Origin: Christensenellales bacterium
Lineage (GTDB): Bacteria > Bacillota > Clostridia > Christensenellales > UBA3700
DNA length: 64,000 nt
Reading direction: 5' to 3'
Assembly (NCBI GenBank): GCA_051883395.1
Contig: JBJETQ010000002.1
Span: 16,456-80,455, forward strand
The notes beneath the pieces were generated by a model that searched no databases, was not told the DNA's origin, and saw only the letters and a list, made by a program, of their open reading frames with translations. Positions 1-64,000 of this stretch are shown here, piece by piece; position 1 is the first letter of the stretch, and each line of letters starts with the position of its first letter. The translations under genes were made by a program, and so were the position numbers.

Positions 1-243
1 AATAGCCACTTCATGTTGCCTGTCGTCGTCCTTAACGTATGCTTTTGCCCAAGCAATCTGAGCGACAATCTCTCCGTCGTCTTCTATCACGTAATCAAGT
101 TCTTCAATAAAACATCTGTCTTTTCGCATCTTATTCAGTACCAGATGTTCAAAACACCCCGGTCTGTACACGTTCCAAAACGCTTCTCGCACCAGGTTTT
201 CAGTCTTTTTATAGTCTTCTTTTTTCTCTCTCCTGACAATCAT
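1..243 (-). CDS. GNAT family N-acetyltransferase, first 81 codons (gene runs off the window start)
   Basis: My own translation from ATG 243..241 gives MIVRREKKEDYKKTENLVREAFWNVYRPGCFEHLVLNKMRKDRCFIEELDYVIEDDGEIVAQIAWAKAY..., an open frame to position 1. RBS AAAAGGTGA lies 4 nt upstream. The N-terminus looks YhbS/GNAT-like. It is absent from the ORF track because no stop lies in the window. Confidence 0.6.
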   Translation of the reverse strand, partial: MIVRREKKEDYKKTENLVREAFWNVYRPGCFEHLVLNKMRKDRCFIEELDYVIEDDGEIVAQIAWAKAYVKDDDRQHEVAI

Positions 244-251
244 ATTTCACC

Positions 252-277
252 TTTTCTGCCTATACGTATCGACTTTT
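252..277 (-). repeat. Copy of the recurrent A-run/palindrome element (14/16 match to GTCGATACGTATCGAC)
   Basis: The sense (minus) strand reads AAAAGTCGATACGTATAGGCAGAAAA, 6 nt upstream of the GNAT RBS. Confidence 0.6.
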
Positions 278-304
278 AAAAACAAATCGACTTTTAAAAA
301 CAAA
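269..304. repeat. Perfect 18-bp tandem duplication (tcgacttttaaaaacaaa x2)
   Basis: Read directly: 269-286 and 287-304 are identical. The unit duplicates the right arm and flank of the palindrome element. Confidence 0.9.
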
Positions 305-323
305 CGGAACCTTGACGGTTCCG
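296..323 (-). terminator. Intrinsic terminator after the aminotransferase gene
   Basis: On the minus strand, stem CGGAACC/GGTTCCG with a 5-nt loop is followed by TTTGTTTTT, 6 nt after the stop at 329. Confidence 0.7.
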
Positions 324-328
324 CCCTG

Positions 329-1519
329 TTATATCAGTTTCATCTCTTTTGCCAGCTTTTCAAATTGTGCCATTGACCTGACAATCACGTCCTTTGCCAC
401 GCAATAAGCAATTCTCACGTAGCCTTTGCAACCAAAGCTGCTACCCGGCACCAATAACAAGTTGTATTTTTTTGCAATCTTACAAAATTCCTTGTCGTCG
501 TCAACGGGCGACTTGACAAATAGATAAAAAGCTCCCTGCGGTTTGACGTATTCAAAACCAAAACTGTCCAGTCCTTGCGTGAGCAGTTTTTTGTTTTCTT
601 CGTACACTCCCACTTCACAGGTTTCTTCAAGACATTTCTCAACCAGCTTTTGTTGGAGCGACGGAGCGTTGACAAAACCTAAAATTCTCGTCGCAACGTT
701 GCACGCAGCTATCAATTCTTCAAAATCGGCGCAACTATCCGGTATGAGTAAATATCCTATTCTCTCCCCAGGCAACGACAACGATTTACTGTAAGAATAT
801 CCCACGACAGTATTGTCGTACAAAGCAGGCAAAAACTCCACCTGCACTCCGTCGTAAGTAATCTCTCTGTACGGTTCGTCGCTTATCAGATATATTGTGC
901 TACCCCATTTGTCCTGTGCCTTCTTCAAAGTATCGGCAAGCGCCGTCAAAAATGATTTGTCGTACACCACGCCCGTAGGGTTGTTGGGAGAATTGATAAT
1001 TACGGCTTTCGTCTTAGCGCTTATCAACTTTTCCGCAACGCTCATATCAGGTACAAAGCTTGGCGCATTGGCAGGCACTTCAACAATTTTTCCGCCGAAG
1101 TTGTCTATGTAATTGCGATATTCGCCAAAGTACGGACAAAACACCATCACTTCGTCGCCGGGATTGAGCAAACTTTTCAACGCAACGTTCAATCCACCTG
1201 CCGCACCGACAGTCATAACTACGTTTTTCTCGTCGTAGTCGGTGCCGTATCTTTTATTAAAATAATCTGCAACTGCATTGCGGGTAGAAGAAAAGCCGCT
1301 GTTGTTCATATATCCGTGTAACTCGGACGGGTCAACGTCCGACGCAATGCGTACAATCTCCTGACCTATGCAGGCAGGCGGCTTGACGCTGGGGTTTCCT
1401 AGCGAAAAATCAAAAACGTTTTCCTTGCCGTACATTGCCGACAGTCTTTTGCCTTCTTCAAACATTTCTCTGATAGCAGATCCCGACTCTATCATTTTTT
1501 TCATTTTTTCACTTATCAT
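329..1519 (-). CDS. PLP-dependent aminotransferase, class I/II (aspartate/aromatic type)
   Basis: 396-aa ORF with FDFSLGNP near the N-terminus and the PLP-lysine motif SYSKSLSLPGERIGY. The ATG abuts the TAA of the upstream gene. Confidence 0.85.
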   Translation of the reverse strand: MISEKMKKMIESGSAIREMFEEGKRLSAMYGKENVFDFSLGNPSVKPPACIGQEIVRIASDVDPSELHGYMNNSGFSSTRNAVADYFNKRYGTDYDEKNVVMTVGAAGGLNVALKSLLNPGDEVMVFCPYFGEYRNYIDNFGGKIVEVPANAPSFVPDMSVAEKLISAKTKAVIINSPNNPTGVVYDKSFLTALADTLKKAQDKWGSTIYLISDEPYREITYDGVQVEFLPALYDNTVVGYSYSKSLSLPGERIGYLLIPDSCADFEELIAACNVATRILGFVNAPSLQQKLVEKCLEETCEVGVYEENKKLLTQGLDSFGFEYVKPQGAFYLFVKSPVDDDKEFCKIAKKYNLLLVPGSSFGCKGYVRIAYCVAKDVIVRSMAQFEKLAKEMKLI

Positions 1520-1996
1520 TTACTCTCTATAACCTTGTATAGTTATATCAAACCCCCTGTCGCTATAAGACAACGTTATACTTTTTATCATATTTTGTTT
1601 TGCGTCCAGACTTATGACAACGCTGACGTCAAGATTTTCTTTGCCGATAGCCAGCTTAGAATCTCTCAATTTGCCTTCAAAAAGGTATCCGTCCGCCGTC
1701 TTGGTATAATCTCCTTCAAGATTTGCACTTTTCCAGCTGAACTGCATCTGCTGATTGCTCTCGGCAATTTCCAGTTCCAAAGGATTATAAATTTCCCCCT
1801 TCACGTTGCTGTAAACCACCATATCGTCCTGCATTATTATCGTATCTACCCAACTAAAAGAATCTTCGCCAAGATTATCAAATGCACTTTGCATGGCTCT
1901 CGAATCTTTGGTTACTTCAAAAGTCAACACAGATGCGCTCACCATAACGGCTATTATCATGACAAAAAGCAACAACAATCTACCGTTAAATTTCAT
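1520..1996 (-). CDS. Hypothetical signal-anchored protein
   Basis: 158-aa ORF with the N-terminal hydrophobic segment LLLLFVMIIAVMVSASVL. It overlaps the upstream gene by 11 nt and abuts the downstream gene, so it is operonic. I recognise no family. Confidence 0.55.
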   Translation of the reverse strand: MKFNGRLLLLFVMIIAVMVSASVLTFEVTKDSRAMQSAFDNLGEDSFSWVDTIIMQDDMVVYSNVKGEIYNPLELEIAESNQQMQFSWKSANLEGDYTKTADGYLFEGKLRDSKLAIGKENLDVSVVISLDAKQNMIKSITLSYSDRGFDITIQGYRE

Positions 1997-3842
1997 TTTT
2001 CTTTCTCCTTATAACCAAAGCGGAAGCAACCCCAAGCGCAGCCGCACCCATCATATACTGCAAGCCTATCGCTCCCGACAAGCCGCATGCTTCCTGTGCA
2101 ACGTCGTTTGCCAATTGCTTATAGTCGCTGTATGCGGCTCTGAGTCTTTGCAGATATTCAACGTCCACGTTTTCTTCCATAGTACCTTCGGCAACGTAGC
2201 CAAGGCATCTTTCCACTTCCCGATATGCCGCCACGTCCTTAAATGAAAATCCCGATAAATCAATGTCCTTCATCATATCGTCAAATAGTACGGCGTCAAA
2301 ACCTGTACGTACGGTTTTGCTCAAAATCTTTTCCTTATGGTTTTCATCCCCCAGCAGTTTGACTCTCACCACGTACTCCTGCATAGGAAGCGCTGTTATC
2401 GTATTGCTATCCTGCCATTCTATTCCGTCTATGCTATATACCGTTTTTATATCGCCAAAGTCAGTCTCTATGACCAGAATTTTTATGTCATACAGCCGTA
2501 TTTCAAAATCGTCTATTGCATATTCCGCCTTATCGATATTGATATATGCATTGCTTTGGTTTATTTCAAACGAATAATTATCCTTATCCGCCCCGTAAAA
2601 TACGCAACTCAACTCATATCTTCCTGCGTTGCATGGCAAAACCGTACTTGCGTTGTATTGCACTTCTAAGCTTACGTCATCGCCATCTACTATTCCTGTC
2701 ATCACAGCCTGCGCAATATGCGTTTGACCGTCATATACGACGTTATTGTCAACGATATAATTTACCTGGGCGGGCTTTTTGGTTATCTCGATGCTCTCTT
2801 GTCTGGCGATATAATAGTTCGGATTGTCGCATGTCATCGACAATATATACGTTCCTACGGTCTTTATTTCACTCACAACCACGTCGTTGTATGTTATGAC
2901 CAGCTCGCAGTTAGCGGTATCTGTTTGCTCCGTTTGCATATTATACTTCCAGCCGCTCACTTCGCCCACAACGTTTTTTACCTGTCCGTCGTACTGCAAA
3001 TTCGAAGGAATAACATAATTGACGTTGAGTTCGCAAGGAATAATAGAAAATCTACCTTCACTATCATCAAAAATATAGTCATAGTTTGGATTGCTAACAG
3101 ACAATCCTATCTTATAGCTACCCACGTTTACAGGAGAGCCTTCCAATTCCACGTATGCGCCGTCGACGTACTGATAATAAACAAAACCATACAAATCTTC
3201 GGCAGAATCAGGCGCACTCGACACGTCGGCACTTACCGTAGGCCAAAAACTTTTTCCGTTGTACGTTTTGATTCTATTTGACTGGGACATCTGAACGTTT
3301 ATAACAAATTTCGTTATAGTCAATTGCACAGACGCTTTGCTCGGATCAATATAATAGTTTTCATTATCGATAGCTACATTAATCGTATATTCACCCGCTT
3401 TGCATGGCGGAGTTCCGTCGACTGTTGTTTTTTCATTTATAAAGCTACCGTCTACGTAGCTGATTTTATACCCCATATCATTACCTTCACTATCTTTAAA
3501 AGTAATGACATAGTCTATATCCACGTTGCTGTTAGGGTCATTCCACTTAATCTCAAACTTATACCATTGGTCGCTGACAACACCCTTATAACCAATGGAG
3601 TTATCGTCGTTCAACACGTGTTCGGTCTTGCCGGTAATTATATTATCCTCAGCCGCTATAAAAACAGGTTCAAGCTCTATGACAGGCTCCGCCGTCTGCA
3701 CGACAATTGAGTCAGATACGTCAACCGGCAAATTATCCGTCTGACTTAGGTTATTGCAGCCAAAACAAAGAACAGTTGCACTTATCAGTACAACAGCCAG
3801 CAAAATCAACAATAAACTTATGCTTTTTCTTTTGGTACTCAT
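1986..3842 (-). CDS. Cell-surface protein with repeated MBG-like domains and a C-terminal membrane anchor
   Basis: 618 aa. N-terminal signal-like LLLILLAVVLISATVLCFGC. Repeats carry Y(N/D)G ... NPNY motifs (TYNGKSFWP, LSVSNPNYDYIF, LQYDGQVKNV, MTCDNPNYYIA, VVYDGQTHIAQ, DKDNYSF). The C-terminus is GAAALGVASALVIRRKKNEI. Confidence 0.6.
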   Translation of the reverse strand: MSTKRKSISLLLILLAVVLISATVLCFGCNNLSQTDNLPVDVSDSIVVQTAEPVIELEPVFIAAEDNIITGKTEHVLNDDNSIGYKGVVSDQWYKFEIKWNDPNSNVDIDYVITFKDSEGNDMGYKISYVDGSFINEKTTVDGTPPCKAGEYTINVAIDNENYYIDPSKASVQLTITKFVINVQMSQSNRIKTYNGKSFWPTVSADVSSAPDSAEDLYGFVYYQYVDGAYVELEGSPVNVGSYKIGLSVSNPNYDYIFDDSEGRFSIIPCELNVNYVIPSNLQYDGQVKNVVGEVSGWKYNMQTEQTDTANCELVITYNDVVVSEIKTVGTYILSMTCDNPNYYIARQESIEITKKPAQVNYIVDNNVVYDGQTHIAQAVMTGIVDGDDVSLEVQYNASTVLPCNAGRYELSCVFYGADKDNYSFEINQSNAYINIDKAEYAIDDFEIRLYDIKILVIETDFGDIKTVYSIDGIEWQDSNTITALPMQEYVVRVKLLGDENHKEKILSKTVRTGFDAVLFDDMMKDIDLSGFSFKDVAAYREVERCLGYVAEGTMEENVDVEYLQRLRAAYSDYKQLANDVAQEACGLSGAIGLQYMMGAAALGVASALVIRRKKNEI

Positions 3843-3892
3843 ATTTTATATTATATATATTAATATTTTTTCTGTCAAGGCAGGTTAAAAGC

Positions 3893-4849
3893 TTAATACA
3901 CACAATTAATGGTATTTCCTGCCAAAAAGCTCTTAATATTATTACAAGCTTCTTTCAGCAATCTTTCCCTTGCGCTCACGCTCGCCCATGCTATATGCGG
4001 AGTAATGATAGCTTTGGGATGAGAAATAAGGCTGTTATTGGCAGTCGGCGGTTCGCATGCCGATACGTCTGCCGCATAACCTGCCAGTTTACCGCTGTCC
4101 AACGCCTGCACAACCGCATCTTCATCTACCAGACCGCCCCTTGCGGTATTTATTATCATAGCTCCGTCTTTCATACGCTCTATCGAACTTTTGTTTATTA
4201 TCTTAGCGCTGTCGGCATTGAGCGGACAATGCAGACTGATCACGTCGCAATTTTTCATTATATCGTCTATTTTGGCAAACTCGGCGTTCTCGTCCATGAC
4301 TTTTTTTCGATTGTACCCATACACTTTCATACCCAAAGCCTTTGCCGCCTTGGCTACGCAACGGCCAATCGAGCCATAACCTATCAGTCCTATACTCTTG
4401 CCATCCAGTTCTACAATCTCCTGCACTCTATAACAAAAGTCGGGGCATCTGGCCCAATCACCATTCTTTACAGAATCGCTGTGTTTGCCAACACCCATAC
4501 ACAATTCCAATAGCAGAGCAATAGTCAACTGTGCTACCGAAACCGAAGAATAGGCAGGCACGTTACAGACGGGAATATTGCGGCTCTTTGCATAAGATAT
4601 ATCCACTACGTCGTAGCCGGTAGAAAGCAGCCCTATATATTTGAGCCTGTCAAACTTTGACAACAAACTCTCGTCAAGTCTTACCTTGTTGTCCAATATT
4701 ATATCGGCGTCCTTAGCTCTTATTACAGCTTCTTCTCTGCTGCTGCGTGGGTACACGGTCAAATCTCCCAGTTCTTGCAGCTCGCCCCAGCTTATATCGC
4801 CAGGATTTACTGCGTTTCCGTCAAGCACAACGATTTTCAATTTATTCAT
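3893..4849 (-). CDS. D-isomer-specific 2-hydroxyacid dehydrogenase (glycerate/hydroxypyruvate reductase type)
   Basis: 318 aa with the NAD-binding motif GLIGYGSIGRCVAKAAKALGMKV, then NTARGGLVDE and ITPHIAWAS. RBS GGAGAGAG lies upstream. Confidence 0.85.
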   Translation of the reverse strand: MNKLKIVVLDGNAVNPGDISWGELQELGDLTVYPRSSREEAVIRAKDADIILDNKVRLDESLLSKFDRLKYIGLLSTGYDVVDISYAKSRNIPVCNVPAYSSVSVAQLTIALLLELCMGVGKHSDSVKNGDWARCPDFCYRVQEIVELDGKSIGLIGYGSIGRCVAKAAKALGMKVYGYNRKKVMDENAEFAKIDDIMKNCDVISLHCPLNADSAKIINKSSIERMKDGAMIINTARGGLVDEDAVVQALDSGKLAGYAADVSACEPPTANNSLISHPKAIITPHIAWASVSARERLLKEACNNIKSFLAGNTINCVY

Positions 4850-4859
4850 ACTCTCTCCG

Positions 4860-4885
4860 TTTTTGTCGATACGTATCGACTTTTT
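4860..4885 (-). repeat. Recurrent A-run/palindrome element, perfect copy
   Basis: The sense (minus) strand reads AAAAA GTCGATACGTATCGAC AAAAA, with a perfect 16-bp palindrome at 4865-4880. It starts directly after the TAA of the methyltransferase gene (4884) and ends 6 nt before the next RBS. Confidence 0.85.
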
Positions 4886-6260
4886 ACACTCTTAGATTCT
4901 TTCTCAATCCCTTAGGATAATGATTTTTTGCTTGCTGTCCGTCGCCCTTGCACCAGCCGCATGCAAAGCCGTCAACGCACACCAGTCCCCAACCCTTAAA
5001 GCCGCAATCAAGCGTATTGCCGTCAAAATACTGAAATATCTTATCGCCGTGCAAATCGCAGTTTATTATTCTTTTTGCCCATTGGGGTTGCAGATATATT
5101 GCCAAAGAATGCGACGGTTCGAATCTGTCCTTTTTAATCTCGCCAAGCTGCAGTCCGCATCTGAGTACCTTTACTCCTTTCAGCGTCGGCAATTGCTGTG
5201 GAACGGCATACAGATTATCCCCAAAAGCCGCCGTAGGAGACAGCTTTACGTTAAGGTTATCTTTTTGCCAATCGTCAAATACTTTTCTTTGCTTTGGCAA
5301 AACACACGGCAGAGAAAACGTTGCCTTCCTTTTTTCTTCGCCCTGCTTTTGCATCACGCAAAAAAAGTGTCCTTCTCCTTTAACTTTGTGCGGAAATATC
5401 CGCTGTGCCAGCACAATATCCTTTATCTTATCCTGAGTATTTTCAATCTTACAATCTTCAAACCTTACCATTGGCTCGACAATGCGCATATCGCAATGCC
5501 TGTTCAAAAATTGTTCAATGGTTTTCTCGTTTTCTTCTATCTCAAAAGTGCATGTGGAATAAACCATTTTTCCGCCGCATCCGAGCATCTTGTATGCACT
5601 ATCCAGTATTGCGCCTTGCCTTTGGGCGCAGGCGGCAACGCTTTCTTCGCTCCACTCGTCTATCGCTTGCGGATTTTTTCTGAACATTCCTTCTCCCGAA
5701 CATGGGGCGTCCACCACTATTTTGTCAAAATACTCCTTCCACTTGTCTTCCAGTTCGTAGGGAGAATTGTTGGTTACCACGGCATTGGGTATTCCCATTC
5801 TTTCGATATTTTGCGAAAGTATTTTTGCTCTTGACGGCACTATTTCGTTGGCAATCAACAGTCCGCTTCCTGCCAGTTTGCAGGCTATTTGCGTTGCTTT
5901 GCCGCCGGGAGCGGAACAAAGGTCCAGCACAACGTCTCCCGGTTCTACACCGAGCGCTTCCACCACGCTCATTGCGCTTGCTTCCTGAATATAATAAAGT
6001 CCTGCTTCGTGATAGGGGTGTTTGCCGGGTTTTTGTTCGTCGTCATAATAAAATCCGCTGTCGCACCAACCCACTTCATCGAGTTGACCTTTCCACAGCA
6101 GCTTCAACTCATTGGCAGACAATTTGAGAGTATTGACTCTCAACGAACAGTAATGAGCTTTGCAATAGCTCGCTTCAAAATCATAATATTCCTGAGCCAG
6201 CAAAGCCTTCATTCTCTCGACAAAAGCCGCAGGCAGCTTGGATATAATCACGCTTTCCAT
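4884..6260 (-). CDS. RNA cytosine-C5 methyltransferase, NOL1/NOP2/Sun (RsmB/RsmF-like)
   Basis: 458 aa with the SAM motif DLCSAPGGKATQ and the catalytic Cys motifs DAPCSGEGMFRK and VYSTCT. Confidence 0.85.
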   Translation of the reverse strand: MESVIISKLPAAFVERMKALLAQEYYDFEASYCKAHYCSLRVNTLKLSANELKLLWKGQLDEVGWCDSGFYYDDEQKPGKHPYHEAGLYYIQEASAMSVVEALGVEPGDVVLDLCSAPGGKATQIACKLAGSGLLIANEIVPSRAKILSQNIERMGIPNAVVTNNSPYELEDKWKEYFDKIVVDAPCSGEGMFRKNPQAIDEWSEESVAACAQRQGAILDSAYKMLGCGGKMVYSTCTFEIEENEKTIEQFLNRHCDMRIVEPMVRFEDCKIENTQDKIKDIVLAQRIFPHKVKGEGHFFCVMQKQGEEKRKATFSLPCVLPKQRKVFDDWQKDNLNVKLSPTAAFGDNLYAVPQQLPTLKGVKVLRCGLQLGEIKKDRFEPSHSLAIYLQPQWAKRIINCDLHGDKIFQYFDGNTLDCGFKGWGLVCVDGFACGWCKGDGQQAKNHYPKGLRKNLRV

Positions 6261-6389
6261 AACGCTATTATATCATACCGTCGGCTTAATTAAAATAATA
6301 AAAGTGGTTTTTTACAAAAAACATTCGCCAGCAGGCAAAGGTCCCTTGTTCAAGAGACCTTGCCTTGCACTTAGCAGCTTGATACAGAG

Positions 6390-6755
6390 TTATCTGAATC
6401 TTGGCATTTTCATTCTTGCGCCGTTCATAGGGTTTGTTTGTCTTACGTTACCGGAAGAAACGGTATTGGTTTCTCCCACGCTTTCTCCCCTGCTTTGGTC
6501 CACGAACGTAACGAATTTTACGTTGAAAATATCGCAGACTATGTATGCGTCTATGCTGGCTTGATACAGCACCAGCGTTTTGGAACCAACGGAATAAAGA
6601 ATTCCGCTTTTAGTTGTCAGGTTGTTGGTCCCTACCAAAAATTCCACGATTACGTAACTTCCCGTATTCATCGACAGTATTTCCTGAAAAGAGCCCCTAT
6701 AAATTTCGTTGCTCAAATCGCTGTCCGGCACTTGCACTTGATTGTTGTTTGGCAT
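6390..6755 (-). CDS. gerQ: Spore coat protein GerQ-like (putative)
   Basis: 121 aa. The C-terminal two thirds resemble the GerQ core pattern (FQEILSMNTGSYVIVEFLVG...SGILYSVGSKTLVLYQ...YIVCDIFNVKFVTF). It lies directly downstream of a CwlJ-type hydrolase, the known functional partner of GerQ. Confidence 0.5.
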   Translation of the reverse strand: MPNNNQVQVPDSDLSNEIYRGSFQEILSMNTGSYVIVEFLVGTNNLTTKSGILYSVGSKTLVLYQASIDAYIVCDIFNVKFVTFVDQSRGESVGETNTVSSGNVRQTNPMNGARMKMPRFR

Positions 6756-6770
6756 AATATAATCTCCTTT

Positions 6771-7199
6771 TTAAGTTAAATAATAAGATTCGGTAGGAAG
6801 ATAGAAACAATGGTCGCCTATTCTTATTCCGAAGACGCCGTTCTGATTGGGAAAATTATCCTTACAATACGGCGCATAGGGATTAAAATACCACAATGCT
6901 TCTGACACGATAGGCAATCTGCCGCCGTTGAGCGCCCACTCGGCAATATCGTAATGTATCTGTTCGGGAGTCATATTGTATATGTTTTGCGGATTATACT
7001 TTCCCCCGATAGTTTCTCTTGCGCAGTCAAACTGTACGGGCGCAAAAATAACGTCTTCCAAGGTATTTTGTCTGCCGTATTCTCCCCTGGTTTCTTCCAG
7101 CCTGTTGGCTATCACAGTTGCAACCGCTCTCATTCCGTCTTCACCTTCACCGCCGGCTTCGCATTGCAATATTCTTGCCAGTAGTTCTACGTCGCTCAT
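6771..7199 (-). CDS. cwlJ: Spore cortex-lytic cell wall hydrolase, SleB/CwlJ family
   Basis: LARILQCEAGGEGEDGMRAVATVIANR is the typical Hydrolase_2 N-terminus. The track ORF starts at GTG 7217. I prefer ATG 7199 (MSDVELL...), which is preceded by AAGGGAGGTG. Confidence 0.8.
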   Translation of the reverse strand: MSDVELLARILQCEAGGEGEDGMRAVATVIANRLEETRGEYGRQNTLEDVIFAPVQFDCARETIGGKYNPQNIYNMTPEQIHYDIAEWALNGGRLPIVSEALWYFNPYAPYCKDNFPNQNGVFGIRIGDHCFYLPTESYYLT

Positions 7200-7275
7200 A
7201 TTTTCACCTCCCTTCACTCTATGCAGTCAAAAGAGCGGAAGTTACAAAAAAATCGCCATACTCTTTGTATGACGA

Positions 7276-7300
7276 TTTGTTGATACGTATCGATTTTTTT
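7276..7300 (-). repeat. Recurrent A-run/palindrome element (14/16)
   Basis: The sense (minus) strand reads AAAAAAA TCGATACGTATCAAC AAA, 7 nt after the stop of the maturase gene (7308). Confidence 0.65.
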
Positions 7301-7307
7301 GATTGAT

Positions 7308-8396
7308 TTACTTTTTTTCTCCCGCAAAAACTCTGAAAAGCGGCAGACAAGCGTCAAAAAACTTCTGATAAGCCTGACAGTAATCTCTGTCTTCCCTGTT
7401 GCGCTTGCAACCGCCGCCCCTGCAAACAGGGTATAGGCGACATTTTTTGCACTTGTCGGGAAGCTTCAAAGATTCCTTAATAAATTCCGTCGCCTTTTTG
7501 CTATGCGCCAGAGCGTTGAAATCGCTGTCGTTGATATTGCCAAGCAGCCATTCGTCCAGGCAATAAAAGTCGCAAGGATAAACGTTGCCGTTGCCTTCCA
7601 CGACAAATTGATGCGAACAATGTCCGCACACTCCGCATTGTTCCACAGGATTGCCAAGATACAGATGCACCATATTATCCAGCAATCTTACGCTGGTATA
7701 ATCGTGTCTGACGTAATCTTTGACGTAAAGATTGAATAGCCTTATCAAAAAGTCGCCGTACTGTTCCACAGTCATATACAGCTCGCTCTCGCTCTTGTCG
7801 CCAAACGGTCTTAGACAAGGTATAAACTGCAAATATTTAAAGCCCTGCCCCGTCAGGTATCTGTACACTTCTTCAACGTGGTCGGCCGTCCAACCCGTCG
7901 TAACAATCAGAATATTAAAATCGACGGCATACTTTTCAAGAATATCGATTGCTTGTCTTACCTTAGGAAAGGTGTAGTCGAGATTTATGTCCAGTCTGAA
8001 TCTGTTGGCATTTTGGTCGCCGTCAAGACTTACCCCCAGCAAAAAACCGTTATCGGCAAAAAACTTTGCCCATTCTTCGTCAATCAAAGTTGCATTGGTC
8101 TGCAAACTGTAATAAATTTTGCTGCCGTTGGTATTGAGTTGTCTTACTTTTTCGACAAAATACCGAAACCACTCCTTGCCTGCAAACAGCGGTTCTCCAC
8201 CCTGAAAGGCAAAATATATACTCTCACCGCCGGCAAATTCAAGCGCTTTCGCTATTACGTTGTCGGTCGTATCGTTGCTCATTTTGCCATAGCTAAAACT
8301 TTCTCTCGAACCTGCAAGAGAATGATAAAAGCAGTATTTACATCTGAGATTGCACATGCTTGACGCAGGCTTCAACATTATCGATAACTGTGGCAT
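7308..8396 (-). CDS. Anaerobic sulfatase-maturating enzyme (radical SAM/SPASM)
   Basis: 362 aa with the radical-SAM motif CNLRCKYC near the N-terminus. SPASM cysteine clusters are CGVCGHCSH...YPCDFYC and CKKCRLYPVCRGGC. It lies directly downstream of a Cys-type sulfatase. Confidence 0.85.
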   Translation of the reverse strand: MPQLSIMLKPASSMCNLRCKYCFYHSLAGSRESFSYGKMSNDTTDNVIAKALEFAGGESIYFAFQGGEPLFAGKEWFRYFVEKVRQLNTNGSKIYYSLQTNATLIDEEWAKFFADNGFLLGVSLDGDQNANRFRLDINLDYTFPKVRQAIDILEKYAVDFNILIVTTGWTADHVEEVYRYLTGQGFKYLQFIPCLRPFGDKSESELYMTVEQYGDFLIRLFNLYVKDYVRHDYTSVRLLDNMVHLYLGNPVEQCGVCGHCSHQFVVEGNGNVYPCDFYCLDEWLLGNINDSDFNALAHSKKATEFIKESLKLPDKCKKCRLYPVCRGGGCKRNREDRDYCQAYQKFFDACLPLFRVFAGEKK

Positions 8397-8464
8397 ATTA
8401 GTCTCCGTTATGACAAAGGCGCATTGTCGGCTTGCGACAAATGCGCCCCTGTTGTCAGTCGGTA

Positions 8465-10633
8465 TTAATTGTTATAATATTCCGTCTTGATTGCACGTCT
8501 GTTTTCTTTCAGATTCTTCTTGACTTGTTCAAGAGTATCGGCATATTCCTTGCACAAATCAGGGAATACGTCTGCTCTTTGATAGCTCTCGGAAGTATCG
8601 TCAGTCAGGCACATAAACCAGTTCTTTCTCGTCTTGTCAAAGAATTCCGGATTGTCGTTTTTATAGCTCTTGATATATTTCCAAGTCAACAATTCGTTAT
8701 CTCTGATAAACGGCATCTCTGCATAATCGGCTTCGTTGCCCGTCTGAATAGCGTGGTCGGTAGTGGACGTATAGCCTACGACGCTTTCAAGCACGTGGTC
8801 TTTGGTAACGGTATATTGGATAGCTTCTACCTGTTCTCGCTTCATATGCAATATAGGATTGTCCTGTCCGTGTATATACACCGTGTTGGTATCGTCTTCC
8901 AGCAAAGGCATCATCGAAACGCCGTCGATATATCTGTCCACGTCGCTAGGCAAATATACTTCTTTGGCAGGGTTATCGCCCACCTTACCGGTAATGCCGC
9001 ACGCTTCAACGAGAGTAGGATACAAGTCTGCAAGAGTTGCAATCTGTTCTACCGTCTTGGCAACGCCTGGCGTTCCGCTGTTAAATCTACCTTCGGTATC
9101 TCCGTCCCATCTGATATAGAATGGCAGTTTCTGACCGGCATTGTAAGCGGAATACTTGCCGCCCCTAAGCTCGTTGGTAGAACCCTGCAAAGCAGGTCCG
9201 TTGTCGGAAGTAAATACGATTATGGTATCGTCCAATACCCCTTTGGTTTCCAACATTTCAAACAACTTGCCAAGATAATCGTCAAACTCCGTTACGCAGT
9301 CGGCGTAAATACCTGCGCCCGTACTACCCTGATAATCGTAGCCTGCATATACAGGAGCATGTGGCCATGGAGTTGCGTAATAAGCAAAGAATTGATTTCC
9401 TTCGTCTATCTCGTTTTCTATCCAGCTGGATATTTCGCTATGTATAAGTCCCGTTGCATTGCTTTGGTCAAGCTTTTCGGTACCCTGTACAATCTCGTAG
9501 CTTCCGTCCTTTTCCACGGAGTGATAGAACGGCGTCATATCGTTTACGTGGTGCGAACCGTAGAAGTAATCGAAACCTTGATTGGTAGGCAGGTATTGAC
9601 CGTAGTCGCCAAGGTGCCACTTACCGAAGCAGCCCGTACTGTATCCGGCAGCCTGGAATGTCTCTGCAATGGTAACTTCGTCTCCGAGCATACCGTCCAC
9701 GTTTGCGCCCAACTCAATGGAGTTGAATACTCTGGTAGTTGCCAAAGGACTGAACGAGTTGACGGTAGGATACATTACGTTGTCGGCGTAGCCCCTGTAA
9801 GGATAACGTCCCGTCATAAGTGCAAATCTTGCAGGCGAACATACGCTGTAAGAAGAATAGAAATTGTCAAAGTCAGTACCGTTGAGAGCAATACTATCAA
9901 TATTCGGAGTTTCAAAGGCAGGAGTCATACCGGCCTTACGGGCATTGTAACTCGTATCGCCGTAGCCAAGGTCGTCCATAAGAATAACAAGTACGTTAGG
10001 ACCGTTTTCATTTTTATTTACGTTGTCAAGATACTCGTCGTGTCCCTTGCTCATATCGAACACTCTTGGATTGGACCTGAGATTGGTTGTAAACACAAAC
10101 AAAACGCTCATACCCACCAACACTACCGATACTGCGCTGGTTATTCCGGTTTTGAGTTTGCCGCTCCACTTAGCTTTGTCCACGATAAGATACATGGTAA
10201 GCAAAAGCAAAAACGCAGGGCCGCAAATAACAATATTGCCGGCAAGTCGGGTCCAGAAGTTGCCTTCTCCCTGCCACAAAGGATGCTCGGAACTGATAAA
10301 TCCTGTCTTTCCGTCTCCTACAAGCGCACCCCAGCCGGCGTCTGCGCCGTTAAAAATAAAGTAAGTTGCAATACCGAAACTTACGGCAACATAACCTATC
10401 AGATACCACAGATAGAGCTTTCTTTTTACGATTACGCCCAGGCTGATAAGCACAGAACTTATAATCATGTAGATTGCTCCTATCAGGACGATGAGATTAA
10501 GGCCGATAATCCATTGCAACAACATCAACACAACGCCTATGCTGAACATAAGCAAAGGCAAAACCTTTTTGCCCTTGTCGAGTGTTACCGCTCTATAGGT
10601 CTTCTGCTCGATGTTTTCCATATTATCCTGCAT
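8465..10633 (-). CDS. Cys-type (formylglycine) sulfatase with an N-terminal 5-TM domain
   Basis: 722 aa. The first ~190 aa contain five hydrophobic helices. The catalytic domain has LVILMDDLGYGD and the FGly motif SVCSPARFALMTGRY (C-x-P-x-R). Confidence 0.85.
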   Translation of the reverse strand: MQDNMENIEQKTYRAVTLDKGKKVLPLLMFSIGVVLMLLQWIIGLNLIVLIGAIYMIISSVLISLGVIVKRKLYLWYLIGYVAVSFGIATYFIFNGADAGWGALVGDGKTGFISSEHPLWQGEGNFWTRLAGNIVICGPAFLLLLTMYLIVDKAKWSGKLKTGITSAVSVVLVGMSVLFVFTTNLRSNPRVFDMSKGHDEYLDNVNKNENGPNVLVILMDDLGYGDTSYNARKAGMTPAFETPNIDSIALNGTDFDNFYSSYSVCSPARFALMTGRYPYRGYADNVMYPTVNSFSPLATTRVFNSIELGANVDGMLGDEVTIAETFQAAGYSTGCFGKWHLGDYGQYLPTNQGFDYFYGSHHVNDMTPFYHSVEKDGSYEIVQGTEKLDQSNATGLIHSEISSWIENEIDEGNQFFAYYATPWPHAPVYAGYDYQGSTGAGIYADCVTEFDDYLGKLFEMLETKGVLDDTIIVFTSDNGPALQGSTNELRGGKYSAYNAGQKLPFYIRWDGDTEGRFNSGTPGVAKTVEQIATLADLYPTLVEACGITGKVGDNPAKEVYLPSDVDRYIDGVSMMPLLEDDTNTVYIHGQDNPILHMKREQVEAIQYTVTKDHVLESVVGYTSTTDHAIQTGNEADYAEMPFIRDNELLTWKYIKSYKNDNPEFFDKTRKNWFMCLTDDTSESYQRADVFPDLCKEYADTLEQVKKNLKENRRAIKTEYYNN

Positions 10634-10785
10634 AATTCCCTCCCGAAAATATAATTTTCATTATAATATGAATTATATCATACCGTTTATCAAAAATCAA
10701 CATATAATATTGCCGAAAGATAAATTATTACCGCTTTACATATCTATCGGTTTATGTTATAATAGGTCAAAGGTGTCCGCACAAA

Positions 10786-12213
10786 ATGGAACAGAGCAAA
10801 ATAAAAATAAGCATCGACGCTATGTCCGAAGCAATGACGCAAGGATTTTATAGCAATATATATCTGGTACTTATAGTGGCAATATCCATATTCGGCTTTG
10901 CATTGAAGGCTGAGTTGTTTGCCATGGGTACTCTCATCATACTGATGTCGGCGTGCCTTCTCTTTTGCAAAGACGCAACGCCGTCTTTTGTTACCTTCTG
11001 TTTTATTTGTATGATGCCGCTCAATTTCTACGGAGCTCAAATGGAAGACTTTTTCCATATGTGGTGGGTAGGAATTTTTCTTGTACCTTCGTTTATCATG
11101 CATCTGATACTCTACCCTGTTCCAAGAGTAAAAATGGGAGAGATGTTCTGGCCGATTGCCTTGTATGCGATTGCGCTGCTTGTGGGCGGAATAGGTTATA
11201 TCAGTCCCGAAGATTACTTCAAAATTCCTGCGCTGTATTATACCATCATGTTGGGACCCGGCATGCTGTGCTTCTATATCTTTTATCAGTCTTATATCCC
11301 GGACAAAACCGAGTCGGCAATCGACTATTTTTCAAGATCGATGGTTGCATTGGGAGTATTGATATTACTGATATGGGCGTCTCAGTATTTTATCGAAATC
11401 AAAGCAGGACGAGAAATAAGCATATTTTTTCCTTACCGTCAATTCAAAAACAATCTGGGCAATTATACTTTGCTCACTATGCCTTTTGCTTTCTATCTGT
11501 CTACAAAAAGAAAAAACATTACGTCTGCTGCTCTGTTTATAATAGGAATTCTTCAATATTCAGCCATAGTATTGTCGGCGTGCAGAGGCGGCACCGTTGC
11601 GGCAACCGTTCTCATGCCTTTCATTCTGGTATTTTGTTTTAAGGGTGCGAGCAAAACCAACCGCAAATTATTTGCCGTGTTATTCAGTATATTGGCGGTA
11701 GCTGCCATCATTTTGTTTATCTTCAACTTTGAAACGATTTACAACAAACTATTGGCGCTCATTTCCAACGGCTCGTCGGGCAGAGACAAACTGTATCAGG
11801 AAGCTTGGCGCAACTTCAAAGAACATCCTATCAACGGCGTGGGTATAGGTTATCTTAATCCCGAAGTATATCCGCTCAAAGATATGTCAATGTTCTGGTA
11901 TCATTCGACTTTCTTCCAGGTTATCGGCTCTATGGGACTTATCGGACTGGGCGCCTGGTTATATATGACTATCGTAAGGCTAAAAATATTATTCAAAAAA
12001 GATTACTTCAACATCTTTGCTTTGTTTGCATTTCTCGGTTTCGAAGCCTACTCCATGGTCAACACGGGCGACTTTTCGCCGTTGCCTTTCGTAACCATGC
12101 TGACGTTCATGCTGACTCTTTGTTCCAAGCACAACGCATTGCGCAAGGCTGAGCAAAGCCGCTCGGCTGCAAATGAGCCTTCACCGCTGATTGCACAAAT
12201 ATCAAATCAATAA
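10786..12213 (+). CDS. O-antigen ligase/Wzy_C-like polytopic membrane protein
   Basis: 475 aa with more than 10 hydrophobic segments. The loop SGRDKLYQEAWRNFKEHPINGVGIGY is typical of the O-antigen ligase family. Confidence 0.6.
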   Translation: MEQSKIKISIDAMSEAMTQGFYSNIYLVLIVAISIFGFALKAELFAMGTLIILMSACLLFCKDATPSFVTFCFICMMPLNFYGAQMEDFFHMWWVGIFLVPSFIMHLILYPVPRVKMGEMFWPIALYAIALLVGGIGYISPEDYFKIPALYYTIMLGPGMLCFYIFYQSYIPDKTESAIDYFSRSMVALGVLILLIWASQYFIEIKAGREISIFFPYRQFKNNLGNYTLLTMPFAFYLSTKRKNITSAALFIIGILQYSAIVLSACRGGTVAATVLMPFILVFCFKGASKTNRKLFAVLFSILAVAAIILFIFNFETIYNKLLALISNGSSGRDKLYQEAWRNFKEHPINGVGIGYLNPEVYPLKDMSMFWYHSTFFQVIGSMGLIGLGAWLYMTIVRLKILFKKDYFNIFALFAFLGFEAYSMVNTGDFSPLPFVTMLTFMLTLCSKHNALRKAEQSRSAANEPSPLIAQISNQ

Positions 12214-12252
12214 TAATTCAACAAGTCATTTTATGATTTTGTCAATCTTCAA

Positions 12253-12285
12253 TAAAAAAAGTGCGCCGCTGCGCACTTTTTATTT
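12253..12285. terminator. Bidirectional intrinsic terminator between convergent genes
   Basis: AAAAAAA-AGTGCGC-cgct-GCGCACT-TTTTTATTTTT. Confidence 0.8.
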
Positions 12286-13326
12286 TTATTCGTCATCTGC
12301 TATTGACTCAAACGTCTTAACGTCAATACCGAGCATATCCAACAACTCTTGCTGTTGCAGAACTTTCAATCTGCTATCGGGCTGACTTGCCAGTTTCTTT
12401 GCCATTTTGCTTCTATCGCATTCCTGCTCCCCTTGGACAAAATAATCGCTCTTGCCTACCTTGCTGCAATAAAATCCGCCACGACGCCTTATCTCCTGTG
12501 CCAAAAACATTGCCTTGCCAAAGTGGTTGTCTTCAATATCCTTACTCAGACAAAAATACTTTTCTTTCACTTTTTCGTTTTTTGGCAACCTTCGGTCTAT
12601 TTTAATTTTTCTCGCCACGTCGAGTATCTTTTTAGAACTGCTCTCCACGACAAAATTATTGACGATATTTCCGTCGTCCTTGACGGTATAAAAGGCGTTA
12701 GGGAGTTTTCCGAATATTCCGTCAAGATTCGTGTCGAATTCTTCGCACAGTTTTTTCATCACCGACATAGTAAGGTATGCGTCGTAATCGCTCCTGTGCA
12801 GGTCGGTAACTTCTATTCCGTACTTTTCGCAAAGCTTGCTCAGAGAACTTTCGTTTTTCTCCTTATGCAGCAGCTTATACAATACCTGAGTGTCATAAGC
12901 GTTGTAACCAAAAGTCGGCTTGTTATAGCGTTTACATTCCGACAAAACGAAATGTATATCGTTGATGACGGAATGTCCGAACACCAATTGGTCTAGATAG
13001 GTCAACAAATTTTTGATGGTAGGATAGTAATAATCAAAATCGGGCGACGCCAGAAACATATCCAACGGATAACTCAATTCTATATCTTCGCCTTCTTTAC
13101 GCCTGTTTTTGAGATGAAATTTGGTCTTTGGATTTATCAAAATGTCCTTTTGTTCTATTATCTCAAAATTTGTATCGGTGATAACGTAACCGAAACTACA
13201 AATTTTGCCGTGTCCGTTAAAACAATTGGCGCATTCTATGTCAAAAAATAAATATCTCACGGCAACCTTCCTTTGTCCTGCCACAAGTATAAACTTTTTC
13301 GACACATTTTTCAAGTACAAAACCAA
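12286..13326 (-). CDS. DEDDh-type 3'-5' exonuclease domain protein
   Basis: 346 aa with exo motifs YLFFDIECAN, FGHSVINDIHFV and HRSDYDAYLT (H-x4-D), plus a C-terminal extension of unknown function. Confidence 0.7.
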   Translation of the reverse strand: MVLYLKNVSKKFILVAGQRKVAVRYLFFDIECANCFNGHGKICSFGYVITDTNFEIIEQKDILINPKTKFHLKNRRKEGEDIELSYPLDMFLASPDFDYYYPTIKNLLTYLDQLVFGHSVINDIHFVLSECKRYNKPTFGYNAYDTQVLYKLLHKEKNESSLSKLCEKYGIEVTDLHRSDYDAYLTMSVMKKLCEEFDTNLDGIFGKLPNAFYTVKDDGNIVNNFVVESSSKKILDVARKIKIDRRLPKNEKVKEKYFCLSKDIEDNHFGKAMFLAQEIRRRGGFYCSKVGKSDYFVQGEQECDRSKMAKKLASQPDSRLKVLQQQELLDMLGIDVKTFESIADDE

Positions 13327-14412
13327 TTATTCTACATAAATTTTATCAATTCTTTTTCCTACCCTTGCCAGAAGCTCATATACGGAGCTATCGGAAATGC
13401 TCGCCAAATAATTCAAATCAACGTTGTCGCCCCACATTTCCGCCACGTCTCCGACGCATATTCCGTCTATTTCGCTTGCGTCTATCATACACATATCCAT
13501 GCAGACTCTGCCAACAATCGGTGCCTTTTTCCCCCTGATTTTCACTATGCCTTTATTTGACAACGCCAACGGATAGCCGTCGGCATAACCTATGGCAAGA
13601 GTAGCCAGCAGAGTATCCTTTTGCGCAATCCACGCTTCGTCGTATCCCACGGGCGTACCGGCAGCAACTGTCCTTAGCGATATTACTTTACTATACAAAC
13701 TCATAGCGGGAGCCAGCCGCCCATTACTGTCCCCGTAGCCGTACATTGCCATTCCTATACGCACAGCGTTACCCCATATCTCTCCGCCATTCAATACGTC
13801 GTCGGTCGCCGACAAGTGCAACACTCCCGTATTTATTCCCCTGCTTATCAATTGTTGAGTCCATCGTCTCAATTTTGATTTTTGCGCATACGTATCGATT
13901 TTTTTGCCGTCTTTTGTAGTGTTGATATGAGAAAAAATACCATAGATTTCCACGTTGTCGCTGTCGTTGACTTTTTCTATCAATTTGGTTGCTTCGTCTC
14001 CTATTTCGGCGCCCAGTCTGTTCATATTACAACACACCGCAACGTTGACTCTCGCCACCGTCTTCATTTGTTTTGCGGCAGCCGATATTTCATCGAGATT
14101 GCTTTGGTCCTGCACCGTCAGCACCATATTATATTCCACAGCTCGCCTGACGTCCCGACTCAACAGCGGCTCCAACACCAAAATATCATTTTTGATGTGA
14201 TTTTCAACAAGTTCAATTCCTTCGTCGCACGTTGCCACGCACAATGCGCTCACTTCCTTTTCAACAGCCCCGGACACGGCTACTGCGCCGTGTCCGTAAG
14301 CGTCTGCCTTTACCACTCCCATCACGTTTCTGACCGGCGTCGTTTTCTTTACGTATCTTAAGTTATTCACTATTCGGGCAAGGTCTATTGTAGCATAACA
14401 TCTATCCGTCAT
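13327..14412 (-). CDS. alr: Alanine racemase
   Basis: 361 aa with the PLP-lysine motif VVKADAYGHG and C-terminal VCMDMCMID. It overlaps dat by 11 nt. Confidence 0.9.
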   Translation of the reverse strand: MTDRCYATIDLARIVNNLRYVKKTTPVRNVMGVVKADAYGHGAVAVSGAVEKEVSALCVATCDEGIELVENHIKNDILVLEPLLSRDVRRAVEYNMVLTVQDQSNLDEISAAAKQMKTVARVNVAVCCNMNRLGAEIGDEATKLIEKVNDSDNVEIYGIFSHINTTKDGKKIDTYAQKSKLRRWTQQLISRGINTGVLHLSATDDVLNGGEIWGNAVRIGMAMYGYGDSNGRLAPAMSLYSKVISLRTVAAGTPVGYDEAWIAQKDTLLATLAIGYADGYPLALSNKGIVKIRGKKAPIVGRVCMDMCMIDASEIDGICVGDVAEMWGDNVDLNYLASISDSSVYELLARVGKRIDKIYVE

Positions 14413-15238
14413 ATCCCACCTGCTCTTTTATACGGTTCTGTATGTATTGTACAATCTCTTGCGACCTTCCGCCCACTTTCATTCCGTCAATACTTACAAC
14501 TCTCATACAAGGAGCGCCCGAACTGCAAACAATCACTTCATCGGCTTCATACAGCTCCGCAATTCCAAAATCTCTCTCCTGTACGTCCATACACATCTCT
14601 TTGCCAATCGCTCTGATTTTTTCTCGGCTCACGCCTTTGAGACAACTGCCATTGCATATAGGAAAGACAAGTTTGCCGCCTTTTACAAAGCCGATACTGC
14701 TGTGGCTGCACTCTCTTACTATTCCGTCTCTTATCAATACACATTCGTCTGCAAGACACCTTGCGGCATAATTGCTCGCCATGACGTTACACAACAGATT
14801 GAGCGACTTGACGTTGCACAGCTCGTGTCTTACATCTGTCATCGTAACCAATTTATACGGCAAGCTCATATCTTTGATTTTATGCGGTCTAATCATTATC
14901 CACAAGTTTGCCGCCATATCAGGTGCATACTCGTGTTTTCTCACGCCGCTCCCTCTCGAAATCTGAACGTAAATCTGCAAGTCCGAATCGTCCGCCAATT
15001 CAACGAGCCTGCAAATCGTTTCCGCCAAAAACTCCTTGTCAAAAGTCGGTTTTATACCCAATATCGAGCAACCTTCCCACAGCCTGTTCAGATGTTCTTC
15101 CAGCGCATAGGGTTTGCGCCCAAAGGCATAAGTAACTTCATACAGTCCGTCGCCAAAATAGCACGCCCTGTCAAGCATGGGAACCTGCATTTTATGCAAT
15201 TCGTCTATCCTGCCATTGTAATATCCTATTTCCTTCAT
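14402..15238 (-). CDS. dat: D-amino-acid (D-alanine) aminotransferase, class IV
   Basis: 278 aa with FGDGLYEV and the catalytic-Lys region VKSLNLLCNV, which matches the D-AAT pattern as I recall it. It is operonic with alr. Confidence 0.8.
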   Translation of the reverse strand: MKEIGYYNGRIDELHKMQVPMLDRACYFGDGLYEVTYAFGRKPYALEEHLNRLWEGCSILGIKPTFDKEFLAETICRLVELADDSDLQIYVQISRGSGVRKHEYAPDMAANLWIMIRPHKIKDMSLPYKLVTMTDVRHELCNVKSLNLLCNVMASNYAARCLADECVLIRDGIVRECSHSSIGFVKGGKLVFPICNGSCLKGVSREKIRAIGKEMCMDVQERDFGIAELYEADEVIVCSSGAPCMRVVSIDGMKVGGRSQEIVQYIQNRIKEQVGYDG

Positions 15239-15336
15239 ACAATCACCACAATATTATATGGCGGCAAATTGCTCTATATGAAAGCCCAATCAGCTGCACG
15301 ACAACTCCTATTTATCGTAAGTTATCAGTATTCCAC

Positions 15337-15367
15337 AAAAAAACGCTCCCCATTCAGGGAGCGTCGT
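15337..15367 (-). terminator. Intrinsic terminator
   Basis: On the minus strand, ACGCTCCC-tgaat-GGGGAGCGT is followed by TTTTTTT, 22 nt after the stop at 15390. Confidence 0.8.
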
Positions 15368-15389
15368 TTAGTCGTTTATCTGCCTATCT

Positions 15390-16748
15390 TCAAGCATTTA
15401 CTTTCTTTGCCTTTTTCTTTTCTTTATAATCGGTAACTATCATCGCAATAGCGAAAGCAACTATAATTGCCGCAATATCTGCCAACAATATCGTCTTGAC
15501 GCTAAGTCCGTCAATCGACACAGGTTGAGCGGCTTGCAATTTGACAACGGCATTTTTGAGATTTTCAACGTCGTTGAATTCCGCAATAGCAGCATTCAAT
15601 TTTTTGGTACTTTCTTCAAGCCCTGCCGCTATAGAACTTACCATACTATCGGCGGTCGCTATCATTTTTTCTTTATCTTGTGCAGAAGCAGTAGAAAATC
15701 CCGAAGAAGCTCCGTATCCTGCCTGCAACTCTTCTATATAGGTCAATCTCTTATTTGCCGCAGCCTTTTGCGATTCCAAATCAAGCAGTTTGTTGACCAA
15801 TGCAAAATAGTTGGAGTCGTCATAGTTGAGCGTGCCGTCCTGACTTACTTTAATATTGCCAAGTCCTTCGGCAAATTTGTCCAGGCTTGCGGTTGTCGTT
15901 GTAATCATACTTGTCAAAGAAGAAATCTCGCTCTGAGTTTCGTTCTTTATCTGTTGCAAATAAGCTACTTCGCTGGAAGTAGTCGATTGACTCGATTCCA
16001 CGCCTGTTTCGCTGGCATAAGCTTTGAGCGCAATCAACATAGTCTCGTTAGTCTGCAATTCAGCCACGATATCCGAAAAAGTCATTTTCGACTCAGTCGC
16101 TCTGAAAGAAGGGTTGACCGCCGACATAGACTCCGCAACTTTGATAGAGTTGTTCATATTGTTTTCCATTGTATCAATTGCCTGAATATAATTATATTTC
16201 TTGACCGTGTCGGCACTAATCGACTGAGCATAGTTGGTATAACTATATTTATCTTTATAATTTTTGATAAACACGTCGCATATATTATCGAGCAATTCCT
16301 GTGTTTTCTCTTTCGAAAGGCCTATACTCTTACAATTTGAAAGGGTAACGGTATATGAGAAAGAAGTATTCACCTGACTGGTATCGCTAGCGTCGAAGTC
16401 GGCAGTAACCGAAATAGCGGATATTACACTTGGCAACAGTTTAATTCTTTCTTCTTCGTTCAAACCTATATTTTCAAGAGCCTGATTTACAACGTAGGTC
16501 GATTTTATTTCGCCACTCGGGTCAAACTGAGTGTTCCAAGGCGACATTCCCTTGTTGGCATATTCGTTGGCAAACATAACCTTAGCGTTATAGCTGTAAC
16601 CCTTGGTTGCGACAGAAACTATACCGAGTACCGTAGTAAGCACAACAACTGCAATCAGGGCATATACCAATATCCTTACTCCTGCCTTTTTTAGCTTTTT
16701 CCATATCATCTTGAAAGTCAACTCAGAGTTGTCATTTATCTCATCCAT
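15390..16748 (-). CDS. Bitopic membrane protein, Wzz/polysaccharide co-polymerase-like (putative)
   Basis: 452 aa with TM helices near both termini (VRILVYALIAVVVLTTVLGIV and ILLADIAAIIVAFAIAMIV) flanking a long, probably coiled, extracytoplasmic region. The call rests on topology only. Confidence 0.4.
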   Translation of the reverse strand: MDEINDNSELTFKMIWKKLKKAGVRILVYALIAVVVLTTVLGIVSVATKGYSYNAKVMFANEYANKGMSPWNTQFDPSGEIKSTYVVNQALENIGLNEEERIKLLPSVISAISVTADFDASDTSQVNTSFSYTVTLSNCKSIGLSKEKTQELLDNICDVFIKNYKDKYSYTNYAQSISADTVKKYNYIQAIDTMENNMNNSIKVAESMSAVNPSFRATESKMTFSDIVAELQTNETMLIALKAYASETGVESSQSTTSSEVAYLQQIKNETQSEISSLTSMITTTTASLDKFAEGLGNIKVSQDGTLNYDDSNYFALVNKLLDLESQKAAANKRLTYIEELQAGYGASSGFSTASAQDKEKMIATADSMVSSIAAGLEESTKKLNAAIAEFNDVENLKNAVVKLQAAQPVSIDGLSVKTILLADIAAIIVAFAIAMIVTDYKEKKKAKKVNA

Positions 16749-16787
16749 CTAATTTTTCCTCCATGTGCAAGACGTGCCTATGAAAAT

Positions 16788-16816
16788 AATATAACATAAT
16801 TATATTATCTTGTCAA
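16788..16816 (-). promoter_or_regulatory. Sigma-A-type promoter for the Wzz-like gene
   Basis: The minus strand reads TTGACA-17 nt-TATATT. RBS GGAGGAAAAA lies before the ATG at 16748. Confidence 0.55.
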
Positions 16817-16855
16817 ACGCAATGCTTTGACATAACGTCTGATTTCCTGACAATT

Positions 16856-17464
16856 TTACTGACGATTTTTGGAAAATTCACATCCGCAATAATTCTGTCT
16901 GTAAAATCCCATCTGCCTACTTATGGCACAGGAACGTTTATACCCTTCTTTTTTCTTGAAGTCGTTCGGCAGATGCTTTACCCCGTAACGCTGTTGACAG
17001 CTTATACCTATTTCATTTAAAACGGCGCTGTCTTTATGTGGAGACACCGACAGCGTAGAAGCAAAATAATCGTAACCGTCCCGCTTGGCAATCTGTGCGG
17101 TAAAAGCCAGTCTCATAGCATAACAGGCTCTGCATCTTTCTCCGCCTTCCGGGCAGTTTTCTCTGCCTGCCGATATTTTATAAAAATCTGATTTTTGATG
17201 ACCTGTATCGAGTAATTTGACTTTTCCGTCATAGCTATCTACCAATCTCAATACTTCGTTTTTTCTAAGCAGATACTCCTGTTCGTCCGTAATATTCGGG
17301 TTGTAAAACAAAAGCGTAACGTCAAACGGTTCTGCCAGCAATTCAAGGCATGCTCCTGCACAGGGTGCGCAACAGACGTGCAACAATAGTCTGGGGCGTA
17401 TTCCCATTCTCGCATTGTTTTGTATGACGTCGGTCATTTGTTGGTAATAATTTTCTTTCATCAA
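16856..17464 (-). CDS. queH: Epoxyqueuosine reductase QueH (DUF208)
   Basis: 202 aa with LLLHVCCAPCAGACLE, TLSVSPHKDS and the C-terminal YRQNYCGCEFS. It overlaps the upstream gene by 4 nt. Confidence 0.85.
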   Translation of the reverse strand: MMKENYYQQMTDVIQNNARMGIRPRLLLHVCCAPCAGACLELLAEPFDVTLLFYNPNITDEQEYLLRKNEVLRLVDSYDGKVKLLDTGHQKSDFYKISAGRENCPEGGERCRACYAMRLAFTAQIAKRDGYDYFASTLSVSPHKDSAVLNEIGISCQQRYGVKHLPNDFKKKEGYKRSCAISRQMGFYRQNYCGCEFSKNRQ

Positions 17465-18618
17465 TACGCTTCTTCCAACAGATTGATAATAAAGGAATAA
17501 CTGAATTCTTCCGACTGTACGTCTGCGGCGGCTATGGTTTCTTCGGCAATCGAAGCAAAATCCGACTTTGCAATATTAAAGTCGCTCAGTCTGCTGTTAT
17601 AGTTTACCACATTGTCAATCTCGCTATACAGGCTTAGTATCTTATCCACAACCACTTTTACGTCGTCGTCGCTCGTATCGTCGTCATTGTCTACACATAT
17701 TCTCAGCTCTCCAAGAAGCTGCCTGTTGACATTGGTTCGTTCGATATAATGTCTGAACAATATTGCCATCACGTTTGCCTGATTGACTTTGTAGCGGTCG
17801 CTAATGACGTCGCTTAGCACCGCCAAAAAGTTCTTTTCTATCTGATAATAACCACAGCCTGCTATTACCACAGCCGACATTATCTCCCTGCGATGGTCCT
17901 TGTCTGCGTTTTGCAAAATACCTTTGACAAGGTGGTCCTGTATAATCTCTATTGCGGTCAGAGCATACGGCTTGGTATACAGTCTGTCCCCGCTTTTTAC
18001 GTAGCCGTCCACAGCCATAGCCAAAGCGTACAGTCCGTAAGACGCTACTGCTTTTGGCGGAGTAATATCCGTCATTCTTGAATCTACAACCACGGCGTCG
18101 CTCTGCGCATACACGCTGTCAAACTGATAGATAGTCTTGTGGTCAGGAGAATAAATTCTCACCTTGTTGGAACATTCTATACCGCTTGCATAATTGGTTG
18201 GTACGACAAACGTAGGAATCTTTTTTACTTCTATGCTGCTCAATTCTCTGCCTTCATAGTCGGATACGTTCATCGTTCCTTCACACAGCATGATTTTGCT
18301 TACCTTTCCTGCGCTCATCACCGCTTTTTTACCTAGCAAAATCAAACAGTCGCTTGCGCTTTTGTTAAATTCTCTCACCAATCTCTCGCAGTCGTCGCTT
18401 GTCGCAACGTCTCCGATAAGATGATCAATATAATTGATATTTACGTCGGTGCCGTCAAAAGCTTTCAACAAAATACTCTTATATCCCAGTCTTCTCGCCA
18501 TGTCGTCGCATACAAGCATAGGTCTGTCGCAACCGGCAAGTTTTATCTCGTAAGCAAGATTTTCCAGCGACTTTTCGCCTATGATAAATTTTATATTATT
18601 GTCAGAAATTTTAGCCAT
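17461..18618 (-). CDS. Fe-ADH/DHQS-fold protein with degenerate cofactor and metal motifs (probable pseudoenzyme)
   Basis: 385 aa, colinear with iron-containing alcohol dehydrogenases. GGGS is replaced by LLGKKAV, and the D/H metal ligand positions read YGLYALAMAVDGY and GCGYYQ...VNQAN. Confidence 0.6.
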   Translation of the reverse strand: MAKISDNNIKFIIGEKSLENLAYEIKLAGCDRPMLVCDDMARRLGYKSILLKAFDGTDVNINYIDHLIGDVATSDDCERLVREFNKSASDCLILLGKKAVMSAGKVSKIMLCEGTMNVSDYEGRELSSIEVKKIPTFVVPTNYASGIECSNKVRIYSPDHKTIYQFDSVYAQSDAVVVDSRMTDITPPKAVASYGLYALAMAVDGYVKSGDRLYTKPYALTAIEIIQDHLVKGILQNADKDHRREIMSAVVIAGCGYYQIEKNFLAVLSDVISDRYKVNQANVMAILFRHYIERTNVNRQLLGELRICVDNDDDTSDDDVKVVVDKILSLYSEIDNVVNYNSRLSDFNIAKSDFASIAEETIAAADVQSEEFSYSFIINLLEEAY

Positions 18619-18624
18619 ATTACC

Positions 18625-19812
18625 TCACCAACACATCTGTAAAATTTTGAGCATATCCTGCTTTTCGTACCATTTTGCCGTTGTCAACAACACGCTGTCG
18701 TCGCAAGCCAACTCGGCAATCTGTTCCAGAGATTCCTTTTTTATACCCATATCTTTGAGATTATACGGCAAGCCGTATTTTTCAAGTATCGCCTTGATAA
18801 AGCTGCACGCCTTTTCTACAAAGTATCCCGCACGCTCGTCTTTATCAATAGAATCAAACTGTTGTTTCGTTACCATATATTTAAGCAAAGTTGCATAGTC
18901 TTCGCTATCTTCGTCCAATCTCTGAGCCAGACAAACGGGGAATACTACCGCCAGCACAAGATTGTGATATGCCGTCGAGCAAGCGCAAACGGCGTTGGTC
19001 AAAGCGTGGCTCAGCCCGCCCAACGAGCTGGCAAGAGCCATGCCCGACAAGGCAGAACACTCCTGTATTTCTATACAGTTGTCTTCCGACAGCTTACCGT
19101 TTTCGACAAAGTTTTCAAGTATTTTGCTAATGATTTTGATAGAAAACAGAGCATAATTGTTGCTTATCGGATTGTATCTCTTATTAAGATAGGCTTCTGC
19201 GCTGTTTATCAACAGTTCCAGTCCGCCCAATACAAATCTGTCTTCCGGCAAAGAATTAACGAAAGCGGGGTCTAAAATACAAAAATCAGGTTGCATAATC
19301 TCCGACACAAACTCGTGTCTTGTCATTCCGTGTGGTTCAAGAATACTGGCCGTCTCGTTTATATCGCTACCGCCGCCGATAGTCGTGGCAACCACGCCGA
19401 AAGGAATATTTTCCTGTTTGCGGGCATAACCGCTTCCAAATAGCTGCGACAACTTTTTTGTTTTGGTAGCGACCATAAGTTTCAGACACTTTGCCGTATT
19501 GATAACGGAACCGCCGCCGCAGGCAATAATACTATCGCAACTATTGTCCTTAAACAACGTATAAGCTTCTTCTATCGTATCCACCGAAGAACCCCTGGGA
19601 ACGTTGACGTAGGTAGCGTTGATTCTCAGTCTGGTATTGGTGGCAACAATCTTTTTGATAACGTCAAGATACCCCAATTTTTTTATATTGCGGTCGGATA
19701 TTACCAAAATGTTTTTTGCGCCGAACGACACCATTTCTTTGGCAAGGTCTTCAATACAATCTTTGCCCGTAAGTATTTTGACTCTGTTTGAAAATTGATA
19801 AAACCTATTCAT
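18625..19812 (-). CDS. Fe-ADH family protein with a partly substituted metal site
   Basis: 395 aa. GGGSVIN replaces GGGSxxD. GGLELLINSAEAY has E and N at the usual D and H positions. GLSHAL and YHN retain the two later His residues. Confidence 0.7.
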   Translation of the reverse strand: MNRFYQFSNRVKILTGKDCIEDLAKEMVSFGAKNILVISDRNIKKLGYLDVIKKIVATNTRLRINATYVNVPRGSSVDTIEEAYTLFKDNSCDSIIACGGGSVINTAKCLKLMVATKTKKLSQLFGSGYARKQENIPFGVVATTIGGGSDINETASILEPHGMTRHEFVSEIMQPDFCILDPAFVNSLPEDRFVLGGLELLINSAEAYLNKRYNPISNNYALFSIKIISKILENFVENGKLSEDNCIEIQECSALSGMALASSLGGLSHALTNAVCACSTAYHNLVLAVVFPVCLAQRLDEDSEDYATLLKYMVTKQQFDSIDKDERAGYFVEKACSFIKAILEKYGLPYNLKDMGIKKESLEQIAELACDDSVLLTTAKWYEKQDMLKILQMCW

Positions 19813-20324
19813 AGCAAACCCCTGAACATCACTCTCGACTTGACGATAGCGGGCGCTACTTCCAGCGGCAACGACTCAGGCAAAGATTCTTTTCTTTGTC
19901 TGATGGAAGCCAGGTAGCTTTGCACTATCATCATCATTTTTATGTACTTTACAGCCAGAAGATTGTCGCCTATCGTGATAAGTCTGCCCTGCGTATATGC
20001 CTGAAAAAACGAAATCTGGTTTGCCAGGACAATTTCTTCGCTGGCAATATTTTTAAACATTATCTGCAAAGAATTGTTGGACGATATATAATCTATCACG
20101 ATTTTGCATTGCAATTCTCCGCCCACTTTCGTTATCAAAGCGGCATGATGTTTATCAAGCACTCCAATCACAAGGTCAAATCCGTCAGGCATTTCGTCAA
20201 AAATCTTTTTTACTCTGCCGTCGTATTTATAACACGCTTTGACTCCGCTAAGATAAACGTAAGAATTCAAAAGCGAAAGCGATTTTCTAATTCTCATCGG
20301 CTTTGCATAATACTTCTTATTCAT
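19809..20324 (-). CDS. SCP2 (sterol-carrier-like) domain protein
   Basis: The C-terminal half, FKNIASEEIVLANQISFFQAYTQGRLITIGDNLLAVKYIKMM, fits the SCP2 pattern. The track ORF starts at 20372. I prefer ATG 20324, preceded by AAGGAGAGAG. Confidence 0.5.
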   Translation of the reverse strand: MNKKYYAKPMRIRKSLSLLNSYVYLSGVKACYKYDGRVKKIFDEMPDGFDLVIGVLDKHHAALITKVGGELQCKIVIDYISSNNSLQIMFKNIASEEIVLANQISFFQAYTQGRLITIGDNLLAVKYIKMMMIVQSYLASIRQRKESLPESLPLEVAPAIVKSRVMFRGLL

Positions 20325-20470
20325 ACTCTCTCCTTGCTGTATATTATAACACAGCGCCCAAAAGATGTCCATATTATCAAAATTATATAACGCTTGTTTA
20401 CAATATTTTTACTTGCACCCGCTGCTCATAAACTCAACGAGTCTACACACAATATAAATAGTTTATTGTC

Positions 20471-20497
20471 AAAAAAGTCGATACGTGTAGCTAAAAA
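20471..20497 (+). repeat. Degenerate copy of the A-run/palindrome element (12/16)
   Basis: AAAAAAGTCGATACGTGTAGCTAAAAA. The left arm is intact and the right arm is decayed. It lies in a divergent intergenic region, 19 nt upstream of a small ORF. Confidence 0.45.
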
Positions 20498-20515
20498 TCA
20501 TTCAAAGGAGCAATT

Positions 20516-20677
20516 ATGAAAATTATCAAAACCAACTCAAAGCATAAAATCGGAAAACACGGAATAAAGATGCGCAAAAGTCTCGGCCTGACGTCGCCGT
20601 ACGACCCCAACGGCAGTTATACGGGAACTCCCCTATACAACGATTATACGCCAACGCAAGACGCAGACGATTTGTAA
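20516..20677 (+). CDS. Small hypothetical protein (53 aa), not in the ORF track
   Basis: My translation gives MKIIKTNSKHKIGKHGIKMRKSLGLTSPYDPNGSYTGTPLYNDYTPTQDADDL. A strong RBS, AAAGGAG, lies 5 nt before the ATG. I recognise no family. Confidence 0.4.
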   Translation: MKIIKTNSKHKIGKHGIKMRKSLGLTSPYDPNGSYTGTPLYNDYTPTQDADDL

Positions 20678-20729
20678 ACTGTGCCAAAACGCTTGCCAAA
20701 CCGTCGGAATTTGTGTTATATCTATCGTA

Positions 20730-20772
20730 CAGAAGGTTTTCGGTAAACACTTCTGAATAAAAAAACCGAGGT
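20730..20772 (+). promoter_or_regulatory. preQ1-I riboswitch
   Basis: CAGAAGGUUUUCGGUAAACACUUCUGAAUAAAAAAACCGAGG. P1 is CAGAAG/CUUCUG, with loop GGUUU...ACAC and an A-rich tail. The tail ACCGA can pair with loop UCGGU to form a pseudoknot that sequesters the GAGG SD 6 nt before the queT ATG. Confidence 0.75.
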
Positions 20773-20777
20773 ATTTT

Positions 20778-21341
20778 ATGAAAAAGTTTTCTACTCGTAT
20801 GCTTGCACGAGCAGGCATAATCGCAGCAATGTACGTCGCTCTTACCTTTTTGGTATTTCCTGTAGCGTCAGGCGCAATTCAATTTCGCATTTCCGAAGCG
20901 CTCACCATTCTTCCGCTCTTTTACGTCGAAGCCATACCCGCTCTTTTTGTCGGTTGTTTGCTATCCAACATTATCACGGGTTGCGTAATCGCCGACGTAA
21001 TCGTGGGCAGTCTGATAACTTTGGTATCGTCTTTGCTCACCTATCTGGTCGGCAGATATATCAAATCGACTGCTCTGAAAATAATACTCGGCGGATTGCC
21101 GCCTGTGCTTCTCAACGCATTCTTCCTGCCGCTTATATGGTACTTTGCATACGGCTCGTTAGAATACGTCTATATGATGCAGGTGCTTTTCCTGATAATA
21201 TCGCAAGGCGTTGTAATCTATCTGCTCGGCACGGCGGTTTATTTTGCAGTTGCAAGGCTGTGCGCAAAGGGAATCAAGGTCTTTATGACTACCGGCGTCG
21301 AAACCAACAACAAAGCTCCCGATACAGACGACAAAGCATAG
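20778..21341 (+). CDS. queT: Queuosine-precursor transporter QueT
   Basis: 187 aa. The N-terminus TRMLARAGIIAAMYVALTFLVFPVASGAIQFRISEALTILP is typical of QueT. It has a polytopic topology and a preQ1 riboswitch upstream. Confidence 0.8.
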   Translation: MKKFSTRMLARAGIIAAMYVALTFLVFPVASGAIQFRISEALTILPLFYVEAIPALFVGCLLSNIITGCVIADVIVGSLITLVSSLLTYLVGRYIKSTALKIILGGLPPVLLNAFFLPLIWYFAYGSLEYVYMMQVLFLIISQGVVIYLLGTAVYFAVARLCAKGIKVFMTTGVETNNKAPDTDDKA

Positions 21342-21349
21342 CGTTATCC

Positions 21350-21384
21350 AAAAAAACAAGCGGCGTCGAGCCGCTTGTTTTTGT
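21350..21384. terminator. Bidirectional intrinsic terminator
   Basis: AAAAAA-ACAAGCGGC-gtcga-GCCGCTTGT-TTTTGTT, between convergent queT and the aldo/keto reductase gene. Confidence 0.85.
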
Positions 21385-21386
21385 TA

Positions 21387-22388
21387 TCAATTGCCTGACA
21401 ATATGCTTTCTATCTTGTCAATTTCCTGATTGCTGAATTCGGTATTATCCAAAGCTTTGAGATTTTGCAGAAGTTGTTCTTTGCTACTCACGCCCACAAG
21501 CACGCTGGTAATAACCGGATTTCTCAATATCCAGCTTATAGCCATCTGCGCCAACGTCTGTCCCCTGTCAAAAGCTACCCTGCTTAGCTTGATAGCCTTG
21601 TCTATATTTTCGTTGCTGAATATTCTGTCCATAGTAAAGCCGTTTTTTGCACGTCTGCTGTCGGCAGGAATACCGTCGAAATACTTTTCGCTCAACAAAC
21701 CTTGCGCCAGGGGACTGAATGCGATACAGCCTATTCCCTTTTCGTCAAGCACGTCGCACAAGCTCGTTTCGCCCTTTTCTATCCACCTGTCAAGCATATT
21801 ATATCTGGCTTGATGAATGATAAAAGGCGTACCGTAGCTATCGAGCAATTCCGCCATCTGCAAAGTCTGCTCTGCGTTATAATTGGAAATTCCTACGTAC
21901 AACGCTTTACCTTGCTTGACAATCAGATCAAGTGCATGAGCCGTTTCTTCCAGCGGAGTGTTTGGGTCGGGTCTGTGATGATAAAATATATCCACGTAAT
22001 CTATTCCCATTCTTTTAAGGCTTTGGTCAAGACTGGCGACGAGATACTTCTTGCTTCCCCAATCGCCGTAAGGTCCTTCCCACATTGTATATCCTGCCTT
22101 TGTCGATATAATCAACTGGTCTCTGTATCCTTTGAGCGTATCAGCCAATATCCTACCAAAATTGCTCTCGGCGCTGCCGGGTAGCGGTCCGTAATTGTTG
22201 GCAAGGTCAAAGTGCGTAATTCCGTTGTCAAATGCCGTAGTGATGATACTTTTACATTCTTCAATATCGCTGTTCGTTCCGAAATTCTGCCATAGGCCAA
22301 GCGACATTTCAGGCAACTTCAATCCGCTGTTACCGCAATAATTGTACACCATTTTGCTATATCTGTCTTGCTGTGCCAGGTAGCTCAT
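21387..22388 (-). CDS. Aldo/keto reductase (YghZ/Tas-like)
   Basis: AKR pattern: GLWQNFG..., THFDLANNYGP, IISTKAG, VDIFYHHRPD. The track ORF extends to 22481. I prefer ATG 22388 (MSYLAQQ...), preceded by AAGGAGAAG, which also removes the overlap with radC. Confidence 0.85.
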   Translation of the reverse strand: MSYLAQQDRYSKMVYNYCGNSGLKLPEMSLGLWQNFGTNSDIEECKSIITTAFDNGITHFDLANNYGPLPGSAESNFGRILADTLKGYRDQLIISTKAGYTMWEGPYGDWGSKKYLVASLDQSLKRMGIDYVDIFYHHRPDPNTPLEETAHALDLIVKQGKALYVGISNYNAEQTLQMAELLDSYGTPFIIHQARYNMLDRWIEKGETSLCDVLDEKGIGCIAFSPLAQGLLSEKYFDGIPADSRRAKNGFTMDRIFSNENIDKAIKLSRVAFDRGQTLAQMAISWILRNPVITSVLVGVSSKEQLLQNLKALDNTEFSNQEIDKIESILSGN

Positions 22389-22398
22389 AATCTTCTCC

Positions 22399-23124
22399 TT
22401 ATATCTTATCCGATATGTTTTGGCTGTACATAAATTCGTAATATTTTTCTCTGAATTCTCCCAGTTTGCCGTCCTGTTCAAAGCTGTACACCTGTTGTTT
22501 TGCCACTATCAGATGGTCGACCAGTCTCACTCCCAACACTTCAAGAGCGGTAACCGCCCACTTCGTAAATTCTATATCGTTGACGCTGGGCTGAGCCACA
22601 CCGCTTGGGTGATTGTGCGCAATATATACGTTGGGAGCGGCGAGATTGTGGCACATAAGCACCATCTTTCTCGTCATAAGTTTGCAATCTTCTATATTTC
22701 CCTGACCTATCAGGCTCTTGTTTATAAGTCTGCCCTTGTTGTCCAGGGCAAGAAGATAGATAGCTTCGTAGTTAAGATCAGCAAGCAGAGTCCTGCAATA
22801 TTCCTTGATTCTGCCGTGCGTGGACAAGTCGGGTTTTGCACCGAACTTGCTGAGATTATACTTTTTGATAATCTGCGGAAGCGTTACTAGAAACAAAGCG
22901 GCGTTGGCAGTCATATTTGGCACTTCTTCCAGCATCTGACAATCTGATTCCAACACTCCCGACAACGAGCCGAACCGATTGATAAGCTCGTGCGCTATCG
23001 GGTTGGTATCCTTGCGTGGAATAAACGGATACAAAAGATATTCCAACACTTCGTGGTCCTGAAAATTTTCCATTCCTTCTTTAAGAACTCTTTCTCTCAT
23101 TCGCTCTCTATGATTGGTGTGCAT
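22399..23124 (-). CDS. radC: RadC-family JAB/MPN domain protein
   Basis: 241 aa with an N-terminal HhH-like region and the JAMM motif IAHNHPSGVAQPSVNDIEFT. Confidence 0.85.
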   Translation of the reverse strand: MHTNHRERMRERVLKEGMENFQDHEVLEYLLYPFIPRKDTNPIAHELINRFGSLSGVLESDCQMLEEVPNMTANAALFLVTLPQIIKKYNLSKFGAKPDLSTHGRIKEYCRTLLADLNYEAIYLLALDNKGRLINKSLIGQGNIEDCKLMTRKMVLMCHNLAAPNVYIAHNHPSGVAQPSVNDIEFTKWAVTALEVLGVRLVDHLIVAKQQVYSFEQDGKLGEFREKYYEFMYSQNISDKI

Positions 23125-25624
23125 CTTGGTTTTTCCTTTTTCTCTTTATCTTTATGCTGTTGGATATACTCTTTATTTTTGCGTTGATTTTATCTCCCCA
23201 CTTTTTGTCCAGTATCTCAATAACGGCGTATAGCGCCGCATGAACCGCAATTCCGCACAGTCCGCCTGCTATTGCGTAAGGCAGATGTCTGACCTGCAAT
23301 ATTTCCAGTCCGAAAAACAGGCTGTCCAGATAAGAAGCGTCGATACAGGCTGCGGAAAAAGTTATTGCAATCATAACTGCTATGACGGCGGTACGCAACT
23401 TGTTGAGCGGCATAGATATAATAACCAGCGCTCCGAAACTCGCCACAACCAGCGCAACGGTCAACATAGAATTGCGATAATTGCCTACGTTTTCCACCCC
23501 GACAAAGTCAATAGAACCGTTGATGGCATAGGTTACAAAAACCGCCACGCACAAGCCTATCGTTGCCGACAGACTGGCTTTGATTATGTTGTGCATAAAC
23601 CTTCCGCTGATACGTGCGTCATTCGGCTGAAAGGCGTATATATAGGTTGGCAGACCAATGACAAACATCTCCACCAGCATAATCTTCTTTGTATCAAACG
23701 GATAGCTCGGAGTATTGGTAACAAGCGTTATGATAGAAAAGGCAAAGGTCATAATCATAATAAAGATGGTCTTCATTATGTACAAGGCAGACACCTTTTC
23801 CATATTGTTGATTACTCTCCTGCCTTCTCTGACTATTGACGGCATAGAAGCGAAATCGTTGTTGAGCAGCACTATTCTCGATATATTGCGTGCCACTTCG
23901 TGCGCTCCCAAAAACGATATCGAACAGTTACTCTGTTTGAGCGCCTGTATATCGTTTACTCCGTCGCCAATCATTCCCACCACTTTGCCTTTATCCTGCA
24001 AAGCCGTTACTATCTCCTGTTTCTGCGACGGCGAAACTCTGCCAAATACCACCGTATCTTCGACATTGTCGGTCAAGCTTTCTGCCGCAACCGAACAATT
24101 GACGTATCTTTCGGCGTTTTTCACTCCTGCTTTCTGTGCTATGTAACTCACCGTTTCGGGGTTGTCGCCCGATATAATCTTGATGTCCACGTCGTTTTGA
24201 TTGAACCAGTCCAACGTTTCCTTGACGTTTTCTCTCAATCTGTCTTCCAGCGCAAACAGGGCAAGCGGTCTGGCAACGCTCTTGTCAGGCAAATCAATGC
24301 TGCCCTGCGCCGACGAGAGCATAATGGTTCTTCTGCCTACGGCGGCGTTGCTATGACAATATTCTTCTATATCTGCGTCGGGACACGCTACGTAATCTGG
24401 AGCGCCCAAAAAGTAGCATTTGTCTGCTATCCTTATTGCGCTGCACTTGCGCAAAGAAGAAAAGCTTCTCACTTCGTCGCATTCGGCTATCGGGCTGTTT
24501 TCAAAATACTCCGTCAAAGCCTTTGCGGTTGGTTTGCTGTCTTTGGTCCAATGGTTGATTGACGCCACAATGCAGTCTATATCTTCGTCGTCGACAAGTT
24601 TTCTTACGTCCGCCACCTTCATCTGACCGTCGGTAAGAGTACCGGTCTTGTCAAGCAACAGCGTATCCACCTGTGCCAGCATCTCAATAGAATAAATGTC
24701 CTGCGGCAACGCTCCCGTCTTGGAGAGTTTGAGAACGGAACCTGCCAACGCCGTGGAAGTAAGCATAAACATACCTACCGGCAACATACCCAATATCGAG
24801 CTTGCAACTGTGATTATCAGGTCTCTCCACTCGCCCGTCATTGTCAGTCTTTCCGACAAAAATATAAACACACCCAACACTACCAGCACGCAGCTGAGAC
24901 ACTTGATAATAAAGTTAAGCGTATTAAAAATCATAGATTCGGGCTTGTTAAACTTGCTTGCTACACGCAAAATCTTTTCGATATAGCAATCTTTGCCCAC
25001 TCTGTCGGCACGACATCTCGCTTCTCCTGCCACGATATGACTTCCTGCCAGAATAGCGTCTCCGACTTTCTTTCTTATAGGAATACTCTCTCCCGTCAAT
25101 ATAGACTCGTCTACTTCCATATATCCGTCGAGCAACACGCAGTCGACAGGTGCCTGCGCCCCTGCGCCCAACACCAGCACGTCGTCCAGCACAATCTGAG
25201 AACTGTCTATCTCGTCTTCCTTACCGTCTCTTATGACTTTTACGCCTGCCTTATATACCACCGTAAGACGAGAAACAGCCTTTTTGGCTTTGACTTCCTG
25301 CCATATTCCGATGATAATGTTGACCAAAATTATGCTGGTTGACAGAGTATAATCCCAAGCGCCTATGCTGCACAGTAAAATTACCAATGCTATACAAACT
25401 ATATTGCAAAAATTAAAAAGATTATCCGCCACTATACGCAGATAAGACTTGCTTTCCTTTTTGCTCTTGACGTTGGTCAGACGGTCGTTCTGCCTTGTTT
25501 CCACTTCCTGCGCAGTCAAACCTTTATCGGGGTCAGGAAAAAGTCTTTCGGCTTTTTTCAGCTTTTGGCTGTCCTTTTGTCTGCCTATTATACGGCTTAT
25601 TTTTTTGTACAAATCTCCCTTCAT
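23108..25624 (-). CDS. Cation-transporting P-type ATPase (P2, Ca2+/Mg2+ type)
   Basis: 838 aa with LTGESIPI, the phosphorylation motif LLDKTGTLTDG and the hinge GDGVNDIQALKQ, plus about 10 TM segments. Confidence 0.85.
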   Translation of the reverse strand: MKGDLYKKISRIIGRQKDSQKLKKAERLFPDPDKGLTAQEVETRQNDRLTNVKSKKESKSYLRIVADNLFNFCNIVCIALVILLCSIGAWDYTLSTSIILVNIIIGIWQEVKAKKAVSRLTVVYKAGVKVIRDGKEDEIDSSQIVLDDVLVLGAGAQAPVDCVLLDGYMEVDESILTGESIPIRKKVGDAILAGSHIVAGEARCRADRVGKDCYIEKILRVASKFNKPESMIFNTLNFIIKCLSCVLVVLGVFIFLSERLTMTGEWRDLIITVASSILGMLPVGMFMLTSTALAGSVLKLSKTGALPQDIYSIEMLAQVDTLLLDKTGTLTDGQMKVADVRKLVDDEDIDCIVASINHWTKDSKPTAKALTEYFENSPIAECDEVRSFSSLRKCSAIRIADKCYFLGAPDYVACPDADIEEYCHSNAAVGRRTIMLSSAQGSIDLPDKSVARPLALFALEDRLRENVKETLDWFNQNDVDIKIISGDNPETVSYIAQKAGVKNAERYVNCSVAAESLTDNVEDTVVFGRVSPSQKQEIVTALQDKGKVVGMIGDGVNDIQALKQSNCSISFLGAHEVARNISRIVLLNNDFASMPSIVREGRRVINNMEKVSALYIMKTIFIMIMTFAFSIITLVTNTPSYPFDTKKIMLVEMFVIGLPTYIYAFQPNDARISGRFMHNIIKASLSATIGLCVAVFVTYAINGSIDFVGVENVGNYRNSMLTVALVVASFGALVIISMPLNKLRTAVIAVMIAITFSAACIDASYLDSLFFGLEILQVRHLPYAIAGGLCGIAVHAALYAVIEILDKKWGDKINAKIKSISNSIKIKRKRKNQDAHQS

Positions 25625-27315
25625 CTTATCCCGACTATCTTGCCCTTTTCGATGTCAAAGCAAAATACCTTTTCTTCTTCGTTATGCGTATATCTTATTA
25701 TTACGTTATTTCCCGCCTTGTCGCAGGATATAATTCTGGCGCCGCTCAGACCTATGGTCTTTTCAAACAATTCTTTGCCCTTTTCGTCATATTCTCCCAC
25801 GTCGTCCGATACCAGGCGCACGCTACCTGCAAGGGCGTTGACCGTTGCCAATATTTCTCTCTGCTCGTCATTGAATTTCAGATTGCTTTTGCGAGCAAAA
25901 AACACGTCGGGGTCGAGAGCAAAGGCTCTGCCGTCAAGATGCCTGCGAAACAGAGTATTGTATATCGAATTTTTGGTACATACAATCTCCTGATTAGTAC
26001 ATTTCGTATAAAATTTTGGTTTGAATGACAAATCGACGTCGCAACCCGTGCGGCACATATCCACCAAGCCCCAACCCGAAGCAAGCGGCATACCGCAACC
26101 GAGAATAAGCTTGTCCCCCACACACTCTCTCAAAAACTCCATCGTTTCGTACATAATTCTGCCACGAGTCTTGTTGTTGCGTGGAATGATACAGGAAGAA
26201 TACAAAAAGTCGAGTTTGACCATATCGTATCCCCATTGGTTGACAATCACGTCAAATACGCCTTTGAGATAGTCTCTCACTTGCTGTTTTTCGATATCGA
26301 GTACGTATGCTCCGCCCCAGGCGACTCCGCCCAATACAGGCTTGCCGTCGGGCGCCGTAAGCAACCAATCTCTATGCTCCTTTACCACTTTGCTGTTGCG
26401 AGCCGCAAGCGTAGGCGCAAGCCACAACCCTGCTTTCATACCCTTTGAGTGAATGGCGTCGGCAAGATACTTCATTCCGTGCGGAAATTTTCTTTCTTTT
26501 ACACTCAACCAATCGCCCGTTGCCGATTGATAGCCGTCGTCTATCTGAAATATATCTATTTTGTCGCCGTAGATCGATATATTCTCCAAATCTCTCAACA
26601 GCTGCTGTTCGGTTATTTTGCCAAAATAATTGTACCAGCTGGTATATCCCGACAGCTTGTCCACTCTCGGTGCAGAAAGAGACAACATTCCGAAATATCT
26701 GTCGAATACGTCGTCATAACCACCCGATAGAACGACAACGTCTATTCCTTCGAACACGTCGCCCTTATCCAAAGTAATGCCTTCTACGTCCTTGGAGAGT
26801 TTTATGCGGTTACGATACGGCTCAAAGCCCACTATTGTAAAGGCATTTTTTTCGTTGAGAGAACCAACAAGATAATATTCGTCGTTGTTTCTCACGTAAC
26901 CGTAACTATATCCGTGAAAAAGCCCCGAAAGATTGGTATATTTGTGGAAACCATAGTCTCCCGACAACGCAGTAAATTTTTTGAAAGGAAAATGCTTACC
27001 GAGACCGAGCAATCCCTTTTCTTTATGAAAGACGCTGACTTCCATACTGGTCGTCCATGATTGATAGCCGTTGCAAAAGATTTTGTCGCTCGTATTGAAG
27101 GCATATTCATAACTCATAGCGCACTCCAAAAGCGAAAGCTTCTTCAATGCGCTTACCTTCATGACAATTCTGCCGTCATCACAATTTACGTCGATTTGCA
27201 GGTCGTTGTTGCTCACGCCCGTTATGTAAACGTTGTCGTCCTGCTCGTAAGTTATCCTTATTCTCAGATTTTCCATATAATACCTGTATTGTATAATAAC
27301 ATCTATGCGTCGCAA
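25621..27315 (-). CDS. Glycoside hydrolase family 36 alpha-galactosidase-like
   Basis: 564 aa with GYTSWYNYF, FQIDDGYQSATGDWL, GLWLAP, VKLDFLY and CGMPL. The start is uncertain: TTG 27315 or ATG 27276. It overlaps the ATPase start by 4 nt. Confidence 0.7.
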   Translation of the reverse strand: MRRIDVIIQYRYYMENLRIRITYEQDDNVYITGVSNNDLQIDVNCDDGRIVMKVSALKKLSLLECAMSYEYAFNTSDKIFCNGYQSWTTSMEVSVFHKEKGLLGLGKHFPFKKFTALSGDYGFHKYTNLSGLFHGYSYGYVRNNDEYYLVGSLNEKNAFTIVGFEPYRNRIKLSKDVEGITLDKGDVFEGIDVVVLSGGYDDVFDRYFGMLSLSAPRVDKLSGYTSWYNYFGKITEQQLLRDLENISIYGDKIDIFQIDDGYQSATGDWLSVKERKFPHGMKYLADAIHSKGMKAGLWLAPTLAARNSKVVKEHRDWLLTAPDGKPVLGGVAWGGAYVLDIEKQQVRDYLKGVFDVIVNQWGYDMVKLDFLYSSCIIPRNNKTRGRIMYETMEFLRECVGDKLILGCGMPLASGWGLVDMCRTGCDVDLSFKPKFYTKCTNQEIVCTKNSIYNTLFRRHLDGRAFALDPDVFFARKSNLKFNDEQREILATVNALAGSVRLVSDDVGEYDEKGKELFEKTIGLSGARIISCDKAGNNVIIRYTHNEEEKVFCFDIEKGKIVGIR

Positions 27316-27317
27316 GG

Positions 27318-27555
27318 GTCAATCATTTGCCCTTGCCTTTTCTATAAGCGCATTATTTTGCGACTATATAAGCAATCTGCGCCACCCTTTTGCTCCCGAG
27401 TAATTTTGTCTTCCACCAACCAAACTCTGCCGTCCTGAGCCGATAATTTCAGTCAATCATTTGCCCTTGCCTTTTCTATAAGCGCATTATTTTGCGACTA
27501 TATAAGCAATCTGCGCTGCCCTTATGCTCCCGAGCAATTTTGTCTTCCGCCAAGG
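27318..27555. repeat. Tandem duplication, period 134 bp, two copies (about 103 bp conserved per copy)
   Basis: The first 66 nt of each copy (gtcaatcatttgcccttgccttttctataagcgcattattttgcgactatataagcaatctgcgc) are identical at 27318 and 27452. The next ~37 nt differ at 5 positions, after which the copies diverge. Confidence 0.9.
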
Positions 27556-27570
27556 CTCAAAAACATTCAA

Positions 27571-27616
27571 AAAAGCCGATAAAAATCGGCTTTTTTGGCC
27601 GATTTTTTTATCGGCT
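27571..27616 (-). terminator. Double-hairpin intrinsic terminator after the 1417-aa gene
   Basis: The minus strand reads AGCCGAT-aaaaaaa-ATCGGC, then GCCGAT-ttttt-ATCGGC followed by TTTTTT. Confidence 0.75.
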
Positions 27617-27622
27617 ATTTTG

Positions 27623-30600
27623 TCAACTTATCGTCAGACCGGTATCTTCTACGTAGATAAATCCGCCATAGTTGCTACCGCTTATCAGCGTATTTCCGCT
27701 GTGTCTTACGCCGTAACCGTCCGCTTTGACTACGTTGTCAAGCACGTCCTTGATAGTCCACTTGATAGGAGTGTCCAATGTGAGTGAACCGACCTTTTCG
27801 ATACTTATGATTTCCGTTTCCATAATCTTGGTTTTGAGAGAATCTGTCGAATCGAACAACGTGGTGTCTCCTTCTTCTACGGTGCGGTTACTGTTGATGA
27901 TGTCTTGGAGAATCTTTTGCTGCTCGGCTGTCATATTGTTGAACATCAACGTAGTCGTGTATTCGGTTGAGTCAATATCGATAAATGCCGTAACGTCTAT
28001 ACTTTCAGGAAGCAAGGTCGTGGTCTTGCTCATAAGCCCCGAAGTCTTGATATTGAGTGTCAGCAACATATACGACTCACTCTCGAACGTCATACCACTA
28101 AAACCGTCTTTGACTGCCGTGGCATTGATATAGTCAGGATTGAACATCAAAACCTGCTTATAAGTTACGTCCGAAGTGCCAAGTCCCAAAGCCGACGATA
28201 CGCCGCTGCTACCGTCTTCATTGTCAAGCAACGCTGCCGCAATATTACGGTCGCTGATTTCCATAGCGACTTCTCCGTGTGGAAGCGGAGTTGCAACATA
28301 TTGTGCGCTGACCTGTTCCGACGACATCTTGTCGTCAATGGCATTGATATTATCCTGGCCGACGACGTCCGTAAGAGTGAACAACGCCTTCATCATACCT
28401 TGGAAATCTGCTTCGCTAGGTTTTACCCCGTCGCTGTAAATGTTTTTGATTGCCAGTCCGTATATAGTGGAGAAGGTAATCGTACCGCCCTGTGTGTTGG
28501 CATCGATATCTGTGGTGGAATACTCCATCTGAGTTCCTGCCGTCATTTCGCCGAGTTTGTTCTTGACCTTGTCGGAAGCGTCGGCATTGATGTCGTCAGG
28601 CGTTACAGTCTTATCTGCGACAATCTTGAAAAGATTGCAGAATACGTCCAAATCGGCATCGTCCATATCGTTGATGGTAAAGGCGGTACATACTTCGCTC
28701 GTACCTACTTTTGACAAGTCTACGTCTACGACAATTGCCACACCGCTTGGCAGCAGAGTCGCATATTTACCTGCGCTTTCGGAAGAAATATTTGCCGTAA
28801 ATACTATGCGCATCGTGCTGGCGGACGTTATGGTCAGACTTGTCATCGATACGTGTTCCAATCCTTCTGCACTTATCGTAACGTCTCCGCTGAGCAGACG
28901 GGCAAGTTCACCGCCGCTTGCTTGCGGTTTGAGAGCCACGCCGTCGTTGACGCTTCTGGTATCGGCAGCCATTGCCTGACCGTCTATCATCGTGGCATAC
29001 TTGGTTGTGATTGTGGTAATCTGCTCAGATACGTCGCCAGTTGTGTTTATCGGTGTTTTGAGATAATATTTACTGTTGATTTCTTCGGCAAATCTGCTCA
29101 TATCCGTTGCGATATTGCTTTGCGACAATTCTTCCGGAATCACGTTGACTTTTTGCAATACGCTTCTCAGTTCCACATTGGACGGTTTGGACAATTCTCC
29201 TGCGTAAATCTGACTGATTGCTATATCGAATACCGTAGTGTTGAGATTCATCACTCCGTCGCCAAACGTTATATCGATAGTTCTGTCGGCTACTATGTCA
29301 TCCATAAAGCCATAGATGTTGTCTTCGAGAGTTTGTCTTACTCCTTCTGCCGTAACTTCATTTCCGCCAAGTTTGGTAGCCACGCTGAAAAAGTTGTTCA
29401 TCTGCTCGGTGGTCATTCCGTCAATATCGAAACTTGCACAATCGACGTCGGCGCCTTCAAGCTTTTGTCTCAGCAACGCCGTATCTACCGTTACGTTGAC
29501 GTAAACCTGTCTTGGTAACAATACGGAATATTTAGCATTTTCGCCAGTCAGCTGTATCTCGCCGCTGAGTTGCATTGTCATCTGTGTTGCGGTGATACGG
29601 GTAGAAACTACCTTGATGTTTTTCATGACGCTGACAACGTTGTCGAGCTTTCCGCTGGACTGGATAAGAAATCCCAGTTCTTCCTGAGAGAGCGACGGTT
29701 TCAACTCGTCGATGTCGGTAGTATCGGTTGCCATTTTGTTGACGTCTATACTCGTCTCAAAGTTGTTTTTGATAGTAGTTACGCTGTTGAACAGAGCTGC
29801 ACCGTCGGAAGGGTCCAGCGTGTCGGTAGTGATATAGTATTTGTTTTCCAACTCGGTTACAAAGCCGACTGCGCCGACGCTTACGTTGACGGTATCTGCT
29901 TCAAAGGTATATGCCGCTTTCAACATGTCGTGCAATTGAGCGTCGTCGACAACAGGGTTATTGCTTTCGTCTTTGAGCATTCCCAGTCCCGTCGCCGTCT
30001 CGAATATCGACGGCAATATACAGCCTGTGCTTGTAAATTCTATATCCGTACCGAGTTTTTCGTTGATTTTGGTAAGATTTTCTCTCACGCTGTCTTCAAG
30101 TTTTGTAGTAAGCTCCGATATATTGAAAGAACTTACGTCGATGCCTAGTCCCGAACACAGTTTGTTGAGATTGTCAAGCAATTCCAACGTCTGCTCTTTG
30201 GTACAGTTGTTGATACAAATCTCCGTCTCTTTTTCGGCGTCGGTCAGACTTAGTCTTGCCTTGATAAATATTTGTTCAGGCAATATCTGCGGCGCAAATA
30301 TGGCAATAAGCGAACCTTCTTCCGCCTTGCCTGCAATACTCTCCAATACGTCGACTGCAATGACTACTTCCAGCATTCCTTCCGTCTGGTCATAGCTCAT
30401 ATTGAGTATCGTTATAGGAAAAGCCGACGCTTCGCTGCTGCCTGATGAGAGCTGACTGTTGAGCAAACCTGCCATAGCCAGATAGGACATCGAAACTTTG
30501 TGATTGTCGGCAATATAACTGCCGCTGTCGTAATTGAGCGTAGCAAGATTAATCTTTTCGAGCATAGCGTCGTCCTGCATCAAGCTCGTTACACTACTGA

Positions 30601-31876
30601 AAACGTTGTCGGTGGTGATAAGGTCGTCGCTGTTATCAAATCCGTATTTTGCAGTAAAGTCATCTATAAATTCTTCTACGTTCTGATTGCGCAACTGAGT
30701 GGTATATTGTGCAACGCCGACTGCGGTAGCATCAGGCAACTTGAAGTCCCTGATGAGATACAAAAACTGTGCTTCGCCCAAGTCTACGTCCAATACGTTC
30801 ATAAGCGCTTCCACAGGTTTCATATCACAACCGGAATCGACGAATGATATTGGTATTACTTCGTTGAGTTTGGCAACAACGTCTTTGACGGCATTGTTGA
30901 TTGTCTGCATTATTGGCACTTCTCCGCCCACCACATCGTTGAGCAGATTTACCAGTTTATCCATCAATTCTTTGTCAATCTGATTGATGACGACGCTTGC
31001 AGAACCGTTTTCGTCATTAGGTCTGACGTCCATGCTTACAAAAATCGTCTTTGGCAACAAACCCGACACAAACGAAGGTACGGAAGTGTTTTTCAACAGC
31101 TCGGGAGCCAGCGACGCCACGTCGATTTTGATGGTGAGAGTAAGAACTACGTCTTCCAGCTTTGCACCCGCCACGCTCTCAATGATAATCTGCGAAATAC
31201 TTACGTGTTGGAGATATTGCGCATATTGGGATATCGACGCAAGCGGAGACGACTGGTCTGTCTCTCCTTCGGCAGACTGTGTGATATAATATTGGAATAC
31301 GCTGTCTATCAAAGCGGCGAACTGTTTGTCTGTTACTTCGAGAATATTCTCCTCTCCGCTGTAAGTAGCCAATGAAGAAAAATCGAACTCTATACTTTTG
31401 AGAAGTGCGTCAAGAGCCTCGTTGCCGGTACCTTCGGGAGCAGATTCCGCCAAAACCATTGGCGTAGATTCTTCTTCTTCCGATTTGCTTGAAGACGCTG
31501 CGTCCAGTATGTCGATTATGTCAATATCGCTGTCTTCCGACAAATAGGTCTTTTTCTTGAATTCGGTATAAAAATCGTCCAAATCTGATTGGGAATACGG
31601 ATTGGTAACGATTTCGCTTTCGTTGGCTTTGTACAAAGAAGTCAATACGTTGAAGGCTTCGGATATACTAAGTCCTACCTTTGGCTCGACGTATTTTCCC
31701 CAAGCCCATATTCCGCCGCCTGCAATACCTGCTACAAGCACCACAAAAATTACTACCAAGGTAACGATACAAGATAAGCAACCGTGGCTTTTCTTTTCTC
31801 GCTTTGGCTCCTTTTTGTTCTTGCGTTTGTCGTTTGGCGTTACGTCGTCCAAATCTATTTTGTTTTTCTTTGCCAT
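27623..31876 (-). CDS. Giant single-pass membrane protein with five internal repeats of an unrecognised module
   Basis: 1417 aa. A Lys-rich N-terminus precedes one TM helix (CIVTLVVIFVVLVAGIAGGGIWAW). Five modules share a beta-like strand, then (L/I)LP-x3-(hydrophobic/polar alternation)-D, then (I/F)N(N/D)(M/C)(T/D)xE/D...L. RBS GGGAG lies 7 nt upstream. Confidence 0.8.
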   Translation of the reverse strand: MAKKNKIDLDDVTPNDKRKNKKEPKREKKSHGCLSCIVTLVVIFVVLVAGIAGGGIWAWGKYVEPKVGLSISEAFNVLTSLYKANESEIVTNPYSQSDLDDFYTEFKKKTYLSEDSDIDIIDILDAASSSKSEEEESTPMVLAESAPEGTGNEALDALLKSIEFDFSSLATYSGEENILEVTDKQFAALIDSVFQYYITQSAEGETDQSSPLASISQYAQYLQHVSISQIIIESVAGAKLEDVVLTLTIKIDVASLAPELLKNTSVPSFVSGLLPKTIFVSMDVRPNDENGSASVVINQIDKELMDKLVNLLNDVVGGEVPIMQTINNAVKDVVAKLNEVIPISFVDSGCDMKPVEALMNVLDVDLGEAQFLYLIRDFKLPDATAVGVAQYTTQLRNQNVEEFIDDFTAKYGFDNSDDLITTDNVFSSVTSLMQDDAMLEKINLATLNYDSGSYIADNHKVSMSYLAMAGLLNSQLSSGSSEASAFPITILNMSYDQTEGMLEVVIAVDVLESIAGKAEEGSLIAIFAPQILPEQIFIKARLSLTDAEKETEICINNCTKEQTLELLDNLNKLCSGLGIDVSSFNISELTTKLEDSVRENLTKINEKLGTDIEFTSTGCILPSIFETATGLGMLKDESNNPVVDDAQLHDMLKAAYTFEADTVNVSVGAVGFVTELENKYYITTDTLDPSDGAALFNSVTTIKNNFETSIDVNKMATDTTDIDELKPSLSQEELGFLIQSSGKLDNVVSVMKNIKVVSTRITATQMTMQLSGEIQLTGENAKYSVLLPRQVYVNVTVDTALLRQKLEGADVDCASFDIDGMTTEQMNNFFSVATKLGGNEVTAEGVRQTLEDNIYGFMDDIVADRTIDITFGDGVMNLNTTVFDIAISQIYAGELSKPSNVELRSVLQKVNVIPEELSQSNIATDMSRFAEEINSKYYLKTPINTTGDVSEQITTITTKYATMIDGQAMAADTRSVNDGVALKPQASGGELARLLSGDVTISAEGLEHVSMTSLTITSASTMRIVFTANISSESAGKYATLLPSGVAIVVDVDLSKVGTSEVCTAFTINDMDDADLDVFCNLFKIVADKTVTPDDINADASDKVKNKLGEMTAGTQMEYSTTDIDANTQGGTITFSTIYGLAIKNIYSDGVKPSEADFQGMMKALFTLTDVVGQDNINAIDDKMSSEQVSAQYVATPLPHGEVAMEISDRNIAAALLDNEDGSSGVSSALGLGTSDVTYKQVLMFNPDYINATAVKDGFSGMTFESESYMLLTLNIKTSGLMSKTTTLLPESIDVTAFIDIDSTEYTTTLMFNNMTAEQQKILQDIINSNRTVEEGDTTLFDSTDSLKTKIMETEIISIEKVGSLTLDTPIKWTIKDVLDNVVKADGYGVRHSGNTLISGSNYGGFIYVEDTGLTIS

Positions 31877-31900
31877 AAGCTATCTCCCATAAGCTATCTC
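31873..31900. repeat. Perfect 14-bp tandem duplication spanning the start codon of the giant gene
   Basis: ccataagctatctc occurs twice (31873-31886 and 31887-31900). On the minus strand this is GAGATAGCTTATGG x2, giving two ATGs 14 nt apart in different frames. Confidence 0.9.
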
Positions 31901-32103
31901 AAAGAGATTTTTCTATAATATAATATATTATACCACCGCTTGTGTGGTTTTTCAATATAAAAGGGACATATATTTTTTCGCGCGCTCGTTTATAATACGT
32001 GCAAACGCCCTATTTTGTTGATTATCGAAGACAAAATTTTTTTGAAAAAATATTAATAGAAGATCTTGGCTTATAAAGAATAAAGACGTAACAGAGTTGT
32101 AAT

Positions 32104-32531
32104 TGTTGCCTTTTGACACAGTATTACAACGTATATACGATACGAAGCTTGCTTGAAATACATAATACCACGGCTTGACGGCTCGGCTACGAGTAAAACG
32201 AGAAAATCGGCTAATTGGATTGAGATTGCCACGCTCGCATAGCTCGCTCGCAATGACGTAGCACTTGACGGTGGAGATGCGAGTAAGACAAGGAAAAAGG
32301 CAACTTTATCAAAGCATACGTACTAGGCGTACGTGAGCAAGAAAAGTTGCCTTTTGACACAGTATTGCGTGGTATATCCGTTGCCGACTTTTAAACAACT
32401 GCGTATTTAGACTTGATGGCTCTGATGCGAGTCAGGCGAGAAAAGCGGCAATTTTATCGACACGAGCGTACTTAGCGTACGTGAGTGAGAAAAATTGCCG
32501 CTTGACAAAGCATAACGACGCATATCCGCCG
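32104..32531. repeat. Array of degenerate ~90-150-bp repeat units containing long hairpins
   Basis: Units start with cttgaYgg at 32174, 32264 and 32412. The tail motif ttgacaNagNat...tatNcg occurs at 32113, 32355 and 32502. Long hairpins span 32296-32354 (AAAGGCAACTTT/AAAGTTGCCTTT) and 32443-32503 (AAGCGGCAATTTT/AAAATTGCCGCTT), each with an inner ACGTAC...GTACG stem. Confidence 0.8.
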
Positions 32532-35500
32532 TCAGAAATTGATAATGCCGCTGAACACTTCCACAGACGTACCCTTCAACAATACGCCGTCGTCGGTATA
32601 TCTGACTACCATATCGCCGCCTGATTGTTTGACGGTGATATCGGTATACTTTGGCAAGTAGCCGTTGAGAACTGCGCTGACCACTACCGCACAGCTTCCG
32701 CTGCCGCTGGCAAACGTTTCGCCGCAACCCTTGTCCCAGATACGAGCTTTGACGGTATGTCTGTCGATGACTTTTGCAAATTCGACGTTGGTTCGCTCTG
32801 GGAATATGCTGTCGTATTCCAGTTGGGAGCCGAGTTTGGATATATCTACGTTGTCAAGATGTTCTACAAACAATACGCAATGCGGATTGCCCATAGACAG
32901 GACGTTGAGCAGGTATTCCTTTCCGTCTACCGTGTAAGGAACGCCGATTGCGTTTTTGCCCGACAATTTGACAGGAATCTGCGCCGGTTTGAGTACCGGA
33001 GTACCCATATTGACGGTCATATACATAGCTTCTCCGTCCTGCGTCTTGATTTTGATGTCTCTGATGCCGGTAGGAGTTTCGACGGTGATGTCTAGTTTGT
33101 TGACTTTGCGGTTGTCGTAGAGATATTTTGCCACGCCGAACAAACCGTTGCCGCATACCGCTCCCTGCGAGCCGTCGCAGTTGAAAATACGCATTTTGGC
33201 ATCTGCTATCTCCGACTTTTCGATGAGAATAATGCCTTCCGCTCCCACTCCGAAATGTCTGTCGGACATTCTTACGGCAACGCCTTCCGGATTGTCTATG
33301 CTCACACCGTCCAGACAATCGAAGAAAATTCTGTCGTTGCCTGCGCTGTGCATTTTGACAAATTTGTGAGCCTGTTTGCCTTTGCGCAGCTTGTTGATGT
33401 CTACGAGTTCGGTATTATATTCGCTGTATCTGCTCATAAGACAGTTGGCAACGGCGTTGGCAGTATCTATTGACGTAAGACAAGGTATAGAACGTTCTAC
33501 CGCCTTTCTTCTTATCTTGACGCTATCACGGGTGGGAAGCTTGCCTTTGGAAGACGTGGAGATGATGTAATCTATCTTTCCGCTCTCGATGAGAGTAAGG
33601 TTGTTGTGTTCCATATTCTGATGTATTTTGTCCACCGTTACTACTTCCAAGCCCCTTTCTCTCAATACTCTTGCCGTTCCTTTGGTGGCGTAGAGAGTAT
33701 AGCCCAAATCTTCAAACTTCTGCGCAATATCTCCTATCTCCGCCTTGTCCTGATCTCGTACTGTGATGAATATTCCGCCCTTTTTCTTCATGCGGTATCC
33801 CGCCGCAACCAAACCTTTGAACAAAGCTTCTTCCAGCGTGTCAGCCAGTCCCAATACTTCTCCCGTTGACTTCATCTCAGGTCCTAACTGGGTATCTACG
33901 TTGACGAGCTTTGCAAATGAGAATACAGGAACTTTGACGGCAACGTAATTGGACTTAGGATACAGCCCTGTGCCGTAACCCATATCGGACAACTTTTCTC
34001 CAAGGATACATCTGGTGGCAAGGTCCACCATTGGCACGCCCGTTACCTTGCTGATATAAGGTATCGTACGTGAACTTCTTGGGTTAACTTCTATAACATA
34101 CAGTTCTTCTTCATAGATAAGGTATTGAATATTGACGAGTCCGACGGTATGCAGATTGATGGCAAGCATTTTGGAACACTCCACTATTCTTGCCAGCATT
34201 TCGTCGCTGAGATTCCAGGAAGGATAGACGGCAATCGAGTCTCCCGAGTGTATACCTGTTCTTTCGATGTGTTGCATTACTCCCGGAATAAGAATGTCTT
34301 CTCCGTCGCAAATTGCGTCTACTTCTATCTCCCGTCCCATAAGATATTTGTCTATAAGAACGGGGTTTTCTATCTTCTGAGAGAGTATTACGTCCATATA
34401 TTCGATGACGTCGGCGTCGGAATGGCAAACGCACATATTCTGACCGCCAAGCACGTATGACGGACGCAACAAGGTAGGATAACCTATCTTGTTGGCCACG
34501 TCCAAAGCTTCTTCTTTGGTCATTACTGTATAGCCGACAGGACGTTTGATTTGCAGTTTTTCAAGCAATTCGTCAAAGAGTTCTCTGTCTTCCGCCATAT
34601 CGATATATTCCGCCTGCGTGCCGAGAATTCTGATGTTTTTCTCCCTGAAAAGTTTGGTAAGTTTGATGGCTGTCTGACCGCCGAACGCAACCACCACGCC
34701 GTCCGGCTTTTCGGTGTTGATGATATTAAGCACGTCTTCGTTGGTAAGCGGCTCGAAGTAGAGTCTGTCTGCCGTGTCAAAGTCGGTTGATACGGTCTCG
34801 GGATTGTTGTTGACGATGACTACTTCGTATCCTTTGCGTTTGAGCGCCCATACGCAATGTACGGAAGCGTAGTCAAATTCTACGCCCTGACCTATACGGA
34901 TAGGACCGCTGCCGAAAACGATAACTTTCTTTTTGCCGTTGGAATGAGCTTTGATAAATTCTTCCGCTTCGTTTTCGCTGTCGTAGGTAGAATAGAAATA
35001 CGGCGTCTGCGCAGGAAACTCTGCGGCGCAGGTGTCAACCATTTTGTAAGAAGCATGGATAGGTCTGGTTATCTTTTTGCCGCTTATTCTTTCGATAGAA
35101 GAATCCAAAAATCCTATCTTTTTGGCTTGCAGATAGAGTTCGTCGTCAAGTTGTTGTGTGGCAAGCGCTCTTTCCATATCGATAATGTTGGCTATCTTGT
35201 TGAGAAACCATCTGTCTATTCTCGTCTTGGTGTGAATTTCGTTGACGGTTACTCCCCTTCTTAGCAATTCGTATATGACAAAAATACGTTCGTCGTCGCA
35301 AGAGAGCATTTTGTCCTGCAATTCCATATCGCTCATTGCCGCAATTTTTTTGTTGTAGAGAGTATCCATCGATATTTCCGCTCCCCTGACAGCCTTCATA
35401 AGCGCCTGCTCAAAGGAAGAACCGATGGACATTACTTCGCCCGTGGCTTTCATCTGAGTACCGAGTTGACGGCTGGCATAGAAGAATTTGTCAAACGGCC

Positions 35501-36578
35501 ACTTAGGAAATTTGACTACTATATAATCGACGCTTGGCTCGTTGCAGGCGTAAGTGCAACCCGTAACCGAGTTTCTGATTTCGTCAAGGGCGTATCCTAT
35601 GGCAATTTTGGTGGCAACCTTGGCTATCGGATAGCCCGTCGCTTTGCTGGCGAGCGCCGAACTGCGGCTCACTCTCGGATTGACTTCAATGACGGCATAC
35701 TGCATGCTGTCGGGGTGGAGAGCAAACTGAACGTTGCAACCGCCTTCGACTTTGAGTGCGTTGACTATTTTGAGAGCAGCGCTGCGCAACATTCCGAATT
35801 CTTTTTCGGACAAAGTAATTGCGGGAGCGACGACTATACTGTCGCCGGTGTGTACACCGACAGGGTCGACGTTTTCCATACTGCACACGGTGATGCAGTT
35901 GCCAAGAGAATCTCTGATGACTTCAAATTCTATCTCTTTCCAGCCGCTGATACACTTTTCGACCAATATCTGATGGATAGGGCTAAGGCGCAATCCGTTT
36001 TCTGCTATATCTTCAAATTCTTCCCTGTTGTGTGCAATGCCGCCGCCTGTGCCGCCTAACGTAAACGCAGGACGAATGATGACGGGATAACCGATTTGCT
36101 CTGCTACCATTACGCCGTCGTCCATAGTGTTGACGACTTCGGACGGAATGACGGGTTCATTGATTTGGGCAAGGGTATCCTTGAAACTCTGTCTGTCTTC
36201 CGCTCTGTCTATCGTCTCGGGATTAGCACCCAGAAGTCTGACTCCCATCTTGTCCAAAAAGCCTTCTTTTGCCAACTGCATGCTCAGCGTAAGCCCCGTC
36301 TGTCCGCCGAGAGTGGATAGCAGGCTGTCGGGACGTTCCTTTTCGATAATTCTTTTGACGGTGGTGAGAGTCAGCGGCTCGATATAAATTCTGTCTGCCA
36401 CCGCATTGTCGGTCTGAATTGTTGCCGGATTGGAATTGACAAGCACGACTTCGAGATTGTCTTCTTTGAGCGCACGACACGCCTGCGTTCCTGCGTAGTC
36501 AAATTCCGCCGCCTGTCCGATGACGATAGGTCCCGAACCGATAACCATTACTTTGTGTAAATCTTTGTTGAGTGGCAT
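32532..36578 (-). CDS. carB: Carbamoyl-phosphate synthase large subunit fused to a C-terminal DapF-like (diaminopimelate epimerase fold) domain
   Basis: 1348 aa. Residues 1 to ~1070 are colinear with CarB, with two ATP-grasp halves and an MGS-like tail ending NKLRKGKQA. The last ~277 aa (nt 32535-33368) carry DapF motifs FVKMHSAGND, NCDGSQGAVCGNG, SMGNPHCV and DKGCGETFASGSGSCA. Confidence 0.85.
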   Translation of the reverse strand: MPLNKDLHKVMVIGSGPIVIGQAAEFDYAGTQACRALKEDNLEVVLVNSNPATIQTDNAVADRIYIEPLTLTTVKRIIEKERPDSLLSTLGGQTGLTLSMQLAKEGFLDKMGVRLLGANPETIDRAEDRQSFKDTLAQINEPVIPSEVVNTMDDGVMVAEQIGYPVIIRPAFTLGGTGGGIAHNREEFEDIAENGLRLSPIHQILVEKCISGWKEIEFEVIRDSLGNCITVCSMENVDPVGVHTGDSIVVAPAITLSEKEFGMLRSAALKIVNALKVEGGCNVQFALHPDSMQYAVIEVNPRVSRSSALASKATGYPIAKVATKIAIGYALDEIRNSVTGCTYACNEPSVDYIVVKFPKWPFDKFFYASRQLGTQMKATGEVMSIGSSFEQALMKAVRGAEISMDTLYNKKIAAMSDMELQDKMLSCDDERIFVIYELLRRGVTVNEIHTKTRIDRWFLNKIANIIDMERALATQQLDDELYLQAKKIGFLDSSIERISGKKITRPIHASYKMVDTCAAEFPAQTPYFYSTYDSENEAEEFIKAHSNGKKKVIVFGSGPIRIGQGVEFDYASVHCVWALKRKGYEVVIVNNNPETVSTDFDTADRLYFEPLTNEDVLNIINTEKPDGVVVAFGGQTAIKLTKLFREKNIRILGTQAEYIDMAEDRELFDELLEKLQIKRPVGYTVMTKEEALDVANKIGYPTLLRPSYVLGGQNMCVCHSDADVIEYMDVILSQKIENPVLIDKYLMGREIEVDAICDGEDILIPGVMQHIERTGIHSGDSIAVYPSWNLSDEMLARIVECSKMLAINLHTVGLVNIQYLIYEEELYVIEVNPRSSRTIPYISKVTGVPMVDLATRCILGEKLSDMGYGTGLYPKSNYVAVKVPVFSFAKLVNVDTQLGPEMKSTGEVLGLADTLEEALFKGLVAAGYRMKKKGGIFITVRDQDKAEIGDIAQKFEDLGYTLYATKGTARVLRERGLEVVTVDKIHQNMEHNNLTLIESGKIDYIISTSSKGKLPTRDSVKIRRKAVERSIPCLTSIDTANAVANCLMSRYSEYNTELVDINKLRKGKQAHKFVKMHSAGNDRIFFDCLDGVSIDNPEGVAVRMSDRHFGVGAEGIILIEKSEIADAKMRIFNCDGSQGAVCGNGLFGVAKYLYDNRKVNKLDITVETPTGIRDIKIKTQDGEAMYMTVNMGTPVLKPAQIPVKLSGKNAIGVPYTVDGKEYLLNVLSMGNPHCVLFVEHLDNVDISKLGSQLEYDSIFPERTNVEFAKVIDRHTVKARIWDKGCGETFASGSGSCAVVVSAVLNGYLPKYTDITVKQSGGDMVVRYTDDGVLLKGTSVEVFSGIINF

Positions 36579-37636
36579 TATTTATTCTCCTTTGTCAAAT
36601 TGATAAATTGATCGTATATAAAATCGGTGGCAATCGGTCCGCCGTTGACGCCGGGCAGAAACTCGGTGGAGATTGCCCTGTAATCGTCGTATTGCAAACC
36701 TTCTACGCTTGCGTCGTTGACGTTGACGAAGGTAGGATGAAGCCCCTTTGCATCGCTTACGTCAATGTCGGTATTATGATTTTGATAAGTTACAAATAAG
36801 CGACCTGTATCGAGTTTTTTGGTAGGTTGATTGCCGTGATGTCCGTATTTCATTTCGACAATCTTTGCTCCGCATGACATTGCCATGAGCTTGTGTCCGA
36901 GACCTATGCCGAGCATAGGCAATTTTGTTCCTATCTGTCTGATGGTATCTATCACGCTTTCGCAATCTTTCACTCTATCGCTGCCTGCCGACCAGACTAC
37001 TCCGACAGGATTGCACACCATAATTTCCTGCACGCTACTGTCTGCCGACATTATTTTTACTTTCATGCCTTTATCTGCCAATGCTTCGGCTATATCGTAG
37101 GTCTCGCCCAAATCGACAAGACATACCGTTGCACCGCTGCCCATTTCTTTGCCTGCCTTGGCGCTCTTTTTGCTCGCCAGCGAAACCGTAGGAGTGTAAT
37201 TTTTCAACAGTTTCTCCTGTTCATTGTCAAGGCTTGGCGAAGTAGTGATGAGCGCATTGACGCAACCGTTGTCTCTGATGACTTTGGTGAGCATACGGGT
37301 ATCCACCCCCTTGAAACCGACTATTCCTTTGCTCTCCATAAAATTGTCGATAGCTCCGACGCTCCTGAAATTGGAAGGTTTGTCGCACACTTCTCTGACT
37401 ATTACGGCTTTGACGTGGCATTGTTTGCCTTCTACGTCGTCGTTGACGCCGAAATTGCCGAATGAAGGAAAAGTGCCGACAACGAATTGTCCCTGATAGC
37501 ATTCGTCAGTGAGCAACGTCATATCGCCGCCCATGGCGGTATTGAAAACAAGCTGTCCCACAACTTGTCTTTTTGCTCCGAAAGCCGTGCCTTCAAAGAC
37601 CTGGCCACTTGCAAGATACAAATAAAGTTTGTCCAT
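36578..37636 (-). CDS. carA: Carbamoyl-phosphate synthase small subunit homologue lacking the glutaminase catalytic triad
   Basis: 352 aa with a typical CarA N-domain (FNTAMGGDMTLLTDECYQGQFV...). The GATase region reads LGIGLGHK where GICLGHQ is expected, and STEFLPG where FQGHPE is expected. Its stop overlaps the carB ATG (TAATG). Confidence 0.8.
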   Translation of the reverse strand: MDKLYLYLASGQVFEGTAFGAKRQVVGQLVFNTAMGGDMTLLTDECYQGQFVVGTFPSFGNFGVNDDVEGKQCHVKAVIVREVCDKPSNFRSVGAIDNFMESKGIVGFKGVDTRMLTKVIRDNGCVNALITTSPSLDNEQEKLLKNYTPTVSLASKKSAKAGKEMGSGATVCLVDLGETYDIAEALADKGMKVKIMSADSSVQEIMVCNPVGVVWSAGSDRVKDCESVIDTIRQIGTKLPMLGIGLGHKLMAMSCGAKIVEMKYGHHGNQPTKKLDTGRLFVTYQNHNTDIDVSDAKGLHPTFVNVNDASVEGLQYDDYRAISTEFLPGVNGGPIATDFIYDQFINLTKENK

Positions 37637-37662
37637 ATATACCTCTCAAAAAATTATCAGAC

Positions 37663-37713
37663 ATAAAAAAAGAAGACTTCCAAAGCATATCCCAATGCCT
37701 TGCCCGTCTTCTT
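37663..37713 (-). terminator. Leader terminator (attenuator) upstream of carA
   Basis: The minus strand reads AAGAAGAC-gggc-AAGGCAT-tgggat-ATGCTTT-ggaa-GTCTTCTT followed by TTTTTAT. It lies between the predicted promoter and the carA ATG. Confidence 0.65.
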
Positions 37714-37762
37714 ACAGCATGTGCCGACTGTTGCGGCTTTTACTCTTGTAGGTTGGTCGCAT
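37712..37762 (-). promoter_or_regulatory. Candidate 16-codon leader ORF in the carA leader
   Basis: GGAG-5 nt-ATG CGA CCA ACC TAC AAG AGT AAA AGC CGC AAC AGT CGG CAC ATG CTG TAA, giving MRPTYKSKSRNSRHML with 3 Arg codons. The stop codon overlaps the 5' arm of the terminator. Confidence 0.35.
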
Positions 37763-37813
37763 AAAAACTCCGTCGTCCAGTTTGCCCGACTCCGTTGCCG
37801 AGCTGTTATTAAA

Positions 37814-37842
37814 ATGATACGACAATACTTGTCTGATGTCAA
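37814..37842 (-). promoter_or_regulatory. Sigma-A-type promoter for carAB
   Basis: The minus strand reads TTGACA-17 nt-TATCAT. Confidence 0.6.
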
Positions 37843-37886
37843 TCTAAAAACCGTAAAAAAATAATATTTATTTGGCTCATTTTAAA

Positions 37887-37914
37887 TGACATAAATGCGG
37901 TATTTTGGTATACT
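37887..37914 (+). promoter_or_regulatory. Sigma-A-type promoter for purF-asnA
   Basis: TGACAT-16 nt-TATACT with an extended -10 TG (TGGTATACT), about 30 nt upstream of the purF ATG. Confidence 0.55.
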
Positions 37915-37944
37915 AAAAGCGAATTTTATTTGCGGAGGGACATA

Positions 37945-39366
37945 ATGCAAAAGAGTGCGTCGGATAGACTTCATGAAGAATGCGGTATATTCGGTATATA
38001 CGACAAGGCTGAATCCGGCAATATCGCAAGCACGGTTTACTACGGTCTGTTTGCTCTGCAACATCGTGGTCAGGAAGCGGCAGGTATCGCCGTCAATCAC
38101 AACAGAGAAATCACTCTATTGAAAGGTCTCGGTCTGGTCAGCGACGTATTTAAACATCAGGACCTTGCTTCTGTGCAGGGCGAGATAGCTATCGGACACG
38201 TAAGATATAGTTCGGGTCCTTTTAAAGGAGTTGAAAACGCTCAGCCAATTACGGTAAATTATGCCAAAGGCAATCTTACCGTGGCTCACAACGGCAACAT
38301 TACCAACTCTCAGGCGCTGAGAACGGCTCTGGAAAATCAGGGTGCTATATTCCACTCAAACAACGACAGCGAGATAATATGCTATCTCATTGCAAGAGAG
38401 AGATTGAAATGCAAGACGATAGAAGAAGCCGTTGCCAACGTGGTTCCTATGCTAAAAGGAGCATTTTCGTTGCTTATTATGAGTCCTACCAAACTCATTG
38501 CTTTGAGAGACCCGCTTGGTATCAGACCGCTGTGCATGGGTTATATCAACGAAAGCGTGGTGTTCGCAAGCGAAACATGTGCTCTGGAAACGGTGGGAGC
38601 AAAGTTTGAAAGAGATATCAAGCCCGGCGAAATACTGGTAGTTGGCAAGGACGATATGTACAGCGATATGCGTTATGCCACCGACAAGTCGGCGCTGTGT
38701 ATTTTTGAACACGTCTATTTTGCAAGACCCGACAGCATCATCGATAATCAAAGCGTAAACGAAGCTCGCATGAACGCAGGCAAACTGCTGGCTATTCAGT
38801 ACCCTGTGGACGCAGACCTTGTAATTGGCGTTCCTGACAGCGGTCTGTGCAGCGCAATTGGTTATTCGGCACAGAGCGGTATTCCTTACGGTACGGGTCT
38901 GATTAAAAACAGATATATCGGCAGAACTTTTATTCAACCTACTCAGGCAATGAGAGAAAGAAGCGTAGCATTGAAACTCAACGCTTTGGAAAGCAACGTC
39001 AGGGGCAAGCGTATAGTGATGATTGACGACTCTATCGTAAGGGGAACTACCCTGAAAAATATCGTCAAGCTACTCAAAACGGCAGGTGCAACCGAAGTTC
39101 ACGTACGTATCAGTTCGCCTAAATTCCTGTACCCTTGTTTCTACGGTACAGATATTCCTGACAGAAGCTGCCTTGCCGCAGTAAAATGGACGGAAGATGA
39201 AATAAGACAAAATCTCAATGCCGATACATTGGGCTTTTTGAAACTAGAAAGTGTAAAAGATATTGCTCCTTGCTCCACCGCAGGTTTCTGCACAGCTTGC
39301 TTCGACGGCAAATATCCTTCTTGCGTGGACAATACAATAGATTCGCAATTTATTGACAAAATGTAG
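37945..39366 (+). CDS. purF: Amidophosphoribosyltransferase
   Basis: Ntn Cys after a short propeptide (MQKSASDRLHEE-CGIFGIY), the PRPP loop VMIDDSIVRGTT, and the C-terminal Cys cluster CTACFDGKYP. The track start is TTG 37930. I prefer ATG 37945, preceded by GGAGGG. Confidence 0.9.
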   Translation: MQKSASDRLHEECGIFGIYDKAESGNIASTVYYGLFALQHRGQEAAGIAVNHNREITLLKGLGLVSDVFKHQDLASVQGEIAIGHVRYSSGPFKGVENAQPITVNYAKGNLTVAHNGNITNSQALRTALENQGAIFHSNNDSEIICYLIARERLKCKTIEEAVANVVPMLKGAFSLLIMSPTKLIALRDPLGIRPLCMGYINESVVFASETCALETVGAKFERDIKPGEILVVGKDDMYSDMRYATDKSALCIFEHVYFARPDSIIDNQSVNEARMNAGKLLAIQYPVDADLVIGVPDSGLCSAIGYSAQSGIPYGTGLIKNRYIGRTFIQPTQAMRERSVALKLNALESNVRGKRIVMIDDSIVRGTTLKNIVKLLKTAGATEVHVRISSPKFLYPCFYGTDIPDRSCLAAVKWTEDEIRQNLNADTLGFLKLESVKDIAPCSTAGFCTACFDGKYPSCVDNTIDSQFIDKM

Positions 39367-39374
39367 GTGATTAT

Positions 39375-40355
39375 ATGTATCAATCTCAACTTAACCTTAT
39401 TCAGACAGAAATAGCAATCAAAACTATCAAAGACAACTTTGAAAAGTTCTTGGCAGGCAACCTTAATCTGACCCGTGTTTCCGCTCCGCTGTTCGTTCTC
39501 AACGATACAGGTCTCAACGACAATCTCAACGGAGTTGAACGCCCCGTAGGTTTTGACATCAAACAGACAGGCAAAAAAGCCGAAGTGGTACACTCCCTTG
39601 CCAAATGGAAAAGATACGCCCTTCATTATTACGGATTTGAAGTGGACAGCGGTCTTTATACCGATATGAACGCAATACGCCGTGATGAAATATGCGACGA
39701 AATACATTCTTTGTACGTCGACCAATGGGACTGGGAAAGAGTTATCAGCGAAGAAGAACGCAATCTTGACTTTCTCAAAGAAATTGTCGGCAAAATATAT
39801 AGCGCAATCTATTCTACCGCTACCGTCATCGAAAGCATGTATTCGCTAGAAAACTTTTTGCCTAAGCAAATAACATTTATTACTTCGCAGGAGCTGGAAG
39901 ATATTTATCCTGATCTCGAACCAAAAGAAAGAGAAAACGAACTGGCAAAGCAACTGGGAGCAATATTTATTATCGGTATTGGAGACGATCTTAAATCGGG
40001 CAAACCGCATGACAAACGTGCTCCCGACTATGACGACTGGGCTCTCAACGGCGACCTTATAGTCTGGTATCCACAGCTCAATCGTTCTGTTGAGCTGTCG
40101 TCCATGGGCATAAGAGTAAACAAAGAAGCCATGCTCTATCAACTCAATAAACTCGGCGCAAGCGACAGGCTGGAACTTCCTTTCCACAAGGCTTTGATGT
40201 CGGACGAATTGCCACTAACGATAGGCGGCGGTATAGGTCAATCCCGTCTGTGCATGGTTCTGCTGCACAAGGCGCATATAGGCGAAGTGCAAAACTCTAT
40301 ATGGCCGGACGAAATGATTGAAGATTGCAGGAGTAAAAACATATTTTTGCTGTAA
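39375..40355 (+). CDS. asnA: Aspartate-ammonia ligase (asparagine synthetase A)
   Basis: 326 aa. N-terminus LIQTEIAIKTIKDNFEKFLAGNLNLTRVSAPLFV and C-terminus GGGIGQSRLCMVLL are typical of AsnA. Confidence 0.85.
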   Translation: MYQSQLNLIQTEIAIKTIKDNFEKFLAGNLNLTRVSAPLFVLNDTGLNDNLNGVERPVGFDIKQTGKKAEVVHSLAKWKRYALHYYGFEVDSGLYTDMNAIRRDEICDEIHSLYVDQWDWERVISEEERNLDFLKEIVGKIYSAIYSTATVIESMYSLENFLPKQITFITSQELEDIYPDLEPKERENELAKQLGAIFIIGIGDDLKSGKPHDKRAPDYDDWALNGDLIVWYPQLNRSVELSSMGIRVNKEAMLYQLNKLGASDRLELPFHKALMSDELPLTIGGGIGQSRLCMVLLHKAHIGEVQNSIWPDEMIEDCRSKNIFLL

Positions 40356-40378
40356 AAGTCGATACGTATCGAAAAAAA
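40354..40378 (+). repeat. Recurrent A-run/palindrome element (15/16)
   Basis: AAAA GTCGATACGTATCGA AAAAAA, beginning inside the asnA TAA stop codon. Confidence 0.8.
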
Positions 40379-40384
40379 TTGAAA

Positions 40385-40411
40385 AGAGAAACGAAAGTTT
40401 CTCTTTTTTTT
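40385..40411 (+). terminator. Intrinsic terminator after asnA
   Basis: AGAGAAAC-gaaa-GTTTCTCT followed by TTTTTTT. Confidence 0.8.
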
Positions 40412-40484
40412 GATACAATCAGAAATACCACCCGAATAAGTGGGTGGTATTTGTGTTAGATTTTTATTAAGACGTTCTAAAAGA

Positions 40485-41741
40485 TTATTTCTTGACCAAA
40501 ACCTTTTTGAGACGAGCAAATCTTGGCAAGCCGTCTTCGAGCGGAGCTTTGCAATCGCCTTGAATGAGTGGCAAAGCGTAATCAACGTAGTCTTGCGAAA
40601 GCATTGTGCCGTCGTTGATAATCCACTCGGCAGGAATCTTCTTTTCGGTGTTGGCAGCCTTAGAAAGACCTACTACGCCGATTTTGCACTTATATTTGCC
40701 GTTTGCGCCCGTTGCTCTTTTGAGTACGACCATCTTGTCGGTGGTGCCTTTGACAGCATACTTAACTGCGGCTGCGCCCGACTTGAATGCTTCTTCTACG
40801 TCCACCTTGGAAGCAAGGTGTGCGCCGCATCTTTGCATAAGGCTGAATTCGATTGCTCTGGTCTTGTGTCCGAATTTCTCTTTGCACAGGTTGCTGAGTG
40901 CTGCGCCTACACCGCCGAGTTGAGCGTGTCCGAAACTATCTTTTGCAATGTTCTTGTTGAGAGTTTCTGCGATAAGTTCGCCGTTTTCGTTGGCGATACC
41001 TTCGGAGATGGCAATCATACATTTGCCGTTGTTCTCTGCAAGTTTTTTCTCTACGTCGGCAAGGAATTTGTCGGTGTTGAAAGGAACTTCCGGGAGATAA
41101 ATGAGGTCAGGTCCCAGTCCTTTGTAGTTTGCCAAAGAAGCTGCTGCGGTCAACCAACCTGCATGTCTGCCCATGATTTCTACTACCGTAATCATTGGGG
41201 TATCGTAAACGTTGGCGTCAAGTTTGAGTTCCATCATTGTAGTAGCAACGTACTTGGCTGCGGAAGCATATCCAGGACAATGGTCGGTACCGAAAAGGTC
41301 GTTGTCGATGGTCTTAGGTACGCCCATAACTCTCATTTCCCAATCGTTCTTTTTCATGAACTTACTGATTTTGTTGCAAGTATCCATAGAATCGTTGCCA
41401 CCGTTGTAGAAGAAGTATCTGATGTTGTATTTTTTGAATACTTCGAGCAATCTTCTGTAATCGGTGTCGTCCTTTTTGACGTCTTTGAGCTTGTATCTTA
41501 CCGAACCCAAAGCAGACGAAGGAGTATTTTTGAGAAGCATAAGTTCGCTCATGTCTTCTTGGGACATGTCGTAAAATTCTTCGTCAAGTACACCCTTGAT
41601 GCCGTGTGCGGCTCCGTAAACTGCGGTAATGCAGTCTTGTTTGAGTGCTTCGGTAAATACGCCCGCAGCACTTGCGTTGATAACGGATGATGGTCCGCCC
41701 GATTGACCGAACATCAATGCTCCTACCAATTTCTTTTCCAT
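40485..41741 (-). CDS. pfp: Pyrophosphate-dependent phosphofructokinase (diphosphate-fructose-6-phosphate 1-phosphotransferase)
   Basis: 418 aa with GQSGGPSSVINAS, GGNDS in place of the ATP-type GGDG, and PKTIDNDL, whose Lys is typical of PPi-PFKs. Confidence 0.75.
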   Translation of the reverse strand: MEKKLVGALMFGQSGGPSSVINASAAGVFTEALKQDCITAVYGAAHGIKGVLDEEFYDMSQEDMSELMLLKNTPSSALGSVRYKLKDVKKDDTDYRRLLEVFKKYNIRYFFYNGGNDSMDTCNKISKFMKKNDWEMRVMGVPKTIDNDLFGTDHCPGYASAAKYVATTMMELKLDANVYDTPMITVVEIMGRHAGWLTAAASLANYKGLGPDLIYLPEVPFNTDKFLADVEKKLAENNGKCMIAISEGIANENGELIAETLNKNIAKDSFGHAQLGGVGAALSNLCKEKFGHKTRAIEFSLMQRCGAHLASKVDVEEAFKSGAAAVKYAVKGTTDKMVVLKRATGANGKYKCKIGVVGLSKAANTEKKIPAEWIINDGTMLSQDYVDYALPLIQGDCKAPLEDGLPRFARLKKVLVKK

Positions 41742-41761
41742 AAGTAAACCTCCAAAAATAA

Positions 41762-42730
41762 TTAACTTCCTAATATTGTCGCTGTCTTATACAGCTCTTT
41801 GTTGAACACTCTCGGCATAGCCAACGCTTCGCTGATGTCGTCGTCTATGATTTGATTGTTGCGTATACCGACTACTCTACCGCCCTTGTCGGCTTTGAGT
41901 ACGTCAACTGCCCTTACGGCAAATTTGGCGGCAAGCATACGGTCCTGCATAGATGGCGCACCGCCCCTTTGGATATATCCGAGCGTCGTCGTCTTGATGC
42001 TTCCTTCAACTCCTTTTTCTTTGAGCTGAGCTTTGAGTTCTTCCGCCTTGCAGACGCCTTCGGCAAGTACGATGATGTCGGAAGTCTTGCCTAGCCTTTG
42101 ATTGCGTCTTATTCCCTTGACGACGTTGTCGATGTTGAACTCAACTTCCGGTACGAGTATAAGCTCAGCGCCACCGCCAATACCGGAATATAGTGCGATA
42201 TCACCGCATTTTCTGCCCATAACTTCGATTATACACACACGGTCGTGGGACGTCATGGTGTCTCTGAGATTGTTGATTGCTCCGAGAACGGTGTTGCAGG
42301 TAGTATCAAAGCCAAGCGTAAAATCGGTATATGCAAGGTCGTTGTCAATAGTACCCGGAATACCCACCGTCTTGACGCCGAACATATCGTACAGGTCTTT
42401 TGCGCCCCTGAAACTTCCGTCGCCGCCAATGACGACAAGTCCTTCGATGCCATAGTCGTCAAGAGCGTCTACCGCCCTTGCCATAACTTCCTTCTGGACA
42501 AACTCCGGACATCTTGCCGTTTTGAGCATTGTGCCGCCACGCTGAATGATGTCGGACACGCTACGTTTGTTCATCATGTTGATGCTGCCTTGAAGTAAGC
42601 CTACGTATCCTTGATTGATGCCGTAAACTTCAAGTCCTTGGTCAATGGCGTATCTGGTAACCGCTCTTATGCAAGCGTTCATACCCGGAGCGTCGCCACC
42701 GCTCGTCAAAACTCCTATTTTTCTCATCAT
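41762..42730 (-). CDS. pfkA: ATP-dependent 6-phosphofructokinase
   Basis: 322 aa with RKIGVLTSGGDAPGMNACIRAV, VVIGGDGSFRGA and PGTIDNDL. Its start overlaps the stop of the upstream TRAP-like gene (ATGATGA). Confidence 0.9.
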   Translation of the reverse strand: MMRKIGVLTSGGDAPGMNACIRAVTRYAIDQGLEVYGINQGYVGLLQGSINMMNKRSVSDIIQRGGTMLKTARCPEFVQKEVMARAVDALDDYGIEGLVVIGGDGSFRGAKDLYDMFGVKTVGIPGTIDNDLAYTDFTLGFDTTCNTVLGAINNLRDTMTSHDRVCIIEVMGRKCGDIALYSGIGGGAELILVPEVEFNIDNVVKGIRRNQRLGKTSDIIVLAEGVCKAEELKAQLKEKGVEGSIKTTTLGYIQRGGAPSMQDRMLAAKFAVRAVDVLKADKGGRVVGIRNNQIIDDDISEALAMPRVFNKELYKTATILGS

Positions 42731-42957
42731 TCTTCTCCGCAGGTCAACTGTCCGTATTTTGTCAGAACAGTTGCTTTACCCCTGATTTTCATAGCAGAAA
42801 TATTTTCTGTAAACTGTACCAAAAGCACTTCGTTTTTGTTGATGCTCTCGGTATGCTGAGGTTTGGTACCGTCCCCTCTAGTCAAGCCTATAATCTGAAC
42901 GTTGTTTTCCAACGCTTTGACCGCTACGTATTCTCCACCGACAAACTGATTGTCCAT
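42727..42957 (-). CDS. mtrB: TRAP (trp RNA-binding attenuation protein, MtrB) homologue
   Basis: 76 aa: ...EYVAVKALENNVQIIGLTRGDGTKPQHTESINKNEVLLVQFTENISAMKIRGKATVLTKYG... It aligns over about 69 positions, at roughly 45% identity, with B. subtilis MtrB as I recall it ([54 protein letters not shown]). RBS AGAGGTGA lies upstream. Confidence 0.8.
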   Translation of the reverse strand: MDNQFVGGEYVAVKALENNVQIIGLTRGDGTKPQHTESINKNEVLLVQFTENISAMKIRGKATVLTKYGQLTCGEE

Positions 42958-43019
42958 ACTTCACCTCTTTTCACATAATTCTAACATATTTTTTTGATAA
43001 TTACTACTTTTTTATATAA

Positions 43020-46000
43020 TTATTCTTTAATTAATATATTTTCGGCGCCAACAATATCCTTTATCTGATTGATTACGTTGTCCCGACAGGCTATTTTTTC
43101 GTCAAGACGATACAACTTTCCGTCAAACTGTATGATTACGCCCGATTTGCCGGGAGCTTTCTGACATACAGACCTGACCATTCCGTATTGTCCCATATTG
43201 ACAATTTTGACGTAAACACGCTTTTCGTTGTTGTCCTGCTTCTTTTCTTCGGGTTTGCTCTCTCCCACCGATACGAAACCTTTGTTGTCCCAGTCGTTGA
43301 CTTCGGTTACGGCAATGGATACCCTGTCGTTGTTGGTATTTATTCTGCCCTTTATTTTGACAATTATATCGTCTTTGAGTACGTCGATATATTTGCCAAG
43401 AACGGTAGGAAAAAATACCAGTTCGACAGTTGCATACAAATCTTCAAGTTCCGCATACGCCATAAGTTTACCCTTTTTGGTAACGCTCTTTTTGAAATGG
43501 CTCAGCATTCCGCCCAAAACGACTTCTTTGTCGGAATACCTGGCTATCAATTCGTCTCTTTCGTTGATTACGCCTTCTTCGCCTTCTTCGTCTTCGCTTG
43601 CCGCAGTAAGCAAAGGAGCAATGAGTGAAAGATTGAAATCAAACTGTTCAAAAGCCTGACGATATTGTTCCAACGGGTGTCCCGTCATATATATATTCAG
43701 AACTTCCTTTTCGTAAGCGTACTTCTGACGGGAATCAAGCTCGTTGAGCTTTGGCACGTCGTCTTCTTGCGTGTTGTCTTCTCCCAGCAGGTCGAACAAA
43801 CTCATCTGTCCGTCGCAATGTTTCTTTTTGGAATTGTTGTAGGTAGCGAGCAGATTTTCGTAACATGCCAGCAATGACGCTCTGGTATGTCCGAAACAGT
43901 CGAATGCACCGCCCTTGATAAGCGCTTCGAACATACGCTTGTTGATAGTGCCTGCCGGCAACCTGTTGAGCAAATCTCCTATCGATTTGAATTCGCCGTT
44001 TTCGTTGCGCTCTCTGACAAGCACTTCCATAGCCGCTTGTCCTACGTTTTTGATACCGCCCAGTCCGAATCTTATAGAATCGTCCTTTGCCCTGAAAATA
44101 TAATCGCTCTTGTTGATGTCAGGCGGCAACACGGTCTTGCCCTTTTCTCTCAAAAACGTGAGATATTTTGCTATTTCGTCGGCTTTGGTGATGCGATTGT
44201 TGATGACGGCGGCAACCAACTCTACCAGATAATATCTCTTGATGTAGCCCGTTTCGTACGCAAGAACGGCATACGCCGCAGCGTGCGACTTGTTGAAAGC
44301 ATACTTGGCAAAGCTCTCCATATCGTCGAATATCTTGCTTGCAACTTCGGCAGGTACGCCCCTTTTTACCGCTCCGTCAACGGCTAGTTCGTGCTTCTGA
44401 ATAACTTCGCCCAGCTCGTTGCGGATTTCTTGCTTTTCAGGACAACCGTTGATGAAAATGTCCTTTTCCTTTTTCATCACGTCGACCTTCTTTTTGCCCA
44501 TTGCACGACGCAGAATGTCGGCTCTGCCCAGCGTGTAACCTGCAAGCTGTTGCACTACTTGCATAACTTGTTCCTGATATACCAGACAGCCGTACGTCAT
44601 GTTGAGAATAGGCTCCAACAAAGGATGGTCGTATCTGATATTTTCGGGATTATGCTTGGCGCTGACATAGGCTGGAATACTGTCTATAGGACCCGGCCTG
44701 AAAAGCGAAATGCCCGCTATGATATCTTCAAGACATTCCGGTTGGAGCTGCATCATAAAGTTTTTCATGCCGGCAGATTCCAACTGGAACACGGCGTCGG
44801 TTTCACCCGAACTGATGAGCTTGTAGACTTCCGGGTCTTCGTAACCCAGCTTGTCAAAATCAATCTCTACACCGTAATTTTCTTTGATATATTGTTTGGC
44901 TTTGCTCAAATCGGTAAGTGTGGTAAGTCCCAAAAAGTCCATTTTGAGCATGCCCAATTCTTCTACTTCGTCCTTCTGGAATTGAGTGGTGATATCGTTG
45001 CCGTTTCTCTGCAAAGGAACGTAATCGGATATTATTTCCTTACATATTACCACACCTGCTGCGTGCTTGGAACAGTTGCGTGGCATACCTTCGATTTTGA
45101 GAGCCATGTCGATAACCCGTCGCATCTCGTCGTCGTTTTCGTACAGCTCGATAACTTCGGGACATTTGCTGGCTTCCAATTCGGCTCTTTTCTTTTCTCT
45201 CTCATCGGGGTCTTTGATGTCGTCCACACTCACCCTGCCCAGCACCATATCGAGAGTAAGCCCCGGCGTGTTTGGAATGGCTTTGGTGGTCTTGGTTACC
45301 TTGTCAAGACTGACATTCATCACTCTGGCGACGTCCTTGATGGCTCCCTTGGCTTTCATCGTGCCGAGAGCGAGAATCTGACATACCTTTTCTTTGCCAT
45401 ATCTGCGTATAACGTAATCGATGACTTCCCCACGTCTGTCCATACAGAAATCTACGTCAAAATCGGGGGCGGACACACGCTCAGGATTGAGAAATCTTTC
45501 AAAGAGCAGATTGTATTTCAATGGGTCGACGTTGGTGATATGTATAGCATAGGCTATGATACTGCCTACGCCGCTGCCCCTGCCTGCACCCACAGGTATC
45601 CCCTGTCCACGAGCATAGTTGATAAAGTCCCACACTATAAGATAGTATTCGTCAAAGCCCATACGGTGTATGATTCCCAGCTCGTATTCCGCTCTCTCGA
45701 TAATATCTTCTCTCAATGGGTCGCCATAACGCTTTTTGAGTCCGTCGTAGGCAAGTTTGCGTAAAAATTGCTCGGGAGTAGAACCGTCGTCAGGCTTGTA
45801 AGGCGGCATAAGGTCTTGCTTTTTTATCTCGATGTTGCACTTTTCCATTACTTCGACGGTGTTGGTTACCGCTTCGGGACACCAACTGAAAAGCTGCATC
45901 ATCTCGTCGTAATCTTTGAGATAAAACTGGTCGCTGTCAAATCTCATTCTGTCAACGTCGTCGAGTTTTTTGCCCGTCTGGATACACAAAAGCGTGTCGT

Positions 46001-46685
46001 GCATCTCTGCGTCCGACTGCTCGATATAATGCACGTCGTTGGTCGCCACGACTTTGACTCCTATTTCTTTGGCAAGTTTGACCAGCAAAGGATTGATTTT
46101 CTTTTCTTCCGCTATTCCGTGGTCCTGAATTTCGATGTAAAAATCGCCTTCGTCAAATATAGATTTGAGCATAAGTGCGTATTGTTTGGCACTCTCATAG
46201 TCGCCTGCAACCAGATATGACGATATCGTTCCCGAAAGACAGCCAGAAAGACAAATAACGCCTTTGGCATGCTGTCTGAGAAGTTCGATATCTATTCTCG
46301 GTTTGTAATAAAAACCTTCAACATATGCCAAAGAATCCATCTTGACTATGTTGCGATAGCCTTCTGTGGTTTTTGCAAGCAAAACAAGGTGGTATCTCTT
46401 TTTGTCTTCCTTGTGCATGTCGTCGCACACATAAAATTCGCAACCTATAATAGGTTTGATACCCTTCTGTCTGGCAGCCTTGTAAAAGGTAAAAGCTCCG
46501 AACATGTTGCCGTGGTCGGTAAGAGCGCAACCCGGCATCTGCTTATCAAGACAAGCCGCAAGCAAAGGCGACTTTTTGCCTTTGGTTATTCTTGCCGCAC
46601 CGTCAAGCAAACTGTACTCGCTGTGCAAATGCAAATGCACAAAGGGTTTGACAACTCTCTTGCCGCTATCTTTTTCATCTGCCAT
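43020..46685 (-). CDS. dnaE: DNA polymerase III alpha subunit
   Basis: 1221 aa with an N-terminal PHP domain (FVHLHLHSEYSLLDGA), a polymerase core (GRGSGVGSIIAY, PDFDVDF) and an OB fold near the C-terminus. Confidence 0.95.
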   Translation of the reverse strand: MADEKDSGKRVVKPFVHLHLHSEYSLLDGAARITKGKKSPLLAACLDKQMPGCALTDHGNMFGAFTFYKAARQKGIKPIIGCEFYVCDDMHKEDKKRYHLVLLAKTTEGYRNIVKMDSLAYVEGFYYKPRIDIELLRQHAKGVICLSGCLSGTISSYLVAGDYESAKQYALMLKSIFDEGDFYIEIQDHGIAEEKKINPLLVKLAKEIGVKVVATNDVHYIEQSDAEMHDTLLCIQTGKKLDDVDRMRFDSDQFYLKDYDEMMQLFSWCPEAVTNTVEVMEKCNIEIKKQDLMPPYKPDDGSTPEQFLRKLAYDGLKKRYGDPLREDIIERAEYELGIIHRMGFDEYYLIVWDFINYARGQGIPVGAGRGSGVGSIIAYAIHITNVDPLKYNLLFERFLNPERVSAPDFDVDFCMDRRGEVIDYVIRRYGKEKVCQILALGTMKAKGAIKDVARVMNVSLDKVTKTTKAIPNTPGLTLDMVLGRVSVDDIKDPDEREKKRAELEASKCPEVIELYENDDEMRRVIDMALKIEGMPRNCSKHAAGVVICKEIISDYVPLQRNGNDITTQFQKDEVEELGMLKMDFLGLTTLTDLSKAKQYIKENYGVEIDFDKLGYEDPEVYKLISSGETDAVFQLESAGMKNFMMQLQPECLEDIIAGISLFRPGPIDSIPAYVSAKHNPENIRYDHPLLEPILNMTYGCLVYQEQVMQVVQQLAGYTLGRADILRRAMGKKKVDVMKKEKDIFINGCPEKQEIRNELGEVIQKHELAVDGAVKRGVPAEVASKIFDDMESFAKYAFNKSHAAAYAVLAYETGYIKRYYLVELVAAVINNRITKADEIAKYLTFLREKGKTVLPPDINKSDYIFRAKDDSIRFGLGGIKNVGQAAMEVLVRERNENGEFKSIGDLLNRLPAGTINKRMFEALIKGGAFDCFGHTRASLLACYENLLATYNNSKKKHCDGQMSLFDLLGEDNTQEDDVPKLNELDSRQKYAYEKEVLNIYMTGHPLEQYRQAFEQFDFNLSLIAPLLTAASEDEEGEEGVINERDELIARYSDKEVVLGGMLSHFKKSVTKKGKLMAYAELEDLYATVELVFFPTVLGKYIDVLKDDIIVKIKGRINTNNDRVSIAVTEVNDWDNKGFVSVGESKPEEKKQDNNEKRVYVKIVNMGQYGMVRSVCQKAPGKSGVIIQFDGKLYRLDEKIACRDNVINQIKDIVGAENILIKE

Positions 46686-47616
46686 TGTATTCTTCCTCCA
46701 TAGTGATAATCTTTTTTAATGCCCTTGCCACGCTCGATTTGCTCATGCCTATACGCTGAGCAAGCGCCCCCATACTCTCCGTGCAATCTTCCATTCTCGC
46801 CATGGCTACCTTATACAGCACAGGGTCGACAGCTTGCAGATTTACCTTGGAAGTCAACCTTTCGACGGCAAGCATATATTTTGAATTGGCAAGGGTGATT
46901 TTGTCGGCGTTTGCCGCAAAAACGTTGGCTTGTCTGTTGATGTTGTTGTTGACTTCTCTTTTGATTAAAATATCGTTGAGCCGCATGGCACATTCGCCTG
47001 CCTTGATAAATGCGAAAAAGTCGCATATCGTTTCGCTGTTTTTGGTATATACTCCGTATGACGAACCCCTGTCGGCAAAACTGAAATGCAGTCCGCATTG
47101 CGCCGTTACGTCTACTATGGTACGGGCTAGATCTTCCTGCAATATGTTGAATTCGAGATGATAACCGCCACGACTGTCTATGTCGTCGGGTATGTATACG
47201 CTGCCTACCGTGAGAAAAACTCCCTGCATAAATGACGATACGTTTTGTCTGTTGGTGAGCAGGCGAGTAATCGACTCGGCACTTTCCAACACCAGATTGT
47301 CTCCGTCAAAATGCGATACGTTCATGGCTCTGAGCATATCGTTGGTGTCGTGAGAATCGACTTTGAGAGTATATACTTCGGATATTGCCGTATTGTATTC
47401 AAGGTCTATACGACAATTGAAAATCTGTTGGAGCAGCTGCATGGCTTTGAGCGCTATCCTGTCGCTCTTGAATTCATATTCCAAAGCGATTGCGTTTTTG
47501 TAGACTGCCACCGAGCCTGCACATTTTGTAAGCGCACACGCAAAAGCGATACCAGCCTTGCCGCCGATATCTATATTTTCGATATATTCTTCTCTTACCT
47601 GCTCGGTATAATTCAT
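46675..47616 (-). CDS. whiA: DNA-binding protein WhiA
   Basis: 313 aa with the expected length and architecture: a degenerate LAGLIDADG-like core plus the C-terminal HTH MSKSSVARALKKI. It overlaps the dnaE start. Confidence 0.75.
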   Translation of the reverse strand: MNYTEQVREEYIENIDIGGKAGIAFACALTKCAGSVAVYKNAIALEYEFKSDRIALKAMQLLQQIFNCRIDLEYNTAISEVYTLKVDSHDTNDMLRAMNVSHFDGDNLVLESAESITRLLTNRQNVSSFMQGVFLTVGSVYIPDDIDSRGGYHLEFNILQEDLARTIVDVTAQCGLHFSFADRGSSYGVYTKNSETICDFFAFIKAGECAMRLNDILIKREVNNNINRQANVFAANADKITLANSKYMLAVERLTSKVNLQAVDPVLYKVAMARMEDCTESMGALAQRIGMSKSSVARALKKIITMEEEYNGR

Positions 47617-48383
47617 TTGTTCTTCCTTGACCTGAATTGCGGAATTTTGTGATTGCAGTTGGCTATCCTGTCGGCAGGAACGTCAAACTTCTGAATAAGT
47701 TGAAGCGCATAGTCCCATTTTGCCACGTTGCACACCTTATGTGCGTCGCTGTTGACAATAAAAATTGCGTCGGTGGACAACAAATCTTCCATAGCTTTGT
47801 CGTCAGGCGTACTGTGCCTTGACGATAGCTCGACGTACGTTCCGTAATCTGCACAGACCTTGCCCAATTCCTTGTAATCTACGTCCAGACGAAAGCCGGG
47901 ATGTGTGATGACGTCGATTGGGTGTCTTTTGACTGCGTTGACGTAAGCTTTGGTATTGTCAGCTATCTGACGTGAAGAAGCGGGTGCTACGTAGTGCGTT
48001 ATACCGTTGAACACCAGCGAGCGATAGTATCTCATTTTTGCAGGTTTGGCTGTAAGATGAAAGCCTGCCAGCACGACGTCAAGCTTGTCCATATCTTCGT
48101 CGCTCAGGTCTATCTCGCCTTCCAGTCCTATGATATTGCTCTCGATGCCGAACAAAATTTTGCAGTCCTGTACAATTGACTGCACGTTGTCTATATCCTT
48201 TCTTATTACGTCAAACTTGCTGCGATGTACGCCTACGAGCGGATGGTTGATTGCGTGGTCTGTGATTGCAATGCAATCCAATCCCACTTCCGCCGCACGC
48301 AAAGCGTTGTCAAGCACGCTTCCCTTGCCGTGAGAATAGCGTGTATGCGTATGAAAATCACTTGTTATTTCTATCTTTTGCAT
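47613..48383 (-). CDS. PHP-domain phosphoesterase
   Basis: 256 aa with DFHTHTRYSHG, ITDHA and later His/Asp motifs of the PHP family. Confidence 0.75.
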   Translation of the reverse strand: MQKIEITSDFHTHTRYSHGKGSVLDNALRAAEVGLDCIAITDHAINHPLVGVHRSKFDVIRKDIDNVQSIVQDCKILFGIESNIIGLEGEIDLSDEDMDKLDVVLAGFHLTAKPAKMRYYRSLVFNGITHYVAPASSRQIADNTKAYVNAVKRHPIDVITHPGFRLDVDYKELGKVCADYGTYVELSSRHSTPDDKAMEDLLSTDAIFIVNSDAHKVCNVAKWDYALQLIQKFDVPADRIANCNHKIPQFRSRKNK

Positions 48384-48413
48384 TGACTTATCCTCGCACG
48401 TATATTATGCGCA

Positions 48414-49289
48414 TTATTTTAATATACGTACTTCATATTCTAAATCAATTGAGTCGCATTTGTCAACCTGCTCTTTGACTTTATTCGAAAGCTCTACAAA
48501 ATCGGCAGAAGTTGCTCCGCCTACGTTGATGATAAAATTGGCGTGTTTTTCCGAAACCATAGCTCCGCCTATTCTGTATCCCTTCATTCCTGCCCTTTCG
48601 ATAAAGTAGCCTGCCGACAAGCCGGGCGGATTTTTGAATACGCTGCCTAAACTCGCCCCTTTGGGCTGGCTTTTTTCTCTTTTGGAGTCATAATACTTTT
48701 GTCTGGCACTCACGTCCACGGGCGACGACACGTCAAGGCGCAACTGCGCTCCCAAAATCACGCCGTTGCCAAAATCAGCATTGCGATACCCCCATTGAAT
48801 CTCGTTGCGTCCCAGCGTGCGCACTTCGCCGTCTTTCCACACGTCAACGCTGTAAATCACGTCGGCAATCTCTGCGCCGAAAGCTCCTGCGTTCATAGCT
48901 ATAGCTCCACCCAAAGTTGCAGGTATTCCGTGGAGCCGCTCCAATCCGCTAAGTCCACGCAATCTGCATTCCGTCGCCAACGTGGCAAGAGCTGCGCCGC
49001 AAGACGCATATATCGTATCGTCGTCCACGACAAACGTAGAAGCCTTTTTTGTACAGACGACTATTTTGCGATATTTGCTGTCGGGAAAAAGCACGTTGGT
49101 ACAGTTGCCGACTACGACGTAATCTTTGCCGCACATATAAAGATAATTGAGTGCGCTCACCAACCCTTTGATAGAAGTGGGATAGATGACGTTTTCTATT
49201 CTTCCCCCGGACTTGAACGACGACATGTTTTTTTGGTTCTGGGATATGACGCACTCCTGGCGTTTGAGCCTGTCTATATTGAAGTCCAT
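48414..49289 (-). CDS. murB: UDP-N-acetylenolpyruvoylglucosamine reductase
   Basis: 291 aa with an FAD-binding domain (VVGNCTNVLF, GIPATLGGAIAMNAGAFG) and C-terminal SLGSVFKNP...FIINVG. Confidence 0.9.
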   Translation of the reverse strand: MDFNIDRLKRQECVISQNQKNMSSFKSGGRIENVIYPTSIKGLVSALNYLYMCGKDYVVVGNCTNVLFPDSKYRKIVVCTKKASTFVVDDDTIYASCGAALATLATECRLRGLSGLERLHGIPATLGGAIAMNAGAFGAEIADVIYSVDVWKDGEVRTLGRNEIQWGYRNADFGNGVILGAQLRLDVSSPVDVSARQKYYDSKREKSQPKGASLGSVFKNPPGLSAGYFIERAGMKGYRIGGAMVSEKHANFIINVGGATSADFVELSNKVKEQVDKCDSIDLEYEVRILK

Positions 49290-49371
49290 ATATCACGATA
49301 TGCCGACAAAACTTTTAAAATGACAATCTCGCACGGCGCACCGCTGGTCTGGCAATCTCACAATAATCTGT

Positions 49372-49409
49372 ACAAAATAAAAGATACCGACTCGAATCAA
49401 TCGGTATCT
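49372..49409 (-). terminator. Intrinsic terminator after lysC
   Basis: On the minus strand, AGATACCGA-ttgattcgag-TCGGTATCT is followed by TTTTATTTT. Confidence 0.8.
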
Positions 49410-49437
49410 GCTTTGACAATACGTCAATTATTTTTTG

Positions 49438-49461
49438 TTTTTATCGACCTGTATCGACTTT
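49438..49461 (-). repeat. Degenerate copy of the A-run/palindrome element (12/16)
   Basis: The sense (minus) strand reads (TG)AAAGTCGATACAGGTCGATAAAAA, starting within the lysC stop codon. Confidence 0.45.
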
Positions 49462-50783
49462 CAGCGATTTTTGAATTCGTTGTAAATTGCGTTGATAGCG
49501 TTTTCGTAATCGCCTGTTGCCACAGCTACGATAATGTTGAGTTCGCTGCTACCTTGGTCTATCATTCTGATATTGATATTTGCCTTGGCAAGCGCTCCGC
49601 ACAGTCTTGCGGCAGTACCCGGATTGTACGACATACCGTGTCCGACCGTTGCAATAAGGCTGACTCCCGTCTTGATTTCGATATTGTCGGGATTGACGGT
49701 CTTTTTTATTCTGTCGATAATGACGTCTTCCTTGCCTGCAAGCTCGCTGTCTGCTACGACGATTGACAGCGTGTCTATACCGCTTGGCATGTGTTCAAAC
49801 GACACGTTGTAATATTCGAATACCGACAACACTCTCCTGGCAAAACCAAGTTCGGAGTTCATCATTGACTTTTCTATAAATACGATACTATATCCCTTTT
49901 TGCCAGCTATACCCGTGATATTTGATTCTTTGATTTTTTCCGCAGGAACTTGCGAAACAATCATTGTACCCTTGGCCTCAGGCATGAACGTATTGCGGAT
50001 ATTGATAGGTATATTGCTGATTCTCACAGGAAAAATCGACTCGGGATGCAATACGTTTGCGCCCATGTAAGACAACTCTCTGAGTTCTCTGTAAGAGAGC
50101 ATTTCGATAGGAGCAGGGTTGTTGACAATTCTTGGGTCAGAAGTCAAAAAGCCGCTGACGTCAGTCCAGTTTTCATAGATGCTTGCGCCTACGGCACGTG
50201 CAATTACTGCACCGCTGACGTCGCTGCCGCCACGGCTGAACGTGTGAACGTTGCCGTTTTCGTCAGCACCGAAAAAGCCCGGAATAACTGCCCTTTCTAC
50301 TTCTTTGAGAACCTGACTTACCTTTTGATTGGTAAGCTCCGCCTCAAATTCTCCCCTGTCGGAAAATACGAATATATCCTTGGCGTCAATAAACGTATAG
50401 CCAAGTTTCTTGGCAAAGATGACTGCGCTGAGATATTCTCCACGAGATGCGCAAAATTCGGAACTACGAAATTTGAGCATTTCTTCTTCTGCCTTGTCAA
50501 GATATGACTCAATGTCAAAATCAAGACCGAGATCCTGCACGATTTCTCTGAATCTTATACGGATTTTGTCAAACGTAGCTTTGCACTCTCCGTTGATTTC
50601 TATATCGTGATAGCACGCATACAAAAGGTCGGTTACTTTGTGGTCCTGCGAATTTCTTTTGCCGGGAGCAGAAACCACAACATATCTGCGGCTGTCGTCA
50701 GATTCTACAATCTTTGCAGATTGGCTTATAGCTTTGGCATCAGCCATCGACGTACCGCCGAATTTTACTACTTTAATTTTCAT
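49461..50783 (-). CDS. lysC: Aspartate kinase
   Basis: MKIKVVKFGGTSMAD, followed by a kinase core and C-terminal ACT domains. The track ORF starts at 50858. I prefer ATG 50783, preceded by GGAGAAG. Confidence 0.9.
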   Translation of the reverse strand: MKIKVVKFGGTSMADAKAISQSAKIVESDDSRRYVVVSAPGKRNSQDHKVTDLLYACYHDIEINGECKATFDKIRIRFREIVQDLGLDFDIESYLDKAEEEMLKFRSSEFCASRGEYLSAVIFAKKLGYTFIDAKDIFVFSDRGEFEAELTNQKVSQVLKEVERAVIPGFFGADENGNVHTFSRGGSDVSGAVIARAVGASIYENWTDVSGFLTSDPRIVNNPAPIEMLSYRELRELSYMGANVLHPESIFPVRISNIPINIRNTFMPEAKGTMIVSQVPAEKIKESNITGIAGKKGYSIVFIEKSMMNSELGFARRVLSVFEYYNVSFEHMPSGIDTLSIVVADSELAGKEDVIIDRIKKTVNPDNIEIKTGVSLIATVGHGMSYNPGTAARLCGALAKANINIRMIDQGSSELNIIVAVATGDYENAINAIYNEFKNR

Positions 50784-50836
50784 TTTCTTCTCCAAATTGT
50801 CAGATTGCGTTACAATCTTGCTATTTTCACTCACAT

Positions 50837-50865
50837 ATTGTACATTGTGTCGACACAATTGGCAA
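50837..50865 (-). promoter_or_regulatory. lysC promoter with an embedded perfect 16-bp palindrome (candidate operator)
   Basis: The minus strand reads TTGCCA-17 nt-TACAAT. The spacer is ATTGTGTCGACACAAT plus G, with the perfect palindrome at 50844-50859. Confidence 0.55.
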
Positions 50866-50935
50866 GCAAATTAAAACATATTAAATTCAAATACTTTTAT
50901 TTTGTGCCTGTTTTTGCGCCGACAAAAGCCTGCAT

Positions 50936-50962
50936 AAGCAAAAAAACGGATATCGTCTATCC
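50936..50962 (-). terminator. Intrinsic terminator downstream of the DUF1015 gene
   Basis: On the minus strand, CGGATA-gacga-TATCCG is followed by TTTTTTT. A second hairpin, ATGCCGTCG/CGACGGCAT, lies at 50978-51008. Confidence 0.65.
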
Positions 50963-51026
50963 GCTCTTTGCCCGTTATATAATATGAATGCCGTCGAAAA
51001 ATAGTTTACCGACGGCATAGACTTGT

Positions 51027-52250
51027 TTATTTGATTTTTCTTGCTTCCATATAATAGCGTTTGTCTTCGGCGTGTCCCATAGAAAACGATTTGCGTGGCA
51101 ATACTCCCCTTCTTGCAACGTATCCGAACAGACTCTGCTTGGATATGGTAGGCATAAAGATTGCTACGGCGTCGTTTTGACGTGCCACTTGCAGAGTGTA
51201 TTCGTCGCCGTGAACGTAATCAATAGCAACGTCCCGATGCTCTACAAGATAATCGTCTATGGCTTGCTGTACGTCGGCTATTGCGTCGCTCGGAGACGAA
51301 TTGACTTTTAGAACAAACTCCTGTCCCCTGTATACAGCCTTAATACTATTCTCTCCTTGCAATCTCTCCTGCAAATAGTTGATAAAATCTAATCCGGCAT
51401 TGAATACAACCCTGTGAATAGGACTGAATTCAAGCGACTTGTCGTGCAGATTGACAAGCTCGCAGAGCGCATATCTTGCAGGATGACGTGCCGCCTGTTC
51501 CGCTGTGAGCGACTTCTTTATTTCTCTCCAACATTCCTTTGCCGTTGCCAGCGAATGATTGCCGTCTCCTACGACAAACATAAGTCCGCTTTCGACCCCA
51601 TATCTGAGTTTAGCCTGCTGTTTGTCGGCAAACTTTTCCAATTTTTCCATTATGGCTTTGCTGTCGTTGACACGATAGCCACACAACCTGCCGCCGCCCA
51701 TATTTAGCTCGAAGTCGTATAGCTTTTGCAATTTTTCCCTGTTGGCATACAAACCGCCTATAATCTCGTCATTCTCGTCGTCCATAAGCAACATGATGTG
51801 CGGAACTTCGATACTTGCGCCCCTTCTTACTTCTATGCGTGCCGGCAATCTTTCTACCACAGTCTTTTCGGTAGCCTTGATGAGCGCTTCGTTGTGTGGA
51901 GTGTAGTCGTAATCTTCCAGGTCGACTGCTATCATCAGACCTAAACGACGTCTGCCGTCGGCAATTTGTCTCTCGACAAGAATAAAGTCTTCGACGGTCT
52001 CAAACACGTCGTTATCAACGTATTTGCTCATTGTGGCGTTGATTGCCGCCGTGCGCTCCTTTTTGTCCTGTCTGTCAAGATATACTTCGGGATAAATGAG
52101 TCGCAAGGTGCTGCATGCGTCGCCTACGTACTCGTCAAGACGTTGCCAATATTCAGGCTGGGACGTAAACTGGTCGCAGGCAATAACCGCCCATTTGGAA
52201 TAGTCAACGCCGCAACGTGGCAAAAGAATCTCAGGTATAACGACTGTCAT
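51027..52250 (-). CDS. DUF1015 family protein
   Basis: 407 aa whose overall pattern (KATEKTVVERLPARIEV..., GDGNHSLATAK) resembles DUF1015. Its start overlaps the cdaA stop by 4 nt. Confidence 0.55.
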   Translation of the reverse strand: MTVVIPEILLPRCGVDYSKWAVIACDQFTSQPEYWQRLDEYVGDACSTLRLIYPEVYLDRQDKKERTAAINATMSKYVDNDVFETVEDFILVERQIADGRRRLGLMIAVDLEDYDYTPHNEALIKATEKTVVERLPARIEVRRGASIEVPHIMLLMDDENDEIIGGLYANREKLQKLYDFELNMGGGRLCGYRVNDSKAIMEKLEKFADKQQAKLRYGVESGLMFVVGDGNHSLATAKECWREIKKSLTAEQAARHPARYALCELVNLHDKSLEFSPIHRVVFNAGLDFINYLQERLQGENSIKAVYRGQEFVLKVNSSPSDAIADVQQAIDDYLVEHRDVAIDYVHGDEYTLQVARQNDAVAIFMPTISKQSLFGYVARRGVLPRKSFSMGHAEDKRYYMEARKIK

Positions 52251-53077
52251 AAGAACTTCCTCTCTCTCTTTTTCTCTCTGGTAGGGTGCGACAAAATTCC
52301 GTATGCCATTTTGATTTCTTCAAGCAATTTTTCCGGAGTCATATATCTCTTGATTTGTCCTGCCTTGACGGTGCTTATGATGCCCGTCTCTTCGCTGACT
52401 ACGATAGAGAATACGTCGGTTTCTTCCGTAACGCCGATAGCCGCCCTGTGTCTGGTACCCAAATCTTTGGCAATATCCACTTCCTGCGACAGCGGCAAAA
52501 AGCAAGCCGCCGACAATATCTTGTCGCCTTTGATAATTACCGCCCCGTCATGAAGCGGACCTTTGGTGCTGAATATGCTCTCTATAAGTCCTGCCGAAAC
52601 GTTGGCTCCCAGCGCTGTTCCGGTATCGAGCAAATGAGAAGGTATCGTGTTTTTGACAATTATTATCAACGCACCGATGTCGTTTTTTGCCATGTTCTGA
52701 CAAGCCTTGACTATCTCGCCTGCCGACTGAATCAAACTTTCTTCGCTGAGATTGTAATCGAGTTTGTTGTCCATCTTGCCGTGAGCCAGCCTGCTGATGA
52801 TGACTTTGAAATCAGACTGATATACGACGACAAAAGTAACGATAAGAAATATCGTCCAGTAGTCGAGAATCTTTTGAGTCATGTGCAGAAATCCGTTGCC
52901 CACCAGATATGCCGCAATATCTACTCCGATATAAACCAGCATGTGGAACGCCCAGAAAATCGCCATTCTTAGACTGTTCCTTTTTTGAAAAAATACGATA
53001 AAAAATACCGAAATCAACAAAAAGGCTATCAGGTCAAGCAGCGACCACCATTTAAAATTTTCAAAAAATTCCGTCAT
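52247..53077 (-). CDS. cdaA: Diadenylate cyclase CdaA (membrane-anchored DAC domain)
   Basis: Three N-terminal TM helices, then GALIIIVKN..., GPLHDGAVIIKGDKILSAACFLPLS and LGTRHRAAIGVTEETD. I prefer ATG 53077 (RBS GGAGGG) over the track's TTG 53119. Confidence 0.9.
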   Translation of the reverse strand: MTEFFENFKWWSLLDLIAFLLISVFFIVFFQKRNSLRMAIFWAFHMLVYIGVDIAAYLVGNGFLHMTQKILDYWTIFLIVTFVVVYQSDFKVIISRLAHGKMDNKLDYNLSEESLIQSAGEIVKACQNMAKNDIGALIIIVKNTIPSHLLDTGTALGANVSAGLIESIFSTKGPLHDGAVIIKGDKILSAACFLPLSQEVDIAKDLGTRHRAAIGVTEETDVFSIVVSEETGIISTVKAGQIKRYMTPEKLLEEIKMAYGILSHPTREKKRERKFL

Positions 53078-53115
53078 AAACCCTCCATTATCTATCGTTA
53101 GTTTGCTATTGAATA

Positions 53116-54480
53116 TCAAAATCCGTCGAATACGCCGTCAGATTTGTCGTTTTTGTCTGTGCCGTTGTTGCCACTATCGTCAGGAGTATCAAAACCGAAT
53201 ACGTCGATAGGCTTTTGTGGCTCGGCTACCTTTTTCATGGCAAGATATTTGTCCTTGTCGTCGTTGACAAGCTTGCGCACTTTGAGCATTATCAACAATA
53301 GAGCAACCAGTATTATCATCTTAGGCGCTACCGTCAGTACGCTGTTGGTAACGCTTGACTGTGCAAGACGGGACGGCATCTGTTCCTTGGAATTTTGCAA
53401 AGCCTGAACAAGCGTGTCGCCTTCCTGAGTCAACGCAAGATATACTACGTTGATTATGCTGTCAAAACTACTCTTTATCTTTTCTTCTCCCACTCGCTCT
53501 ACCATGTTGGCAAAGGTATCGGCAGGAGTTTGCAACAAACTTTCCTTGCCGTCCATCTCCACTCTGCCGGAGTTGCCCGTTTTGTCCCAGTTGAAACTGG
53601 TAATGGTCAACGTAGGCACTCCTTCGTTCATCAGATACATATTGTTGCTGAGCATTCCCACGTGAAAATAGTTGTACAGTCCGTTGTCAAAAAGACTTGC
53701 CTGACCGACTTTTTTATCTTTTGGCACCGACTTGAAATCGAGCGAATTGACCTTGGCAAGCTCGTCGAAAAAGCTGCCGTAGTCGGTCGATTTGTCTATG
53801 GTATAGAGATAGTTGTAATCTCCGCCGATGATATTGGATATGTCGATTGACAGCAATATATCCTTCTTGTATTGCTCGCTCATATCTTTTACCATTTGTT
53901 CGGCTCCGTTGTAGTTGACAGTTGAACAACCCAAAAAGGCTATGGTAATATCGAAATCAAACTCGTGCTGGCTGAGCAATCTGCTGATGACCAGCAAAGC
54001 CGCAATGCTTGCTCCGCTCTCGTACGAGCCGTCCGCACCCGTGGATATGCCTGAGTAAGAATAGCGGTTGTCGTATTGAGCCGTCAGCAAAATTCTTTCC
54101 TTACTCTCCGATTGGGCGGGCTTGTCAAATATTACGTTGTAACTGCTGCCCGAATACACTCTGTCAGAACCGTCAAGATAATAGTTGAAGCGCTGAATAC
54201 CTGCAACCGAATTGCTCTCCACGTCCTTAGGCGTATACCCCCAGTCGCTAAGTTTTTGTGCAAGATATTTTGCAAATTCCAAGTCATTGCCTGTATCGGC
54301 AGACCTGTCTGCATATCCGGGAGTTGCAAACAGTTCCAGATATTGGTAGGCTTCTTCTCCCACGCTTACCGTCTGTCCCTGCGTCAGGTCAAACGAAACG
54401 GCGCTGCAACCGACGGCGCAGAACGCCACGACGGCAACGATAAGCGATATAACTGTAATCATAAGTCTTGTTTTATTCAT
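53116..54480 (-). CDS. Lipoprotein with a degenerate M28-peptidase-like domain and a C-terminal TM helix (putative)
   Basis: MNKTRLMITVISLIVAVVAFCAVGCS is a lipobox-like signal. LTAQYDNRY...GADGSYESGASIAALLVISRLL resembles M28 (HxD...GAxDnxSG) with the ligand positions substituted. The start at 54480 is preceded by AGGTGG. Confidence 0.45.
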   Translation of the reverse strand: MNKTRLMITVISLIVAVVAFCAVGCSAVSFDLTQGQTVSVGEEAYQYLELFATPGYADRSADTGNDLEFAKYLAQKLSDWGYTPKDVESNSVAGIQRFNYYLDGSDRVYSGSSYNVIFDKPAQSESKERILLTAQYDNRYSYSGISTGADGSYESGASIAALLVISRLLSQHEFDFDITIAFLGCSTVNYNGAEQMVKDMSEQYKKDILLSIDISNIIGGDYNYLYTIDKSTDYGSFFDELAKVNSLDFKSVPKDKKVGQASLFDNGLYNYFHVGMLSNNMYLMNEGVPTLTITSFNWDKTGNSGRVEMDGKESLLQTPADTFANMVERVGEEKIKSSFDSIINVVYLALTQEGDTLVQALQNSKEQMPSRLAQSSVTNSVLTVAPKMIILVALLLIMLKVRKLVNDDKDKYLAMKKVAEPQKPIDVFGFDTPDDSGNNGTDKNDKSDGVFDGF

Positions 54481-54487
54481 ACGCCAC

Positions 54488-55030
54488 CTACACAAATATA
54501 ACGACGAGTATTATTGGAAAAAGCGTCGAACTGAATACGAAAGGCATCATATCCTTGCCGTGTTTTTTGTATAAAAGCCAATACATAACGCCAAAAACGC
54601 CAAGTTTGCAAATAAGACTTACAAGCGGACTTCCTACGCTACGAGCCAACGGATAATACGTCCATATTATCTCAGCCACTCCCAAAACAATGGCAATGAT
54701 TATGGCGCATATCTCCACCAGCCTTACGTGCCAGTCGGAGTCGAATTGTCTGCCGAAAAAGTCAAGATTATGTCCCAACGAGCGCAATACGGAGCGTTCG
54801 AGAAACATATATATCGCATAGAAAATTGCCGCCGATAACAAAGGCATCACTACGGAAAACAACATCGTTGCGTACGATGAAGATACCAGACTGAGCAGTT
54901 GTTGTCCTTCTGACGTGTATGGCAAAATATTGCTGAAAGAACGTATGCTCCACCAGGAAGAAAACACAAGACTCAAAGCCAAAATAACTTTGAGCAAGGC
55001 ATTGATCGTTTTGTTTTTGTCTACCGCCAT
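54488..55030 (-). CDS. Hypothetical polytopic membrane protein
   Basis: 180 aa with 4-5 hydrophobic helices. It is tightly packed between holA and the lipoprotein gene. Confidence 0.55.
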   Translation of the reverse strand: MAVDKNKTINALLKVILALSLVFSSWWSIRSFSNILPYTSEGQQLLSLVSSSYATMLFSVVMPLLSAAIFYAIYMFLERSVLRSLGHNLDFFGRQFDSDWHVRLVEICAIIIAIVLGVAEIIWTYYPLARSVGSPLVSLICKLGVFGVMYWLLYKKHGKDMMPFVFSSTLFPIILVVIFV

Positions 55031-55031
55031 A

Positions 55032-56018
55032 TTAACTCCTTTTTGCTATCAGTCGGGTTATTGCAATCGAAAGAGCCGACTCCTCCACAATTTGTCCGCT
55101 TTTAAATTTATATTCCAGCCGAGCCAGCTCGTCGACTATTTTTTTGAGATAAGGAACGTATCCTTGTTTTGCCGACTTGTTTTTGGCTATGATACTCTTG
55201 TTGACCTGCAAAGCCTTGTTGCTCATATCCAACGTCCTGCATATTATTTCGTCGTCGGCATTGGTATTGGAAATAAGAAAACTTTTGCGGAACGACGTCG
55301 TAATCACGTTGAGAAGCGCCGACGGTTTTTCGCCTTTTTTGAGAAGAAAGTCCCATATTTCCAATGCCTTCTGGCTATCTCCCCTTTGTACCGCATTGCT
55401 AAGCTCAAAAATTTTGGTTTCTACGTCGACGGGAGTAATACCTTCGACGTCTTCAACGGTGATTTTTCTCTCCTTCAAGCAGTACATGGTCAATTTGTCT
55501 GTTTCGTTGATGATTTTGCCCAGATCGCTGTCGCAAAATTCAACCAACTTATATATAGCGCTCTTGTCGGCAGTATATCCTTTTTTTGTCAATATTTCTC
55601 CCACGTAGGCGCAGAGTTCAGATTTCTCCGCCTTGTTGCAATTGACAAAAATAGCGTAATCTTTGATGCAATCGAATGTCTTGCCGCAATCTTTGAAAAC
55701 AAGTATACAATCTTCGTTAGGGTTTTCGGCATAGTCGGAAATATTTGCTCTTTCTCTGTCAGAGAGCGTCTTTTGATAGTCGCTGCAAACGATAATCTTT
55801 TTGCCACCGAACAGACTTACCATGTTGGCGTTGGCTAAAATTTCTCCCAAGTCAAAGTCGCCGTCATAACTGAAAACGCCGTCTTCCCTGTCGGCAGGTT
55901 CAAGAGTGTTTTTGAGCGCATTGATGACGTAAGTTTTGAGCATAGAATCGTTGCCGTCCAGAAAATAAATCGTTCCTGCGCCGTATTTGAGTTTTTCATC
56001 TATTTCAAATGCTCTCAT
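55032..56018 (-). CDS. holA: DNA polymerase III delta subunit
   Basis: 328 aa in the conserved comEC-holA order, with a delta-like N-domain (IYFLDGNDSMLKTYVINALK). Confidence 0.8.
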   Translation of the reverse strand: MRAFEIDEKLKYGAGTIYFLDGNDSMLKTYVINALKNTLEPADREDGVFSYDGDFDLGEILANANMVSLFGGKKIIVCSDYQKTLSDRERANISDYAENPNEDCILVFKDCGKTFDCIKDYAIFVNCNKAEKSELCAYVGEILTKKGYTADKSAIYKLVEFCDSDLGKIINETDKLTMYCLKERKITVEDVEGITPVDVETKIFELSNAVQRGDSQKALEIWDFLLKKGEKPSALLNVITTSFRKSFLISNTNADDEIICRTLDMSNKALQVNKSIIAKNKSAKQGYVPYLKKIVDELARLEYKFKSGQIVEESALSIAITRLIAKRS

Positions 56019-58142
56019 CTAACCAACAAAACCCCAAGTATAGTCTTTTATTATATTATCATTTTTTATGCGGAATGTAAATTGGGAAGACACATAATTT
56101 TTCATTCCTTTTACATATCCGTCTCCGCCTACGCAATATTGCCCGTCAGAAGCCACGTAATCGGACGGTGGATCGAGCAAAATTTGCGAGAAACCATCAT
56201 AAGTAGAAAGCGTAGTTGCCGTAATTCGTATTTGTCCTATACATATACTCGAAGTATATGGTTCTGAAACGTCAACGAACACGTCGCCGTAGTAACCGCA
56301 ACCTGACAGATTGACGTCATCTATCGCAAAAAAGGTTCCGTCGCCAAACAGATGAAGATTGTCGCATTGCCAGTATTGCATACAATAAGTAAGATAATTT
56401 GCATTCGAAGAAGTATAAGACGACGGCTGAGTAATTACGACGGCGTCAATGTTGTCCAGTCTTCTCAGACAATAATATTTGTCAACAAGTTCTCTGCCGT
56501 AACTGCTTAGCTGACCTTTGACGAGCAAAACGGCATAGCCGTCTTTGGTAGTAACCAGAGCATAAGCGTTGCTTCCGTCGTCAAAAGTATCTATTGTAGC
56601 CCGATAGCCCTTGGAGTCGACGACGTTGATAATGCTATTGATAAAACAGACCGCCGCCATAACGCTTATCAGGACAATTTTTGGTTTTTGTTCGGCAAGG
56701 CAATAGTCGGAGATGAAAAACAAAAACGCAAAGTACGGCGCAAAGACGTACCACGCCGACGAAAAGTCCAATATCAACGCCTGACACGCCGCACTCAACT
56801 TGACAAAAGAGATTATGCCGTTGAAAGCCAAGGCAACAAAGGACGCCAGCAATTTGAATGGTGCAAAAAATCCTGCCATAACCGTAAGAAGAAGCATGAC
56901 GGGAAACAATACGGAAATAATCGGAAGAACTACCAGATTTGCCACGATGCAGATAAGCGATATTTGTCCGAAATACATCATGGTAATCGGTAATAGTCCG
57001 ACGTTGACGGCAATAGTCAGAGCTAGCAGCGAACCTATGGTTTTGTTGATTTTGCACAGAAGTCTGCTCAATGGCGCATATAGAGTCATGATACCAACTA
57101 CCGCTCCGAAACTCATAAGAAAACCCAAATCGAACAGCCACAGCGGTCTTATGATAAGTAAAATCAATGCGCCGAGACTGACGGTGGACATAAAATCGTT
57201 GCGCCAGCCAAAAGATGTTGCCACAAGCCCGATAGCTATCATCAAGGTAGCTCTCAATGTGGACGGAGACCAGCCTGTAAGATAACAAAAAAATATCAAA
57301 AAACCGATACATATCGAAGATTTGAAAATTTTATGAATAGGAATTTTGGAGACAATCAACATTATTGCCGCAGCTATTATTCCTACGTGTAAACCCGACA
57401 CCGCAAACAGGTGCGCTGTACCTGTGGCACGAAACGAATTGACTATGTCCGCATCGAGAGAATTGCTGTTGCCAAAGGTCATTGAAAATATAAATTCCGC
57501 CGTGTCGCTATTGCAACAATTGTTGAGAGAAGATTTGAAAAACAGTTGTATCTTTTCGTAAAGTTTGAGATTGTTGGAAACGACGGATAAAGAACCGTCG
57601 CAATAATATGCTTTGTAGCGGAAGTCGTCGTTGAAACGGGACATCGAGTAGCTGTCGGTTATCGCCGCCCGGTATGGATAAACGTCTGCCGTAAGTTCGA
57701 CTCTGTCGCCTAAGTACAACTGTACGTCGGGCGGGAGTGTAAAGCGCAATAAGATTTTGCCTTGCTTTTCTGCCTCGCCGATGCTTACGTCTTCAAGTAC
57801 AAGCTGGCAATAATCGTCAAGAATTATTTTGCCGTCGGCGTCAAAATTGTTGTCTGTGCTTATCCTACCGCTTACTGCCAGTCCCTGACCTTCTATCGGC
57901 TGGCTCGTAGGATTGATGCAAAAGTACGTAATCGTCATTGAAAGACATATAGCCACGCACGACAGCGCCAGCAAGGTTCGCCGCTTGATTTTGGAATAAA
58001 AAATTGCCAGACACAACAGCATGAGAGCAATGACGGCGACAACCGCCACGGCAACCTTGCCGCCAAATCCGGCAATAAGTATCCCGGCAACGAATGCCAA
58101 CGTTATCGTTGGCAAAGGTCGTATGTTGAAAAGTTTTTTCAT
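56019..58142 (-). CDS. comEC: ComEC/Rec2 DNA internalisation channel protein
   Basis: 707 aa with the competence domain motif FRATGTAHLFAVSGLHVGI and many TM helices. In the C-terminal ~240 aa the metallo-beta-lactamase motifs are not recognisable. Confidence 0.85.
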   Translation of the reverse strand: MKKLFNIRPLPTITLAFVAGILIAGFGGKVAVAVVAVIALMLLCLAIFYSKIKRRTLLALSCVAICLSMTITYFCINPTSQPIEGQGLAVSGRISTDNNFDADGKIILDDYCQLVLEDVSIGEAEKQGKILLRFTLPPDVQLYLGDRVELTADVYPYRAAITDSYSMSRFNDDFRYKAYYCDGSLSVVSNNLKLYEKIQLFFKSSLNNCCNSDTAEFIFSMTFGNSNSLDADIVNSFRATGTAHLFAVSGLHVGIIAAAIMLIVSKIPIHKIFKSSICIGFLIFFCYLTGWSPSTLRATLMIAIGLVATSFGWRNDFMSTVSLGALILLIIRPLWLFDLGFLMSFGAVVGIMTLYAPLSRLLCKINKTIGSLLALTIAVNVGLLPITMMYFGQISLICIVANLVVLPIISVLFPVMLLLTVMAGFFAPFKLLASFVALAFNGIISFVKLSAACQALILDFSSAWYVFAPYFAFLFFISDYCLAEQKPKIVLISVMAAVCFINSIINVVDSKGYRATIDTFDDGSNAYALVTTKDGYAVLLVKGQLSSYGRELVDKYYCLRRLDNIDAVVITQPSSYTSSNANYLTYCMQYWQCDNLHLFGDGTFFAIDDVNLSGCGYYGDVFVDVSEPYTSSICIGQIRITATTLSTYDGFSQILLDPPSDYVASDGQYCVGGDGYVKGMKNYVSSQFTFRIKNDNIIKDYTWGFVG

Positions 58143-58163
58143 TGGTAACAGCCGATGAGTAAC

Positions 58164-58694
58164 TTATTTGCAAAATCTTTTGTTGTATTCTTCGATAGAA
58201 TCGAGAATTACCTTTCTGGCGTCGTCCTTATGGTACATTTCCAGCACCGTCATCGTCTTGCCTTCAAGCTGCTTGTAAACGCCGAAAAAGTGTTTGATTT
58301 CGCTGATGATGTGTGGTGGAAGTTCAGATATATCCTTGTAACAATTCCACGTTGGTTCTTTGAACGGAACGGCGATTATTTTGATATCTTCCCTGCCGTC
58401 GTCTATCATCGAAATATGTCCTATCGGATAGCATCTGACCAACGACAAAGGTGCGATTTTTTCTGAACAAAGCACCAGTACGTCAAGCGGGTCGCCGTCA
58501 TCGGCATAGGTGCGTGGTATAAAGCCATAGTTGGCAGGATAGTGAGTGGACGTGTATAACACTCTGTCCAAAATCAACATTCCCGTTTCCTTATCTACTT
58601 CGTATTTGTTTTTGCCGCCCTTTTCTATCTCGATGCAACACAAAAAATCGTCGGGTTGAACTCTTTCTGCCCTTATGTCATGCCATACGTTCAT
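58164..58694 (-). CDS. ppa: Inorganic pyrophosphatase, family I
   Basis: 176 aa with IEIEKGGKNKYEVDKETG, YPANYGFIPRTYADDGDPLDVLVL. Confidence 0.9.
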   Translation of the reverse strand: MNVWHDIRAERVQPDDFLCCIEIEKGGKNKYEVDKETGMLILDRVLYTSTHYPANYGFIPRTYADDGDPLDVLVLCSEKIAPLSLVRCYPIGHISMIDDGREDIKIIAVPFKEPTWNCYKDISELPPHIISEIKHFFGVYKQLEGKTMTVLEMYHKDDARKVILDSIEEYNKRFCK

Positions 58695-58805
58695 AATCTA
58701 CCTCCATACATCTCGATTATACAATATTTTACAAAATAAATCTATACCTTTGGCGACAAAAAACGCATAATAATAAAAATTAGTCAAAAAATTTGCTATA
58801 AATAA

Positions 58806-58834
58806 TTGATTTTGCCCTGTCGTTGTGATAATAT
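58806..58834 (+). promoter_or_regulatory. Promoter for the tRNA-Leu pair
   Basis: TTGATT-17 nt-TAATAT, ending about 14 nt before the mature tRNA 5' end. Confidence 0.5.
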
Positions 58835-58848
58835 TGTTATGCAAATAA

Positions 58849-58935
58849 GCCGAAGTGGTGGAATTGGCAGACGCGCCGGACTCAAAATCCGGTGATGGCG
58901 ACATCGTGCGGGTTCAAGTCCCGCCTTCGGCACCA
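58849..58935 (+). tRNA. tRNA-Leu (anticodon CAA)
   Basis: Cloverleaf read by eye: acceptor GCCGAAG/CTTCGGC, anticodon stem CCGGA/TCCGG with loop CTCAAAA, a long variable arm, T-loop GGTTCAAGTCC, and an encoded CCA. Confidence 0.9.
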
Positions 58936-58937
58936 CC

Positions 58938-58975
58938 ACAGGGAAGCACATTGCTATTGTACTTCCCTGTTTTAT
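58938..58975 (+). terminator. Terminator-like hairpin between the two tRNA genes
   Basis: ACAGGGAAG-(14 nt)-CTTCCCTGT followed by TTTTAT. Confidence 0.45.
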
Positions 58976-58985
58976 AAAGACATAC

Positions 58986-59074
58986 GCAGATGTGGCGGAA
59001 TTGGCAGACGCGCTAGATTCAGGTTCTAGTGAAAGCTTTTTTTCATATGGGTTCAAGTCCCTTCATCTGCACCA
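58986..59074 (+). tRNA. tRNA-Leu (anticodon CAG)
   Basis: Acceptor GCAGATG/CATCTGC, anticodon stem CTAGA/TCTAG with loop TTCAGGT, a long variable arm, T-loop TTCAAGT and an encoded CCA. There is one T-T mismatch in the T stem. Confidence 0.8.
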
Positions 59075-59082
59075 ACACCTTA

Positions 59083-59107
59083 AAACCCCCGAAAATGGGG
59101 GTTTTTG
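59083..59107 (+). terminator. Intrinsic terminator after the tRNA genes
   Basis: AAACCCCC-gaaaat-GGGGGTTT followed by TTGTATT. Confidence 0.75.
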
Positions 59108-59275
59108 TATTGAAATGAAATTTAACTGCCGACTTGTGACGTTGTTACTAAATACTGAGTAGTCTCATCTGTGGTGCAGATAAATATTGGTAAATTATAA
59201 GAAAAATATCTCCATATATTGCTTTTGAAAATCAACTATACTATAATGATTGTATTCCATTCGGGAGAGATATTT

Positions 59276-60031
59276 ATGCTTGACAAAATAGTGTTTCTGA
59301 CTGCGCTGGGAGTTGGCGGAGCTACCGTCATAGGCGCAGTTATCGGGCTGATATTCAAAAACATATCTCATAAATTTTCTGATATTGTGCTGGCGTTTGC
59401 TTCCGGAATTATGCTGTCGGCGGCGGTGCTGGGATTGATATTGCCTTCTTTGGAATACGGTGGCAAGTACGGAATTCTCATAACGCTGGCAGGAATATTT
59501 GCAGGCGCTATATGTCTCAACCTTATGGACAAGTTTATTCCGCACGTTCATAATGCCGAAGACCTGGCGGAAGACGAAGAACTAAGCACAAGACGCAAGG
59601 TAATGTTGTTTGTGCTTGCCATTGCCATACATAATCTGCCCGAAGGAATAGCCGCAGGAGTTGGCTTTGGCACGGGAGACCATACGCAAGCGCTGATGAT
59701 AGCCGGCGGTATTGCGTTGCAGAACATACCCGAAGGAATGATTGTCATTGGTCCGATGCTTGCCTGCGGAATGAGTCGCAAAAAGGCTTTTTTGTATGCC
59801 TTTTTGACGGGAGTGGTAGAGATTGTCGGCACTTTTATCGGTTACTTTGCCGTTTCTATCGCCACGGCTGTACTGCCTTTTGCGCTTGCCTTTGCAGGCG
59901 GCACGATGCTATACGTGGTGAGCGACGAGATGATACCCGAAACACACTCTCACGGACACGAGAGAGGGGCGACGTATGCCCTGTTGATTGGCTTTTGCAT
60001 AATGCTGGTTGCCGACGTATTGTTGGGATAG
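59276..60031 (+). CDS. ZIP family divalent-metal transporter (ZupT-like)
   Basis: HNLPEGIAAG and QNIPEGMIV motifs with about 8 TM helices. I prefer ATG 59276 (RBS GGGAGAGA) over the track start 59219. A TTGCTT-17 nt-TATAAT promoter lies at 59219-59247. Confidence 0.85.
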   Translation: MLDKIVFLTALGVGGATVIGAVIGLIFKNISHKFSDIVLAFASGIMLSAAVLGLILPSLEYGGKYGILITLAGIFAGAICLNLMDKFIPHVHNAEDLAEDEELSTRRKVMLFVLAIAIHNLPEGIAAGVGFGTGDHTQALMIAGGIALQNIPEGMIVIGPMLACGMSRKKAFLYAFLTGVVEIVGTFIGYFAVSIATAVLPFALAFAGGTMLYVVSDEMIPETHSHGHERGATYALLIGFCIMLVADVLLG

Positions 60032-60040
60032 GAGATGACT

Positions 60041-60781
60041 ATGAGTCTGCCAATACAAAGAATAATGACCAAGCTCGACGATTATCTGAGCAAAAACGAC
60101 TATCAATCTGCCGAAAAGCATCTGCTCTATTGGCTGAGCGAAGCAGGCGAACAGCCCGACGTGCTGTTTTTGCACAACGAATTGATTGGCTTGTATCGGA
60201 AAACAGGCAAAAAGCAACAGACCTTGGAACACGTAGATAAAGCCCTTGAACTGGTTGAAAAGTACGATAAATCGGAAATGATTGACGGAGCGACTACCTA
60301 TCTTAACTGCGCCACAGCCTACAAAGCTTTCGGTATGGCTCAATTGTCTGTTCCGCTATTTGAAAAGGCCAGGGTGATATACGAATCTCAGCTCTCCCCC
60401 GACGACCCGAGAATCGCAGGTTTGTACAACAATACAGCCTTGGCTCTGGTTGACTTGCAACAATTTGACCGGGCAGAACAATTATATCATAAGGCAATCG
60501 ACATTCTCAGCGACGCACCACGGGGAGCGTTGGACCAGGCAATCAGCTATCTCAACATAGCTACTATGTACGAGACCCAATACGGACTGGAAAAAGGCGA
60601 AGAAAAGATAAACGAATGTCTTGAAATTGCGTCTCAACTACTGGATAAACACAAGGAAGATAATGACGGATATTATGCCTTTGTGTGCGAAAAATGTGCG
60701 ACGGTATTTGGCTATTACGGCTGGGTAATATACGAAAAACAACTAGAAAAAAGGTATACTGCAATTTATGAAAGGGATTGA
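60041..60781 (+). CDS. Tetratricopeptide-repeat protein
   Basis: About 246 aa with repeated A-x3-Y/F...A helix pairs (TPR-like: ATAYKAFGM..., LYNNTALALVDLQQFDRAEQLYHKAIDI). I prefer the second ATG (60041) for its GGAG spacing. Confidence 0.65.
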   Translation: MSLPIQRIMTKLDDYLSKNDYQSAEKHLLYWLSEAGEQPDVLFLHNELIGLYRKTGKKQQTLEHVDKALELVEKYDKSEMIDGATTYLNCATAYKAFGMAQLSVPLFEKARVIYESQLSPDDPRIAGLYNNTALALVDLQQFDRAEQLYHKAIDILSDAPRGALDQAISYLNIATMYETQYGLEKGEEKINECLEIASQLLDKHKEDNDGYYAFVCEKCATVFGYYGWVIYEKQLEKRYTAIYERD

Positions 60782-61703
60782 ATTGGCAAGAAAATTCTAT
60801 ATGGAGTACGGAAAATCCATGCTGGCGCAAATGGACGACGATATTGTCTCAAAACTCTGCGTTGGTGTGGTAGGAAGCGGCTCGGAGTGTTACGGCTACG
60901 ACGACGAAGTGTCGCAGGACCACGATTTCGGACCCGGCTTTTGCATTTTTGTACCCGATGAACTCGATTCCAGACAAATATTTGCATTGGAAAGAGCTTA
61001 CTGCTCCCTTCCGAGAGAATTTGAAGGCTACAAGCGAAGCATAGTTTGCCCCGTGGGCGGCAACAGGCAGGGCGTATTGAAAATAAGCGAATTTCTTGCG
61101 CAAAAAATCGGCTTCGACAATGCCGATTTGACAATACAACAATGGTTCTACGCCCCCGAATACGGCTTGGCTGAATGTGTAAACGGGGAAATATTTGAAG
61201 ACAATTGCGGTCTTATGACCGACGTGAGAAACAAACTGCGATATTATCCCGACGACGTGAGAATAAAAAAGCTTGCCGGCAATCTGCTGATTATGGCTCA
61301 GGCAGGTCAATATAATTATTACAGATGCATCAAAAGAAAGGAAACGGGTGCGGCGCAACTTGCCGTTGCGGAGTTTGTAAAAAGCACAATGCAGACGGTG
61401 TTTTTGCTCAACAGGCGATATATGCCTTATTACAAATGGTCTTTCAGAGCAATGAAAGACTTGCCTGAACTGGCGTCGTTGAGCAAGCAGGCAGAATATC
61501 TGTTGTCAAGCCCCAACGACGAAGCCGAAACAATTAAAAAACAAGCCGTAATAGAACAAATATGTCGGGAAGTTTCGACGGAATTGCAGCGACAAGGACT
61601 TGGAGAAAAAGATTGCTATGAATTGGAAAGACAGGCATACGCCGTCAACGACAAAGTAAAAGACAACGTGATAAGAACAAAAAACGTGCTGTGGGCGATA
61701 TAA
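60768..61703 (+). CDS. DUF4037 (nucleotidyltransferase-like) domain protein
   Basis: 311 aa. N-terminus GIELARKFYMEYGKSML...VGVVGSGSECYGYDDEVSQDHDFGPGFCIFV matches the DUF4037 pattern as I recall it. Confidence 0.6.
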   Translation: MKGIELARKFYMEYGKSMLAQMDDDIVSKLCVGVVGSGSECYGYDDEVSQDHDFGPGFCIFVPDELDSRQIFALERAYCSLPREFEGYKRSIVCPVGGNRQGVLKISEFLAQKIGFDNADLTIQQWFYAPEYGLAECVNGEIFEDNCGLMTDVRNKLRYYPDDVRIKKLAGNLLIMAQAGQYNYYRCIKRKETGAAQLAVAEFVKSTMQTVFLLNRRYMPYYKWSFRAMKDLPELASLSKQAEYLLSSPNDEAETIKKQAVIEQICREVSTELQRQGLGEKDCYELERQAYAVNDKVKDNVIRTKNVLWAI

Positions 61704-61769
61704 AATGCCATAAGTGATGTACAATCTGACAATAAATAAATTTGACAGCGTCAAATAAAATACAAATTA

Positions 61770-61802
61770 AAAATACAGACTCTGAATGAGTCTGTATTTT
61801 AT
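61770..61802. terminator. Bidirectional intrinsic terminator
   Basis: AAAA-ATACAGACTC-tgaat-GAGTCTGTAT-TTTATT, between convergent genes. Confidence 0.85.
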
Positions 61803-61818
61803 TCTTGTATACGCTTGA

Positions 61819-62094
61819 TTATTCACTTATCTTATCGTCGGGCGGAGTGAGCGATTTGGCTTGTTTTTCTGCTCTCTTTGCGGCTTTTCTCTGCTCTTTT
61901 TCCGCCTTTGCGGCAGCCTTTTTTGCTGCTCTTTCGTCTGCGGTTGCGTTGCGATTGGCAATTACGTTGTCGGTGGCGTCGGAAATCTTTTGCAGAATGT
62001 AAACGGCAAGCATAATGATAATGATGGCGATAAATATTGCCAGCATACCCTTCCAGAATACGTCAAGTCCTTTCATAACGGTATCTTTGTCCAT
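61819..62094 (-). CDS. OadG-like small membrane subunit with a Lys/Ala-rich tail
   Basis: 91 aa with an N-terminal TM helix (MLAIFIAIIIIMLAVYIL), as in decarboxylase gamma subunits. It lies directly downstream of the beta subunit. Confidence 0.6.
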   Translation of the reverse strand: MDKDTVMKGLDVFWKGMLAIFIAIIIIMLAVYILQKISDATDNVIANRNATADERAAKKAAAKAEKEQRKAAKRAEKQAKSLTPPDDKISE

Positions 62095-62104
62095 ATTTTC
62101 CTCC

Positions 62105-63208
62105 TTACAGCAGAATGCTAAGCACTACGCCGCCTGCAATGGCAGAAGCGATTTGTCCCGACACGTTGCATCCTATCGAGTGCATCAACAAGTGATTTTG
62201 CGGGTCGGCTTCCAGTCCCATTTTGTGGACTATTCTTGCCGACATCGGAAATGCCGATATTCCTGCCGCACCTATCATAGGATTGATTTTCTTTTTGCTG
62301 AATATATTCATAATCTTTGCAAGCATAACTCCCGCAACGGTATCAAATACAAATGCACACAGTCCCAGTCCCATTATCATAAGCGTCTCTACTCTCAGGA
62401 AGTATTCCGCCTTCATCTGCGACGCAATCGTCAGCCCCAACAAAAGAGTTATCAGATTGGCAAGTACCTTCTGAGCCGTCTCCGACAGATTGTCTAGCAC
62501 TCCGCATTCTCTGATAAGATTGCCGAACATCAGACAGCCGACAAGCGATATTGACATAGGAGCAATAATGCCCGCAATGATTGTTACTACGATAGGGAAA
62601 AGTATTTTTGTAAGTTTGCTCACCTTTTTTGGATTGTATTCCATACGTATTTTGCGTTCTTTTTCCGTCGTGATGAGTTTGATGACGGTAGGCTGAATAA
62701 TAGGTACGAGAGCCATATATGAATATGCCACCACCGTAATTGCGCCAAGATATTTGCTGCCCAGAGCATTGGCAACGAAAATCGAAGTAGGTCCGTCCGC
62801 CGCACCTATTATACCGATAGACGCCGCATCTGCTATGTCAAACCCAAGCAGCGTTGCCAGAACGATGGTCGCAAAAATTCCGAATTGAGCGCCGGCGCCG
62901 AAAATAAATAGCTTGGGGTTGGAAAGCAGCGGTCCGAAGTCAATCATAGCGCCTATACCGATAAACAGCAACAGCGGAAAGGCTTCCGCACCGTCTATTC
63001 CTATGTTGAACAACCAACCTATGATGCCGTCGCTGTCCGCCAGCGTTGACAAAGGAAGGTTGACCAGTATTGCGCCAAAGCCCATTGGCAAAAGCAACGC
63101 AGGCTCCATTTCTTTGACGATTGCAAGTACGATAAGCACAAGTCCGATAATTATCATCACCACTTGTTGCCACGTTATTGCAGATATTCCTTCAATCAAA
63201 AACTCCAT
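62105..63208 (-). CDS. Na+-translocating decarboxylase beta subunit (OadB/GcdB/MmdB family)
   Basis: 367 aa. N-terminus ITWQQVVMIIIGLVLIVLAIVKEMEPALLLPMGFGAILVNLP and the polytopic pattern are typical of the family. Confidence 0.85.
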   Translation of the reverse strand: MEFLIEGISAITWQQVVMIIIGLVLIVLAIVKEMEPALLLPMGFGAILVNLPLSTLADSDGIIGWLFNIGIDGAEAFPLLLFIGIGAMIDFGPLLSNPKLFIFGAGAQFGIFATIVLATLLGFDIADAASIGIIGAADGPTSIFVANALGSKYLGAITVVAYSYMALVPIIQPTVIKLITTEKERKIRMEYNPKKVSKLTKILFPIVVTIIAGIIAPMSISLVGCLMFGNLIRECGVLDNLSETAQKVLANLITLLLGLTIASQMKAEYFLRVETLMIMGLGLCAFVFDTVAGVMLAKIMNIFSKKKINPMIGAAGISAFPMSARIVHKMGLEADPQNHLLMHSIGCNVSGQIASAIAGGVVLSILL

Positions 63209-63235
63209 ATACTTCTCCTTATATGAAATAGATTT

Positions 63236-63279
63236 TAAACAAAAAGACTATATTCTGCCTTGATGCAAAATATAGTCTT
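63236..63279 (-). terminator. Leader terminator (attenuator) upstream of the decarboxylase beta gene
   Basis: On the minus strand, AAGACTATATT-ttgcatcaaggcag-AATATAGTCTT is followed by TTTGTTT. It lies between the predicted promoter and the ATG at 63208. Confidence 0.6.
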
Positions 63280-63375
63280 GCTAATTGTGATTGAACCAGA
63301 AAGTTGACTTCCAGGTTGTTGGCTCAACCGCATATCGCTATGCCAGCTACTCCCTATATATTTGATTGTATAATT

Positions 63376-63404
63376 ATATTACCAATAATATGACGCAAAG
63401 TCAA
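63376..63404 (-). promoter_or_regulatory. Promoter for the decarboxylase beta/gamma genes
   Basis: The minus strand reads TTGACT-17 nt-TAATAT with an extended -10 TG (TGGTAATAT). This gives a leader of about 160 nt. Confidence 0.55.
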
Positions 63405-63437
63405 TCGTATATAACAAATTTGTCCCGACGTCTTTAC

Positions 63438-63466
63438 TTGACCACACCGCCTTTACGCTATATAAT
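63438..63466 (+). promoter_or_regulatory. Near-consensus sigma-A promoter
   Basis: TTGACC-17 nt-TATAAT, ending 6 nt upstream of the small-ORF ATG, which implies a very short leader. Confidence 0.6.
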
Positions 63467-63472
63467 ATTGGT

Positions 63473-63643
63473 ATGGAAAACAAAGAAATATACGTGGTAC
63501 AAGAAATTTGCGGCGACTATGCCGTGTTGAGAGCCGAAAACGGCGACCTGTTGGATATAAGCGTCTTTTTGTTGCCTTACGACCTGATGATTGGCGACAA
63601 ACTGGAATGCGTCAACATGCTGGAATATCGTAAAATCCAATAA
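63473..63643 (+). CDS. Small protein, DUF3006-like (56 aa), not in the ORF track
   Basis: My translation gives MENKEIYVVQEICGDYAVLRAENGDLLDISVFLLPYDLMIGDKLECVNMLEYRKIQ. The pattern I..V..I.gd.AvLe.e.G....i....LP......GD resembles DUF3006. Confidence 0.5.
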   Translation: MENKEIYVVQEICGDYAVLRAENGDLLDISVFLLPYDLMIGDKLECVNMLEYRKIQ

Positions 63644-63663
63644 AAAGTCGATACGTATCGCAA
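63642..63663 (+). repeat. Recurrent A-run/palindrome element (14/16)
   Basis: AAAAA GTCGATACGTATCG CAA, beginning inside the TAA stop of the small ORF. Confidence 0.75.
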
Positions 63664-63674
63664 TTTTAGTATTT

Positions 63675-63710
63675 AGGGCAGATACCGCATGGTATCTGCC
63701 CTTGACTTTT
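63675..63710. terminator. Hairpin terminator between convergent genes
   Basis: AGGGCAGATACC-gcat-GGTATCTGCCCT followed by TGACTTTT. Confidence 0.6.
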
Positions 63711-64000
63711 ACAACAAGCTCTTGTAGAGCGCAATAATGTCTTCTTTGGTAGGGTCCTTAGGATTGCCAGGTCTGCAAGCGTCATCCATAGCCGACTGCG
63801 CAAGGAAGTCGATGTCTTCTTCTTTGACGATAGCTTTGAGATCTTGCGGAATTCCTACGTCTATCGAAAGTTGTCTGACTGCGTCGACAGCAGCCTTGCG
63901 ATATTCTTCCTGAGTCATATCGTCTACGCCCTGTACGCCCATAGCACGAGCTATTTCTCTATACTTTTCTCCCGTTGCTTCGGCATTGTATGCCATAACG
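63709..64000 (-). CDS. Iron-containing alcohol dehydrogenase, C-terminal ~96 codons (FucO/lactaldehyde reductase-like; gene continues past the window end)
   Basis: ...YNAEATGEKYREIARAMGVQGVDDMTQEEYRKAAVDAVRQLSIDVGIPQDLKAIVKEEDIDFLAQSAMDDACRPGNPKDPTKEDIIALYKSLL is colinear with the E. coli FucO C-terminus as I recall it. The frame is open to the window edge. Confidence 0.8.
   Translation of the reverse strand, partial: VMAYNAEATGEKYREIARAMGVQGVDDMTQEEYRKAAVDAVRQLSIDVGIPQDLKAIVKEEDIDFLAQSAMDDACRPGNPKDPTKEDIIALYKSLL

Follow-up and report, generated by a model that had tools for sequence, protein, structure and literature searches.

A divergent subfamily of the trp RNA-binding attenuation protein TRAP (MtrB) encoded after dnaE in uncultured gut Clostridia

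Introduction

The trp RNA-binding attenuation protein TRAP (MtrB) is well known from textbooks as a model of RNA binding that is switched on by a ligand, and of protein-ring engineering. What, then, does a relative of this protein do when its gene is wedged between dnaE and pfkA in the genome of an uncultured gut bacterium, and does it read RNA in the same way? The question was raised by a first-pass annotation of a 64-kb stretch of DNA (the window). It proposed a TRAP homologue at this locus, suspected a changed RNA triplet specificity, and took both the host lineage and the gene neighborhood to be out of the ordinary. The genome is indeed Clostridia-like as it had supposed, being a Christensenellales metagenome-assembled genome (MAG).

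Published structures and mutagenesis attribute the RNA contacts of TRAP mainly to four residues, E36, K37, K56 and R58. K37 stacks its side chain on the first base of the RNA triplet and contacts the A through its backbone (PMC1474065 for the backbone contact). F32 stacks on G3, D39 forms a hydrogen bond with G1, and E42 makes a salt bridge with R58 (PMC4854314). E36, K56, R58, E42 and H34 are surface residues with known roles in RNA contact or its support (PMC1474065; PMC4854314). K37, K56 and R58 have been described as "all required for RNA binding" (PMC3048579), and every TRAP sequence known by 2006 was reported to carry this motif unchanged (PMC1474065). Shortening of the K37 side chain lowers RNA affinity (PMC1474065). 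According to the same source, TRAP cannot do without T30 and T49 of the tryptophan pocket, whereas T52 contributes only to a limited extent and S53 can be dispensed with. We show here that the protein encoded in the window belongs to a TRAP subfamily in which K37 and F32 are absent, and we weigh what this may mean for its function.

Results

The ORF between dnaE and pfkA encodes a genuine TRAP relative

The minus-strand ORF (Table 1) is translated as MDNQFVGGEYVAVKALENNVQIIGLTRGDGTKPQHTESINKNEVLLVQFTENISAMKIRGKATVLTKYGQLTCGEE. Its product is a genuine TRAP relative, both by HMM and by fold. In the Pfam HMM search it matched PF02081 (TrpBP) with 98.2 bits against a gathering cutoff of 21.3 (E 2.5e-28), and the match spans profile positions 3-67 of 69. 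A PDB search with the 76-aa protein recovered every TRAP entry with E values of about 1e-18. The protein is 45% identical to B. subtilis TRAP, which agrees with the roughly 32 identities in 69 positions counted in the first-pass annotation. An AlphaFold2 monomer model, calculated with 13 homologues as input, has a pLDDT of 85 and seven strands. Foldseek superimposed this model on the TRAP structures 1QAW, 1C9S and 1WAP with TM scores of 0.83-0.94 and rmsd values of 1.0-1.6 Å (1.0 Å on 1QAW and 1C9S), and all of the top 41 PDB matches were TRAP. The proposed homology is therefore borne out by the profile score and by the fold.

Table 1. Features of the TRAP locus in the window, listed by position
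Feature	Coordinates	Strand	Evidence and remarks
Terminator-like hairpin with T run	40382..40407	-	consensus scan; ~80 nt past the pfp stop
pfp, PPi-dependent phosphofructokinase	40485..41741	-	NF010675 551 bits; third operon gene
pfkA, ATP-dependent 6-phosphofructokinase	41762..42730	-	PF00365; NF002872 412 bits; TIGR02482 388 bits
TRAP-family (MtrB-like) CDS	42727..42957	-	76 aa, divergent Q20/P32/S37 subfamily
Shine-Dalgarno GGAG of pfkA	42735..42738	-	within the last TRAP codons (C-G-E-E)
Shine-Dalgarno GAGGTG of the TRAP gene	42962..42967	-	sequence reading; 4 nt before the TRAP ATG
Predicted extended -10 element TGtTAGAAT	42978..42986	-	consensus match; 29 nt before the TRAP ATG
dnaE, DNA polymerase III alpha	43020..46685	-	NF005298 1436 bits; upstream neighbor of TRAP

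An identical protein is deposited at NCBI as MGN0771002.1, 'MAG: trp RNA-binding attenuation protein MtrB [Christensenellales bacterium]'. With the NCBIfam equivalog model for MtrB (NF009724, cutoff 117 bits) the window protein reached 100 bits and thus stays below the cutoff, and all eight of the Pro32 subfamily members that were tested did so as well (100-116 bits, window protein included). A Ser32/Met37 member (L028) scored 121 bits, a canonical TRAP (P0010) 137 bits and the B. subtilis protein 144 bits.

The TRAP gene is under strong purifying selection that is comparable to that on pfkA. Its dN/dS was 0.04-0.06 in pairs with four relatives (L008-L011) and 0.02-0.14 among relatives generally, with dS values up to about 1.4, and the corresponding range for pfkA was 0.02-0.04. 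The ORF is intact and preceded by a ribosome binding site in 25 loci.

Loss of K37 and F32 is a property of a subfamily

In B. subtilis numbering, the window protein keeps T25, G27, T30, Q47, T49 and S53 together with H34, E36, E42, K56 and R58, and it is changed at Q20, P32, S37, N39, N51 and I52. The alignment confirms that the tryptophan pocket segments and the K56/R58 pair are preserved, and the earlier reading of HTESINK in place of HSEKLDK was correct, with S for K37 and N for D39 next to a retained E36.

A profile search seeded with the clade yielded 115 clusters that were aligned, and the 96 of them that lack K or R at position 37 form the set that we counted. The subfamily hence comprises at least 96 protein clusters, and its members occur on hundreds of metagenomic contigs. 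For comparison we used the best 119 clusters obtained with a profile of mainstream clostridial TRAPs, in which K37 and D39 are present in 119 of 119 and F32 in 118. K/R37 is found in 0/96 of the subfamily clusters, the set being chosen in this way, and F32 is also absent from all 96. Position 37 is occupied by N (57 clusters), M (23), S (6), A (5), V (2) and by G, I or Q (one each). Position 32 carries P in 64 clusters, S in 31 and T in one, so that P or S is present in 99% of the subfamily, compared to 0/119 in the mainstream set. A similarly sharp separation is seen for Q20, which occurs in 96/96 subfamily clusters and in 0/119 mainstream clusters. H51 is mostly replaced by K, and position 52, an I in the window protein, is T in 82/96 members. 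Other positions are almost invariant: E36, K56, E42, H34, T25, R26 and G27 are each conserved in 96/96, T30 and T49 in 95/96, and position 58 is either R (79) or K (17).

The loss of K37 in combination with the exchange of F32 for P or S and of N20 for Q is what defines a subfamily and is not a quirk of a single sequence. The subfamily, which comes from uncultured gut Clostridia (Christensenellales and relatives), is distinct. The suspicion of an altered RNA specificity, raised at first from one sequence, is strengthened by the fact that the loss of K37 is subfamily-wide and goes along with the changes at positions 32 and 20.

The TRAP gene is probably the first cistron of a TRAP-pfkA-pfp operon

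The gene is located between dnaE and pfkA, has its own ribosome binding site, and its end overlaps the start of pfkA in the motif ATGATGA, all of which the first-pass annotation had read correctly. The junction of the two genes reads GAAGAATGATGAG. Here the TRAP stop codon TGA (42729..42727) overlaps the first ATG of pfkA (42730..42728) as well as the second (42727..42725). Translation of pfkA probably begins at the second ATG, because by homology the N-terminus MRKIG... is found in all relatives. The pfkA Shine-Dalgarno motif lies inside the TRAP gene, and this CGE tail with its GGAG is conserved among relatives, whose TRAP genes are likewise preceded by an equivalent GAGG motif. Between the TRAP stop and the pfkA ATG the gap ranges from -4 to +24 nt in 23 loci, and pfp follows pfkA also in the relatives.

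The predicted extended -10 element upstream of the TRAP gene is the probable promoter of the TRAP-pfkA-pfp operon and would leave the TRAP mRNA with a leader of only about 15 nt. In 23/25 loci a TGnTAnAAT motif precedes the TRAP ATG by 28-47 nt, or by 97 nt in the case of L020. A consensus scan of the minus strand between dnaE and TRAP returned no terminator-like hairpin, and the hairpin behind pfp is the probable end of the operon. The next genes past this hairpin are asnA and purF, which are encoded on the opposite strand. The conserved gene order, the TGnTAnAAT motif and the short TRAP-pfkA gap thus point to TRAP as the first cistron of a TRAP-pfkA-pfp operon. Elsewhere the window holds housekeeping genes, among them murB, a PHP protein gene, whiA, carAB, purF, asnA, holA, comEC and ppa, and it also encodes an amino-acid kinase with ACT domains (aspartokinase-like).

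The position after dnaE is common among clostridial mtrB genes

A survey with one genome per GTDB species gave 21 TRAP loci, all of them from MAGs of Christensenellales, Christensenellaceae or Ca. Ornithoclostridium. The order murB-PHP-whiA-dnaE-TRAP-pfkA-pfp is found in 20/21 species loci. The dnaE gene is directly upstream of TRAP in 21/21 genome loci and in 5/7 other lineages that were sampled. Two lineages whose TRAPs have canonical residues, P0014 (F32, K37, D39) and P0018 (I32, K37), both have the order dnaE-TRAP-pfkA-pyk. Hence, dnaE-mtrB-pfkA is the usual position of clostridial mtrB and occurs also in lineages with fully canonical TRAPs.

The downstream partner varies. P0024 has TRAP-pfk without dnaE, P0013/L007 and P0044 have dnaX-dnaE-TRAP-AP endonuclease-cdaA, L028 has dnaE-TRAP-proB-proA, and P0010 has a Bacillus-like hbs...mtrB-hepS locus. 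Searching the metagenomes from the pfkA side recovered one locus (L031) in which dnaE is followed by a 170-nt spacer with TGtTAGAAT and then by pfkA-pfp, with no TRAP gene. Compared with the window its pfkA is 88% and its dnaE 73% identical, and TRAP-bearing relatives bracket it in similarity. The spacer was also inspected for a deletion remnant, but its alignment to the TRAP gene was unconvincing and we rejected this candidate.

These arrangements are most simply read as the outcome of an old event that placed mtrB between dnaE and the promoter region of pfkA, with the linkage later disrupted on one or the other side and the gene lost once. The order dnaE-pfkA-pyk appears to be the pre-existing one that received mtrB, and the link of TRAP with pfkA looks inherited rather than regulatory. 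Canonical TRAPs in the same slot, variable partners and a TRAP-less relative give no good reason to infer control of glycolysis or replication. The frequency of the dnaE-mtrB-pfkA arrangement is a caution against over-reading the genomic context as glycolytic regulation.

RNA targets and regulatory partners

The first inspection had noted neither trp genes nor obvious triplet-repeat leaders in the window, and this was upheld. Among the roughly 45 ORFs of the window that were scanned with Pfam, none proved to be a trp gene. Arrays of (G/U/A)AG or NAG triplets with 2-3-nt spacing reached at best 7 of 11 slots in the 64-kb window, compared to 7-9 in shuffled sequence, and neither strict nor lenient triplet scans of the window gave anything above shuffled controls. 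When all 64 triplets and 48 degenerate classes were searched with a period of 5-6 in about 450 kb of related loci, only A/T-rich low-complexity sequence was returned, and the same scan of canonical clostridial TRAP-pfkA loci gave nothing near pfkA. T-box or other leaders were not found in the window, where Rfam at gathering thresholds gave two tRNAs only. For anti-TRAP, a regular expression for small Cys-rich ORFs identified no small CxxCxGxG ORF in the window. The lone match to this expression was discarded, as it lies inside an ORF for a 16S rRNA methyltransferase of the RsmB/F family (4884..6260).

Discussion

The interpretation that we favor, with a probability of roughly 0.6 as a whole, is that the gene encodes a functional TRAP-family subunit, that is, part of a ring that binds RNA in response to tryptophan, recognizes repeats in an altered way and acts in trans, and that the gene itself is promoter-proximal and translationally coupled to pfkA. 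By homology, the TRAP-like subunit with its seven-stranded beta-sandwich would assemble into a ring of 11 or 12 subunits, L-tryptophan would be bound between the subunits, and the tryptophan-loaded ring would bind single-stranded RNA on its rim. Because the pocket is conserved, the protein probably continues to bind tryptophan or a molecule very similar to it. The residues expected to hydrogen-bond the third base of the triplet (E36, K56 and R58, with E42 and H34) are kept, and the changes fall on K37 and F32, which would stack on the first and the third base, and on N20. The conservation of E36, K56, R58 and E42 in exposed positions would be hard to explain otherwise and suggests that RNA, and specifically G, is still bound. 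The free variation at position 37 and the loss of F32 suggest in turn that the stacking contacts with the first and third bases were given up or replaced, and Q20 and K51 are candidates for replacement RNA contacts. Thus, repeated (N)AG-like elements may still be recognized, with altered first-base or stacking requirements or an altered affinity. The targets would be mRNAs encoded outside the window, most plausibly those of genes for tryptophan synthesis or uptake. The place of the gene in the operon probably provides just steady co-expression from a glycolytic promoter, similar to mtrB with folE in Bacillus.

One alternative is that the protein controls its own operon and links tryptophan or another ligand to glycolysis, acting on the pfkA/pfp mRNA or on the phosphofructokinase protein. 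TRAP immediately precedes a phosphofructokinase gene in 20/21 species loci and also in four other TRAP lineages (P0030, P0018, P0014 and P0024), and its stop either overlaps the pfkA start or lies at most 24 nt away from it. The persistence of TRAP-pfk without dnaE in P0024 would be compatible with a functional link, which we rate as unlikely. However, no repeat array was detected in the leader, the TRAP coding sequence, the pfkA start or the pfkA-pfp spacer of any locus, and the inferred leader has only about 15-35 nt. L031 moreover has the promoter and pfkA-pfp without TRAP, L007, P0044 and L028 couple TRAP to unrelated genes, and the order dnaE-pfkA-pyk appears to be older than the insertion of mtrB. 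In Bacillus, folE is the operon partner of mtrB and is not a TRAP target. We therefore give little credence to an own-operon control. The same low degree of belief applies to an ordinary MtrB orthologue with (G/U)AG specificity, a trp operon elsewhere in the genome and substitutions that are neutral drift. MtrB is the name given by NCBI, the protein retains the pocket along with three of the four main RNA-contacting residues, and the first base of the triplet adds little to affinity (PMC4854314). Yet the substitutions are coordinated and subfamily-wide, a pattern unlike drift, and the window protein falls under the equivalog cutoff. A decaying relic or a chance ORF has a negligible probability. 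The lack of a target in the window and the one relative without the gene (L031) would fit such a relic, but it is effectively refuted by the dN/dS analysis (0.02-0.14 over dS up to 1.4), and an intact ORF with a ribosome binding site in 25 loci and subfamily members on hundreds of contigs speak against it as well.

A further possibility is that RNA binding was lost, with the ring and its ligand pocket kept for another role, for example as a tryptophan sensor or buffer or for a protein partner. With free variation at the K37 position, RNA binding could be weak or absent: K37 is one of the three basic residues reported as required (PMC3048579) and is replaced without constraint, the stacking residue F32 is gone, the Pro32 members tested stay under the MtrB equivalog cutoff, and neither the window nor about 450 kb of flanking sequence from relatives yielded an RNA target. 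On the other hand, E36, K56 and E42 are conserved in 96/96 clusters and R or K is kept at position 58, and these exposed residues have no known role except RNA contact. The contact of residue 37 with the A is made by the main chain, so that A-G recognition can survive a change of the side chain, and RNA binding by T30V TRAP does not depend on the K37 side chain (PMC1474065). A loss of RNA binding is hence unlikely in our opinion. Somewhat more doubtful still is that the rebuilt rim (Q20, P/S32, no K37 and often K51) reads a repeat other than (G/U)AG and controls a function apart from tryptophan biosynthesis in Christensenellales that have small genomes and may be tryptophan auxotrophs. The controlled genes could be those for the uptake or salvage of tryptophan, or those of the central-carbon operon that the gene itself heads, where amino-acid status might be coupled to glycolytic flux. 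A literature search on tryptophan auxotrophy in Christensenellales gave nothing relevant.

Two impressions of the first-pass annotation have to be revised. The presence of TRAP in Clostridia is not an oddity, since the protein is common there and the identical sequence is already named MtrB at NCBI, and the setting between dnaE and pfkA is the usual clostridial one, including canonical TRAPs. What is new is the coherent subfamily without K37 and F32; the MtrB annotation of the gene and TRAP in Clostridia are already known. In the searchable literature we found no description of a TRAP subfamily that lacks both residues, and searches on TRAP with phosphofructokinase, mtrB with pfkA or dnaE, PF02081 and TRAP in Clostridia returned nothing relevant. 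With its tryptophan pocket and G-binding triad retained and K37 and F32 gone, the subfamily, which is abundant in nature, offers a natural experiment on RNA recognition by the ring. On many MAGs of gut Clostridia, a protein with a different specificity or regulon may be concealed under an automatic 'MtrB' label. These points will matter mostly to researchers on TRAP and on RNA recognition and to annotators of gut Clostridia.

Comparison with known TRAP systems

The best understood TRAP proteins are those of B. subtilis and G. stearothermophilus (1WAP, 1QAW, 1C9S). The window protein resembles them in length and fold, with an rmsd of about 1 Å and 45-48% identity, in the pocket residues T25, G27, T30, Q47, T49 and S53, and in the G3-binding residues E36, K56 and R58 with E42 and H34. 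It differs by S for K37, P for F32, N for D39, Q for N20, N for H51 and I for T52. The genomic surroundings differ as well. Instead of the folE(mtrA)-mtrB arrangement of Bacillus, the gene is the first cistron of TRAP-pfkA-pfp after dnaE, and there is neither a (G/U)AG array or trp gene nearby nor an anti-TRAP gene (rtpA) in the window. The folE-mtrB operon and anti-TRAP are lineage-specific features, however, and membership of the family does not depend on them.

In Clostridia, TRAP has a wide distribution and is annotated as a matter of routine, as in Carboxydothermus, Thermincola, Syntrophomonas and Heliorestis. Canonical clostridial MtrB proteins, such as those of Carboxydothermus hydrogenoformans, Thermincola and Syntrophomonas and the metagenomic P0014 and P0018, thus come from the same class of organisms, and P0014 and P0018 share the dnaE-mtrB-pfkA slot with the window. 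In contrast to the window protein, they keep F32 (or I/L), K37 and D39, and in P0014 and P0018 pfkA is followed by pyk, while in the window the PPi-dependent phosphofructokinase gene takes this place. P0010 is 67% identical to the window protein over 83% of the query. It differs from it by canonical RNA-binding residues, a Bacillus-type locus (hbs ... mtrB-hepS-menH-hepT-ndk) and a score that passes the equivalog cutoff (137 bits).

The tandem phosphofructokinase genes and other genes in the window

The window carries an ATP-dependent phosphofructokinase gene (pfkA) and a PPi-dependent one (pfp) in tandem within one operon. The pair is kept in the 20 genome loci carrying pfkA, and the pfp products are 81-100% identical. 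Two glycolytic kinases of this kind in one operon are an unusual pairing. In the Ornithoclostridium-type group of related loci (L014-L022) the two genes are separated by a spacer of 86-102 nt. A conserved ACACGGG motif lies in this spacer, as does a short GC hairpin without a T run, for example GCCGC-loop-GCGGC; the spacer may act in processing or stabilising the mRNA. One long-read-like contig (L052) shows many short called genes each for dnaE, pfkA and pyk. These splits are probably due to frameshift errors, and hence this contig is evidence for gene order only.

Elsewhere in the window, a single ORF of 1348 aa contains all carbamoyl-phosphate synthase large-chain domains and, at its C-terminus, a diaminopimelate epimerase domain (PF01678) matched in two stretches, the best covering residues 1227-1331. 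It may represent a carB-dapF fusion or may result from a missed stop or an assembly frameshift. A further ORF of 1417 aa had no Pfam match at E <= 1e-4, and the two tRNA genes were the only Rfam gathering-level matches in the window.

Coordinates of features in the window and in related loci
Feature	Sequence	Position	Strand	Basis
pfkA-pfp pair	window	40485..42730	-
TRAP tail codons	window	42727..42740	-
1348-aa ORF	window	32532..36578	-
1417-aa ORF	window	27623..31876	-
tRNA gene	window	58849..58932	+	Rfam gathering-level match
tRNA gene	window	58986..59071	+	Rfam gathering-level match
dnaE-pfkA region	L031	3832..4000
dnaE-TRAP spacer	L001	7570..8000
pfkA-pfp spacer	L017	11214..11314
Split dnaE, pfkA, pyk	L052	2672..6013

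The upstream region and the TRAP gene in relatives

L014-L022 share a conserved block, GCAAAATAT(T/C)AAAAAA..GTG(T/C)AAAACAAT(G/A)GAGTTTT, which lies about 40-90 nt before the TRAP start codon and immediately 5' of the extended -10 element. This block may serve the operon promoter as a UP-like element or as a binding site for a regulator. Another relative (L001) has a dnaE-TRAP spacer enlarged to 430 nt, in which a 14-nt unit similar to TTGTCAAATAAAAG is repeated in tandem several times and longer repeats similar to TTGaCAAAAAATGTTATCGTCAAAAAAGTATTGCT also occur.

Not all relatives carry TRAP at this position. In the metagenomic locus L031, whose pfkA is 88% identical, dnaE is followed by the same TGtTAGAAT promoter as in the window and then by pfkA-pfp, and the absence of the TRAP gene probably reflects secondary loss. 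TRAP is likewise missing upstream of pfkA in two further loci (L035 and L036, pfkA 77-78% identical). In the TRAPs of the window and of relatives, the codons for the conserved C-terminal tail, C-G-E(-E), read TGCGGAGA(A/G), and this same stretch forms the pfkA Shine-Dalgarno sequence. Because the tail codons serve both purposes, part of the tail conservation may reflect the overlapping pfkA translation signal.
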